The notes under the pieces are model-generated. The model made no database searches and was not told the DNA's origin. It was given only the letters and a program-made list of their open reading frames with translations. From Octopus vulgaris (lineage: Eukaryota), in the NCBI GenBank assembly GCA_951406725.2, contig OX597823.1, forward strand, positions 74,834,001 to 74,898,000: a DNA stretch of 64,000 nt. The letters run 5' to 3'. Of the stretch, positions 1-64,000 are shown in pieces. Made by a program: the position numbers and the translations under genes. The stretch's first letter is position 1, and each line of letters begins with the position of its first letter.

Positions 1-1699
1 ATCTTCAAATGGTTAAAATGACTCTTCGAAGATGTAATTGGTTTCAGTTTCACATAAAGTTCTATGTTAGTTATATGAAACATTGAAATATACATGCTGT
101 ATCTTTTAAAATATCGCGATATATTTGCTGTGTTAATGTAAGACTAATTTTAAACGACCGTCTATTTCAGATTTTCATGATGCTAGGAAGTGATGCAATT
201 CAATAGTAGGTGGATTAAGCTTGAAAAATGATCTCAAATATCTATAGAGAATTGTAATTCTCCCCTGAATTCTTATATTATTCATTTGGCTGTCACAGAA
301 GATCTCAATCCAAACTCATTAAAAGATTGTCATTCTCAATTCATGTACGTATGAAACGATGGGAATCAATTACTGTGATTTTGGTAATGTGGTTTTAGAA
401 TTTCTACATATTTATATTCTCGAAGGTATTAATTTACTTGATGTAGCCACTTGCCATGATACTTCTGTCAGGCATATTCAGAGTTAAATCAATCATATAT
501 TTTTCTTTCACTCACAGAGTGAAGAACGGAAAAGGGAACAAACACAAGGCTTAATGTGCACAAGATGATTAGACAATAAATGTAATAAAGCATATATTAT
601 AAATGAATATCCCAGTGTATGAAAGGAAAATGAAATGTAAACCATATATCACGTTGTAAATTATGTTCTGACTGCATCTATTATCACTAAATGAACAAAC
701 ACTGGAAATGTCACAATTCGACTTACTGTAGATTCCATAATAATTTACCTAATGTTTGTGCCCGGTTGCAATTTTCGAAGGGGGAAGTGTCATGATGAGA
801 CAGAAGAAAGCATTTGATAGGCATTTATCTTATCGATTCCGAAACGATGAAAGGCAAAGTCGATCTCAGCAGTATTTGAACACAGAACACAATGAAGTGG
901 AGGAAATGACGTTAAGAGTCTGCTCCATAATAATAAGATATTTGTTTTAACAACGATTGTAAGATAAAACTTATTGGTTTTATGTTACATACGCAACTAT
1001 CAACAAACACAAACATACACACACAAATATATGTGCAGTATGTGAGTGTGTGAGTGTATGAGTTTACGTGTGTATGTGTGTGTGTACAAGCTGATATAGC
1101 TCAGTGGATCAATTTGGCCGGGTTATCTCTTACTCGGTGACGCACATGATATATTTTGTGACTGTTTATTTTTATATCTAAATGCTGAAATACTACGATA
1201 AAATTTTCGTCTAACATTTTACGTGCATATTCTAACTTATCATCTTAAGAGCATACTTGTTAGTAACTTTGCGGTAAAATTTAAGTTGGCTCTGAATATT
1301 ATGGAATATATTGTTTTCAATTTATAGAACGGTTACATTTACTAATCACGCTTGACCTGGAGACTATCATGAGTGAAATTGTAATGTGCTTCAATGGAGA
1401 AGAACTGCACTGAAGAAACGCCAACATTAATATGAAACTACTTCACAGTAAGCGCGCTGCGAGTATTTCATCTTTATGAATTTTAAATTCCCATTATATT
1501 GTCATGTTTGAATTGTTCTATCGTGTAAATTAGAGTAAAATCAAAGAAGTAGTCGTAGCTGATGAAATGTAAGCTAATGAACAAATTTCGAAATCAAGAA
1601 TGATGGATTATAGAATGCGTAACATTCTAAGAAACTTCATGAGTTTATATTTAAATTGAGCATTAGGTAGACTGCTGTGTCCCATATATCTACATTAAT

Positions 1700-1933
1700 A
1701 AGGCGGTGAGCTGGCAGAATCGTTAGCACGCCGGGCGAAATGCGTAGCCGTATTTCGTCTGCCGTTACGTTCTGAGTTCAAATTCCGCCGAGGTCGACTT
1801 TGCCTTTCATCCTTTCGGGGTCGATAAATTAAGTACCAGTTCCGCACTGGGGTCGATGTAATCGACTTGATCCGTTTGTCTGTCCCTGTTTGTCCCCTCT
1901 ATGTTTAGCCCCTTGTGGGTAATAAAAAAACAG
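1700..1933 (+). mobile_element. tRNA-derived SINE (Octopus OK-like family), full length
   Basis: Head GGCGGTGAGCTGGCAGAATCGTTAG with B-box-like GAGTTCAAATT, and an A-rich tail. Flanked by a 16-bp target-site duplication ATATATCTACATTAAT (1684-1699 and 1934-1949). Near-identical copies at 2148 and 4081. Confidence 0.9.
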
Positions 1934-2147
1934 ATATATCTACATTAATTTGTTACAATTAATTCACTCTTTCATTGCTGCCTCTCAGTAAATTTTCTTG
2001 GGATTCTTTGTTGTGTCGCATATATTTTTAAACAATTGTCTCTTCGTTTCGACAAATTTATAAAAAAAGGGTTCAAGCGTTCAACTGGCATTACAAATCT
2101 TAGAAAAGAAAAATCTAGACGCACAGTGATGTGAAACAGAATATACC

Positions 2148-2374
2148 TATTTCTTTATTACCCACAAGGGGCTAAACACAGAGGGGACAAAGGAGGACAG
2201 ACAAACGGATTAAGTCGATTACATCGACCCCAGTGCGTAACTGGTACTTAATTTATCGACCCCGAAAGGATGAAAGGCAAAGTCGACCTCGGCGGAATTT
2301 GAACTCACAACGGCAGCCGAAATACCGCTAAGCATTTCGTCCGACGTGCTAACGATTCTGCCAGCTCGCCGCCT
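2148..2374 (-). mobile_element. tRNA-derived SINE, same family as 1700-1933
   Basis: Reverse complement of the 1700 copy, with an 18-bp TSD TGTGAAACAGAATATACC (2130-2147 and 2375-2392). Confidence 0.9.
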
Positions 2375-3219
2375 TGTGAAACAGAATATACCATTTTCCC
2401 AAACATATTATAAAAGAATATTTCCATTCAAATAACTGCTACCTCAATTCTTGACGCATATGTCCACGGTGTGTGTAATCTTTGAAACCTGATCAAGATG
2501 AAATCATGGATATTTTTCTGGCCAAATAAACACACACACATTATATTTTCGTTCTTCACTTGTTTATTATTGGTCTCATTTCATGTCCATAGTCAGGACA
2601 TAACTGAGACCTCTTCAGTGACCCTCCGCCACATGTATCTCCTCCTGCTCCGTTTAGCTTATTCTATCCTTCTATGGTATGTAACTTTACCTGCGTTTCA
2701 ATCTGTTTGTGTGTGTGTGTGTGTGTGTGTAAACGCGTGTCTATGTGTTTTGTATATGTGTATTTGTTTTTGTTTACTATATTGTATGCATCTGTGACCT
2801 TTATATAGTGTTTACAATTATCTGTTTATCTGTTTATTTAACTCTGTATTTTCCCCATTTCCTGTAAAGTATATGTTTGCGTATATTTTGAGTGTGTGTG
2901 TGTGTGTGTGTGTGTATTTGGGTTTACGTATTATACTGCTAGTACCTGTAATTTTGACTCTTGTCTTCTGTCGTTACGATGCATGGTGTTGTGGTGGTGG
3001 GTGTTATTGTTCCATTCGTGTCTTCGGTTAAGGCTTGGTCTATGTGTGACACCTGTAAACTCTTAGGGGTGGTGAGTGTTGTATGTGTTGATAATACCTT
3101 AACATTTATGTTATTAATCGAGTCTCTGTGTATGCTGGTAGAGCACTGACGAAATCTTATGTTTGAGTTTCAACGAACGATTTCACATAAAGAATCTTGC
3201 AAAACAAATACATACAAGT

Positions 3220-3252
3220 GTATATGTATGTATGGAAGGATGTATGTATGTA

Positions 3253-3304
<52 letters not shown>

Positions 3305-3430
3305 GCACACACACATACATACATACATACATACATAAATACATACATATATATATATATATACAAGGGCAAAAGAAAAAATTATTTTCATGCAAATATG
3401 CTGATAACAGACCTTTAAATCGTCAATTTC

Positions 3431-3462
<32 letters not shown>
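3220..3462. repeat. compound microsatellite (TATG)n/(TA)n/(CATA)n/(CA)n
   Basis: Directly visible; source of the spurious YI/HT-repeat ORFs. Confidence 0.9.
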
Positions 3463-4080
3463 ATCAAAACTACTATTATGTTTATAGTTTATATTTTCCA
3501 CGTTTCCGCTTTACAGTTTACTGTAAAAGAATTCAATCAGAGAGATAACGTAGAGTCATAACAGCAAGAGCAAATATTATGCTTTGCTTTACCTATTTTA
3601 CAAACTAATTCTTCCAAATTTGTTATTCTCCGGCTCTATATTATCGTATGAAGTTTTTTCTTCTTATTGTTATGAAATGAATAAAAACAAAACGACATAT
3701 GAGATAAAGTGGCAATATAAATTTATTAAACAGCAGTTACAAAAACGTTCGTGCATCTTTATCACATGTGTTTCACTTTCGTTACATATATGTATGAAAA
3801 ACAATTTGACCTGATCGATTTGTATGGAGCTGCATCATCATCTTAAATTCGTAGGTTTTCAGAAAAATCCTTATTTATCTACATTATTTGCATTACGTTA
3901 TATGTTTGACAAATTTTCTTTCCTGTGCTATTCGATCATCATGTTTTCTAAAGTCATATGTTGCTTATCAACTTACTGCAACAAAATACACATTTCCTTG
4001 ATTTCATTCATTGATTTAATAAATTGATTTGTTGTCACTAAGTTTCTTTTGATGACTAAGCACTCATATTACTGCTTTAA

Positions 4081-4295
4081 GGCGGCGAGCTGGCAGAAAC
4101 GTTAGCACGCCGGGCGAAATACGTGGCCGTATTTCGTCTGCCGTTACGTTCTGAGTTCAAATTCCGCCGAGGTCGACTTTGCCTTTCATCCTTTCGGGGT
4201 CGATAAATTAAGTACCAGTTGCGCACTGGGGCCGACGTAATCGACTTAATCCGTTTGTCTGTCCTTGTTTGTCCTCTTGTGGGTAGTAAAGAAAT
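4081..4295 (+). mobile_element. tRNA-derived SINE, same family as 1700-1933
   Basis: Near-identical body; TSD ATATTACTGCTTTAAGG at 4066-4082 and 4296-4312. Confidence 0.9.
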
Positions 4296-4484
4296 ATATT
4301 ACTGCTTTAAGGATACATTTTACAGACATTCCGGCATTGAAGTAAATTTACGAATGCTGCTCCTCACCCCTGTCTCAGGCGTAATTCACAAATCCTTATT
4401 TCGCTATATATTTTATGTTAGACACGTTGAAACTATTGTTTACATACGAGCACATCCATGAAAACATTCATTAAATTGTGCATT

Positions 4485-4790
4485 GGAGATACATGGCTTA
4501 GTGGTTAAGATATTGCAATCTCGATTGCGGCATCGAAGTTTCGATTCCCTGACCGAACATTGCGTTGTGTTCCTGAGCAAAACACTTCATTTCACGTTTC
4601 TCTTCGACCATTTCGTCATCTGACATATGGCACATGTTGTCCCTGCATAGGTAATGTCGATTTGATGGAGTGAGTGAGCTTATGTGAACACATGCATTCA
4701 ATCACAATAAACAAATAATCTGTGTGGTTGTTCGGCAAGAAATTGCTGAACGCTCATACGTCTTCCAAATAACGGGAGAGTACATCATAT
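4485..4790 (+). mobile_element. degenerate tRNA-derived SINE (OR-like)
   Basis: A-box TGGCTTAGTGG and B-box GTTTCGATTCC, followed by CORE-like GTTGTGTTCCTGAGCAAAACACTT. Head resembles the 15175 SINE. Confidence 0.7.
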
Positions 4791-5383
4791 ATAGACAGAG
4801 TGTGCCTATGTTAAATGTGCGTCAGCGACATGTCTTTTAAATAAATAAATTACGTACATGGAAATTTAAGCAGTTACAATTAAATTCATACTATCTCACA
4901 CACAATGAACATGAATAATGACGTTTTTATATTTAAATTTTGAGTAGAAAAATGTAATTGGATGAATGAATTTCTTTCTAAAAATAATTCTCCTCAAGTA
5001 GTGTGTTCATATTCAGCAAGATATCTATCAGGAATACAAACTCTTTTAAATCAAAGTATAAAGGATTCAGCAAGAATTTGATTCATTTTTTGATTCAGCA
5101 AGAGTCTGATTCGTAATTTGCAAAAAAATATGAATTTATTTATACGCTTTTGGAAAATGTCGTAAATTAAAAGTAGTGACCCCGTAGTGTGATATATATA
5201 GAAACTCGACAGATATGAATTTACGATTAAATATAAACTAGAAATATTATTACTTCAAATCTCCTAGTTTTTGGTGGAAGAGTATACAAAATACTAAATG
5301 TATCAGACTAAGTTTTTTATTGATGAATCGCAAGGAAACTGTATTTTGTGTGAAAATACAAACTTTTATACATGGGCGCACGC

Positions 5384-5518
5384 ATATATATATATATATA
5401 TATATATATGTCTGTGTGTGTGTGTATGTGTTTGTGTACACACATATATATGCATGCATACATATATACATACACACACAGGCACACACACACGCACGCA
5501 GACACACACACACACACG

Positions 5519-5552
<34 letters not shown>

Positions 5553-5555
5553 TAA
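5384..5555. repeat. compound (TA)n/(TG)n/(CA)n microsatellite
   Basis: Directly visible. Confidence 0.9.
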
Positions 5556-8499
5556 ATATCCAAGTTCCCTAGACCATGGCACAAATGTCATCCCAACTAA
5601 AATTTGGCTCCGCAAGTCACATATAGTAACCTGCTCGTACAGCACCTTCGAATCACACGCAAACACAACACCAATAGGAAATGAGACAAACTGCGATGGA
5701 AACTTCAGCACAGGAAGCTTTAGCCATCTGGATGATAATGAATTGGGAATGTCTGATTATTTGCTTTTATTCTACAGAAAATAACACCATCTGTAAGTTC
5801 TGCCATATTTCCTCAAAGGTAGATATATATTGATGGTGTAGTTAAAATCATTTTGATGCGCTCATTTCAGTAGATATGACTAAAAGAGTTTCTAAAATTT
5901 AGGTGCATAAAAGAATGTACATACTTTGTGTATACTGTGCATAGCTTGCATGTTGGAACCTCAGATTTATGCCTTATACAGCAACTATTGTCTAACCCAC
6001 ACGATACCCCTCTCCCGACGCATATAAATTGCCAAGTTCGAAGATTGATAGCATTGACCTTCCAGTAGAAAGAATTGAACAATATTTTGCTTTTCACAAA
6101 CCATAATAGTCCGGGTGGAATGTCACACATGCTCTTACTATTATGATTAGAAATATATTGACTTGACAGCTCAAAGATTTACAAGTCTGACTCAAACTTA
6201 ATGCTCATGCGCCTCTCAATGAGCCTTCAACACAAAGCAACTCCTTAAAATAACAATAATGTTTACATTAATGCGTGCAACCTATTAAATTTCTCTGCTG
6301 TATATGAATATTTTTCTATCATTTTAATGACCGATATATACATAAATATGTTACAAGAATATGTATAGTTTAGTGTCTGTGGGAATTCTAATATTACTTG
6401 ATTTACACTCACGTATTCACATACAGCCGCATTGCCACATGCCTTTCTCTCAATACTGATACCTGTGTGGTGATACTTAAAAGCCGTTTATTCTCTACTT
6501 GCTTCTCTATCAGCATACACTTTTGTGAAACAAATCTCATTAAGTGAAGGAATTACATTTCCTGTGGTAATCGGTAGTGAGATTTTATTAGTAACTTGTA
6601 ATCGTGCAGACACATTTCTGCTGATTTTTCTTACATGTTTTTGAGGTTACAAGATGTAGAGAGAAAAAAATTAATTTCTAGTTCATCGCTGAAAAGCGAA
6701 CCCATTATTGGAGTGTCCCTACACCTTTAAAGTAACGTTTTATAAATTCTGACGGTCAGATAAAACACACGCAATACAGTTGGAATATATTTTTGGCCCT
6801 TCACACTAAATTATTGTCGCTATCGGAGTTTCTCATATAACATTTCAATCCAAGCAGTGACAATTGATTTTCAAGAACGAATACTCCAATTGCTATTTCA
6901 AAAGCAAAATGCGAATGCAAGCTAAGAAGTTATACACAACTTATTGGAAATGATTTTAAAATATTCAATTTGGAAGGATTTATAAATTGTGAAGCACAAA
7001 TATTCAATATATGCTTCCTTGTGTACTTCTACTCAATGATTAAAACCCCAAACATTCCACTTTTATATGAACGTACGTTTAGGAATTCCGTGTTTAGATA
7101 TTACTATGCTATCCAGTATGCTGAGAGAACCTATGTTTGGCTAAAATAATTACAGTGTTGTTAAGAAAGGAAAAAAAAAATTGATACTGTCATAGTTTCT
7201 GCATTATACTGAAAATAAACTGAAAATTCAAATTTTGATAGCGCACAATTGAATATATTTAAGGCGATATCTTCCTGTTGGCTATGTAATCGTTAAGGTG
7301 TATTTACATTGATAATTCTATCTATAACTAACAACATTAGAAATTGCTATAGGAGCGAAGGAATCAAGTCATGTTATAGAACTCGATGTGCTATTCCACC
7401 AAAACTGGTTAAAATAAGATTGATTTCAATTAAGGAAGAACAAAAGCTTGATGGTTGCCATTTCCCTCTGCTTGGTATTAATCCACAAGTCACTGACAAC
7501 TTTATCAAGCCCTATATGTTTCATTTACAATATTAAATTTATCAGAAACCTTCACCATACGTGTTGCTCAGTAACTTCCTAATGGCTTTCCCTATTCGTA
7601 CGATAAGACTAATATGGCTAACTTCTAAGATAGATTATTAATAAAACTATATCTTATTAATAATTTCAACAACACGTTTCTAATAATGAACATATTTTCA
7701 AACACCATTTATCTTACTGAAAGGGTATACAAAGTAAAAGTGGTTTCAGAGTATAAATTAAGGTCCATTGACAGGGTTGGTTGGAAAGTTGCGAAATGAT
7801 ATGTGGAAAAACAAATTTGAAGCGACAATTTCCTTTGGCAAATGTTTAATGTTATTGTTAACAATAATTCCTCGCATCTATAGATAAAATTATATTTACA
7901 AAACAGGACTTCCAGAACCGAAGGTGCAGCTTGGGTGATGCCCAACATAATTTTACCCAGGTTGGTAAATAAATCATGTATTCCTATCACAACGTAAGCG
8001 GAAAAACTCTGAAACATGCTCTAAAAATTTAAATGTTAAAGGTTATGATGATTAATGAAATTATAGCGTATGTCGGTTAAAACTCTTGTTACATAGATAT
8101 TCTAATTTGCACTGTTCCTGCCTTTGGTATCCTTAAAGAGAATGTGCATCTTAGCAGGTTTTATTTGCAACATTGAAAATGACGGTAGTTGGGAGGAGTA
8201 ACAGGGAGGAGCTTACATGGAAGATAGGGATTCAATTATAGACAATGGGTATTCATGTTATATATATATACAATCTAATCGCTATATTTTTATATATTTT
8301 CAATATATATTCTTAGAAGGCCCGATAATCTCTTCATAATATTTTTTTCATATCAAGTATACTAAACGGTGGGATATAATATGTTATGAATAAAAAATAT
8401 GAAGAATTGGTGCTGTCTTCAGTAAATGCGTGCAAGATGCAGAATTTCAGTTCATGGGCTCGACATTAACAATTATGAGGCTGAAAAGTTTTGGAGGGA

Positions 8500-8640
8500 G
8501 GGGTTAGTCGATTACTTCGAACCTAGTACTTATTTCATCAACCGCGAAAGGATGAAAGGCAAAATCAAACTCTGCGGAATTTGAACTCGGAAAGGTAGGG
8601 GCATTTTGCCCGGCGGGCAAACGGTTCTGCCAGCTAGCAG
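8500..8640 (-). mobile_element. degenerate copy of the 1700-family SINE
   Basis: GAAAGGATGAAAGGCAAA...GCGGAATTTGAACTC...TTCTGCCAGCT matches the 2148 copy. Confidence 0.75.
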
Positions 8641-8984
8641 TCCTGGGCTGAACATTTGTCACTTAAGGTGATAAAAATGAATTGAAGGAAACCAAAACAC
8701 GAGCCAATCTTTGATATAAACTTAGCTAATAAAAAATATGAGTATTATCTAGTTACTGAAAACGCACGATATGCGGGAATGTGTATCAAACTGTCAAATA
8801 CAGGTTGAATTCATGTGTTGTTAGCACAAATGATGTAATCAGTATCTACTATAGAAAACGAAGGGCAAAAATGTTCCTGCTTAATGTGATGCAAAATGTT
8901 CTGCATTTCTCTTAAATTTAAGCACAGAATCGCGAACATGAACGAGAATTACAGATCATACAATTATTAGATAGATCTGTACAT

Positions 8985-9122
8985 AGGCGCAGGTGTGGCT
9001 GTGTGGTAAGTAGCTTGCTAATCAACCGCATGGTTCCGGGTTCAGGCCCACTACGTGGTATCTTGGGCCGACCAATGCCTTGTGAGTGGATTTGGTAGAC
9101 GGAAACTGAAAGAAGCCTGTCG

Positions 9123-9153
<31 letters not shown>

Positions 9154-9370
9154 TTGTTTGTGTGTCTGTGTTTGTCCCCCTAGCATTGCTTGACAACCGA
9201 TGCTGGTGTGTTTATGTCCCCCTTACTTAGTGGTTCGGCAAAAGTGACCGATAGAATAAGTAATGGTCTTGCAAAAAAATAAGTCCCGGGGTCGAGTTGC
9301 TCGATTAAAGGTGGTGTTCCAGCATGGCCACAGTCAAATGACTGAAACAAGTAAAAGAGTAAAAAGAGAA
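8985..9370 (+). mobile_element. tRNA-derived SINE (Octopus OR2-like family)
   Basis: Head AGGCGCAGGTGTGGCTGTGTGGTAAG...CCGGGTTCAGGCC, internal (TA)n(TG)n, and tail CCAGCATGGCCACAGTCAAATGACTGAAACAAGTAAAAGAGTAAAAAGAG. The same head occurs at 58879. Confidence 0.8.
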
Positions 9371-9586
9371 TATTAGGAATTGTTACACTTTATGAATGAA
9401 ATATAGCCGTCTGCTCTCTATCTTTATCGAGTTCGAGATCAGATAATATTTAATAGCGCCAGAGCACAGAGGTATGTGCTATGAAATGTACATACAAACA
9501 CAAGCACATGTGCAGGTGCATTACACACGAGCACACGCACATGTGTGCATATCAGTGCATATATGGACTTAAGTGCTTCTACATGT

Positions 9587-9644
<58 letters not shown>

Positions 9645-9801
9645 GTGAAATAGAAAGATGAATAATCTTGTAGTAGATTAATCAAAAGTTTAACCGATAC
9701 CTTAGTAGCAAAAATCACAGCATTAAAACAGCACGGTTGGAGGTACAACCATATGGTGTTGCAACCGTGCGTTGGTGCGGATAATTGAAATTAGAACATT
9801 A

Positions 9802-10537
9802 TTGGTGAATTGAAGAAATGGAGCTGAACGCAGATTGAACAGAAATCGTTTTATTTCATTCTACACGTGTTTCGAAAGGCACAAATTACCAAAATCCGAT
9901 GGAATAATGGGACCATATTGTGTCTTTCTCTTCAGGAAGAAAATAGGAAATCCGTTGGAAAAACAAAAACAGAACAGAGGCGGAGCAAAAACAAATCTAA
10001 CTATGCTCCTAAGAGCCCATGGCGAAACTGTTTACCAGTGTATGTTGAGAACCGGTGGCTGAAGAATTCAACGAGTCAGGCATCGGTCAATCATGTGGGT
10101 GAGGGGGCGTAGATGTTCTTTGTGACCGAGAATAAAGTTCTGACTATTTAAGGAATATTGGATGTTTTATAGGGGGCGAGAAAAAATCTACTTAGAGACG
10201 TGTGTGTGTGTATACTGTTCTATATACGTGTGTGTTGGCGTAGGGGTAGAAAACATTTTTTGTGTACGTGTGTGCGTTTGATCGTTCGGCTGTCAGTGGC
10301 TACTGCCGTGATGACCGTTGGGTGGCAGAAAAAAAATATATATATCATGTTTTATGTGTGTGTGTGTTCTCATCTAAGCCTGCCTTGTCAAGGAAACCCC
10401 CCGCTGTGAAAAAACCAAGCCCCGTTTGTCTTACAGGAGTAATTCCCCTTGCAGTGGTTAATCGTAGATATCTTAAAGGCTATTTCAGAATTTGTTGCCA
10501 AGGGCTATGGGTGCCGGTATTATTTATAAACGCTATT
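9802..10537 (-). repeat. inverted pseudo-LTR, left arm
   Basis: Reverse complement of 12152-12888 with only a handful of substitutions and indels. The near-identical mirror ORFs 9835/9867 (+) and 12628/12578 (-) show the same thing. Confidence 0.95.
9852..9945 (-). ncRNA. type I hammerhead ribozyme (mirror copy)
   Basis: Reverse complement of the hammerhead at 12745-12838. Confidence 0.8.
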
Positions 10538-12156
10538 GTCTGTTTTACCTGCAAAACACCACGAACAGAATAGTGCAGAAAACTAAGAGCAGGTTAGCTA
10601 GGTTTTTTAATAGAATGGGCATGAGTATAGTTTTTGATAATGAACTCACCAAGGCCAATTTCCTAGACGTTACACTTAACCTTAATAGCGACTCATACTG
10701 CCCTTACCATAAGCCTTCCACTAATTTGAAGTATGTCAGTGTCTTCTCAAATCATGCCAAAACCGTAACAGACAATTTGGTTAAAAACATCTCTCTAAGA
10801 TTGTCTGGCTTGTCCGCCAGTGCCGATATTTTTATGCAGAAAGCGGAATTTTATAACGCCGCACTATCCAAGGCCGGTTATAGGCAGAAGGTAATTTATA
10901 TTGATCCGGCCCTTCCGATGCCATCATTCGGTCATCAGGATAGGGCCGTATATAATAACATTAACATTTTAAGTAAGGACGGGAGCGCGGTGGATGCCGG
11001 GGTAGTCGCTCCCGCATTTAATTTAGCGAACAAGGATAATTATCGGTCCGGGAGGTCTTACACTAACCCAAGACCCGTCATTCATCCGAGAATCACCCAC
11101 CCGAATGCGAGAGCTGGCGTCCCGATCCATCACACTGATAGGAATAAGCATATATGGTTTGTAATCCCCTTTGGTAAGCAGATTAGAACTAACCTCCCCC
11201 TCATGTTTAGACAAGCCATCGCCAATAACTTCCCCAGAAATTCCAAATATTACTCCACGGTTAACTCGCATAAAGTTAGGATAGCTTTCTCCAACACTAA
11301 AAACCTCGCCCAGATAATCGCCTCCCATAATAATAGGCTACTTACTAAGACCCTATCACCTTTTTCCGGAGGCACAGCCTCTTCCGCTCCCGGTTTAATG
11401 CTCAGTAGGAATAATTATAGTAGTAATAATGATATGAGAGCCAGTACAGTGACACATAATCTCAGCTCCAGCCAGGGAGTACCCACTAGGGGTATAGTTA
11501 TAAATAGGGGTGTTGTGGTTGACGGTAACAATGGGAGTAGGGTAGAGAGCCCCAATAGCATCCCCAGCATCATTTCCCGCAATAGCAGCACCACGGGCAG
11601 TAGCAATGACAGCACTTTGATAGATAGTGGAGAATCAGGGGTTATTCCTATAGTTAATATTGACGTAGTGGAAAATAGAGTAGTAAGCGGCTGCAGGTCT
11701 CGGAACGAATATAGTGACAGGAACGCAGTTCTAATTTCAGAAACTAATCCTAGCAGAATTAGATTCACGTCGGCGAACTCCAAGATCAAAAACGCCGTCT
11801 ACCAATGCAAGGTTTACACGGACTCAGATGTCTTCACTTATGTAGGGGCCTCATCCTCAAGATTGTCTTTGCGTGTCTCCAACCATTACGCAACTTTTCG
11901 GGACATGAACAAGCGCCAGACCACGGGACTCAGTAAGCTAATATGGCGACTGAAGGATACGAACTTAAGCTACAGGCTGGAATGGTCAATTTTGTCGGTG
12001 GCCCTCCCATTTGATAGGGGCAGAAGGCAGTGCAACCTTTGTGTCTCCGAACTCTTCCATATTTTGTTTGCCAGAGGCCGGATGGTAAACGGGCTTTTAC
12101 AGTCGGCTTTTCGATGCCCCCATTGGCGGCGTTACACTTATCTGGCTTTTAAATAG
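10492..12156 (+). CDS. Penelope-like (Naiad-type) RT C-terminal/thumb region plus GIY-YIG endonuclease; 5'-truncated, element-derived from ~10538
   Basis: 554-aa uninterrupted ORF. RT end/thumb: NFLDVTLNL..Y.PY.KP...YV...SNH...RLS.LS....F...A..YN.AL.KAGY. Linker: HIWFVIPFGKQIRTN...F...I..NFP...SHN. Endonuclease: AVYQCKV..YVG..LRVSNH..LSKLIWRLK..WSIL..CNLCVSE..N..CPH. The first ~15 codons come from the inverted arm, and the YxDD motif is missing. Confidence 0.88.
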   Translation: MLPRAMGAGIIYKRYCLFYLQNTTNRIVQKTKSRLARFFNRMGMSIVFDNELTKANFLDVTLNLNSDSYCPYHKPSTNLKYVSVFSNHAKTVTDNLVKNISLRLSGLSASADIFMQKAEFYNAALSKAGYRQKVIYIDPALPMPSFGHQDRAVYNNINILSKDGSAVDAGVVAPAFNLANKDNYRSGRSYTNPRPVIHPRITHPNARAGVPIHHTDRNKHIWFVIPFGKQIRTNLPLMFRQAIANNFPRNSKYYSTVNSHKVRIAFSNTKNLAQIIASHNNRLLTKTLSPFSGGTASSAPGLMLSRNNYSSNNDMRASTVTHNLSSSQGVPTRGIVINRGVVVDGNNGSRVESPNSIPSIISRNSSTTGSSNDSTLIDSGESGVIPIVNIDVVENRVVSGCRSRNEYSDRNAVLISETNPSRIRFTSANSKIKNAVYQCKVYTDSDVFTYVGASSSRLSLRVSNHYATFRDMNKRQTTGLSKLIWRLKDTNLSYRLEWSILSVALPFDRGRRQCNLCVSELFHILFARGRMVNGLLQSAFRCPHWRRYTYLAFK

Positions 12157-12885
12157 CGTTTATAAATAATACCGGCACCCATAGCCCTTGGCAACAAATT
12201 CTGAAATAGCCTTTAAGATATCTACGATTAACCACTGCAAGGGGAATTACTCCTGTAAGACAAACGGGGCTTGGTTTTTTCACAGCGGGGGTTTCCTTGA
12301 CAAGGCAGGCTTAGATGAGAACACACACACACATAAAACATGATATATATATATTTTTTTTCTGCCACCCAACGGTCATCACGGCAGTAGCCACTGACAG
12401 CCGAACGATCAAACGCACACACGTACACAAAAAATGTTTTCTACCCCTACGCCAACACACACGTATATAGAACAGTATACACACACACACGTCTCTAAGT
12501 AGATTTTTTCTCGCCCCCTATAAAACATCCAATATTCCTTAAATAGTCAGAACTTTATTCTCGGTCACAAAGAACATCTACGCCCCCTCACCCACATGAT
12601 TGACCGATGCCTGACCCGTTGAATTCTTCAGCCACCGGTTCTCAACATACACTGATAAACAGTTTCGCCATGGGCTCTTAGGAGCATAGTTCGATTTGTT
12701 TTTGCTCCGCCTCTGTTCTGTTTTTGTTTTTCCAACGGATTTCCTATTTTCTTCCTGAAGAGAAAGACACAATATGGTCCCATTATTCCATCGGATTTTG
12801 GTAATTTGTGCCTTTCGAAACACGTGTAGAATGAAATAAAACGATTTCTGTTCAATCTGCGTTCAGCTCCATTTCTTCAATTCAC

Positions 12886-12888
<3 letters not shown>
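12152..12888 (+). repeat. pseudo-LTR/3' UTR, right arm of the inverted repeat
   Basis: Begins at the ORF stop codon (12154-12156) and ends at (TA)n. Confidence 0.95.
12745..12838 (+). ncRNA. type I hammerhead ribozyme
   Basis: Stem I TATTTTCTTC/GAATGAAATA; core CTGAAGA (12755-12761); stem II GAAAGACACAA/TTGTGCCTTTC; GAAA (12817-12820); palindromic stem III ACACGTGT; GUA cleavage triplet ending at 12828. Confidence 0.82.
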
Positions 12889-12923
<35 letters not shown>

Positions 12924-13619
12924 AGCATGCATATATTTATATGTTCATCAATGCGCGTACATTTAATCATAACAACATACATGTATACGTACGTACTGAC
13001 ACATATATGAGTAACTAAATGGTATTCTATATTCCTATATCAACGCAGCAATATATGTTATAATAATACGGACAACAGTAGTTTTTCCTGTATTATATCA
13101 CAATATATATGTGTGTGTATGTGTGTGTTTCACGTAATAAAATGTACGAACTGCGTCAGTTATTTTTATTTGGATATGTTAATACTTAGCGTTTAATAAT
13201 TCATCATTGATGATATACTTAGCTCTTAATATATTTGTCAGAGACTGAATCAAGGAAATTAAATACTTCTGAATGGAAAGTGAGTGTATATTTCTCTATA
13301 AAATATTAGAAGTAAAGACCAGTATATGTGCTACCTCGAAAACCAGAAGAGAAGTTATTAAAAATATATTTATCTGTGTATACTTCGAGAATAATAAATG
13401 CAATTTATTTCGAGCATATTCAAAGACTATGTAATCTATTCTCAGATATACTAGTTATTGCAATATTACATGCGGAAAAAATCCGTTATCCAAATAATTA
13501 TTATCAGGAACACAGCAAACATCACAATTGCATAGCCATTTGCTTGTTTTTCTTCCTTTTATTCCTAATTCATCAGAAATATAGAATCAGAACTTTTTTA
13601 CTGCTAATAGCATGTTAGT

Positions 13620-14140
13620 CCAGTACTATCCACAAAACAATGCCTGGACGTTAAAAAAAATCACAATGTGCATTTTAGCAACATTTGTAATAGATACAAC
13701 GGCGTAATAATAATGACGAGTCAGAATAAAATCCACATAGCTGCATTTACATTAAAGTATTAAGCAGATATATCTGCTTAACTACCAATACTTAAGCAAA
13801 GGGAAAATCAATAAAACGAATGTAACAAGACTAATGGGTTGCGTAAAACAGAAATAATGTTGAATTGGGATATTAGAAAGGAGCTTTTAAAGCAGTTTCG
13901 GCAATAGTGACGGGGAATGGGAAACACCATAGCTTTCCCAATATATGTAGAGATATTGAAAGAGCAATGTGCTGATCATTTGCAGATACGCTTTTCAATA
14001 AATGAGCATAGCGTATGTAACCCACATAACCAACTAGGCATTACAGAGAAATGTCATATATTAGGAGAGGAAATCGATATTTATACAAACGAACAGAAAT
14101 GATATCCAAACACCGTCAACGAAACACAATTTTATATTGT
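13620..14140 (+). pseudogene. decayed Naiad-type Penelope GIY-YIG C-terminus
   Basis: Broken frames give IYVEILKE...IRFSI...NP...LGITEKCHI and LYKRTEMISKHRQRN, matching the recalled family consensus LNKRSELISKCRHxN. Confidence 0.55.
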
Positions 14141-15174
14141 GCATTGCGGTAGGGAGATGAAATCCGATTCATCACCATTATACCGACATGAGTTGTACCT
14201 TACACCATACATGTTTACTTTTAAAACAAAGACATTTAAACGAAATATTCCTTGATACTTCCCAAAGACAGAAATATACGTACAAGTATATGTGTTTATA
14301 TAAATAAATAAATAAATATGCCTACAAATACACACACACAGACACATATGTATGTATGTAGCTATACTTCCTTTTTTATAGCCTTTTTGCGAAATGATGT
14401 ATAAGACAAACAATTTTTCATACCTGTGCATCAGTTATTTACAGGACTCTTCTAGCACCGCATATGCATGAATATGTTTCGATTATTTCTTTCTATATTG
14501 AAGGGGTATTTGTCGCATGTTCTATAAATATTTTTACAGTGTTTACTGTAATAATTTAAATATATTTTTGTTTACAACTTCTTAAGTTTATTATCTTCGA
14601 GAAGAACTTTTGTTGCCTAGCCTGTCTTTCATACATAGTAATTTTTGTGCTTTGCCCGCTAGAAGACCACAGTGTAAATCTTCGTGTAAGTGTGGTTATC
14701 ACCATTGGCGGTGCGTATCTGCGAGGTCAAATGAGGCCTACTAGATTTGTCACATTTCATATAAGCATATAAGATACACAGGGGACTCTACGTCCTCGTT
14801 CAGTTTTGCAGGTATGGGGAACATTAAGAATATCATTGTCCTCATTCATTTTGCATCTTCTCGTTCGTGTATCGTTATTAGTTGCGATTGCAGAGAACGA
14901 TGAATGAGAAATACTGCTAGTATCGTTGATACGGAATATCAAGCACAAACAAACAAACCCAAACACACACACATACACACACACACACATATGCACATAC
15001 GTGCGCGCACACACACGCAAACACACATACATGTATGTAAATATGTACAAGGAACTGAGGCATCCAGTATGCTGCTATAGATGTTTCGTTCATGAGGAAT
15101 TGTACGCATTCTTTCCTGCTTTCCTTTAGTCTCTCTAAAACATCTTGCATATTTAATACTAGTATATTTTATAG

Positions 15175-15566
15175 GTGGAGGCGCAATGGCCCAGTGGTTA
15201 GAGCAGCGGACTCGCGGTCATAGGATCGCGGTTTCGATTCCCAGACCGGGCGTTGTGTGTGTTTATTGAGCGAAAACACCTAAAAGCTCCACGAGGCTCC
15301 GGCAGGGGATGGTGGTGATCCCTGCTGTACTCTTTCACCACAACTTTCTCTCACTCTTACTTCCTGTTTCTGTTGTACCTGTATTTCAAAAGGGCCGGCC
15401 TTGTCACTCTCTGTGTCACGCTGAATATCCCCGAGAACTACATTAAGGGTACACGTGTCTGTGGAGTTCTCAGCCACTTACACGTTAATTTCACGAGCAG
15501 GCTGTTCCGTTGATTCGGATCAACCGGAACCCTCGTCGTCGTAAACGACGGAGTGCTTCCAATCCA
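15175..15566 (+). mobile_element. tRNA-derived SINE (Octopus OR1-like), full length
   Basis: A-box TGGCCCAGTGG and B-box GTTTCGATTCC; TSD ATATTTTATAG at 15164-15174 and 15567-15577. Confidence 0.85.
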
Positions 15567-15724
15567 ATATTTTATAGATATTGATTGTCAATGTTTTGGT
15601 CACCCCTTCTATATAATGCTTAAGTGGCGAATAAGGTTACAAATGTGTTCTGTATTCGCTGATATGAACTCTCATTTTAGAACATGCACATATACACAGG
15701 CACTTCTACATCATATATTGGAGT

Positions 15725-16075
15725 GCGGGCTTAAAATTTCATAGGCTCCATATGAAGCATTTATGCTAGACTTGTGAAATCATTCATGCATTAACTTCTC
15801 TTCATATAAATAAATGCGTTGTTTCATTCGATGTACACTGACATCGGACTGTTCAAGGAAAACTTCAACTCTAACTATTACATACGTCTCTGGAAGATAG
15901 AATTAAAATTGGCATCGTACTGTTCTCGACGAAATGCAAACTACTGGCATAGCGCTACAACACCTTCAAGCTGACATGCCTGCTGCCTTAAAGGATGACG
16001 CACCAGCTTCATCAACAGTATAAAATGCACTCCTAAATTTAGAAGAGAAAGTCTCGAAGATGACCCTAGGGCCTA
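15725..16075 (+). mobile_element. mariner transposon 5' relic
   Basis: ADMPAALKDDAPASSTV...SLEDDPR (mariner HTH region). Related to the copy at 47690-48435. Confidence 0.65.
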
Positions 16076-16249
16076 GGCATCCTTTAAACGTGTGTGTGTT
16101 AAAGTATGTATACAGATATATGTGAAACAGAACATCGATGAGTATCTGCACAATGTGAACCCACTCGATATTAGTACTAAGGGTGCAGAAGTCCACCCGT
16201 TGGCGTTCAGAAATGTGGTGTGCAACTCTACACTCACTCATCTGGAACA

Positions 16250-17080
16250 GAACACGCGCTGAAACGAAGACTGCCCTGAGGACAACGACCAGGAGACTCA
16301 AGAGAAATGATCAATTACTGGCTCAACAACAACGCGGACGAAATACAGTAGTACGCTCTCAGTATCATCTCCAATCCCTTCTGCGATTCTCTGATAGACT
16401 ATGCACAGGACACAGCCCTCCGCAACACCACTGTTGATAGGATCACTCTCCTCACTGACAAAAATGGAATCAAGTCCATCAGCGTAGTTCATCAGTTTTA
16501 AGACGGCATACTCACTCGGGTCGGGGATAACGGAGATTCCTCCGTTGCATTTCCTGTCACTGACAATATGACTCATGGCTGTGTATTCGCAAGATCTTCT
16601 CATCTATGCTGTCGGTGTCCTTCTGCAACGACGACGAGGCCAACTGGTGTTCTATTCTACGGCGGCTACAAGCCACAGCTAGGTAGAAGAAGAATCGCTG
16701 CATAATTTCCTGTTCCCAGAGGAGCGTGCACTTAGCACGACCACAGATGCTCACATGCAGCTGGACAAGAACCGCTTTGTCATTGTCTGCAACGACTTTG
16801 GCCTCACAATCAATAGTCAGAAGAAAGAAGTCATGCACCAACCGGCCGTTCGGAAGCCGTAGGTTCAACCAAATATTACTCTAGAAATGATGCCTTGTAT
16901 GTTGTTGATAAGTTCACGTTCCTCGGTAGCACAATCTTCAGATCTGTGAACTTTGACGATGAAGTCGACACACGCATTGCCAAATGAAGCTCAGCATTCG
17001 GACGACTACGTAAAACAGTGTCGGATTGGACAGGCATTAGGCTGGCTATCAAAGTGAAGGTGTAACAAGCAATTGTACAG
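16250..17080 (+). mobile_element. RTE-clade LINE reverse-transcriptase relic
   Basis: RVGDNGDSSVAFPVT; FLFPEERAL (decayed FADDCAL); CNDFGLTINSQKKEVMHQPA; DKFTFLGST...DDEVDTRIAK*SSAFGRLRK. Contains stops and frameshifts. Confidence 0.8.
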
Positions 17081-18317
17081 CCCTACAAAAAATTGCAAGT
17101 CTGCAGGATGTAGACGGTTTACTACGACACACCATGAGCTAAAACGTCTCCAACCATTTACTCACTACTTGTTCGAATGCCTGTCACGCGACTCCCAAAA
17201 TCCAGAGCCAACGCATTGCTTTCAGCAACAGAAGGCTACTGGTGCCCGACCTTCAGCAGAGCCTTGCGAGCTCCCAAAGGATCATAACATACGTAAGCAA
17301 AATTGCACATTAGCAGTACAAGACGAAACGTTGTCTGCAGGTTGTCAGCTCACGTTCATGATTTTAATTCAAGGGATATATTTATATATTTATATATGGC
17401 TTTTCTTTATTGTCCACTGGTACGTACGTAATACCTTTGTTTTATTAGGTATTTGACTAGTTATTTCGAAGATTACTGGGCCTATATTTTGCGTCAGTTC
17501 TTTATTTTGCTTGATTAATTTATTTAAGATTTCATCGACATTCAGACTCGTATATGATTGTTGTTGTAGTTTTTCTGTTCATAAATTATATGCGTGGATA
17601 ATGTGTCCTTCCATAGAAGTGGAAACATATTGCTTGTTTTTTCTGTATTTATCTATGTAACTAATTTGACCTTTCAAATTTGTGAGTTGCAATTGTTTCT
17701 TTTTTCTTTCGTAAAGGCTTTCCATATTTAAATTCCAAATATTTGTATTTGCTATTTTAGGATCAGGCATTCCACATTTTCGTGCTGTACATAAGGTCAG
17801 TTTCCCATGTTCGTTTACGATAAACTTGACTTCAAGGAATACCGATACTTTTGCGACTATGATTTTAATTTTCCAGTTACTTAGTTGTATAATATTTCTT
17901 AGATCAAGTTCTACCTAATAACACTAGGCAAGATTGAAGGTTAAAGAATGGGATTGGAACTAAGAATATGTCATGAGAATTAAAACAATTTATTGTTCAC
18001 TGGGGAAAGACAATTCTTTAGTTATACTCTTCCATTAATTTGTCATGAAAATATTATCTGCTACTTACGTATTTCATATAAGATGATGAAAATATTTAAC
18101 TGTAAACACTGAAATTCCGACAACAATAATCGCACCAATTATGCTGGCGTTCTTTAATATAGTCTGACAGCAATAAACGTCAGTATGAAATAGTGAAGTT
18201 AATTGTCGATTTCACAAATATCTGAAAGAAACCTATATGCGTATATGTATATCTAACATCAAATTACATATCCTATCAATATAAATACACATACACACAA
18301 GCACGAACGCGCACACA

Positions 18318-18321
<4 letters not shown>

Positions 18322-18400
<79 letters not shown>

Positions 18401-18640
18401 ATGTATGTATCAATGTATGTATGTATTTATCCTTACATTTCTCTCTCTCCCTCCCTCTATCCCTCCCTCACTCCTATATCTCTCTATATATATACATGTA
18501 TATATATATATGTATATATACAAAAATATATGCATACACGCACATGTGTATGTATACGTTTATATATATTTGTTACTATAATGTGTGCGTATGTGTTTGT
18601 GTGTGTATGTGCATGTTTCTATTTATGCATGTATGTATTC
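18322..18640. repeat. compound (TA)n/(TG)n/(CT)n microsatellite
   Basis: Directly visible. Confidence 0.9.
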
Positions 18641-19467
18641 GAGGCGCTACTGTTTGCAACATCTAATTCGCATGTTCCCTAATTGTAGAAATCGAACGAC
18701 AATTCTTCATGCGAAAGCTTGACATTCGAAATATCATTCTTTGAAATAATAATTTACTTCATGGCCACAAATATGTGAAATTATGCAAAAGTTCAGCCTT
18801 CGTGTGGATTATAACACACCATTAGTGCCCTCTTTGAGATAATTCCATATTAATTTCCTAGTTAGAGACGAGAATATCTTGCTATAACTTACGATTTATT
18901 TTCTTTTGCATCCACAGAATTTAAATATAAGAAACATTGTGAAACACGAAAGAAAATCGCTCAAAAAATATTACCGCAACCATCTCTGTGTACACTGAGC
19001 ATATCGAATCTTGTGCTATCCTTCAAACAGAAAAGTACTGCCACATTAAATTTTAGAGGCATATTTATGTTTCAGACAGTATTTCTAATCCATACGATAT
19101 ATGTATTCCGAATATTTAGCATCTTATCTATTTTTCCAATCGGTATGAATTAAACCTCTAGATATATGTGCACATTATTTCACTTAACACGAAGGAATCC
19201 AGGGAATGCTACTTTCGATCATTATCATGAAAATACATTATATTCCACAAAATAAAAAAAAAAAACGAAATAGGTTAAGTGAATATATTACGACTGGTGC
19301 TAATATTTTTGTAAATATAACCCAAAATGTAAATGATTCTTCATCTGTACTGAACGGGTGTTGTTTAAATTCTGCCAACAAATACATCATTGATTTCTAT
19401 AGTAATATAATAGTCGCGGGTTGGTGGAATGTCGTTTCCAATTCCACGAATTACAATTACTTGCAAA

Positions 19468-19860
19468 TCTATTATATAAAATCCGTTCTGTCCGTCTGTG
19501 TGTGTGTTCTAGGATCTCGGGCATCCTCCATCCCATTGCGCTCAAATTTGATATGTAGATACCGACGGTATCAAGGCGTGTATAGATCTGGAAAAATTAC
19601 AAAATTCGATTCCAGGTGAGAATGCGATCGATAAAGCCGTGGGAACGTGCATTGGTAAAATAGTTTTTCTTGGAATAGAAAAAAAGTCTATCTTTATTTC
19701 ATCTTTTGCTGGTGTCTCAAATTTAGTTTAGATCAGTGTTTCTCGAAGGGAAGGCCTATGGGACGGTCGGACAAGTTGTTTTGAGAAAATATGGTTTATA
19801 TGTTTGAAAACTCAGCACCGTCCATTGGACGGGGAGGGGGCGTGTTGCTCGTATGTACTA
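19468..19860 (+). mobile_element. probable non-autonomous Helitron 5' end
   Basis: A^TCTATTATATAAAATCCGTTCTGTCCGTCTGTG start is typical of Helitron 5' termini, and local GC rises. 3' CTAG end not identified. Confidence 0.45.
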
Positions 19861-21069
19861 ATTGATTCTGCCGGTAAAAATACATTCTGCATTTACTCTG
19901 AACAACTTACTTAATATTCTGTCTGATTAAAAACTGGGTGAATAAATTCTAATAATTTCAGGTTAACATATGAGTAATTATTGCTGTCTTAACTCATTGC
20001 CCTCGTTGTCTGATTCTGTTGACTTCTGAAATTCATTGCCGAGATCTTATAACAAATGAGTTTTCCATTATCGGGCCATTATCTTCGTTTGAAAATAATT
20101 TCGCCTCTGATTGAAAATGTCTCTAATATAAATGATCACTACGAGTAATCTTGACGAGCAGTCTCACATAATTCTAAATATTTCATAATCGGAATGGAGA
20201 TTACACTTTCTGCATTCGGTATAACATTACGGAAACTGTTATAAAAATTTGCACTTCAATGTTTAAAACAATACTTTTATATGCCTATGTACAATCTCTA
20301 TCCATTTGCCAATCAGCAATTTCAAAATGTTACCGTGACTTTTTTCCTGAATAATAAAGTGTAATAATTTAGGTTATAATTTGTAGGGACAATTTTTATG
20401 TATTTGAAAAGAACGTATCCAAGCAGAGATAATCTTATGCGCTCAATGTGAGTATTGTATGATAGAATATTAACTCACATACTTGGCCTTGGCATAAATT
20501 ACTACTTATATGATAAGGCACATCTTGCAGAAAATTTTAGACGCCGTTGATGCAACGTGCTTGCATATTCAGATGATCATTAATATTGAATATAATTACC
20601 CAGTAACTTGCAACTGCTGCTCTGCATGCTAACAATTTTTGCCAATCGTACTTCACACATTTGGAAGCATTTTTCATGGAAACTTATAATACTTTTACTC
20701 GGTTCGTTTTGGCGTCTGAAAAATATTGGGTAATTTCGTAGTCTCTGAGGTAGATATTCGTTGCTATCAATTCTCTATCATAGTTTAGTATGTACGCTGA
20801 AGTGTGTTTATGAAACACGTTAATAAAATATATACCGTTTCAGAAATAAAGCCTTTAAGCTGACATTTGTTATCGACGAAAAACTATAGTTAATATTTTG
20901 AGAATAATAAGTGCTTATATTTAAGTTTCTGTAAGAGACACATTTATTTGGTTACTTAATTAATATAGGAATTTCTCATTTTACAAAATTCATCTACAAT
21001 GCTGATGACTGTTTATATACTGACATCATGTTTATATTCGTATGATGTTGCACCAACATTTGGAAGTCT

Positions 21070-21990
21070 TTGTGTTGGATAAGAGCATATTAGAAAGAAA
21101 CAAAACTGTTCAGAAATGAACATCTCAGGCGGATGAGACTTAAATTGAATGGAATAAATGAGATCAAGGCAATGAATATATGCGCTCTGCCCATCATGCG
21201 CTACGGAACAGGAATTACCAAATGGAAAAATTACGAATTATTGATAGGAAAGCTACGAAATTAATGACAGTGCATAAAGATGTCCATCCAAGGAGTTACA
21301 TTTCAATACGTTATGATGGAAGAGAGAAAGGAAGATTAATAATTCGTTGAAATTGCGTCAATAGCAAAGAACGCAACTTGGCTTGGTAACATTGTGTCAA
21401 AAGTAAGACATATCAACACATTAAAATCTGTTGAAGCTGAACGTACGTGTGCAAATAGAACTTGAAATTGAATAGAATGAGTAGCTTATTTATGGGGCAG
21501 AACACTAGAGATAATGTAGGCACTAGGATAAGAGTTGGTCGTGGCTTAGAAATCGCGATCAGAAAGTACGCTCTCTGAAATAACTACATTAAGCATCATG
21601 TTTACAAAACCAATGAGTGACCATTATGTGAAATATGTGGAACAAAAGTTGAAACGACCAGTGATCTACTAAGCGAAAGTGTTAAGGTAGCATGGTGAGA
21701 ATATAAGAGACAGGATAATGTTGTCAAATATATCCACTGGATAATATCAGCGGTTTTCAGTGCAGCTAAATGGTAAAAACCAAAGCCAAAAGGATTGTTA
21801 GAGAATGAGAAATTTAAGCTTTTATGGGACTTCAACACCGAATCAATAGAATAATTCTGGCAAGAATTTCGGACATTGCTGTTGTCAACTAGAAAACAGA
21901 CTCAAATTATCGAAATATGTACCCCAGAAGGTTATAGGGTGAATGATAAAGAACATGAAAAGATGTAGAACACTGGGCCCCTGAACGAGG
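21070..21990 (+). mobile_element. R4/Dong-like non-LTR retrotransposon relic (RT thumb, CCHC, restriction-like endonuclease)
   Basis: KLNGINEIKAMNICALPIMRYGTGITKW..DRKATKLMTVHKDVHPRS; CEICGTKVET..LLS; YKRQDNVVKYIHW; ENEKFKLLWDFN..RISDIAVV..QIIEICTP. Many stops. Confidence 0.75.
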
Positions 21991-22346
21991 AGTGTTCAAT
22001 GTTGTGAGGGTTGAACACCGTTTCAAGGTTATTAAAGCATCGGATTCATATCGGACATTTTCTTCCATTCAAGTTTGACTATATTAAAAGTCTCATTTCT
22101 GAACATCTCACCCATTTCTGTTTCTTTGATCATATCCAACACAAAGACTCGCACATACTTGTATTTTTTCTCTTCCACTTTTGTAATAACCATCTTTGCA
22201 AGCTCTAGTCTTTGTTAGTATTCTATGTTACAGTATCACATTTTGTAAATTCAAACATCATGACTAATCAAGATTATAGTAGATGTTAAACTGTCAATTT
22301 CGTCCTAATATTTGGAATATGACTTTAAACCATTCATGAATAACAG

Positions 22347-22448
22347 GTGGGTGACGAAATACGGCTATGCATTTCGCCCGGTGTGTTAATGTTTCTACCA
22401 GCTCGCCGCCTTCATATTATTATCATCATTATCATCATTATCATCATG

Positions 22449-22507
<59 letters not shown>

Positions 22508-22660
22508 GGTTAAATTTGTCGTAATTATTATTTTAACAAAGGGGCAGTTTTGCAAAATCACTAGTAGCATTTCCTTATTTACCATCTTTGTCCAAATTCT
22601 GCCGAGGCTGACTTTGCATTTCATACGCTCGGTGTCGATAAAATATGTACCAGTCAAGAA
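22347..22660 (+). mobile_element. rearranged SINE fragments around an (ATT)n tract
   Basis: Minus-strand SINE head (22355-22411), (ATT)n at ~22416-22506, and plus-strand SINE body AAATTCTGCCGAGGCTGACTTTGCATTTCAT...GTCGATAAA. Confidence 0.6.
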
Positions 22661-25073
22661 CTGCTATTGAATCTGTGCCAAAAGTTGAAACCATTATTAT
22701 TATTATTTCAACATCATTATCGTTCTCTGTTGAGCTAGTCAGAATATTTTTCGAATTTTGTTTTCTTGTCACACTTCATAGAAGACTAATTACTATGTGG
22801 AAATTAAAGTTCGTATGGAACTTACGCGCAGAATGATGGATTCATAAATCTTAGAATCTAGGCATGAAGCATAGGAAAAAACAAAATTTATTATATTTTT
22901 AGCAAAATATAATTCTTTCTATGTTGTCTGCGTATGAAAAATGGGTAGAAAATTTGCTACTCACGTTGCTTAACAACGAAATACATGGCAAAGCGGGCAT
23001 CACTTGCATGCGTATATTATACACAAAGAAGAAGAAAATATTGACGAAGACAAAGAATAAATTAAAATTAATGACAAATCCATTGAGAGTGGCGTTAGCT
23101 TGAATAATGTTAGACTAAGTTTTGGCAATAACAGAATCGCGACAACACACATATACGGTGTTGTGTCTAAATATTTAGAACATTGCAGATATGTTCAATT
23201 TCAGTTGTGTGATGAATTTTGGGATCTATCGATTTCCTTCGAGTAGATTCCATTTAGTAAGACCATGTCCCGTTATAATTTCGCTTTTTGAATAAAAATA
23301 TATTGCAGACGTTGCAAATCATACACTAATTTAATCTTGCGTTTTAAAGAAAAGCAGAACCATTTAATGATGAAAGGGGAAATGGAATAATTCCTAAATG
23401 ACATAACGAAGTAAAATTCATCCGATTCAGAATGTTAGTGTAAAAGGGATTTTATGCTGAGAATTTAGGAATAAGCCAACAACAGACTGCAGGCTTCAAT
23501 AGTGATACACACATGTGTTCTGATATAAAGTTATATCTCAGTACCTGAAAAAGAGAAAAACAAATGTTAAGGTCTTGATGACTTATCGGCTCCTTTACGT
23601 TGCTCTATGTGTGTCATAATGAATGTGACGATATATTTTATACCATCGGGAAGGATTAGAAAGAACTTAGAATTCCTATTGATCGTTGAATACATCAACA
23701 CCGTACAGAAACTGTACTGTAAATGAATATTTAAGACAAAGAATTAAGAAATGATGGCGCAGAAGGAAATTTCAGCTATCACACAGACAATTAAATAAAT
23801 GTCTTTAAAATTAAGCAGCTTTGAAACTGAATAGAAAATGAAGACGGGAAATACCGTCAGATACAGTAGCAGAGACAACAGGCACCGTGTGCCACGTAAA
23901 AGTAAACACATACCAAAGCTCTTGACCTAGCACAGCGGCGCCTTCATATTTGATTAAGAAGTAACATAGCAGAAACTCAATGAATATCATATGAGTTAAG
24001 GCGAGCAGAAGCCTAATAATTGATGAATAATGACCAAAAGAAATTAGGTTCAATTGTGAGTAAGTTTCAGCTAAGCACAGTGTTAGGGATTGATATTTGT
24101 ACACCATAATATCGAAACCTTTATAGATAAGTATTTTAAAGTGTAACTCGAATTTCAATGAATAAAACTGCAGTTTCTTCTTAATGCTATCTGCTTCATA
24201 TCATGATAAAATGAAACATTACTCTTTGCTCACGAAATCATTTATTAATGTAACTTTTTCTTTTTTTATTTTATAATTTTAAAATCTCTCATCATAGCAT
24301 GTATTTTTCTTTCGATTCGAAAGTCCAAAATTTTAGGTGGCGTACATGAGTGATAGCGGCTCTAACGCGTATAATTTACTGGGCCTGAGAACTCTTCTAA
24401 ATTGAGAGTTTAATACTGAATTTTATTTGTAATTACATCATGCATCATCCATGTAAATGGACTATCAAGAAAAGCAAAATATTTATTTGCTATGAAAATG
24501 AGTCACTTAAGTGTCACGAAGCAACATTAAATAAATAATATGCATATGAAACCATATTTTTCTCTATTGTGAAGGCGCAGACTTCGGGTGTGTTTTTCGC
24601 AGGGATGTAGTCTTGGGGACGTTTTTCGCAGCTAAACATGGAATACTTAAGCGGTTCATAGGACGCAAGCATTCTGAATGTCATAAGATAAGAAAACCGA
24701 ATCGCACTTTCGAAAATCTATGACAATTGGTTCCCCAAGTTCGCGTATAGGAATACGTGTTAAATATGATGACACAAATATATTAAATTCAACGATGTTT
24801 CCTGCCAATTTAGTAAATTAATTCCAGCTTGCAGAGCTTTACACACGTCAGCTAATGTCCTACGTGCTATTTTTATGCATACGGACATTGACTTGTAGGT
24901 CTCTCAAAGATTTTTATCACTAGTTGATAATTTGTAACGACGCAGAAATGTCTGAGATCTATGATGAGATGACATCATTCCTAGCTAAATGAGGTTTCAC
25001 ACATTGTTTATGACAAAACAATTTCTACGTCCAAATGTAAACGGACAATTAAATAAAATTGCGCATGCGTAAC

Positions 25074-25320
25074 ATCATCATTCTTGCGCATAATCAATCC
25101 ACTGTCGGACGATTGCTTTAGTGTTTTCTCCACCAACTGCAGTCTGTGTGTTCCTCATCCACTTTTGAGTACCGAACAATTTAACAAAATCTTCATTCCA
25201 TGTTGTGCATGGGCTTCCCTTCCGTCGCCTGTCTAGATGTAGTGTCCACTCTGTTAATTTCATATTCCGTCCATTGTCCTTTCTTTTAATCGTATGCTCC
25301 ACGAAATCATTTTAGAGACT
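25074..25320 (-). mobile_element. RTE-type LINE 3' end
   Basis: HTIKRKDNGRNMKLTEW...RRRKGSPCTTWNEDFVKLFG..WMR...IVRQW, followed by a (TGA)n tail. Confidence 0.6.
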
Positions 25321-28307
25321 TTTATTTTCTGGATAATATCCGTTAAAAATGTTGCTACTTTTAACCTGTTGTTTCTCCAATGGTCCATGGAACAATAATA
25401 GTTGGCATAAACGTTACTACTTACTGTTTCGTTCCTCCATCACCAAGAATAATTGTGTGTAATCATTCATCCTTGTTTCTTGTGTACCAATATTAAAACA
25501 GACTAGATGTGTGCAAATGGAATGTATTTTATTAGTACACATCTTTGACGGGAAAATTAACTTCAAATTAATAAACATAATATAGAACAATATTTTGTTT
25601 ATATGAAATTCACTTATAAATTACATGTAAAAAGTAATTTTTTTTCAAATCATTAAGTATTTTACACGCTACAAATGAATGTCATCAATGCGCACATCTC
25701 ATAACCCTTACGAATGGTAGAATAATCTTAGCTATCTGTTATGTTTATTGCCCTTCCACTTTCTAGATTCCTGACACTTAGACATGCGTTGGCCTTAAAT
25801 GCGTAAGATTGTCGATGACGGAAATCTCAAATGATTTACCGAATATAGTAAGTTACATAAAGGTCAAGTCACTGACCTATCGTAAATGGTGTTAAGGTAG
25901 CTTATTTAGAAAGGTATCTTCTACACTGGAACTGCTCGTACCTATTTCTAAAGCGTTTAATATTGCTTGATATTAATTATTAGAGCTTATTATCTGAATA
26001 AAATATTGTTCGAATATTTGTAATTTGTCAGGACCACCCAGAAGAAAACAAATAGTGAAAGGGGAGTAGGGGATTAATATCATTTCTAGATATTGCCATA
26101 TAGTATTTGACATTTACTCGTTGATATATTTCTTCTCACCTTATTTGAGATAAGTTTAAAGTAACCAATTAATCTAATAAAAAATACGAAAATTACCCGA
26201 ATGAAATTTACTTTCCTTGTCATTGCTTTCTTTGTTATTGTTATTGTTTGTTGTCAAAGCGTTCTTATCAATATGAGAAGTCACGAGGAACGATATTTAT
26301 CAGATTCTTTTGTAACTGCTGGATGCAAATAAGTTCTGAGAAAGGAGCAGACTAAATATTTTCTCTTGCAATTCACATTCTCTTCTGAGAACCACTAGAG
26401 GTATCAATATAAATGTATTTCGTTGCTAGTTTTAAGTTCGTAGTTTAAGTTCCGGTGATAAGTAACCAAAAATTCTTGTTGAGTGTTGGCCGAAAGTTAC
26501 TTTTCGTATGATTCATTTTAAACAAGATGAAATGTTTATTTAAATATCATAAGAAAGGTTACTTGCTTCCCATGAATTCTAATATAAAAATACAGTCATA
26601 TACCAGTAATATATGTAAAGAAAGTCATTGGTCTAAATAAGCACACTAAAAATAGTAATGGGTATGATTTAGAGAAAAGAAAGGATGGAAAGGTCACAAA
26701 CTAATGAAGGGGATAGAGAATAGGAGAGGGAGAGAGAGGGAAGGGAGAGGAGAAATGATATATAAGGAGAGAGTGAGGGAGAGAGGAAGGCAGAGATAGA
26801 GAGAGGGAGACAATTGTGAGAACCACAAATTCGTACAAGGATTGCATCGTGGTTTATTATTGAAACTTTATTTTAATCATCGCTTGTTTTGAAGGGCAAT
26901 TTCATTGCAATTTAAATGTTGACTTAATTTTGTTGTACCTTTTGTTCATGTTGAGACAAACAATTATATTTTATCGATAGCCTCAATTTTCTTTTGTTAA
27001 TAGTTATTACAATGTGTTAATAATTATCGTTTACTTTTCATTAATTTAAATAGTTTTCCAATCACGTTTACAGATACAAATTAATTTATGGTGAAATGTG
27101 CTCTGGTACGTCTATGTTTGGCTCTTTTCTAAATAACACATTTTAATTTACAATAAGTCCTTAAGTAAAGACCATCTCTTTCATTCTCTAAATTTCCCAA
27201 TGTACCAAATACCTATTATGCTCAGAAACCTTATTGCAAGTAAATTTCTATTAATTTTGAATGAATGAAAAGATCGCGTGCAGTGTGAGTTTGATGAAAC
27301 GATGCATTGAATCCAATTGGCGCTTATATTAGAAGAAGATGCCAAAATATAAATGGAACTTAGCTTGAAATAAGAAACTAAAATACGTGTAATGCAATAA
27401 AAATAAAGAATTATCAACGTGTGAAAGAAAATAAATGTAAACCATATAAAGAATTGAAAATCTTGGAGCTAAATGATAAAAAAGATGACGAACTGAAAAC
27501 ACTCGTAGAAGAAGGAGCCGTGGAGGTAAATTTCTCTGATATACTACAAAATGTCGGTGACATTGCCTATAAATCAACTTAAGGATTTTGTCAATATTTA
27601 ACTTCGAAATACCTATCTCAATTATCAAGTTGGAGACAAAAGAATCGCTTTCCGTACAGCATATTCGCAAATATCTGCACATTACATAAAAGACGTTTGT
27701 TAAATAGAAAAGTTCAATTGTAAGTAGAAATATATGTAAGTACCTAAATACATACACATGAAATAAACATCAAATTTAAACATGCAAACTCACATATTTG
27801 AACGGCTAAATGCTGTGTATAAGGCAAAATGACATTGATATTTCGATGTGTCTGTATTGATACATATATGACAAAAGTTGACAATTAAATTGAAGATGAC
27901 CTCATATTTTAGCAGAGTATATTTTCTTTGTAAAAGTAATGTATGCTATTTCTGTTTGTGTGTATGCTTGAGTAGATTTGTATTCGCATAGCCAGGTAGG
28001 AAATTTGCGAGTGAATCTAGAGGACAGAATCTATGGGTAGATATGAGTGAGGGTGGGAGAGCGAAAACTAATGTAGTCCAAAATATGCTTATACACACCG
28101 GCGCACGCACACACACTCACACAAACACACAGACACACACACACACACAACGTCAAAATTGGCATAACATATAGAGCATGATAGTATACCTACAAAACTC
28201 GCTGAAAACCATAGGACTTTCGAATATATACCTCACCATACGCATCCTTGAAATTTCCACTCTGTGCAGCTTCTGACTGTTTTCTTTCCTCTATTCCCCT
28301 CCCTCTC

Positions 28308-28329
<22 letters not shown>

Positions 28330-28350
<21 letters not shown>

Positions 28351-28502
28351 AGTTAATCCAAACATGAAAACACAGCAAAGCGAGGACGTGGAACAAGTAT
28401 AGTATTATTGGATGCTCAGGAAAGAAGGAGGGTTTAACGTTTCGAGCGGAAACATAGGAAAAGGAAAGATCCAAAGAAAGGAAGACGGAGGAAAAAAATC
28501 GC
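28330..28502 (-). mobile_element. short Penelope pseudo-LTR-like relic between (TA)n tracts
   Basis: Non-microsatellite island in (TA)n. The minus strand has CTC-GAAA-CGTTA (hammerhead 3' half with palindromic AACGTT), but the CTGANGA core is missing. Confidence 0.4.
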
Positions 28503-30860
28503 TATATATATATATCGCGAGGGAAAGTGAAAAGGAGAAAAACAGAACTTGAGAGACAGAACTTATTAATTTGTTAATGTTATCAGTAAATTACGTCCAT
28601 GTTTTTATCACCAAGTGAGTGCTGGGAACAGGATGAAACAATTATTTCTTTTCTTTTTTAAGCAACAGTCAGTTTCAATATAAATCCGTCCAATAGTTTC
28701 AAGTATGAGATTAAATGCTCATTCCTTAAGCAGTTAACAGTGAAGAATTTAACTGCGTATGTGTACATAATTGTGCATCTGATTAAGTTGTTAAAAGAAG
28801 TTGGGTGTGATACACTAAACGAACCACGAATGTAATTTCGATGTTAATGCGTTAAATTCTATGAAATGTTGTCAATGTTTATTTTAATAACCTTTGTACA
28901 TGTTTTATGGTGTGTAGCAATAGGCACTGTAAGTTTCATGTTTGTCAATGCTTACTGTACTAATTACGAATGATGGCACTGCTATAAAGATAAAGAGGTT
29001 ATCCGTTGAGTATATCCTGATGGAGGGTCTGTTGGTGAATGTCATTTGGATTTTGAAAAACATAGTCATTGTGGTTTGGATCCCATTGAGACGTCAATAT
29101 ATATTCATTAGATAGATATTCTCTGCTGAGAGCAGTAACTGTATAATGTATCGTGTGTCACGGTGAACTGTAAACAAAACGATTTCATGAAATTTTTAGG
29201 AAGTCTCACTTGAGACGCGAGCTTCATAATCAGCATATAATCTTTTCGACGAATGAAATTCATCAGTTTCATAAAGATTTTTGTAAGAAAATAATTCGTC
29301 CAGCATGTAAACAAAACACAGAAAAATACTGGACGTTAATAAATATACTTTTACCAACAACAATATATAGTTTCTGTCCACAAAAGTATTTAAGATAATA
29401 ACATACTGATGCAAGAAAAGACCATTACTGCAGAGTAAACTCATCTTGTAAATATAACACTACGTCGATAATGGCAAACTTTGGTAACGAGTCAAAGTGT
29501 TATTTACAATATGAGTTTTCTAACTGTATGTAAGATTCTGGAACACACAAGCGATTAACATTAAACGCCTTTGAAGTACTTCTTGATTGCATCAATTAGG
29601 AACAAAAAATAACGTTGGAAACGGAACGCAAAATATCTTCGACAATAAATAAGTATGTAAATAAAACTAAAAATACGGAATGGAAATTTGTTTTCACCTT
29701 CTGTTGAAGACACTGGCAGTGGGGTATGTTAAAATATTCACATGTGTAGCAAAATAAATTCTACGAACATATGAGGTTTCCTTTTCATTGCCACATAAGT
29801 CATTAGTGTCCAACGAACTATGGTTCGTGTGTTTTACTGGCAAATGCATGACTATCCTCAAGTATATCAATATCATTTTCCACACATGATGTCAAAGGAA
29901 GAACCTTGCAAAACAGATATATGAAAGAAGCACCCGTGTCCAATTATACACCTATATACACATATATATATACATCCATATATACATCCATATATACACA
30001 CATACATACCTACGCACATTCACTCAAACACACACACACACGCACGCACACACACATGCATACATACATACATACATCATATATATATGAATACACATAC
30101 AACTTCGAGGGTAAACAGGTTAAGTCTCACCGCTGTTGGATTTGCAACGTACACTTCCGTACATAAACATTAAAATATATGTCGAATACGTTCTACGCGG
30201 TTCTGTATCTGTGGCCACGGAAACTAACTTCCTTACATCTAAATGTCATATTATACTTATGGAAAAAGCAAACCAGACAGTCAGACTGTCTGAAACACTA
30301 TATACGATATTTAGTATAATTATTGAGAAAATATAGCTATGATGGGATGGGTGTTCATAGCTGATTTAACGTAACGCTGATTTACCAATTTGTCTTCATT
30401 ATAAAATCAACAGTTAGAAAGGAAAGTGAACACGTTGCTTTAAGACAGCCAATCTTCGACATTGTCATAATGTTGTTTCTTCGTAAAAGGTGAAACAATT
30501 ATTCTCCATATGAATGAAATTCAACTAGAAATCTAATAATCGAATGGGAATGGTTTTGCAGATGTCTATGTCTATCGAAAATCAACATTTGAACTCCATT
30601 CTATAACAGTGACCCTGTACTCAGATTTTTGACCAAATACACAAGTAGTTCAGAAACATAGCACAGCAGATATATAATTACAAATAGCATAGTTCGTATT
30701 AGCCTTTGACAATTTCTTAGCCGCATTTAACGTCAGGTACTTTTTAGTACGTGTCACACTAAACCTGCAGAAAATTATTTATTAAATATTTAGAGAAAAT
30801 ATCACTGTACAAAAAGTTTACAATATAGAAAACATATTTATATTTTTCAGTCACAATCTA

Positions 30861-31400
30861 TTGGTTTGTCCGGAAAGTTCGTACCGATTTATAGTAGCTT
30901 ACCTTTCGAATTATTTTAGAACATAAAATAGGATTTGACTAGACCTCTATTTAGAGCACATTTTAAGTTATCTTTTCGTAGAAGAAGGTTTATGTTCCTA
31001 TAACCTGTGTTAATTCTGAAACACTTTAAAATGGAAGATAAGCACTTGATGCTTTTGGGAACCAGACAAAATTGCTAAAGCTCGGCTAGAATGTGTTACC
31101 CCACCCTCCATATTCACCTGATATTGCTCCTTCGGATTTCCATTTATTCAGGTCTCTGCAGAATTATCTTAATGGTAAAAATTTCAATTCCTTGGATGAC
31201 GTAAAAAGATACCTTGATGAATTTTTTGCCATGAAACCACTTCAATTCTGGGAAGAGGTTATTTTCAAGTTAAAGGAAATATGGAAACGCATTGTGCAAC
31301 AAAATGGTTCATATTTGGTTGATTAAAAATGTAGTGGCAAGTATTTATTGACCTTTTTCTTTCCTTTACAAATCGGCACGAACTTTCCGGACATTCTTAA
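30861..31400 (+). mobile_element. internally deleted mariner transposon
   Basis: TIRs TGTCCGGAAAGTTCGTACCGATTT (30867-30890) and AAATCGGCACGAACTTTCCGGACA (31370-31393), preceded by TA. ORF 31093-31326 has HPPYSPDIAPSDFHLFRSL...W...NG.Y (mariner C-terminal motif). Confidence 0.92.
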
Positions 31401-32014
31401 CCGTGTGGTTACTTCATTAATCTGAGCTCTAATTGAAATATATTAAACTGGCTTGTAAATATTCTGAAAAACTGAGATATTTCTAGCATTCAATTGGTGG
31501 ATTGAAACGAGGGTCCAAAAAAAATTACACTCGATATGTAAACTGTATCCGATAAGAAATTTATTCATGTAGAAGAAGAATATATTACATCTATGTTAAA
31601 GTACATAATACTAAATTGGACTCAAGCCACGCTGTTCAAATTAGATGTGCGAATGAATCCTCAGTGACGCGCATTTGGTTGGAAACATTCAGCAAAGTGA
31701 GAAAATGGAAATCTAGGCCATAATATGCAGCAGATAAATGTAAGCTGAGAGCAAAACACTAGTGCAAGAGCGCAACATATATAGGATAGTCTAAATTAAC
31801 GATAGGAAGAAGGCATAATCACTACACAGTCCTTTGCGTCATAAAATGACATGCCTCAACTTTGGAGTAGCGACTCAGCAAATCTTTAAAGCAAGTAGCT
31901 TCTGAACGTGCGTCTATGAATGTATATATATATATATATGTGCGTGTGGGGGGTGAAAGTGCGAAAATGTGTGTCTGTGTACGCGTGTATCTTAATGTTA
32001 GGTTCTCCTGCGCC

Positions 32015-32330
32015 GAGTGCTACACTGGGCGGCAAATCTTCTCCATCGTGGTCGCTCGGTTTCATCCCAGCTTTGAGGTCGTTAGTGAAGGTGCGGCGCC
32101 CTTCTTTTCTCTTGCCAAACGGTGGTTTCCACAGAATGGTGGTTTTCACATGCCGCGACGATGGTAATCAGGGGTCATGACCAGATGGAGGGGCCTGGTA
32201 TCAATTCGGTGATGTATCTCGTCTTTTGTGATATGGTCCTGATATGATATTTGCCGTACCCCCCGGAAGCATCGTAGCTGAAATGCATTAAGTCTTCGCG
32301 CGATCTTTGCCGATGTCTTCCACTTATAAG
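32015..32330 (-). mobile_element. RTE-type LINE 3' fragment
   Basis: IARRLNAFQLRCFRGVRQISYQDHIT..EI and ILWKPPFGKRKEGRR motifs. Confidence 0.65.
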
Positions 32331-32428
32331 TGTGTATGTATATCTCTATGTTCCGTTGATCGGATCAACTGGAACCATCATCCTCGTAAGCGACGCAGTT
32401 CCACAAAATCTATCTATCTATCTTTCTA

Positions 32429-32501
<73 letters not shown>

Positions 32502-32550
32502 GTAACAGAAAAGAGGAATTTCGGGTGTCCCCACGTTGTGGATTGTAAAG

Positions 32551-32784
32551 TATATAAGAAATTAAAAACGGAAAATACGCACACTTACATGGTTAAAGTA
32601 TAATTTTTAAAATCATTCACTCGTGACTTTCATTACAAACAACATGGACCTAATTTCTTCTTAAGAAAAAATATATTTTCATATAAATTAAACATTTTAT
32701 CATGAATAGCGATTGCGAAACCGGTCGATACATTAAAAATTATACTACAACCATTTAAGTGTGCGTATGTTCCGTTTTTAATTT

Positions 32785-32792
<8 letters not shown>
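32551..32792. repeat. ~60-bp inverted repeat enclosing a decayed hammerhead, between (TA)n tracts
   Basis: Arms 32551-32610 and 32733-32792. TATC-ATGAATA-GCGATTGC-GAAA-CCGG-TC-GATA at 32698-32730. Confidence 0.7.
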
Positions 32793-32845
<53 letters not shown>

Positions 32846-32866
32846 TTATACTTTGATATATATATA

Positions 32867-33177
32867 GGAAAATGTCGTCAGAATTTTGGAAAATATATTT
32901 TTATTTCTACATTATTATTAGCGCCTTCGGTCGTTTCTCAAACTTGTGACATAGAATTTTGTGAATGTACAAACACCTTTTTGATTGATATAAAACACAT
33001 GTTTTGGGGGAGTTTTGAGAACATTGGAGGAGAACATTCTTTTTGTTTTTTGGGGTGATGTTACATGACAATGGAGATAGATAGACATATAAGTAGGTGG
33101 ATAGGCTGATAGATAGATAGATAAATAGATAGATGTATATTCAGACATATATCTATCGATATATCTATCTGTTTGAA

Positions 33178-33209
<32 letters not shown>

Positions 33210-33462
33210 AGCCTATCTACTAACCAATATTTCCATCCATCTTTCTCCATTGTCATGGAACCTAATCCCCCAAAAGAAAATATATATTCTCCTCTTCCAA
33301 TTTGTCACCCCACCACCACCACCAAAAAGAAACATCTGTTTTAGATAAATGAACAAGCTGTTTATATATTCATAAAATTCGATTTGACATGTTCGAGAAA
33401 CGAAAGAAAGGGCAAACAATAATGAAGAAATAAGATATCTTTCAAAATCCTGACCTTTTTCC
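32867..33462. repeat. ~600-bp diverged palindrome (foldback/MITE-like)
   Basis: Arms are reverse complements, e.g. CATGACAATGGAGA/TCTCCATTGTCATG, GATAGGCTGATAG/CTATCAGCCTATC and CGTTTCTC/GAGAAACG. Centre ~33157; (GATA)n/(TATC)n inside. Confidence 0.75.
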
Positions 33463-33497
33463 GAATGTTCAATTTCTGTACACCACACCTAACAGTC

Positions 33498-33559
<62 letters not shown>

Positions 33560-33561
<2 letters not shown>

Positions 33562-34480
33562 ACATACATACGTATTGATATATCTATATCTAGGTAGTAG
33601 GAGATCTGAAAAATAGTTTTTATGTGTGTTGAGTAATATTCGTTTCTGAAGTTTGATGGTTTAAAAAGCAGTAACAGCCGTGGAAAAAGAAATAAGACAA
33701 GAACAAGAAGATGAACAAGAAGAAGAAAGGGGAGGGGAGAAGGAGAAGAGGAGGAAGGGGAAAAAGAAATAAGACGGGAGTGGTTTGACCTAGTATTAGA
33801 GGAGGCTTTTGGAATCTGGTTTAATGGTGAAGTCACTTAAAAGTGACCTGTTGTTGTTGTAGCAATAGCGATAGGAAGTTCTCTAAATAAGTTAATGGGT
33901 AGACTGTTATTATCGTACCAATTGTTTTAAAATTTTACGTAGGTATTATTCTAAGGTCATTGTACTAGTATCTTTTGTGTTGGAAAAATTCACAAAAAAT
34001 TTATATCTTGTGATAAGATATGATTCTTTGCTAATGCGCTGATTTTAGGTTGCACTGTCCCTAAATTTATAGAGGAGGAAAATTCTGTTATGTTCATTAG
34101 TGGCGAAAATGTCGATGTGTTCGTTTAATGCTATTTTTCTGATTTCCTATATTTTAATCTGGGATCTATGTTCACTCGTCCTCTGACGTAAACTGCTTTT
34201 AGTTTGACCAATGTATTGCTCTCGATACCCTCAGCAAGTTAACACATATATCAGGTCTTCGAAACTACATGTGAATTTCTTTTTCACTGTAAAACTTTGA
34301 CCCTGTTTGAAGGAGAAATCCGATCCCTCAATAAGGGTGATGCATATAATACAGCTAGATTTTTTATATTTTTCTATTACCCGTTTCGATGTTGTTGACG
34401 AGTGCACTTGGGCTTGTGTTAGAATACTTTTCATTGACTTGAGTTGTCTTTTGCTCTTTATGATGGTGCGCGTTTTGAGG
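33560..34480 (-). mobile_element. Penelope-like (Neptune-type) GIY-YIG relic with 3' UTR
   Basis: SSCIICITLIEGSDFSFKQGQSFTVKKKFTCSFEDLIYVLTC*GYREQYIGQTKSSLRQRTSEHRSQI. Homologous to 49399-49812; bounded by microsatellites. Confidence 0.8.
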
Positions 34481-34483
34481 GTT

Positions 34484-34499
34484 TCTTCTTCTTCTTCTT

Positions 34500-34588
<89 letters not shown>

Positions 34589-34593
34589 TATAT
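34484..34593. repeat. (TTC)n(TTA)n(TA)n compound microsatellite
   Basis: Directly visible; separates two Penelope relics. Confidence 0.9.
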
Positions 34594-34599
34594 TCACGA

Positions 34600-35560
34600 A
34601 ACCATTGAAAATACAGTCAAGAAAATTTGCTAATTTAGTATGGTTGTCCCACTTTTGGCTATATGTAAAGTAGACAGTGTAAGTATTCAAACATTTTAAG
34701 ACTAACTTCAATTTTCTATTGTTTCTTCCGGTTCTATATAAAGAAAATCAATATTTTAAATTATCTCCCGCAAACCAATGTTTTCCAAGTCAATCTCTGC
34801 TTAATTTAATTCAGTCATTTTGAAAGATATTTCCTTTCCAAGGCATATGGCGTTTTTCCCATAGATTGGGAATACACGCAAACGTCTCGTCGTTATATCG
34901 TTATAAACATTGCAATAAGTCTAGCTTTGGGGCTATATCAGTAATAGTCTACTTCATATTATGTTGCCGTAATAGTTTGGTATTTAGAAGAGCAGAATGA
35001 TATAATTTCTTAGCTTTCTAACATATGAAGTTGTCTCACTAATTATTGACAGCGGGCCCTGTTACTTTTAAAACATATCCATATATATATAATTCCAGTC
35101 TTCAATGCATGTGTTTGCTCCTAAATTCGGTATTAGAGAGTATAAAAATTTTGCAGATGATTTATTGCATTTGGTATAATATATATCCTGCTTAGGGAAA
35201 TTTGGTTGTAGAATTTTAAAGAAACATTTAGGTAAATTTCTAACCCTGAGTGAGAAAGGAGGGGTGAACCACACAATCTCACGTATTCTAGGTTTGGAAT
35301 TACTGAATATATTAGGATTTTCAGGGGCAGACGGCTTATAGTTATATTTCTTACACTTAATATGTTTATAGTTTCTCGAGTAAAACCCTTTAAGTTGCGG
35401 TTGATTAGTTCTAAGTGAAGTTAATGGGACGAATTTCCTTGAATCTACAGCATTACTTAGGTGTTCATAGAATTCCAGAGCTTCGTCGCTATCCATACGT
35501 TTGTCAAATAAAAATGGATTCTTCCATTGTTGCCAGTATAATATCATTTGCATATGGGCT
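34600..35560 (-). mobile_element. second, older Naiad-type Penelope relic
   Basis: ORF 35068-35553 has EFYEHLSN...IVWFTPPFSLRVRNLPKCFFKILQPNFPKQDIYY...KFLYSLIPNLG, homologous to the HIWFVIPF...NNFP block of the 10492 ORF. Confidence 0.75.
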
Positions 35561-36486
35561 TTGAAAATTTATAAAAAGAACAAAAAAGTTATTCTTTCAT
35601 CTATCAAATACTTAATTACCATGTAGGATTTCATCACGAAGGGAACTATCCTGGTTCGGTGGGGATTATGTTTCTGTATTTGGAATAATTAATACGCCAT
35701 TTATACTATTATTGTACCCCTGAAACAGCTGTAGATAATATTCACCCGAAACCATGTATTTATTTACCTATTTATCTACATATATAACCCTGATTTTTTA
35801 AAATTTTTAACTCATTTCGTATAAACATCAAAATCTAAATTTATTAAAACAGTTCCTTCTGGGAAGACGTTACCTCGTCATTTTTATCTCTTTATTTGTC
35901 ACTCCTCAAATAGATACCTGAACCTAAGCTACATGATGCATAGTTTTCACATATGACTTTGAAGTATAATTTTGTTCACCGATTTATATGTATATTTATT
36001 TGGGTGTGTGTTAAAAATTATGCTGTGAATTTCTATTTGATTCCCTGTTCCTTCTAAAATATCCCTTATCCTTCGATATATACTATATATATACACATGA
36101 ATACATAGATGCATATTTATTTGTATGTGGGTGTAATATGTGTGAATATGCGTGGGTTTGTGTGTGTTCGTGTGTTTGTTATGTGTGTGTGTGTGTGTGT
36201 GTGTGTGTATACATTCATGCATATATATAATAAACCTTCGGAATTGGAAATTGAAAAGCCGCGGCGAAAATGAAAAGTTTTTCTCTAGAAATCTGATCCG
36301 ATAATTTTTGGACAATAAGCTCCTAATGGTATCCATAAAAATTATAATTATCAAATATTAGGGAAAAAGATTCCGAGGGTTAAACACATATTTATTGATC
36401 CTAATCTCCTATAAAATATATTTGAAAACACTTTAGTATTCAATATAGTTCACTTGCAACACGTTCAGTTAAACAGCACACACATA

Positions 36487-36690
<204 letters not shown>

Positions 36691-39600
36691 TGAGTATGCC
36701 TTTTGCTTGTGTTTATATAAGTATATTATTTAATTCAAGATGTTGCACGTGATCAATATTGAAATTAAAATCTTTACATATAATGCTTGACCCTAAGGTG
36801 GGGAACTGGCAGAATCTTCAGCACGCCGGATAAAACACTTAGCGGTTTTTCGTCCGCTTTCATTTTCTGATTTTAAATTTCTCTGAAGTTTGCCTGTTAC
36901 ATAAATTTCCCCTTCTTGCCCATAGTTCTTTTCTGTATTTTCTCTTTTGAAGTCTCATCTCATATTTCCAATGGTGTTCATTCAATATTTTAAGAAGATA
37001 TGTTCCTGATATATAACATTTTAAAAACCACTGGTATCAATAATCGACACCTCATCTGACAAATAATCCTCATAATTGCAGTCATAAAGAAATAAGCACT
37101 AGGTTCTATACATTCATATTACGATAGATATATTTATTTCAAGTGTGTTGGAAATGCTATTCTCTAAAGCATTTGTGAAGTGAATCTGTCCTTATGATAA
37201 CAAATAATCTGAGTAACGAAAAACAATCATATTTTCATATAAATACAGCATTGTTTAGTAAATATTTCTGAACGAGATGGAAAATTGTGAAGATTTCTCA
37301 TCTCAAAATATTCATACAGAACTGAGGGTTCAGCATCTTTTCTACGAATCTGTCCTTAGCTTCATTTAAATTCTATCATTTGACTGGAAAATTCATACCT
37401 CTGCATCAATAAAAAACATGTATACAGAAATTCGCAAAAAATCTGAATTTCTGTAAAAGGCCAGACACATTTTCCTGTGATATTAGCCAGTTGTATAAAT
37501 AGACATATCATAAATGGGCTCTGATGCTGAATGTGTGATGCTTAATTCTCATAAGAAATACAGTAACGTTCCAAGAAAACTTGTAGCCTCCACTCAGGCT
37601 GATGATCAAAAAATTTTCATTTTTGTTGGTCGAATAATAGACCTTCCCTTGCAATCGATTCATGTGACCCAAACAGTTGATCCATGTTAACACTTCATAA
37701 GTATTTAGCAATATAACACAAAAGTTATGTTTTGTTTGTTCCCCTGGAATTATTCGCAATTCAGTTGTAAGCTAAAGTACTTGTTCGTTAAAGCAACCGT
37801 ATGCCTGGAAGTTTGGAGGACTTTGCTATTTATTGAAAATACCACTAAGTTTAGCATCGTCTTTTTTATGACCCGTAACAAGAAGTATTATGCTAAATTA
37901 TACATGATCACTAGTTCTGGAATATATAACCTTGCAGCCACTCACACCCTGCAACGAAACTCTACTTATTCATTGAGCGCAAGTTTTCAGACATGAGAGA
38001 ACATTAAAACATGTATATCCATTCGAATGGACTTAATACACCTCAGTGAAGCTAACGGTTATAAGAATTATCAGTACAAATTCATATAGCGAAGTAAATG
38101 TGTTTTTATTCGAATGGAAAGCTGCGCATTAACTTAAATCACACAGAATATTAAAACTATAAACCAAACGATTGTGGGAAATATTTGGCAGCCAATAAAC
38201 CTCGACCATCAAATAAAAACACAGTTTACACGCTCATATAACATAAAGACATAATTTAGAATTAAATTACCTTTAGGAAGAGAGATATAATTTCCTCCGA
38301 AATCATAGTTCTCCATTGTGTTTAATGAATGAAAAATTGTACCGATCCGTATAACTTTTAGAATGAATATTATACTTTATCTTTGTCTTTTTTTTTTATT
38401 TTCTGTAATTTATAGCCAGTCGCTGCGACCGGAACGTACATTTATATTATTTGTCCTAACCGAAAGCAGAACTGTTCAATAAATCAGCTTTATCAGCGTA
38501 AATAAATATAAGTTGATTTTATTGACGAATGTGAAAGTGCAGATTCAGCTAAAGGCTGTAGTAAGTTCTAGCAACGGATAAACACGACATTTATTTCTGT
38601 CTGTTTCCATTGGTCCTTTCAGTCAATGAAGCAGGTGTTTTGCTACGATATAATTTTTTTTAAAGAAATATTTTTAGCAGAGTATATAAGACATAAAGTT
38701 ACTTAAATATACATGATTAGAAATATTACTGCTACTGGCGAAGATGATTTGTAAACCATCGGGTTGTTACTATTGTCTTTGAGATTATCACTTAATATTA
38801 GAGTACGGTCTATTGTTTCATTTTTTATAAGAAATAATGTATACAATACAATACAATACACACTTCAACTGCATTCCTATTTTAGATTTATTTCTTTTTC
38901 AGACCAGTTATGTTTGAGCGACAATAAGTGTACTTAGTACGAAGCAGGAATATTACGATGGAATTTACCATATTGCATTACCTGTGTTTCAAAACTGTCA
39001 TTTTAACACTTTCACGTATGGCGTGAGAATTCTTAACCGAAATATTTCTAATCATGTGATGGTTTCTAGCCATAAATATTACAGCTAAAAGTTCGGCTAG
39101 ATTTTGAATTTTGGGAGATTCAAAAGTGGAATCCCTTTCTATTTATTGCCGACGAACAGATCAGACATTAGTAGTTCTTGTAGACAATCTTTGAAAGGTA
39201 AGATTGCTTTTCATTGTAATTTTGTTTCTTCTACTTTGTTTTATCAAATAAACAAAATACATTTGTATTGTTTCATGTCGTGTTAAATTAGCTAGGAAGA
39301 ACACATTTTGCAAAAGTAGATATCTGCTCAACGAAATATCTTTATTCATTTCTTGTTATACACAAACAGTATTCATTAATAGTGAAAATGTACCGAATAT
39401 TTCTTGGTTTAAATGCATTGTATGCATAAAACAAAATTTCGATTTCTCTAGCGACTTTATGTATGAGCTGCTAACTTGTATATTTCTTATATATGTCTAT
39501 ATCTCTTTTTTTAGCGATGAATGGTGCAGGCAAATTCTAAGTAAAAACAGTGGGAAGATTTTATGGCAGAAATCCTGATATATCGATCCACATCTGAGAA

Positions 39601-39849
39601 AATCAAACATTTTTGGTTTGTCAAAAGCAATTGTTGATTTTGGCACCAGTGATGCTGAGGCCAACGAGGATAAAAAATTATGAAACATCAGCAGTCGAAG
39701 CTCATATCGGAAGAAGAGGTAGAATGTTCTTAGAGTAACCGGTTTAACTATTTGAAGGAACACAATGACGAAGTGATAATCACAAGTCAAAGCAGTTAGT
39801 GCCCCAAGACATTTTAAGAAGATTTCAAAACTGAAGAAAAGGGGGACAA

Positions 39850-40930
39850 TTTTCATTCGAGAAACGACGCTACATACAAATGCTACCTTTCGGGACAAAG
39901 TATTTCCTGATCCGCCCAAGGAAGAAATCACACCTTAGAAATATTTAAAACAAGTGTTTGGTGATAAAATGTGTGATCGTATTGCTGAACAAATTCGTAT
40001 TTCGAGCGATGCAATGGAAATGCATAAATATTGATCACAATGAAATGGAGCGCTACCTTGTTATTCTTATACTGAAATCAGTCATTTACCCGAGGTTTAG
40101 ATGTATTTGTCCGAAGGAACAAGACCCCCTGATTTTACGGATGTTATTTCTCTCAATCGTTTTGAAAAATTCGACAGTTTTTCCATTGAAAATACCAAAT
40201 ATCCAACAAAACATTTAACATTTAATTATAGTAAGTTTTTTCTAAATGAGACCAGTTGTTCACACTTTCTTTGCTAAAAGCTGATCAGTTTCAGGAGTGC
40301 AGATGCAATAGATAGATGAGCACTTTCTTCCACCAAACTTTGCTTCAAATTATGTAATACATGCCCCAAAACCTAATAAATGAGGTATTAAAACTTGGGC
40401 TCATTGCGGTGTAAGCGGGATCACATATGATTTTGAGGTTTGTAGTGAATAGTTTAGCTCATCAGAAAAAGAAGATAATTGGGATATTTTGATGGGTGGA
40501 AGAGAGGCTGAGTTTTAAACTAGAAAATTACTTTGCCATGAAAATTATAAAGTTTACTTGAAGTGTATGGAAGAGAAAGAAATTTGACTTTTTGCTGCTT
40601 TACGAAAACATACTATGAAGTGACCTAAAAACAAAACATTAATGGCAAAAGGTCGTAGATCCTATGACTAGTGCGTAGAGGTAAACTCTGATACCCTCAA
40701 GGCATGGTGGTTTGGTGTAACCAAGTTACGCACATGTGTAACTGGAGATACCGCTTGTCAGTAGGACAGAAAGGATTCCAGGTAAGAGGAAGTCGAATGT
40801 TTTAAAGTTTTGCAGGTTTACAATATGCACATTGGATGTGAGCATGTTTGCAACATTATGATATCACTTCGTTAACGTTCAAATATGTACTACATCATAT
40901 TCTTTATTACCTAATTAGAATATCTGTTAG
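39850..40930 (+). pseudogene. piggyBac (PGBD-like) transposase relic
   Basis: EITP..YLKQVF..IAEQ; EMERYL; VISLNRFEK.RQFFH; IDE...PKPNK*GIKTWAHCGVSGITYDFEV; VLQVYNMHIG. Multiple stops and frameshifts. Confidence 0.75.
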
Positions 40931-43900
40931 ATATTGTAATATAAGGTAAATAAATAAATGTATGTTATAGGTTCAGTGTGCACTTCTGGCATAAAGTAAA
41001 AAGATCAAAATCTTAAACGGTATAAACTTCAAGTCAGGTTATTTAACATTTTCATCCCACATGTACGTATATATTATAAGTTTTTCATCACACTGTGCTC
41101 ACGTTGACGAGGGTCACATGTTTGCTCCGTATATTCGAGCACGCAATCATCATAGGGTACCAAAGATAGTGGGCTTCTTCCTACCGTGCGCCTCTGCCAA
41201 AAATAAGTGTTTTGCACTGAGGAGGTGGTCAGAGGTGAGACAAAACTCAACGCAAGTACATCCTTTAGGACGTTAAGCTGCCTTCCCTTAACACATTTTC
41301 TGAATTTCTGTCAAGCTCTAACTATAGTAATGTTTTCTTTATCAGTACTTTTAGGAGAAAGCTTATCAATTTTACTTTTTACTGTAATTGCCCCTTCCGT
41401 GGATAACCAGTTGTTTTTAACATGTATTATGGCTTCTGATAACTTAGTTCATTGGAATCGACTATTCATATGCTCACGCTAATTCTTCTCACTCCCCATA
41501 ACTCGTATTTATCCCTCCTACCCTGCAACATATACAGGCATCTGAAATCTCTGGCGTGTTTAGTTTAGAAAACAATGTAGAGCATTAGTATGTTCTCGTT
41601 TCGCTCAGTGGGATCATTTAATATAATATATCCGTCCTAGATGTTTTGACACTATTTCAAAAACTATAGATTGACAATACTCATCGAATCCCCCAAATAA
41701 TACTTGGGAACATTTCCGGTATTCAACATGTATGCGCGTGGTCTGATCATCGTAATTTAGCTTTCGTTTCGCCGTATTCCTATTTTCCCCAAAGGTTCCT
41801 CTTACTCATCTTTGATATTTCGCTTACAGATTTTTGTTCGTGTTCAGTCATACTTTGTTGTTATCTTATTTTCTTTTCACCCTTTTCAGTACCCCTATTC
41901 GTCTTAAAACTGTGTCCATAAATTTAATATCCACTCCTTCAGTACATCATCTTCGGCGTCCTTGCTCCAGTTTCTCTGAGTTCCTGGAACGTGCTTGTGC
42001 AGTCGTGTTATCATTTTTAGTGTGTACTTGTATGCGCGTCACTATAAGGGATAATACATGTGTGTTTACATACTTTTGTACAGGCGCTATATGAACTTCA
42101 CCTTTTTAGATGTAATTGGCAAGTCACTTAGAGACTTTGTATCGATGAAATCATTGGTGGAATGAACACATTAAAGCATAATGGTTCATAATCTGCTCAC
42201 ATACTGACAAACAATTGTGTTGGATTTAACAGAAAATAAACTAATGGACCGGGCACACATTATCCAAAGAAGAGGTTAGCTAATACGGGTTAAGACGGAT
42301 CCTATACAGAAGAAAATCAATGAGACGATGGCACTCGTAAATGAGCAAATAATGATTCTTACATGTGAAGAGATAAATGAAATGTGTGTAACTTGTTATG
42401 TGTTTGCAGAATAGAAACAATCGAAGCTATGGTGATGGAAGCGACAATAGTAAACATTTCATTGAAAGACATGCACATGATAAGGCTGAATAAATATTTG
42501 TAACAAAAGAGTTTTAAGAGATGAGACTATAAAAAGCGAAATAATGTTATAGGATTAAAGAAAATAAATTCTAAACAATTCGGAAAGAATTAAATCATTG
42601 AAAGCGAGATATTTTAAGAGTAAAGATCTTGTGAATAAAACAATTCTGAAGCTGCAATTACTTCATTTCATAAAAAAGAAAAGGATTAGTCACCAATGTT
42701 ATGTTATCTATGTTGCTTTGGTAGTTGTTAAAGGGTTAGTGGTGCAAACGTAGAGAAAAGGGTAAAGAAAAGCTATTGGTTATTAGACAGTTTGAACGTG
42801 ACAAAGAGATAATTAGAAGAGATTTTTGAGTGAAACTGAAACAGTGATAATAGACAAATTAAATTGTTGTCTTTTTTCTTGATCGAAACTTCAGCATACA
42901 TAAGAACGATTTAATTTAATAATTAATCACGCAAATGTTTGGAACAATATTCTCCTAGATACAATATCTCACCAGGTAAACCAGACATTTCTATTAATTG
43001 AGAAGAGACATGGAAAAATGAACGCCTGGATACGTGTTCAAACATTTATCGCTTCCTTCGCATTTACTGTAAGGGAAATTTGGAATAGAATTTAGAAGAG
43101 TCGATTATATAATAGATCAAATCTGTTAAAGCTTTACTAGACTGATCAAAGCTATTAAAGTCTTACTAGATTTATCGACAAACATGATCAGATGTCTATA
43201 ACTAGGTACAATGTTATGTGCAATCTATGTAAAATTGCATCAAATTTTGAATACCTCAAGAGCATATGGGTTCTAGATGTTTTGAACGATGCATCTGAAA
43301 TCGGTTCATTTCAATGAATGTACATTACGAGGAAGAATACCACACTAGGGGGTCTTTGAACGAATACCTTTCATCACTCCAGATCTAAAGAAGACAAAAT
43401 TGAAATTTATTATCTCTAATTATCTAATTATGTGCAACGATTTGCTATAGGAAGTATTTACAGGCAATTTATTTCCTGTCAACAAACATGCGATCAATTC
43501 ATTGAGGCCAAACCAAAACCAATTGAACAAAAGAAGCGCAGAGAACGCTCCCAGAGGACCACAGACTGTTTGATCCTTGATATGACAGGCATTAGGCTGT
43601 TGAGGTCAGTACTAGTAGTGAAATAATGTCATATTCTTGTATTGTGGTGTCACTTAGAATGTTTTATAACTGATAACTACATGAACACAATTTATGATCG
43701 CATAATGTATTTTCTAGTGCTTCAAGCTTGCAGTGAAGCGGGTGATGAAATTTCCGGTTAGGCAAAACGTACCATCTCGCCATTTGTTATTTGCAAAGTC
43801 TTATATATATATTTGCAAACTCTTACATAAATTCACATTTAAAATCCGTAGACGTTTGCTGAAAAAATAACAGAAAGGAATTTGGTATTGCAAAATATGT

Positions 43901-44640
43901 GACGTGTAGATTATATGCATATGTAGGGTGTTCCAGTTTAATACAATAATGCAAATATGTAGAAGTATATAGCCATACTGCAACCCGTTCATATCACACA
44001 TAAGTCATAAAGAATGAAAGTGAAAACAATTTATCTGAACAATCCCGAACTTGCTGGCATTGTGCTTCTAGTTGAAGTGATCGTTATTATTATTAATGAA
44101 AATCTTAATAATATAAAAAAAATAATATCACTAATAATAAGAAAACAACTTGATGAAATAGCAATAAAATATGTTGTAGATGGACAGACAGCAAATACCA
44201 CATGTGAAATAAAGTACTCCCGGAATAAGTGAACATATAACAGTGCCATGTAATTCTATATATAATGGAATTACATTTTAAAGACTTATGTTATTGAGAT
44301 TATATAGCATTCACATACACACAAGACGAAATCTTATATAATGCTTTGTGAAAGTGTTTGGAAGGAAGTTTTAGAATTTACCAATAATTAAATACTAGAA
44401 ATAAGATTACGCCGAAAACAGGTACCTATATCAAATTGAGTTTCGCATTAAACTTCATTCTGCAGAGCAGCAAAATCTCGCAACATCACAGAAATTAACA
44501 CGTATAACCAGACAATTAAACGAAGACTAAATTTTGCTGACTCAGCTCGAGTCAGAGAAATACTTCACCTGTAGGGAGAAGCGGTAATGGAAATCAATAT
44601 CTAAATAGTAAAACATCATTTAATACTGAAAGATAAAATG

Positions 44641-44770
44641 GAGAATTTGAAATAGAGCTACAGGAGGAAAAAATATGGAAAATTCAACCTACAAAAACAA
44701 AACAAAATTTGCAAGACAAACCATATTCTCAAATGTACACAAAAACATAATCCATTTATTGCTCAAGACA
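44641..44770 (+). repeat. dispersed repeat; inverted partner at 51742-51870
   Basis: ...TTCAACCTACAAAAACAAAACAAAATTTGCAAGACAAACCATATTCTCAAATGTACACAAAA... recurs as its reverse complement near 51.8 kb. Confidence 0.75.
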
Positions 44771-47242
44771 ATTTATTACACAGGACCAGTCATGCAAAAA
44801 AAGTCAATGTTGCACACGTGCATGCGGAACTACAGATAAAAATTACATGAGTATATTTATAAATGTTTATAAATGAGTATGCCTCTCTGCATCGGTGGTA
44901 CAATAATTTAGAAATCAATATTATTTGTTTAATTATTACAATCAAATATATTAAAACAATTGACTTCATTTAGATTGGTGACATTCTAAATCTGCAGAAT
45001 TTAAAAGAGATATTTCGAACAGTAGAATATTTTAAGATTTGATGAAATGAGAGAAGTTAAACGTTATGGTGAATAATTTAGACTCTGAGAAATGAATTTA
45101 AAGCGGTTGTTGAATGTAAAATAGATTATGATCAGTGAGAGAAATACAGAGTTTAAAAGTGCGAAACACAAATACGCAGATGAAGCAATACATACAGAAC
45201 GTACAATCACGCGTAAAATTACACAAACCAAATACACATAGTTACGCTTGCATAGGTACACAGTCATGTGCATATAATGTTAAATCTTATATGGAAGTGA
45301 AGATTAATGTTTAAAGCCATTCAACAATGATTAAGTTCTCCTGGAATATTTTTAAGGGTACTTTACTTTTCGGAATGGCGGTTGCGACTTCAAAATTAAA
45401 TATGATATTTATTGTGTTTCGACATATACACCAATAGGAATGATAGAATTTAAAAAAAACTACGCCTATCTTTCTTATGAACTTTTCTCAAATGAAATAT
45501 CATTGCAAAAGAACATTCAGGTTTTGTTCCAGCATTTACTGTAGGAGACAATTGCCTTCTAAATCCTGTCGTTATCAGACCGAATTGTGAATTTAATCTA
45601 CGAAGGTAGATTACATAAAAATTCTTATCAATATGACACGAATGGTAAATCTATGTTATCTTCGTCTCCATTTTACTGTATCAATTTTCTGTCGTTTCAA
45701 TGTAGAATTTCGGTTATTTTTTTCTTGATCCAACAGAAAGTGTAAGAAAGAGGGGGAGGGAGAGAGGAGGAGAGAGACAAAGGAAAAGAAAGAGGGTGCG
45801 GAGAGAGAAAAAGGAAAAAAGAGAGACAGGGGACAGAGCATGAGAGAGAAATTTAATGTAGTTTCAAACAGTATTCAAATTAAATTAAACGAAATATGAT
45901 CAATAACTTTGGAGGAAATTGAAATACATAACCTTTTATATATTTTAATAGAGTTACCTGCCATTAACTGTGGGTGCAGGTATGTCTTATAATATTAAGA
46001 ACAATAGATTACTTGGTATTTTTTCACATATTTGGTTTGACTATTGCTTTGAATTTTAATATGAAATGGTGACATGTATGAAAAGATCGGTTTTTAATTT
46101 TTTAATATTTTGCGATATTAGCACATTAAACATCTTGTTAAATTATTCTTCTTCGTTCCTCCCTTTCAACATTTTCCCTTATTTTCGTTTTCTATACCGT
46201 AAATCTAATATACGCACACCACTTATTCTTTATTACAGTTGGTTGTTTTGCTACATTTCTTAAGTAGTATCCATCTATACTTAGGCTTATACCTTGATTC
46301 AGGATGTATCATTCTTACGTCAGGTTTCTTATTCTATCAATACTGTAGATAATTTTGTTTAAACTGTCTCTCTCCCCATCTCCGTTTCTGTATCTCAATA
46401 AATTTTATATATAACCTCATCACACTTAAGCAGCGTCATACGGCAAATCCTTATTTTTTTACAGAATTATTGAACTACATTAATTTAATTTCATAAATTA
46501 CATATTGTTCTGGTCATTACGTTTAAATTTAATGAGTTTAATTGATCCTACCCAATGTTTATTCCTCTATTATTTGTGATCAGTAAGAAATGACAATAAA
46601 CTTTTATGGTAAATAATAATTGATGAAAACAATACGTAAAACAATAATAATGATTTAACAAAAAATATATTAAAAATCATTCATATATATCACCACTTCT
46701 AAAATAACAAACACGATAGTGCTTTTGTCCAATATCTCTACAGAATATTCACTAAGTGTATGTTTCCAAAACGACATGCAAAAATGCATTTCTGCAATTG
46801 AGAATAAATTTGCAATTATTTGTTTTGGCATTTTTTCAATCACTATACGCATAAAGTGAGATTTAATGTATTATGAGAGTATGTATTTTGAAACTGTAAT
46901 CCTATCCTTTATATTATATCTTTATTATTGATTTCAATGTTACTATTAACGCACACTTTTATACAACTGCAGTTAGATAGTGTATTAGTTATAAGTAAGA
47001 ATATATAATAGACAAAATATATGATATATCTAGGGATCATCTTAAATGTTTCCATAACAATAAATTGACATGTCTATTTGCAATTCATTCTGACTTGGTT
47101 TTTATACTTGCTAGTGAAAGATATCATACTTAATTTTATATACAAAACTTTATGTTGAACACACTTTTTTCTTAAGTAAATCCCTATTCTTTCCGTATAT
47201 TTCTATATCCCTTCTTTATATATATTTGCATCAAACAATCAG

Positions 47243-47280
<38 letters not shown>

Positions 47281-47627
47281 TCTCTCTATCTATCTATCTA
47301 ACTATCAACGTATATGACTATGTGTGCGTGATCGTATGTAAGTGTGAGTACTTGTAAATACACACATATATGTATGTATATCACCGTGATCACCGTGATC
47401 GACCAGGCTATCAGATGTTGCTACACATCGCTGGTCACAATGCGCTTTGCATTGTCTTTTAGCCTTCAAGTGACGCCACCCCGCGGTCTAAGGGAGCAGG
47501 CCATATGTATGTGTATATACAAACATATATATATATATATATATATGCTTGCATGTATATATATATATATATATGCTTGCATTTATATATATATACATAT
47601 ACATACATACATATGTACATATACATA

Positions 47628-47684
<57 letters not shown>

Positions 47685-47689
47685 TGTGG

Positions 47690-48435
47690 CAAGTACCTCA
47701 GTGATTAGTGTGTTGTTAGTATCTCAATCACCATATCGTGCTTTAAGTTTTATATTCAATGAAAAGATTTCTAAAATCTAAGGCCAATTAACATCCATGC
47801 AGTTGAACAGATCTTGGCGTTATTTGGAGCATTGTGGAGCGTGTTTTTCGCTCCATGGATTGTCGTTTTGTCTCTGGCTGAAATAGACGTAGCCAACACT
47901 AATCCTTGCTTTATAAAACCTTGAAGGAAGCCATCTGAACCTGCATTGAAGTATGTCAGATTTACCTATTAAGTGATCAGCTAGGTGCACTTTTGATCCG
48001 GTATCAAAACTTCCTAATGCTAACGCCATTGCGCAGAGCATACTCAACTGTTTCACAGAATATCGTAATAGCATCGGCTATTTGATTTATAGTAAATCGC
48101 TTGTTATGCATCAAGACGTTGTGATTACAATCAATATGCTCCTTGGTGGCGTCAGTTCCCTCTTTGTCACTGTTGAAAATGTTTGAGCGTCATCCCCAAG
48201 TATTGCAACTATGTCAGTATAAATGCTCTTGTGGCTAAACCTCTTTTCTGCAGGTACACGGTAAGTCCACGACGCCATGTGTTGTGCAATTTCAAGAAAC
48301 TTTGGGGGAGCTAGTTACTTTTGAATGCTCTTTTGAACAGTTGAATATCAGTTTAACCGGAAATGTACAATGCAGTGTTCAAGAAAAGTGGAAATCATTT
48401 CTCTAGCGCCTCCTTGCCTATGAACTCTTTCAGCC
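47690..48435 (-). mobile_element. mariner transposase relic
   Basis: Minus strand: YLQKRGLA..DIVAILGDDAQTFSTV; ATKEHID...RFTINQIADAITI..E.VE; CWLRLFQPETKRQSME (DExW..F.PETKRQS motif). Confidence 0.75.
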
Positions 48436-48454
48436 CACCCTCGTATATGTGCAT

Positions 48455-48512
<58 letters not shown>

Positions 48513-48640
48513 TATATTAAATTAGAGATAAAACCAATATTAGGCAAATCATACAATGAAAAACTTAAGCCAATACATAAGATTAATTAATTTATATTAT
48601 TTAAATATATATAAAAATTATTATAAAAGATAATTAATGT

Positions 48641-48710
48641 AACACTACGATCGTTTCATGGCTGTTCAATTCTTAAAATTGTCGAGTTACAGTTATTCTT
48701 CAGGTGGTTT
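48641..48710 (-). ncRNA. type I hammerhead ribozyme in a Penelope pseudo-LTR fragment (48511-48735)
   Basis: Minus strand: CAC-CTGAAGA-ATAACTGT...ACAGCCAT-GAAA-CGATCG-TA-GTG. Palindromic stem III ACGATCGT, GUA site; stem II partly mismatched. Confidence 0.65.
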
Positions 48711-48738
48711 ACATATTTAACTTGGCGAGGTTAAATAT

Positions 48739-48786
<48 letters not shown>

Positions 48787-48788
<2 letters not shown>

Positions 48789-50630
48789 AAAGAATCTTAT
48801 GAAAAGCTTCTGGAATTCAAAACCATACATCCCAACATCCAATTATGGAATTCAGCAAACATCATCTCCCTTTCCTTGATCTCCTAATTATAAAAACACC
48901 TAAGAACCAAATCATAACAGACAACTACCACAAACCTACAGACTAACAACAATACCTACTCTTTAGCTCATGCCACCCAAAACACACCAAGACAAATATC
49001 CCTTTCAACTTAGCTAAAAGGGTATGTACCATTGTCTCGGATCCAAAACTCGAGAAATACGCCTTCAAGGCCTAAAAAAAACAGTTACAACGCCAATATC
49101 CCTCCACCCTTATAGAGTATGGAATAAAACGCGCCAAAGAACTAGACAACATTACACTGAAAACCACCCAACCCAACAACACACACAACCCCCAAATACT
49201 TCCATACATTTCCATCCAAAACCCCCAAAATACCGAAGCATACACCACAATCATACAAAACCTCACTCTACTGTCAACAGACCCAAAAATGAAAAACATT
49301 ATAAATACACACAATATCCTCAAATGTAAAAGGCAACACAAATCTTTAAACAAACTCTTGACAAATGCCACCTTCACACACCAGATCCACCCCCAGCAGT
49401 TAAAAAATGTGCACGCCCAAACTGTTGCACCTGCCCCTTCCTACTTGAAAGCTCTGAATTTATCTTCAAACAAGGAACGAAGTTTAAAATCAAGATCAAC
49501 TTCTCCTGTTTCTCCGAGAACCTTATCTACGTTCTCACATGCGCCAGTTGCCAACATAATTATGTTGGACAAACGAGCCTCCCTGTACGTAAAAGAGTAG
49601 CGGTCCATTAAGAACAAATAAATCTCCCGGAATACCGGCAAATTCCACTGAGTGGTCACATAGACTCATGCGCTAAAGACAAAAATCCCAAATTTTACAT
49701 ATTCCCCTTCTACCAATGTAAAGACGGAATCACCACACAGGAGAGAATTAACAAGGAGAATCTCTTTATTGAAAAATTCAAATCTCATCTTAATATGCAA
49801 ACTCCTCGTTGATCATACTACTTTTTTCTACCTCATTCTTCATGGATGGACTAATACAAATATATAATGATACCATAAAGTCATCACTTCAAGCTAAAAC
49901 TTATATTCTTTATTTATCATTATTATTATGTTATTATCATTATTATTTTTATTTCTATTATATATGACATAACAATCTGAAATGTAATTATAAATTGGTT
50001 TATGTAAATTTATATAATTAGAAAACCTTATAATTAAAGTGTTAAAATCTGAATGTAAAGTTAGCTAACAATTATATAAAAAAATAAAAAAAGATAATGC
50101 AAATGAAGCTAAAATGATAATTTAAGGTTTATTAACACCCTTTATTACCAAAAATTGATAAACCCAAATTGAAGAGATTAAAACCCACAGTGTTGTCTCC
50201 CCTTACTCACAGGAACTGAACAACTACTTCCTGTTTTGACATTCACTTAAAAGACACCTTTAATTAAATTAAACAGCACATGGATTTAATCACATGGATT
50301 TCAATCCTCCAAGGTAATTTTTTCAAGAACTATCATTAAACTCGAGATACACAAAGACTTTACAAAGTATCGGTGGACCTATTTTTTAATTTTTGTATAT
50401 GTTTATTATTATTTTTTTGGCAAAAAACAGTGTAATTTTCTTTTTTTCCCCTCCTCAAACTTAAATGTTTTTTTTCCTTTCACCTTACAATTCTTGAAAA
50501 GTCACATTGTGACGAAAACCGGTTTCAATTAATATATATATATTTTATTAAGTTTTCAAAATTTTGCACACACCCATTTTCATTAAAATTTTCCTTAAAC
50601 TTAGCATTCTGCCTTTTTATAATTTTCCCT
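48787..50630 (+). mobile_element. Penelope-like (Neptune-type) element, 5'-truncated and decayed, in (TA)n
   Basis: YHKPTD*QQYLLFSSCHPKHTKTNIPFNLAKRVCTIVSD (RT thumb). KCARPNCCTCP...FSCFSENLIYVLTCASCQHNYVGQT...RVAVH...KE.LFI.KF...LN (Zn finger plus GIY-YIG; stop at 49812). AT-rich 3' UTR with a hammerhead remnant. Confidence 0.88.
50489..50530 (+). ncRNA. decayed minimal hammerhead ribozyme
   Basis: AATT-CTTGAAAA-GTCAC ATT GTGAC-GAAA-ACCGGT-TTC-AATT. Stems intact with palindromic stem III, but the core deviates from CTGANGA. Confidence 0.5.
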
Positions 50631-50632
50631 TG

Positions 50633-50678
<46 letters not shown>

Positions 50679-50721
50679 AATATACAGACACATATATATA
50701 TACATATACACATACATATAT

Positions 50722-50794
<73 letters not shown>

Positions 50795-51741
50795 TATAAG
50801 TATGTATGTATATATTTGCGAATACAGTGTATGGTACAGCAATGTAATTGCATTCATATTTTAGTTTCAGGCTTAGCACAGAAGGAATTACCTCCTTACA
50901 TACATAATTCGTTCTTCTCAGGTTGTGATATAAAACAATTAACAGATATTTTTCTGTTCCAAACTACAGTATTGATAATTTATCTCTTTGATAAGGGCCA
51001 AGACATGTTTTATATATTAATGATTATTTTTAATTCAGTATATCTGAATTCATTAAGGGAATACTTGGTTATATGATTAAAGGTTCATACATTATACCAT
51101 TATTCGGAGTAAGTGATGTTTTAAAATTCTTCACTGAAAATGTATACTCTTCATTGCTGAATGATTTTATTGTTTCATATTGCTAAAGCTCCATATTTCA
51201 CTGAGGCGTAACGTTTGAATTCCATAAATACTCATTGCCACTGAGCTTATCTTGATAACTCAATCCCACCATTTAGTGTTACTAATGAGTTGAATGTTAC
51301 TAGATAGGCGGAATGACAATCATACAGATTACATTTTATGATGCTAGCGTTTACAGATGCTGTTCATTTTCTTTTGCAAATGATTTAAGTAACCTATCAT
51401 GTTATTTAACCCTTTGGGCTCGACGTAGCCGCACTTATATTCCCGCTTCCAATGTGTATGTGTATAGTGAATGGGTGCACATAAGGAAAGCTATATATTA
51501 GGAACAATTACGTATGATGAGCTGTATGGCGCTTCATGCTTATCAACAGAGCATCACTCCCGAATATATTGAATTCTGCAAATTCGAGATTAATAGAAAC
51601 ATTAATAGCACAAATAAAGAAAGGAATAAAACAAATGCCCAAAGAGTTCACACACAGCAGAAAAGGCATTACACTTTTTGTAATGGGGAAGAAGAAACAA
51701 ACTGCACAATGAAGCAATAGAACGCAAGACCATGGAAACAC

Positions 51742-51870
51742 CTTTAGCAATAAATGAATTATGCTTTTGTGTACATTTGAGAATATGGTTTGTCTTGCAG
51801 ATTTTGTTTTGTTTTTGTAGGTTGAACTTTCGATGATTTCTTTTCGTCCTTTAGCTCTATTTTAAATTCT
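51742..51870 (-). repeat. dispersed repeat, partner of 44641-44770
   Basis: Reverse-complement similarity seen by eye. Confidence 0.75.
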
Positions 51871-54800
51871 CTATTTTAAAATAATTTCAAAATTGCAATT
51901 GATAATAAACTATCAGACATCATACAATAGTTTTGTCTCAAATCGTACCTTCGGTAAAGTTGAATAAAACATTTAGCATGACATTTATAGATGGAATTGG
52001 CGGAAACACTTCTCCAAAGTTTATGTCACCACCCGCAGATAAGTTCCAACAACAAAAAGAAATGGCGGGGGTGGATAACAATATAAAGAAAAAAATTACG
52101 GTATCTTAAGGTAAAGTTTAATTATCAACATTCCCTATAATCTCCGCAATATAGTGTACACGACTTTTCTACACAACGAGGAAGAACTATGTCTAAAACT
52201 ATCATGAAATAGTTTAATATAATATAACGGAAGCATCGAAATAAAGTATGAATGAATTAAAATTTCATGTGAGTCATTTTGCATACGATTTTAAAGCTAC
52301 GAATAAATTAAGATATTAAAACAGTAGAATTATTTTCCCAGTAACGTGGGCTACCAATGTTAAATATTAATGCTTGAAAAGCGCATTGAATATCGTCTTG
52401 ATGATATAAATAATACAACTCTCTACATGATGTTCACTCCGACTCAGATAAGAAACAAATAAAACCTTCCATCCCAAACAGTGAACTTCTTGCTGCAACC
52501 TGGAAACGATCATGTGTATTTTGAATTACATTTGGAAATAACATATAAAAGAATGAAAGCATTACATGTGTATTACTTAGCAGTTAGAATAAGTCTAGGA
52601 CTGCTAAATCTCGGAAGAAATTTTCATATAATATTTTAAGTCACAGAAATGAAATCCTAAACAATATTTTGCAATGTATCGTATGTCAAATGAGAGTTGC
52701 AATCACGTAATAAACATCCATCTCCTCATTCTATGCTCCTCAACACTTAGTTGAATTCTATAACAATAAAAGTATTTATCCAAATCATTAAGGTCATTAT
52801 CAGTGATGATCTGTAATTATGATTGCATGATATATGACAATAACTATATATGTATGTATATATATATATATATACATAATATGTAATATTATATATATAA
52901 TATTACGTATTAGATATTTATGAATATATGTATGAAACATAATATAATTATTTGCATAATATATGTTCCCACTGAGAGTTCTGAGAGTTAGAATTAATAC
53001 AATGTAAATTACAGGCATGATCTTCATTAATTCCAGAGAAGCGATCACGAACAGCAAATGCTTTTCATTATGAAATACAACTTTTCTGCTTAATTGCTTC
53101 TTTCATATAATCGACTTTACTAAGGACATTTATCTTCATTATTTAACGTATTTGTATGCAGTATGCTCAGATGTACAATACTTAGCGAAACGCAAGGAAG
53201 GAATCAACATTGCATGAAACGGAAATTATTACTAAATGTTTAATTTCTGTTTAAGCAAGAAATTTATTCAGAACTTCCTCAACGAGATCTTTCTGTTTTG
53301 GATGCGAATATATACACGGCGCACTAATAGAGAATTCACCGGGTTAAATAACGTGCACAAGTTAACGTCAATCTTTCGGAGATTTCTATGTATTACACTT
53401 AGGTAGACAGATTAAGTAGCGTCTTTAAACCTTGGTTTATTCGCAAGATTACATTTATTGCAAGCATATGCAAATAGTTTTACATTATGTTTTAGCTTCT
53501 GAGTCGTATCATCGCCTTTCTATTACAAACAATATATCTGAAATTTTGGAAAAGATTAAATTCGCTGTCACATCAATTAAATATCAATTAAATTCGCTGT
53601 CACATCAATTAAACAAATGCACATCAATTCTAATGAAACAGTAACAAAAGACTTTCCATTGTGCCATTTCTATTGACACTCTGAGATGAACGGTTTAGAA
53701 TATGTTACTCTTCATCACGTTATATAACCGATGGCAGATCATACACTCGTAGTGAGTAAATGTTTAAATGTTTAAAAGGCCAATATAACTTCTACAATAA
53801 ACCCAGCTCGTAATTATTTAATTGAGCCCGATAGAATAACAGGCGCAGTCCACGTCGGAGTAATTTTATCTCAGTACTACTTCAGAAGAACTGTAAAAGC
53901 AAATTAGAATGGATTTTCTTGGCCCCGTGTGTAAAGTAGGGAGGCGTCGATTTAATAAGTAGCTACTACTTCCATGTCATGCCTTGATGGCAAATTGAAT
54001 GAAATAAAGTAGCGACTGCATGTACTTACAGGTTAATAGTCTGTATGCCGCTACAGATATGGTGCAGTATTCTTCAGGCTTTCTGATGTTGTTGCTGTTG
54101 TTCTGATCGTTATTGTTGTTGTTATTAGTATTATTACTTATACGGTGTGCTTAGTAATCTGATAAATAATTGTTAAATCAGGTGTAATTCTAGTAGAAAT
54201 TGCAGACAACTTTTGAAATTATTCCTTCCATTCGATTTATCCTACAGCTCAAGATTCAAGGTAATGTCTATGGCACATATGCACCGAAGTTTGTACAATT
54301 GGAGAAGTAAATACTGCTGTATAACGAACAATATGTAGGTAATATATTATCTGACTCAGCAATATTTAAAGAATATTTCTTCTACCATAAAATTAATTTA
54401 CATTAATTTGCGCCTAACTTATTATGTCGCAGAATATAAGTCACGTAAAAATGTTAATGCACCGCATAGCTTCTAATTAACATAATAGTGTTTATTTGAT
54501 TAATATATTAAAGTGATTCACTGAGAGAAATCTTTTATTAGATATATAAACAAATAAATGTATGTATGGATTCATAGTACAAAGAAACATTTATCCAGGG
54601 GGATTGCTTGATGATTTCATTGCAATTCAGTTTCTGTCTTTCTTCATTACAAAAAAAAACAACATATATATAATTGTATAATTTTCCTTGCTACTGTTAG
54701 CACGATACACACAGTAAAAGAGATGCTACTTAGTTTGTTTAGTGTAAAAAGAAATAATTGAATAGAAAACGGGAAACGTAAGCAATAGTTTCTGTTTCCA

Positions 54801-56189
54801 GTTATTGCTGATATATCTATAAGAACTACATTGCTTGATGTGTTCTTTTGGTGTTTTTGGAGATTATAATTCACAACTTGTTGCAAAATTCAATGCGATA
54901 TCTGGAGTCCAAAGAACTCGGGCACTATGCCGATAGAGAAAATTCTCATCAGGTAACGCCTTATTTTTCAAATCTACTTTAACAACATTCTTAGAATTGA
55001 TTATCGCATTTTTCTGACATATCTATTAGTACAGAATCCGAAAAATTATTCATTTACTCAACTGTGGAATGTTAATTCTTTCATTTAAATATCTGTTGAA
55101 AGCCAGGTTATTCGAACATCTAACTGCATATTTTTGAAAGTGGAAACACAGTGTATCTGTTTCATATTTTATGATTTTCTTGGATATCTTAAAATTATAC
55201 TGTTATATAATAAGTCTACATTTATATAATACGTTTCTATTCAGCCATTCATTTCGTACTGTATAGTCCAAAATGAAATCAATATACATATCTCATGTCT
55301 GTCAAATATGATACCGGAACTCTCAGGAAGCTGGTGATTAAGTTAATGGAATTAGTGGCGTCAATAATTCAAACTAATTGAAAACGGAATAGACTTATGA
55401 ATTAAGCTTGGAAGCCATTATTTTACTGCACTAATTACGGTGAATCACATAGAATATCAAACATCTATATCTGCATTGTTGTTTCAGTATAAGGAAGATT
55501 AATATTAGCAGTATTAGAATATAAACTACAATAATCCTTTATAACGATTGAAGTCATTTTTCTAATATCTAATATCGCCCACAAAAAAAGAAAATGATGT
55601 TCCTATGATCATAGATCTAATAATTAAAAAATTACGATAAATTTACATAGAATATCACAAAAAAGGCAATGTTGTATGTACGATGTAAACCGCGTCATTT
55701 ATACAAATGTATTCCAGCAGAGGAATACATTTGTAAAAGAAAAAAGGATAGTGAAATAATTCTCAAATGCAGAATAAATCATATATATACTGCAATGAAA
55801 TATTGTATATAATTTAATACGTACACATAAACCCAATCATATTCAAATATTCACATATAGACATGTACACCGCCACGCAGATACGCAGATACAGTCATGT
55901 GCACGCATAAGGAATCTTCTGTGTGTGTGTGTATAAGTAAGATTCAATTGAGGCACCTAGTTGTGTCGGAATAATATACGTACAAAATAATATTATGTAA
56001 ATATCAAACTGGGCACATAAATATCACCCGAATGATATTCATATAGGGTATTTAGACAATTACACCAAGTTGAGTAAAAGATTCGTTCTTGAGCTATTGA
56101 GTCATGTACATTATATTGAATATATTTACGAACGGCAGATCCCGAGACACGCGAATGAAATATAAATAAGTATCAGTAGAGGTACAAGT

Positions 56190-56850
56190 GTTAATCCATT
56201 ACCACCGTTTATAACAACTCCTTTAGTTTATTAATGAAAACACAGCCTTATAAAGAAACCGTTTTCGTTAGATGAATTCATGAACTTTAAATTTAGGGTA
56301 CATTCAAAATGCTTTAACATACTTTATAATCCACTGACCAGTAGATAATAAACAAAAAAGCGTTAAAAGATAAATCAAAGACTGACTGAACCACGCCCTC
56401 CTTTTTTGTTAGAATTAGAGATAACTGTGTCACTGGAGTCAATTATTCCCCCACCTAACAATTTTATTACCCTCAGTCTATTTCTGTTCTGATTGAATAT
56501 ACAGTATTCTGGTAAATCCATTCTGTCAACTGAACTAGCGGCACAGTCACTGAAAATGTTTTGCTCCATGGATTTTAAACTATGTTCAATCATTTTGAAT
56601 ATCCCTAATTTTGACGTTCATGAATTCATCTCACGAAAACATATTATATAAAACATTTATATAAAATTTATATAAAACATTTATATAAAAATTTTTATGT
56701 ATTGGATTAAGTCTTTCTTTGTTTGATTTGCATAATAGTGGTTTTGTCTCTAATTAATATTATATTATATTTTACTATAAAATTGGATTCAATCCTAAAT
56801 CTGATTTTTCCCTGTAAATTTGGATTTATTCCTAATATTTATTATTATTT
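56190..56850 (+). mobile_element. Penelope pseudo-LTR-derived fragment with a 50-bp inverted repeat, ending at (TA)n
   Basis: 56696-56760 matches the reverse complement of 48511-48580. Inverted arms at 56261-56311 and 56591-56640. Confidence 0.55.
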
Positions 56851-56916
<66 letters not shown>

Positions 56917-57825
56917 AAATGTGCTCCGCCTGGTGAAAGATAAATATTATTCAATAGGCAAAATATATAATTTTATGTGCTACTAATTATTTCCTGTTGA
57001 GAAATACCTAATCCGTAAGCATCAGGCACGAAGTGCACATACACACACACACACACATACACACACACGTGCAAACACGTACACACTCATTTATATGTTC
57101 ATGTGTGCGTGCTATTCTGCATGAAATAAACATCCCCGTGTCTGAATATTTTCAACCAACGTGAATAAATATACTTTGTAAAGAATCCTTGCAATTTTTG
57201 ATAAAATTAGTTGCTTCATTGTGGTTATAAGATTATATTCCATAACTTAGCTTTAGATTTTACTGAATTAATATTGAATTTTGCTCCAGTAAAATTTTTT
57301 AGCCTACTTCCTAATATGTAATAATGATAAATTTATTGTTCAGAAAATTATAACATGATTAATTTTAAATCCTTATAGGAAAAGTTAGAATCTGTACCCG
57401 TAAAAGGCGATTTGGATTTATATTATTCAAACTTTGCATGGTTATACTGAATATTTCAAGTATAAACATGTATAAACAAGTTGTGAATATACAGTCTCCA
57501 TGATATGAATGCATAATTATGAAGCGGTTCATTTTCCCAGGTTTTACTATTAAGTAACAATCAAATGGGTTTAATTAGCAGAATCGTTGGACGTACTTAC
57601 TGAAAACCTAAATGAATTCTGCTAAATATTTCATATTGACTCATTCCTCGAAGGCCGATTAGTGCGTAATCTTCAATAGGTTGATAATATCATGGATCTA
57701 TCTTTTTTAAACCTTCGATTCAGATATCACTATAGCTAGAAGGTGACGTCTAAGTTATTATTATCTGGCTGATCAGTATCGTGTTACTAGATGCATAGTG
57801 AGCGGGACCATATTCGGTGTGTACT

Positions 57826-57852
57826 CACACACACACAAACACACACACACAC

Positions 57853-57942
<90 letters not shown>

Positions 57943-57945
57943 ATT
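57826..57945. repeat. long (CA)n(TA)n microsatellite
   Basis: Directly visible. Confidence 0.9.
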
Positions 57946-58878
57946 GCATATACGTATATGTATTTATGTATGCAATTATGTATATCTATATATAATTACG
58001 CATATGTGTGTGTGTATAACGGATTTAAATATTTGTGAGATTGGCTTTTTTCGTATCACTGTTTTAAAACCTATGTTAGACTATTTACATCCTTGTAGCA
58101 ACAGAGGTATTCTAAAGAAGAACAATGTAAGTATTACATTGAATGTATGTACTGAGCTCAATATATTTTCCTAAGCATTCCACGCTGGTACTACAGCATC
58201 TATGCAGTGTATGACAGGTGTATTTTAACTCAAGCAATAAAAGAACCCCTACTGTATTATACATGTGTGTACTCATGCCTGTGTGTGTGTTAGTGTATAC
58301 TGAGTGTTTGTGTGTGTTGGTGTATACTGAGCACAATGCACGGCTTTATAATTTTGTGTAGCTCAGAATTTCATTTCCTTGCAGACGGACTCATTTCAAA
58401 CTTGTTAATGGTCAGAATACTACTGAGCTACCTTCACAATTTTGTTCTCTCCTCTACTTAGTGACGTTAGTCGACTTCAATTTGTCATTTTTTTCTTCTA
58501 CTGGTGTTTATGGTTTTTTGACTTGATAATTTTGCGATATTACTGAGAAATATAAGTGAAAATTATTAAATACAATCATCTATTTTCTTGTCAGTGTAGC
58601 ACCTGCAGCATTCTATAATATTAAATTGAGGTTATTTCCTTCCCAAAGTAACAATACATCAATATCTATATTTAATTACATCTTTAATACATTTCATCTA
58701 CCAATTATAATGCTGCATTATGTCTACCCACTACTGTAATATGTGTGTACATAAAAAGCAATCATTATGTCTATGTACTATAGCTTTGAGTAATGTCCAA
58801 ACAACATATTTCTGACTTCAGTTATGTGTTTTAGTCGTTTTTGGCAATCAACCATTTAAATATACAAATGAAACGTAT

Positions 58879-58915
58879 AGGCGCAGGCGTGCCTGTGTGC
58901 TAAGAAGCTTGCTTC
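58879..58915 (+). mobile_element. interrupted SINE head (8985 family)
   Basis: AGGCGCAGGCGTGCCTGTGTGCTAAGAAGCTTGCTTC aligns with 8985-9020, then similarity stops abruptly. Confidence 0.75.
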
Positions 58916-60913
58916 TTCGCGCATGCGTTGGTCAGTGTTTTCTTTTGCACTGCTAGTAGCCACGACACCAACGTCGTGAATTATTGAACGAGTGAAGCAC
59001 AACTACAAGGTAAGACATTTGTTTTTATGGGATTCAGTGCGGGTTTGTTGCTCGTGTTTATTTATTTTGTCGAACAAGAAATCTCCACTGAGTTCCTGGC
59101 ACATTGTCTGCCTGTAGTTGTGTTTAAAGCCTCACTTAGCGGTGAGAAAATATGTTTTGGGGGCGTATCCCTCCTCCTATAATTGTGCATATTTTTTTTA
59201 CCTATTTTTGGTGGAATTGTTTTGTCACTGTTTTGTGCCCTGGATTACCAAGTGAATTACCGAGTTGGCCAGGAGTACCAGTACAGGCAGGAGAATAGTT
59301 TGCTGTGTTTTTGAACTTTTCTTGTCTTCTTCCTTCCTGCATTTTTTAAAACTCTGTGAACTTTTGTTTGCTGTGAACCTTTTCCCCAAACAAACATGGC
59401 AAAAAGATAAACAAACTAAGTTAGAGTGGAAGATTGTCCCACCCAAACAGTGTATGAAAGACTTTGAAGAGAGGACGGTGGTGTTAAGGATTTACCCGAA
59501 GTCGCTCGACATCATCGCTTTCTTTCAAAAGACACAAAATGAAAAAGATTTGGCAAAGCATTTGCCAACTATTAAATTCATCTCTAGTGGGGTCAAGTAT
59601 ACAACGGTGTGGTTGCTATTTGTCACCCCTGAGGAGGCTTGCAAATTTGCAAGCCATCCCTTAGAGGGTAACGGGATTTTGCTTCTACCCACGTATAGTG
59701 GGAAGATGTTAACAAGAGGTTGGATCTGCGGGTTGCCACCCAGGATAGAACCCGAGTGGATAGAAGACACTATCCGCCGGGGTCTGGGTGATAGCAGATC
59801 CAAGTTGCTTAATGTTAAAATTTTGCCGGCGGCTGATTGTGAACGCAATCAGCTAAGAATCTGTTTTTTTCCAGATCTTTTGAAAATGGCCGGTTGCAGA
59901 TACCTGGTGATACTTGAGGAAGCCCCTCCCCCCAAGCATCACTTGTGTCTGGAACCGGGCCATATTAAAAAGAATTGTCCCCAGGACCAGAGTAGGGTAC
60001 TGGAACAGTTGGTTGTCGAAGAGCCCCCTCGTCCTCCAGGGGGATAGTTGGAGGTAATCGAGGACGTAGAAAGTTCCCCGAAAATAAAAGGAAAAAAGGA
60101 AGAATGTAGACAACAATGGTTGCTCACCGAAGGATCCTAAACCTGCGGGAGGGGGGGTGATCCTCCGGTTAAATCAGAGGAACCATCCCTTCCCGTATCA
60201 AAGACAGATAAAAGAAGAAAAAGAATGGGACAGTGCCGGCGGTTGGTAGTACACTGCCGGCTTGTCCCGAAACCTCGTCGGTGGGGTTTGTGCCACCGAC
60301 GCAGGAAACTGTAGCCCCTCCCAGTATAATAAATGAAGAATTTACGATCTTCTTTCTCAAGGGAGGGGCCGTAGAGAACTTTGTAGTGAGGAATCTAAAA
60401 GATCGGGAAAAGGAGGTTCTGAACTGCATTGAAAGTCCGTATTGGCCTCCGCAGGTGGCTGCGGAGGTCATGACAGAAAATTATTTCTACTGGATGATGT
60501 TTTCCTTTACCAAAGATGAATACAATTATCGCTTATGGGCCCCAGCTTGCAATTGCAGGCTTGCCTGCAGGCGGCAAGAGATTTAATCGGGGAGGTAGAA
60601 GAGGTCTTAGTACCTCGATTCCAACTTGGTGATTTTGGCAAGAGGCTTAGCGCGTCAACTTGAACGTATTTGCTCAACATTTATTTTTTGATTGGTAAGA
60701 GGCTCAGTGCCTCAATTTGTAGCTGTTGTAAGTGGTTCAACACCTCATTTGAGTTTTAAAAAAGAACAATATTATCGGGCAGTAACAATCGGTGGGCGTT
60801 GGTTGTTTCCCCCACAAACCATAACTTTTTTCATTCCATCGTCATCATTGTATCTGTGTCCGTCCCGCAAGTTTTCATCTGTATTATGCTTTTATGGCAA
60901 ATGTAATGAAATA
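58916..60913 (+). mobile_element. ORF1-only (HAL1-like, L1/Tx1-type gag) retroelement, unit 1
   Basis: T-rich 5' UTR, gag-like ORF and T-rich 3' UTR ending in AATAAA. Bounded by AAGAAGCTTGCTTC on both sides. No RT or endonuclease motifs seen. Confidence 0.65.
59265..60047 (+). pseudogene. Tx1/L1-type ORF1-like nucleic-acid-binding protein (RRM-like region plus CCHC knuckle), mildly decayed
   Basis: ERTVVLRIY...IKFISSGVKYTTVWLLF...LLLPTYSGK..TRGWICGLPPRIEPEWI...LVILEEAPPPKHHLCLEPGHIKKNCP. Coding-like sequence continues in broken frames to ~60590. Confidence 0.65.
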
Positions 60914-60927
60914 AAGAAGCTTGCTTC

Positions 60928-62672
60928 CGGTTACCCATGTTTCATTTGCTTTGTTGATTTTGTACGAGATAGACGTGTTTTTTTCGGCTGTGCGATATTT
61001 TTACACCTGTGAGATGGAGGGGTGTCGAGTGGGGAGCTGCGAAAGTTTAATTTGTTCTGTGTCAAACGTTGAATGCTGCCCTTCGTCGGAGTAAGAATTG
61101 GTAGAGTGCCTTAATAAAATAGACAAGGCTATGGAAGAAAGAACTTATGCTGCAGCGACGGAAGAAAAGTGTGAAGGCATAAGGGTGGAGGATGTAAGCA
61201 AGTTTAAGGGAATGTTTGAAAGGGGGGTGGACGAAGTGAAGGTGTCCGCACCTTCACTATTTTTGAAGGAAGTAGCGGAAATAACGGTAATTTATAGAAC
61301 GTACTCAGTGGCAGCCAGAAAAAAACTGAGAATATGTCAACGGCACAAATAGATAGAAAAGGCGTTGAGATCAGTCTAGCAAGGGATTTGGTATCTTGTT
61401 AAAGGAAAGAAATTTGGAACGGTAGAGATGCGGTTTGGAAACGTAGCCACCACTAGGCTGCACTCAGCAACACAGCTGAAAACGAATGAGGTAGTTTTTC
61501 TACCAGTATGCCTTGTGAGACGTGCTTTGAGGGTTAGGGTGGAGGAAAAACCACCGGAGGTAGATGTATCCTGGCTGGTGGCTGCTATATTTCTAGGAAT
61601 GGAGTAGAAGGTGGTAGTCCTACAGGCCACCAGAACACCTCCTAGGAACTGGCGAGGACAAACCCGTGATATGGTGGTGCAAATGACGGAGGTGGATATC
61701 GAATAATGGTCGAGAGCATCGCAGTGGGAGAGACGATATTAAAGGTCAGAGTGGAAAGTAGGATTCTGCATGCTATAAATGTGCCCTGAACGGACACGTT
61801 AGAGTGGAGTGTCCTCCACCACTGGAAAACGATAAGGAGAGACGCAATGACCAAGTGGTTGCTGCTCCTATGGCCGTGGAGGAAGAAGAAAGAGATGTGG
61901 CATCACAGTGGAAGGCGGGTACTAGCTTTGAGTAGGGGGAATCGAATACCAGCTGGGAAATCGTGGAGAAGAAGACCAGGAAGTGAGGAAGAGGACACAC
62001 GTGGTAACGGATGACCCCCAACCCACTCACAACAGACCAACACACAGTCGGCTCGAACCGCTCCCTACAGAAATCAGTCCCCATCCACGCCCCGCCTGAC
62101 ACGAAGACAAGCATAAACACACAGGAGCCCCAAAATCCCGCATCCTCGCACTGGGAAAGAAATACTTTGTATTATACAACAGACATAACAAAGAACTATA
62201 TAAAGAAATAGAAACATGGGATTCTGCAACTAAAGTGGACACAACAGAGTAAGGGAGTTGACGGAGAACATGCGATGTGCGGTGGTGGAACCGGAGTAAC
62301 TGGCAAGATTGAAGAAGTATGAGAAATACTTTAAGTGGTGGAGAAAGAGGATAAACCCAAGTACTATGCCAGAGCGGGTGAGTTATTTTGGCATTCTTGT
62401 AAAATATAAAATTGATATATTGAGTAAAAGATAATTAGTTGCTACAAATCGTAATGAAAAAGGTGTTATAAACTGTTTTAAATATGTTGTTGCAAATGGC
62501 AATAAAAACGGTGTTGTAACAGATTCAATGAAGTCTTTCTGAGTTGGAGACGAGCAATTTCATTTCATCTTTAATTATATAATTTCATTCATTCCATTCG
62601 TTTATTTGTTTTTTGTCCCCACCTTATGCTGTCCCCTCTGCGTAAGGCGTTTATGGCCAAGTTCATAAAATA
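60928..62672 (+). mobile_element. ORF1-only retroelement, unit 2 (divergent paralog of unit 1)
   Basis: ATG at 61131: MEERTYAAA...EITVIYRTY...IWYLVKGKKFGTVEMRF...VFLPVCLVRR..RVRVEEKPPEVDVSWL. Perfect CYKCALNGHVRVEC knuckle at 61771-61812. Ends TTTATGGCC...AATAAA before the motif at 62673. Confidence 0.7.
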
Positions 62673-62686
62673 AAGAAGCTTCCTTC

Positions 62687-63590
62687 CGGTTGTCTGCGCT
62701 GTGTGAGTTGTCATTTTCATTGTTGAAACTCTGTTATTTATTGTAAACTTGTTGAAAATCATTATTGCGAACTTTTGCCTGTTTGCAGGCTGTGTTGGAC
62801 TATTTTATTTCTCGGTGTTTAAGGGAATAGTGAAATTTCTGTAGCCATTTGGCAATTGTTTATTCGATTGGATTCTCCAACGGAGTGCATTTTTAAAATA
62901 TAGCATTTGTAGGCATGTTGAACTGCGCCCCATTCCCGTTTGGGGATGGGGTTTGAACTGTTGTTCCTATTGCGAGGAATTTATTTTTTGTGCTATGGAA
63001 AATAAAAGGAAACCTGCAATTTTCTTTTGAAAAGTAAAACTTAATTCAGCCGTTTTAGACTTTCTATTTGGGTTGCGCTCACCCCACTGACAGGGGTGGG
63101 ATTTGAACTGTTCTTCCTCTTGAGAGGAAGTAATGTTTTTGAACAGAAAAAAGGAACGGAGTCCTATAATTATTCCTTTGAAAAAAATGAACTGTTTTTC
63201 AACCGTCTTGGGCTCATTGAGCTACGCCTCTTCCTCTGTCAGGGGTGAGTTTGAACTTATTGATTGCCAAAAAAAAAAAACTCTTGGAATTGTGTTTTTT
63301 TCTTCTTTGTTCGTGTTCATCCCGACCGAAATGCCGGTTGAGATAATAAGAGAAAAATGCTCTCCTACAGAGTATAAGGCTTTGGAGGCTAACGAGCCAC
63401 CAAAAGAAGTCACCGAAAGCTTTGCGGCAGTCGCCACCGTACAGATGGAGAATCTGGAATTCTCATTATGGTAACTTCACGAAATGAAAGGATTACAGAG
63501 GAGAACTGTGAATTAAAAATATCACCTCCCACCAACACAAATGGAAAGATAATAAAAAGACAATTATATTTGAAACGTTCTGTCCATGTA
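62687..63590 (+). mobile_element. 5' part of a third unit (5' UTR and ORF start), 3'-truncated
   Basis: Starts CGGTT like unit 2, right after AAGAAGCTTCCTTC. T-rich UTR with a repeated GGGG..GG.TTTGAACTGTT motif; ORF MPVEII...ESFAAVA. Confidence 0.45.
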
Positions 63591-63794
63591 TGTATTTATG
63601 TATGTGTGTGTGTGCTATCACGCACTGTGATGTACACACTTACGTACGCATGCATAAACCCACCCACACAAAGACGCACTAACACACACGGAGAGCAAAC
63701 GAAAACACCATTCAGAAACATATTTGATGAATCTCAATTAATGAGACGAAAGCGCTAATAAATATTTATCCAGAATTCTCTATACCATTTTTCC

Positions 63795-63835
<41 letters not shown>

Positions 63836-64000
63836 TGTGCACGTGTGTATGCGTGCGCGTATATGCGTACGCGTGTGTGCGTGTGTCTGTTTTACAAAAC
63901 TAAACGTCCAACATAATCAAAAGTCCGTTAGAACTAAATCGTATAGCTCAAAATAGTAATTACTTTAGTGAAAACGTTTTCATGCACAAGATAAAGAACA

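Follow-up and report, generated by a model that had tools for sequence, protein, structure and literature searches.

The window analysed here is a stretch of 64,000 nt of Octopus vulgaris DNA. Its features relevant to this study, all on the forward strand, are as follows:

58880..58901, + strand: SINE head with an A-box-like motif, its body severed (sequence comparison)
58902..58915, + strand: target motif 1, AAGAAG variant; part target-site duplication, part 5' mimic brought in by the element
58916..60913, + strand: unit 1, ~2.0-kb ORF1-only element of the U1 lineage, decayed
59388..60574, + strand: unit-1 ORF1 remnant (tblastn); two predicted RRMs, CCHC knuckle, C-terminal part
60885..60915, + strand: unit-1 3' tail; short hairpin, GAAATA
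60914..60928, + strand: target motif 2, the junction of units 1 and 2
60929..62672, + strand: unit 2, ~1.75-kb ORF1-only element of the U2 lineage, decayed
61203..61983, + strand: unit-2 ORF1 remnant; knuckle near 61771-61815, stops and frameshifts
62644..62674, + strand: unit-2 3' tail; hairpin, and AATAAA that runs into the target
62673..62687, + strand: target motif 3, one mismatch
62688..63585, + strand: unit 3, from an older autonomous family; 5' UTR and ORF1 start (ATG 63331)
53957..54013, + strand: 50-bp 5'-truncated tail belonging to the same system (sequence read directly)
8986..9130, + strand: head of the same SINE, uninterrupted, AAGTAG variant; empty site for comparison

The first-pass annotation had reported a recurring 14-mer, which we found at 58902, 60914 and, with one mismatch, 62673. 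Its supposed overlap with AATAAA holds for motifs 2 and 3 but not for motif 1, and the CGGTT said to follow every copy is absent after motif 1, which comes after the SINE head and before TTCGCGCATG. At up to two mismatches, the window contains four matches against 0.48 expected, and none of 100 shuffles scored as high; the fourth match is the first motif again, nearly palindromic and so also matched on the reverse strand. The truncated tail at 53957..54013 has a 7-bp AAGTAGC repeat on both sides and does not lie inside any SINE head.

In the window, units 1 and 2 carry, as had been described, diverged ORF1 remnants and a common 3' end (80% over 55 nt) without RT or endonuclease, and tblastn with an intact ORF2 as query detected no RT or endonuclease similarity anywhere in the 64,000 nt. 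The unit-1 ORF1, broken by a stop and a frameshift, matches that of an intact young relative (tblastn, E 4.5e-80), and the unit-2 remnant is 36% identical to the autonomous ORF1 and 65% to that of L034. The CCHC knuckle attributed to both units was recovered in part, that of unit 1 being short of one cysteine (weak zf-CCHC, E 0.035); on the decayed frames of the window, Pfam returned no more than a weak knuckle. Unit 3 had been taken for another ORF1-only element and belongs instead to an older autonomous family that bears ORF2, of which one decayed full-length copy (L116) was read in detail. Within the window it is a 5' stub, the remainder of the element and the SINE body being absent there, and its 5' UTR contains an internal repeat with a 150-bp spacing. 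We conclude, with a probability of roughly 0.87, that the window holds a train founded on one base of a SINE head and composed of two ORF1-only elements, likely copied in trans, and the stub of an autonomous L1/Tx1-group LINE. An LTR retrotransposon or provirus was ruled out, as the window has no long terminal repeats and the only Pfam domains of the autonomous partner are LINE domains.

The insertion point is GTGTGGT^AAGWAG, a single base between the A-box-like and B-box-like motifs. Genome-wide, 17/18 unit-1 and 16/17 unit-2 3' ends adjoin the motif, and the SINE head lies upstream of 19 of the 21 visible unit-1 5' ends; these flanks bear out the earlier proposals that insertion into the SINE head is site-specific and that copies lie between head and body. 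When 3' ends were tested blind to their flanks, 99/100 young-LINE ends among the matches listed and 64/67 unit-1-type ends were at the target, compared with the >20% of flanks of one type that Kojima used as criterion for a Tx1 target preference. Upstream of 76 exact junctions we found many diverged families with one common tail. Copies truncated at the 5' side with intact 3' ends (L064, L066, L102, L232 and L274) carry duplications of 7-16 bp. The motif had been regarded as a regenerated target-site duplication; it is one only in part, because at the 5' junction the element itself brings the final 5-7 bases, and this element-borne target mimicry was present in 24/24 informative copies.

Since nearly all copies are flanked by SINE head and body, SINE and insert might have been amplified together as one composite element. 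We consider this hardly credible: the flanking SINE bodies are 89% identical whereas the 3' UTRs of the elements are 98% identical, indicating that the insertions are independent, one young family occurs in several SINE variants, and 5'-truncated inserts meet the head with duplications of their own.

The target SINE is dispersed, short and non-coding, and is present at very high copy number (57,542 exact 34-mers of the empty head in the genome; control 0). It probably resembles the named octopus SINEs OK, OR1 and OR2. Its head has A and B boxes at tRNA-like spacing and aligns weakly to eight genome tRNAs (z 2.2-5.3); neither ARAGORN nor Rfam called a tRNA or a ribozyme on it. The AAGAAG heads, 3,841 of the 57,542 exact heads (6.7%), form the oldest class (78% pairwise identity vs 87% and 94%). 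Old families reside in this old variant, whereas the AAGTAG variants, which are younger, house the young families; from such sequence comparisons, LINE and satellites together seem to have tracked the SINE through its evolution. The match of young families to AAGTAG could alternatively reflect mere abundance at the time, without discrimination, given how few and how old the AAGAAG heads are; old, methylated or decayed copies may also be poor targets. We hold this to be unlikely, as 0/99 young insertions are in AAGAAG heads (P ~0.001 at 6.7% availability) and inexact sampling gives A-type 16/74.

An autonomous element encoding APE and RT, with the same target and 3' tail, was found: a young 5.4-kb family whose copies are 98.5% identical. 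Its ORF2, intact in some copies, consists of an N-terminal APE endonuclease (Exo_endo_phos PF03372, E 4.9e-12), an RT (RVT_1 PF00078, E 1.9e-27) and a C-terminal zinc domain (zf-RVT PF13966, E 1.4e-08). The closest solved structure in the PDB is L1 ORF2p (E 1.3e-66), R2 reaching only 1e-19. The partner is an L1/Tx1-group non-LTR retrotransposon, the Tx1 label resting on architecture and behaviour; searches for named Tx1 references among its relatives gave matches to unnamed or hypothetical proteins only. On the LINE locus scanned, neither Rfam nor ARAGORN detected a tRNA or ribozyme. Joined forms in sequencing-run contigs at L181 were rejected, being other SINE copies in contigs without unique flank.

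The ORF1-only elements form families of their own. As proposed earlier, full-length copies lack ORF2 (23/23 units delimited from motif to motif); their lengths are constant across chromosomes (1.5-2.2 kb), and young copies are 95-99% identical. Their ORF1 shares homology with that of the autonomous LINE (24-37%) and falls into three well-supported clades separate from the autonomous one. Between subfamilies dN/dS is 0.07-0.25, with 0.46 in one closer pair; these ratios indicate purifying selection on ORF1 in three ORF1-only lineages. The protein is predicted to comprise two RRMs and a CCHC knuckle: zf-CCHC was found in 15/22 members at E<=1, and the model of a unit-1-type ORF1 (pLDDT 82.7) resembles tandem-RRM proteins (Foldseek E 2e-05) and the La RRM (Z 9.4, rmsd 2.6, 83 aligned). 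Chance internal deletion of the autonomous LINE would equally leave an ORF1 homologous to that of the LINE, and autonomous copies with internal deletions do exist (L257, L260). However, the constant lengths, the uniform lack of ORF2, the high identity of young copies and the separate clades with purifying selection within them largely refute this origin for units 1 and 2, which we regard as very improbable.

The members of the system have in common a 3' tail that forms a covarying hairpin and lacks poly(A); no poly(A) was found at any junction read. The stem is 90.5% paired, with GC and UA at 13:13 at one pair, and 0/500 shuffles scored as high. Across families the tails are alike in structure and only ~70% identical by column, so that their recognition must be loose. 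In unit 1, the AATAAA at 60910-60915 takes its last two A's from the start of the target. We propose that the endonuclease would nick the bottom strand before AAG, and that the RNA, which may extend into the target sequence since AATAAA is completed only there, would pair with the primer. The top strand would then be cut ~9-16 nt downstream, where the cDNA could anneal through its 5' end, which resembles the target. Satellite RNA would be packaged by the satellite's own ORF1p and would borrow ORF2p through its tail. Read-through annealing and arrays separated by target-site duplications have precedent in R1 and R2 (for R1, in the part of PMC2718515 available). With a partner sharing target and tail, the suggestion that several non-autonomous families are mobilised in trans by a SINE-targeting LINE is supported as an inference, and the ORF1-only elements were likely copied by its endonuclease and RT.

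Independent re-use of the site would predict far fewer trains than there are. Occupancy is ~2% (~1,175 exact junctions vs 57,542 exact empty heads), whereas another element is touched by 14/72 young-LINE 5' ends, by 11/16 visible 5' ends of the unit-3 family and by 18 of the 21 best matches among young ORF1-only 3' ends, the query itself coming from a train. Neighbours are loosely similar in age (Spearman 0.54, p 0.048, n 14). Stacking by re-insertion into a regenerated target had been proposed: junctions do retain the full motif, but re-use alone cannot explain how frequent trains are. That trains arose solely from independent sequential insertions accords with the published reading of R1 arrays and SINEU-3 tandems and with partners not being inherited as fixed pairs; it would be viable only if occupied sites were strongly preferred, and seems doubtful in view of the occupancy and neighbour ages. 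Co-mobilisation of fixed dimers is unsupported (Mantel r -0.23 and -0.02), as would be expected if trains form de novo. Trains may arise by coupled events, either template jumping between RNAs with matching ends or quick re-insertion at a newly made 5' junction. A wider reading, which we offer tentatively as a possibility, is a self-retargeting LINE consortium preying on the SINE. Its RNA ends would act as short guides, because the poly(A) signal is completed only in the target and the 5' end re-captures target bases; LINE and ORF1-coding satellites would therefore have moved in concert to each SINE subfamily as it arose, splitting the SINE internal promoter and building mixed trains by template jumping.

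Every component has precedent in Tx1-Mar/SINEU, HAL1 and R1 arrays; the combination of a site-specific LINE, ORF1-coding satellites and a SINE-head target was not found in print. The octopus ORF1-only elements encode ORF1 alone and spread as families of their own. HAL1 elements are poly(A)-tailed and are not known to be site-specific. HAL1 is mammalian and L1-derived, whereas the octopus elements insert at a specific site, end without poly(A) and encode an ORF1 of RRM-RRM-CCHC layout; without poly(A) at their junctions, they are HAL1-like in function and not HAL1 members. Like the octopus elements, mammalian HAL1 (half-L1) is described, in the text available, as non-autonomous, encoding ORF1p only and comprising several lineages (PMC5753468).

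The available part of Kojima 2015 (PMC4494074) describes a Tx1-type LINE and tandems sandwiching a duplication, the crocodilian Tx1-Mar/SINEU-3 system. As in the octopus, this LINE targets an abundant transposon and moves non-autonomous partners to the same site, with a ~16-bp duplication; however, its target is two regions of a Mariner DNA transposon rather than one base in a SINE promoter head, and its partners are non-coding SINEs rather than elements encoding a conserved ORF1 (PMC4494074). Site specificity in the octopus system is ~95-99%, in contrast to Tx1-Mar. Tx1L, inserted in Xenopus Tx1D, is likewise an APE-endonuclease LINE strictly specific for another mobile element, but a piggyBac-type DNA element and not a SINE; the available portions of the reports describe neither ORF1-only satellites nor tracking of target variants for Tx1L (PMC1950540, PMC4494074). 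R1 of Drosophila 28S rDNA is also APE-type and site-specific, with a 14-bp duplication that separates the members of its tandem arrays and with RNA ends whose target sequence was proposed to anneal at both junctions, as far as the accessible text of Stage and Eickbush 2009 (PMC2718515) goes; it belongs to another clade and has an unchanging rDNA target, unlike the SINE, which is dispersed and evolves. Dewa, Keno, Mutsu and Dada similarly target multicopy small-RNA sequences, which the accessible part of their description gives as host genes or gene spacers and not a selfish SINE (PMC3706591).

For RNA-templated insertion tools, interest lies in a recently active LINE that has ~99% site fidelity and whose dispensable target exists in tens of thousands of copies. 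One genome here provides a dated natural series of a site-specific LINE, coding satellites and a moving target, and therefore three questions become testable: how head-to-tail arrays form, what maintains selection on ORF1 in elements that encode nothing else, and whether an APE-type LINE switches to another target through its endonuclease loop or through RNA-DNA pairing. The endonuclease hairpin loop of two old copies, both decayed, differs from the young loop and between the two.

An insertion system in which L1/Tx1-group LINEs and their ORF1-only satellites use the head of an abundant SINE as target is strongly supported as real, and as wider in the genome than the window reveals; the Tx1 label is applied by likeness and not as strict membership. 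The window contains the following features:

From 58902, 60914 and 62673: copies of the 14-nt target motif AAGAAGCTTGCTTC, commoner than chance predicts
58916..60913: unit 1, ORF1-only element
60929..62672: unit 2, ORF1-only element
62688..63585: unit 3, third element

The first-pass annotation had every motif copy overlapping an AATAAA and followed by CGGTT; this holds for the second and third copies and fails for the first, which is preceded by the SINE head. Units 1 and 2 carry homologous ORF1s, both decayed, and the window is without any match to an intact ORF2. ORF1 without ORF2 similarity also characterizes all 23 delimited motif-to-motif units (1.47-2.19 kb, the window's two counted).

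At 29 other unit-1 loci, drawn from the best 30 of 40 scored candidates, the SINE head and motif occupy 19 of the 21 visible 5' ends, and the motif adjoins 17 of the 18 visible 3' ends, with the SINE body following nearly always. For unit 2, the motif was present at the 5' end in 23 of 29 other loci and adjoined 16 of 17 visible 3' ends. A flank-blind pattern for the unit-1-type tail, whose final letter conceals about one quarter of off-target sites, gave 67 matches, with 63 AAGAAG-like flanks, one AAGTAG (both SINE head variants) and three unrelated. At 53957-54013 of the window, a truncated tail of 50 bp lies outside any SINE and is flanked by a 7-bp AAGTAGC repeat; this off-target insertion gives a hint of the minimal recognition word.

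A 5.0-kb decayed copy at an AAGAAG site (locus L116) retains remnants of ORF1, endonuclease and RT, and through it we reached a young autonomous family (5.44 kb, mean identity 98.5%). Its ORF1 is intact, and its ORF2 is a 1,140-codon frame with Exo_endo_phos, RVT_1 and zf-RVT, the nearest solved structure being L1 ORF2p. Among 100 listed 3' ends of this LINE (107 exact), 99 adjoin the AAGTAG variant, none AAGAAG and one unrelated sequence; downstream, at 79 loci, we found the SINE body (72), another element (4) or other sequence (3). In the unit-3 family, ORF2 sequence lies at most 1.5 kb downstream at 13 of 21 distinct other loci, and the ORF start aligns weakly with the young ORF1 (35%, E 0.002). 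These findings identify unit 3 as the 5' portion of an autonomous family that is older.

The 5' motif copy ends in TAACC in 60/60 full-length young LINEs, among them all 24 with a 3' copy that deviates at positions 10-16. An additional base occurs in 16 of these 24 versus 7 of the 36 with a matching copy (p 0.0004). Truncated copies (L232, L274) have true 15-16-bp duplications with variants common to both sides. For full-length elements, a variant located at positions 7-9 is common to both motif copies in 1/5 cases. The constancy of TAACC, together with the duplications sharing variants, indicates that the motif originates as a duplication, in the distal half of which a mimic brought by the element replaces the target bases. 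The concern raised in the first-pass annotation, that the motif might be intrinsic to the element terminus, was therefore partly justified, for the distal half, and site specificity is unharmed.

Uninterrupted SINE heads fall into three classes, with pairwise identities of 78% (13 copies), 87% (37) and 94% (16). Old families, starting with GCTTCC, lie in the oldest class, an occupancy that timing explains. Young families from different lineages, both autonomous and ORF1-only, lie in the younger classes and start with GCTAAC or CTTAC. AAGAAG accounts for 3,841 of 57,542 exact heads, and 0/99 young insertions there gives P ~0.001. This absence suggests that the endonuclease, or else RNA pairing, discriminates between the variants.

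The exact tail-target junction occurs 76 times, preceded by many diverged families, including ORF1-only units, a 500-bp non-coding unit, 5'-truncated stubs (50-500 bp) that abut the SINE head, and RT-bearing copies. All share a 3' end that lacks poly(A) and consists of a short hairpin plus GAAATA. In a set of 30 diverse tails, pairing within the 4-bp stem reaches 90.5% and 18 double changes occur; 0/500 shuffles score as high, a result that kinship among the tails can inflate. The element of ~490-510 bp, apparently non-coding, has the same tail and target (L065, L069, L110, L112, L120, L122, L137) and makes up a further satellite class. At G000:C1:111116887-111116972, two tail-target junctions lie 66 bp apart in opposite orientation. 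A second abundant SINE (many loci, e.g. L034, L053, L139) has 24-30 nt of its tail in common with the 3' UTR of the autonomous LINE. GAAATA closes this tail too, and is followed by GGTA in 30/68 cases and TATA in 12/68; its tail and flanks suggest a related, less specific LINE partner.

The predicted model of a young unit-1-type ORF1 (pLDDT 82.7) comprises two RRM folds and a knuckle. The ORF1 tree resolves four supported groups: U1-type, U2-type, 1.5-kb type and the autonomous family. We computed dN/dS in frames picked as open, and so slightly biased to conservation. Between diverged subfamilies, the U1 lineage gave 0.07-0.19, the 1.5-kb lineage 0.14-0.25 (one closer pair, 0.46) and the U2 lineage 0.32-0.40; for pairs that are close and decayed the ratio was 0.4-0.67. 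These low values make it likely that the satellites require their own ORF1p.

Occupancy of the target is ~2% (1,175 exact junctions versus 57,542 exact empty heads), a rough figure given patterns of unequal length. Another element nevertheless touches the 5' end in 14/72 young LINEs and in 11/16 visible cases of the unit-3 family. In one young ORF1-only family, 18 of the 21 full-length copies that scored best also touch another element. Pairs within such head-to-tail trains are not transmitted as fixed dimers. Joint amplification of SINE and insert is excluded, the flanks being older than the inserts. Neighbours within trains are loosely alike in age. Preferential re-insertion at fresh 5' junctions could also build trains, as a less favoured route. 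Coupled events are favoured, most simply template jumping, in which reverse transcription would pass from the target-like 5' end of one RNA to the read-through 3' end of another. At G000:C9:2664544-2680870 (L285, L296, L188), three young autonomous copies with ~99% mutual identity stand head to tail. Mixed young trains (L291, L286, L293) reach four or more units, with compositions including three ORF1-only units plus a LINE, and LINE-satellite-LINE.

As far as excerpts of the published accounts go, the overall working resembles Tx1-Mar/SINEU (PMC4494074), the ORF1-only partners are HAL1-like (PMC5753468) and the junctions R1-like (PMC2718515); the comparison, likewise on excerpts, also took in PMC6795142, PMC1950540, PMC3706591 and PMC4758252. 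Thirteen recently active L1-Tx1 families are reported in PMC13282606, where a term search did not find the word 'target'. The literature searched yielded no account of a LINE that targets a SINE head and has ORF1-only satellites; one may exist in Repbase, Dfam, subscription journals or preprint supplements. Close relatives of the ORF2 protein occur in Argonauta hians (P0052, P0221; 51-64%), which suggests from protein similarity a LINE lineage common to octopods. In the limpet Patella caerulea, related ORF2 proteins (P0062 cluster) fall on consecutive alternate locus numbers, a run that may represent a comparable tandem train.
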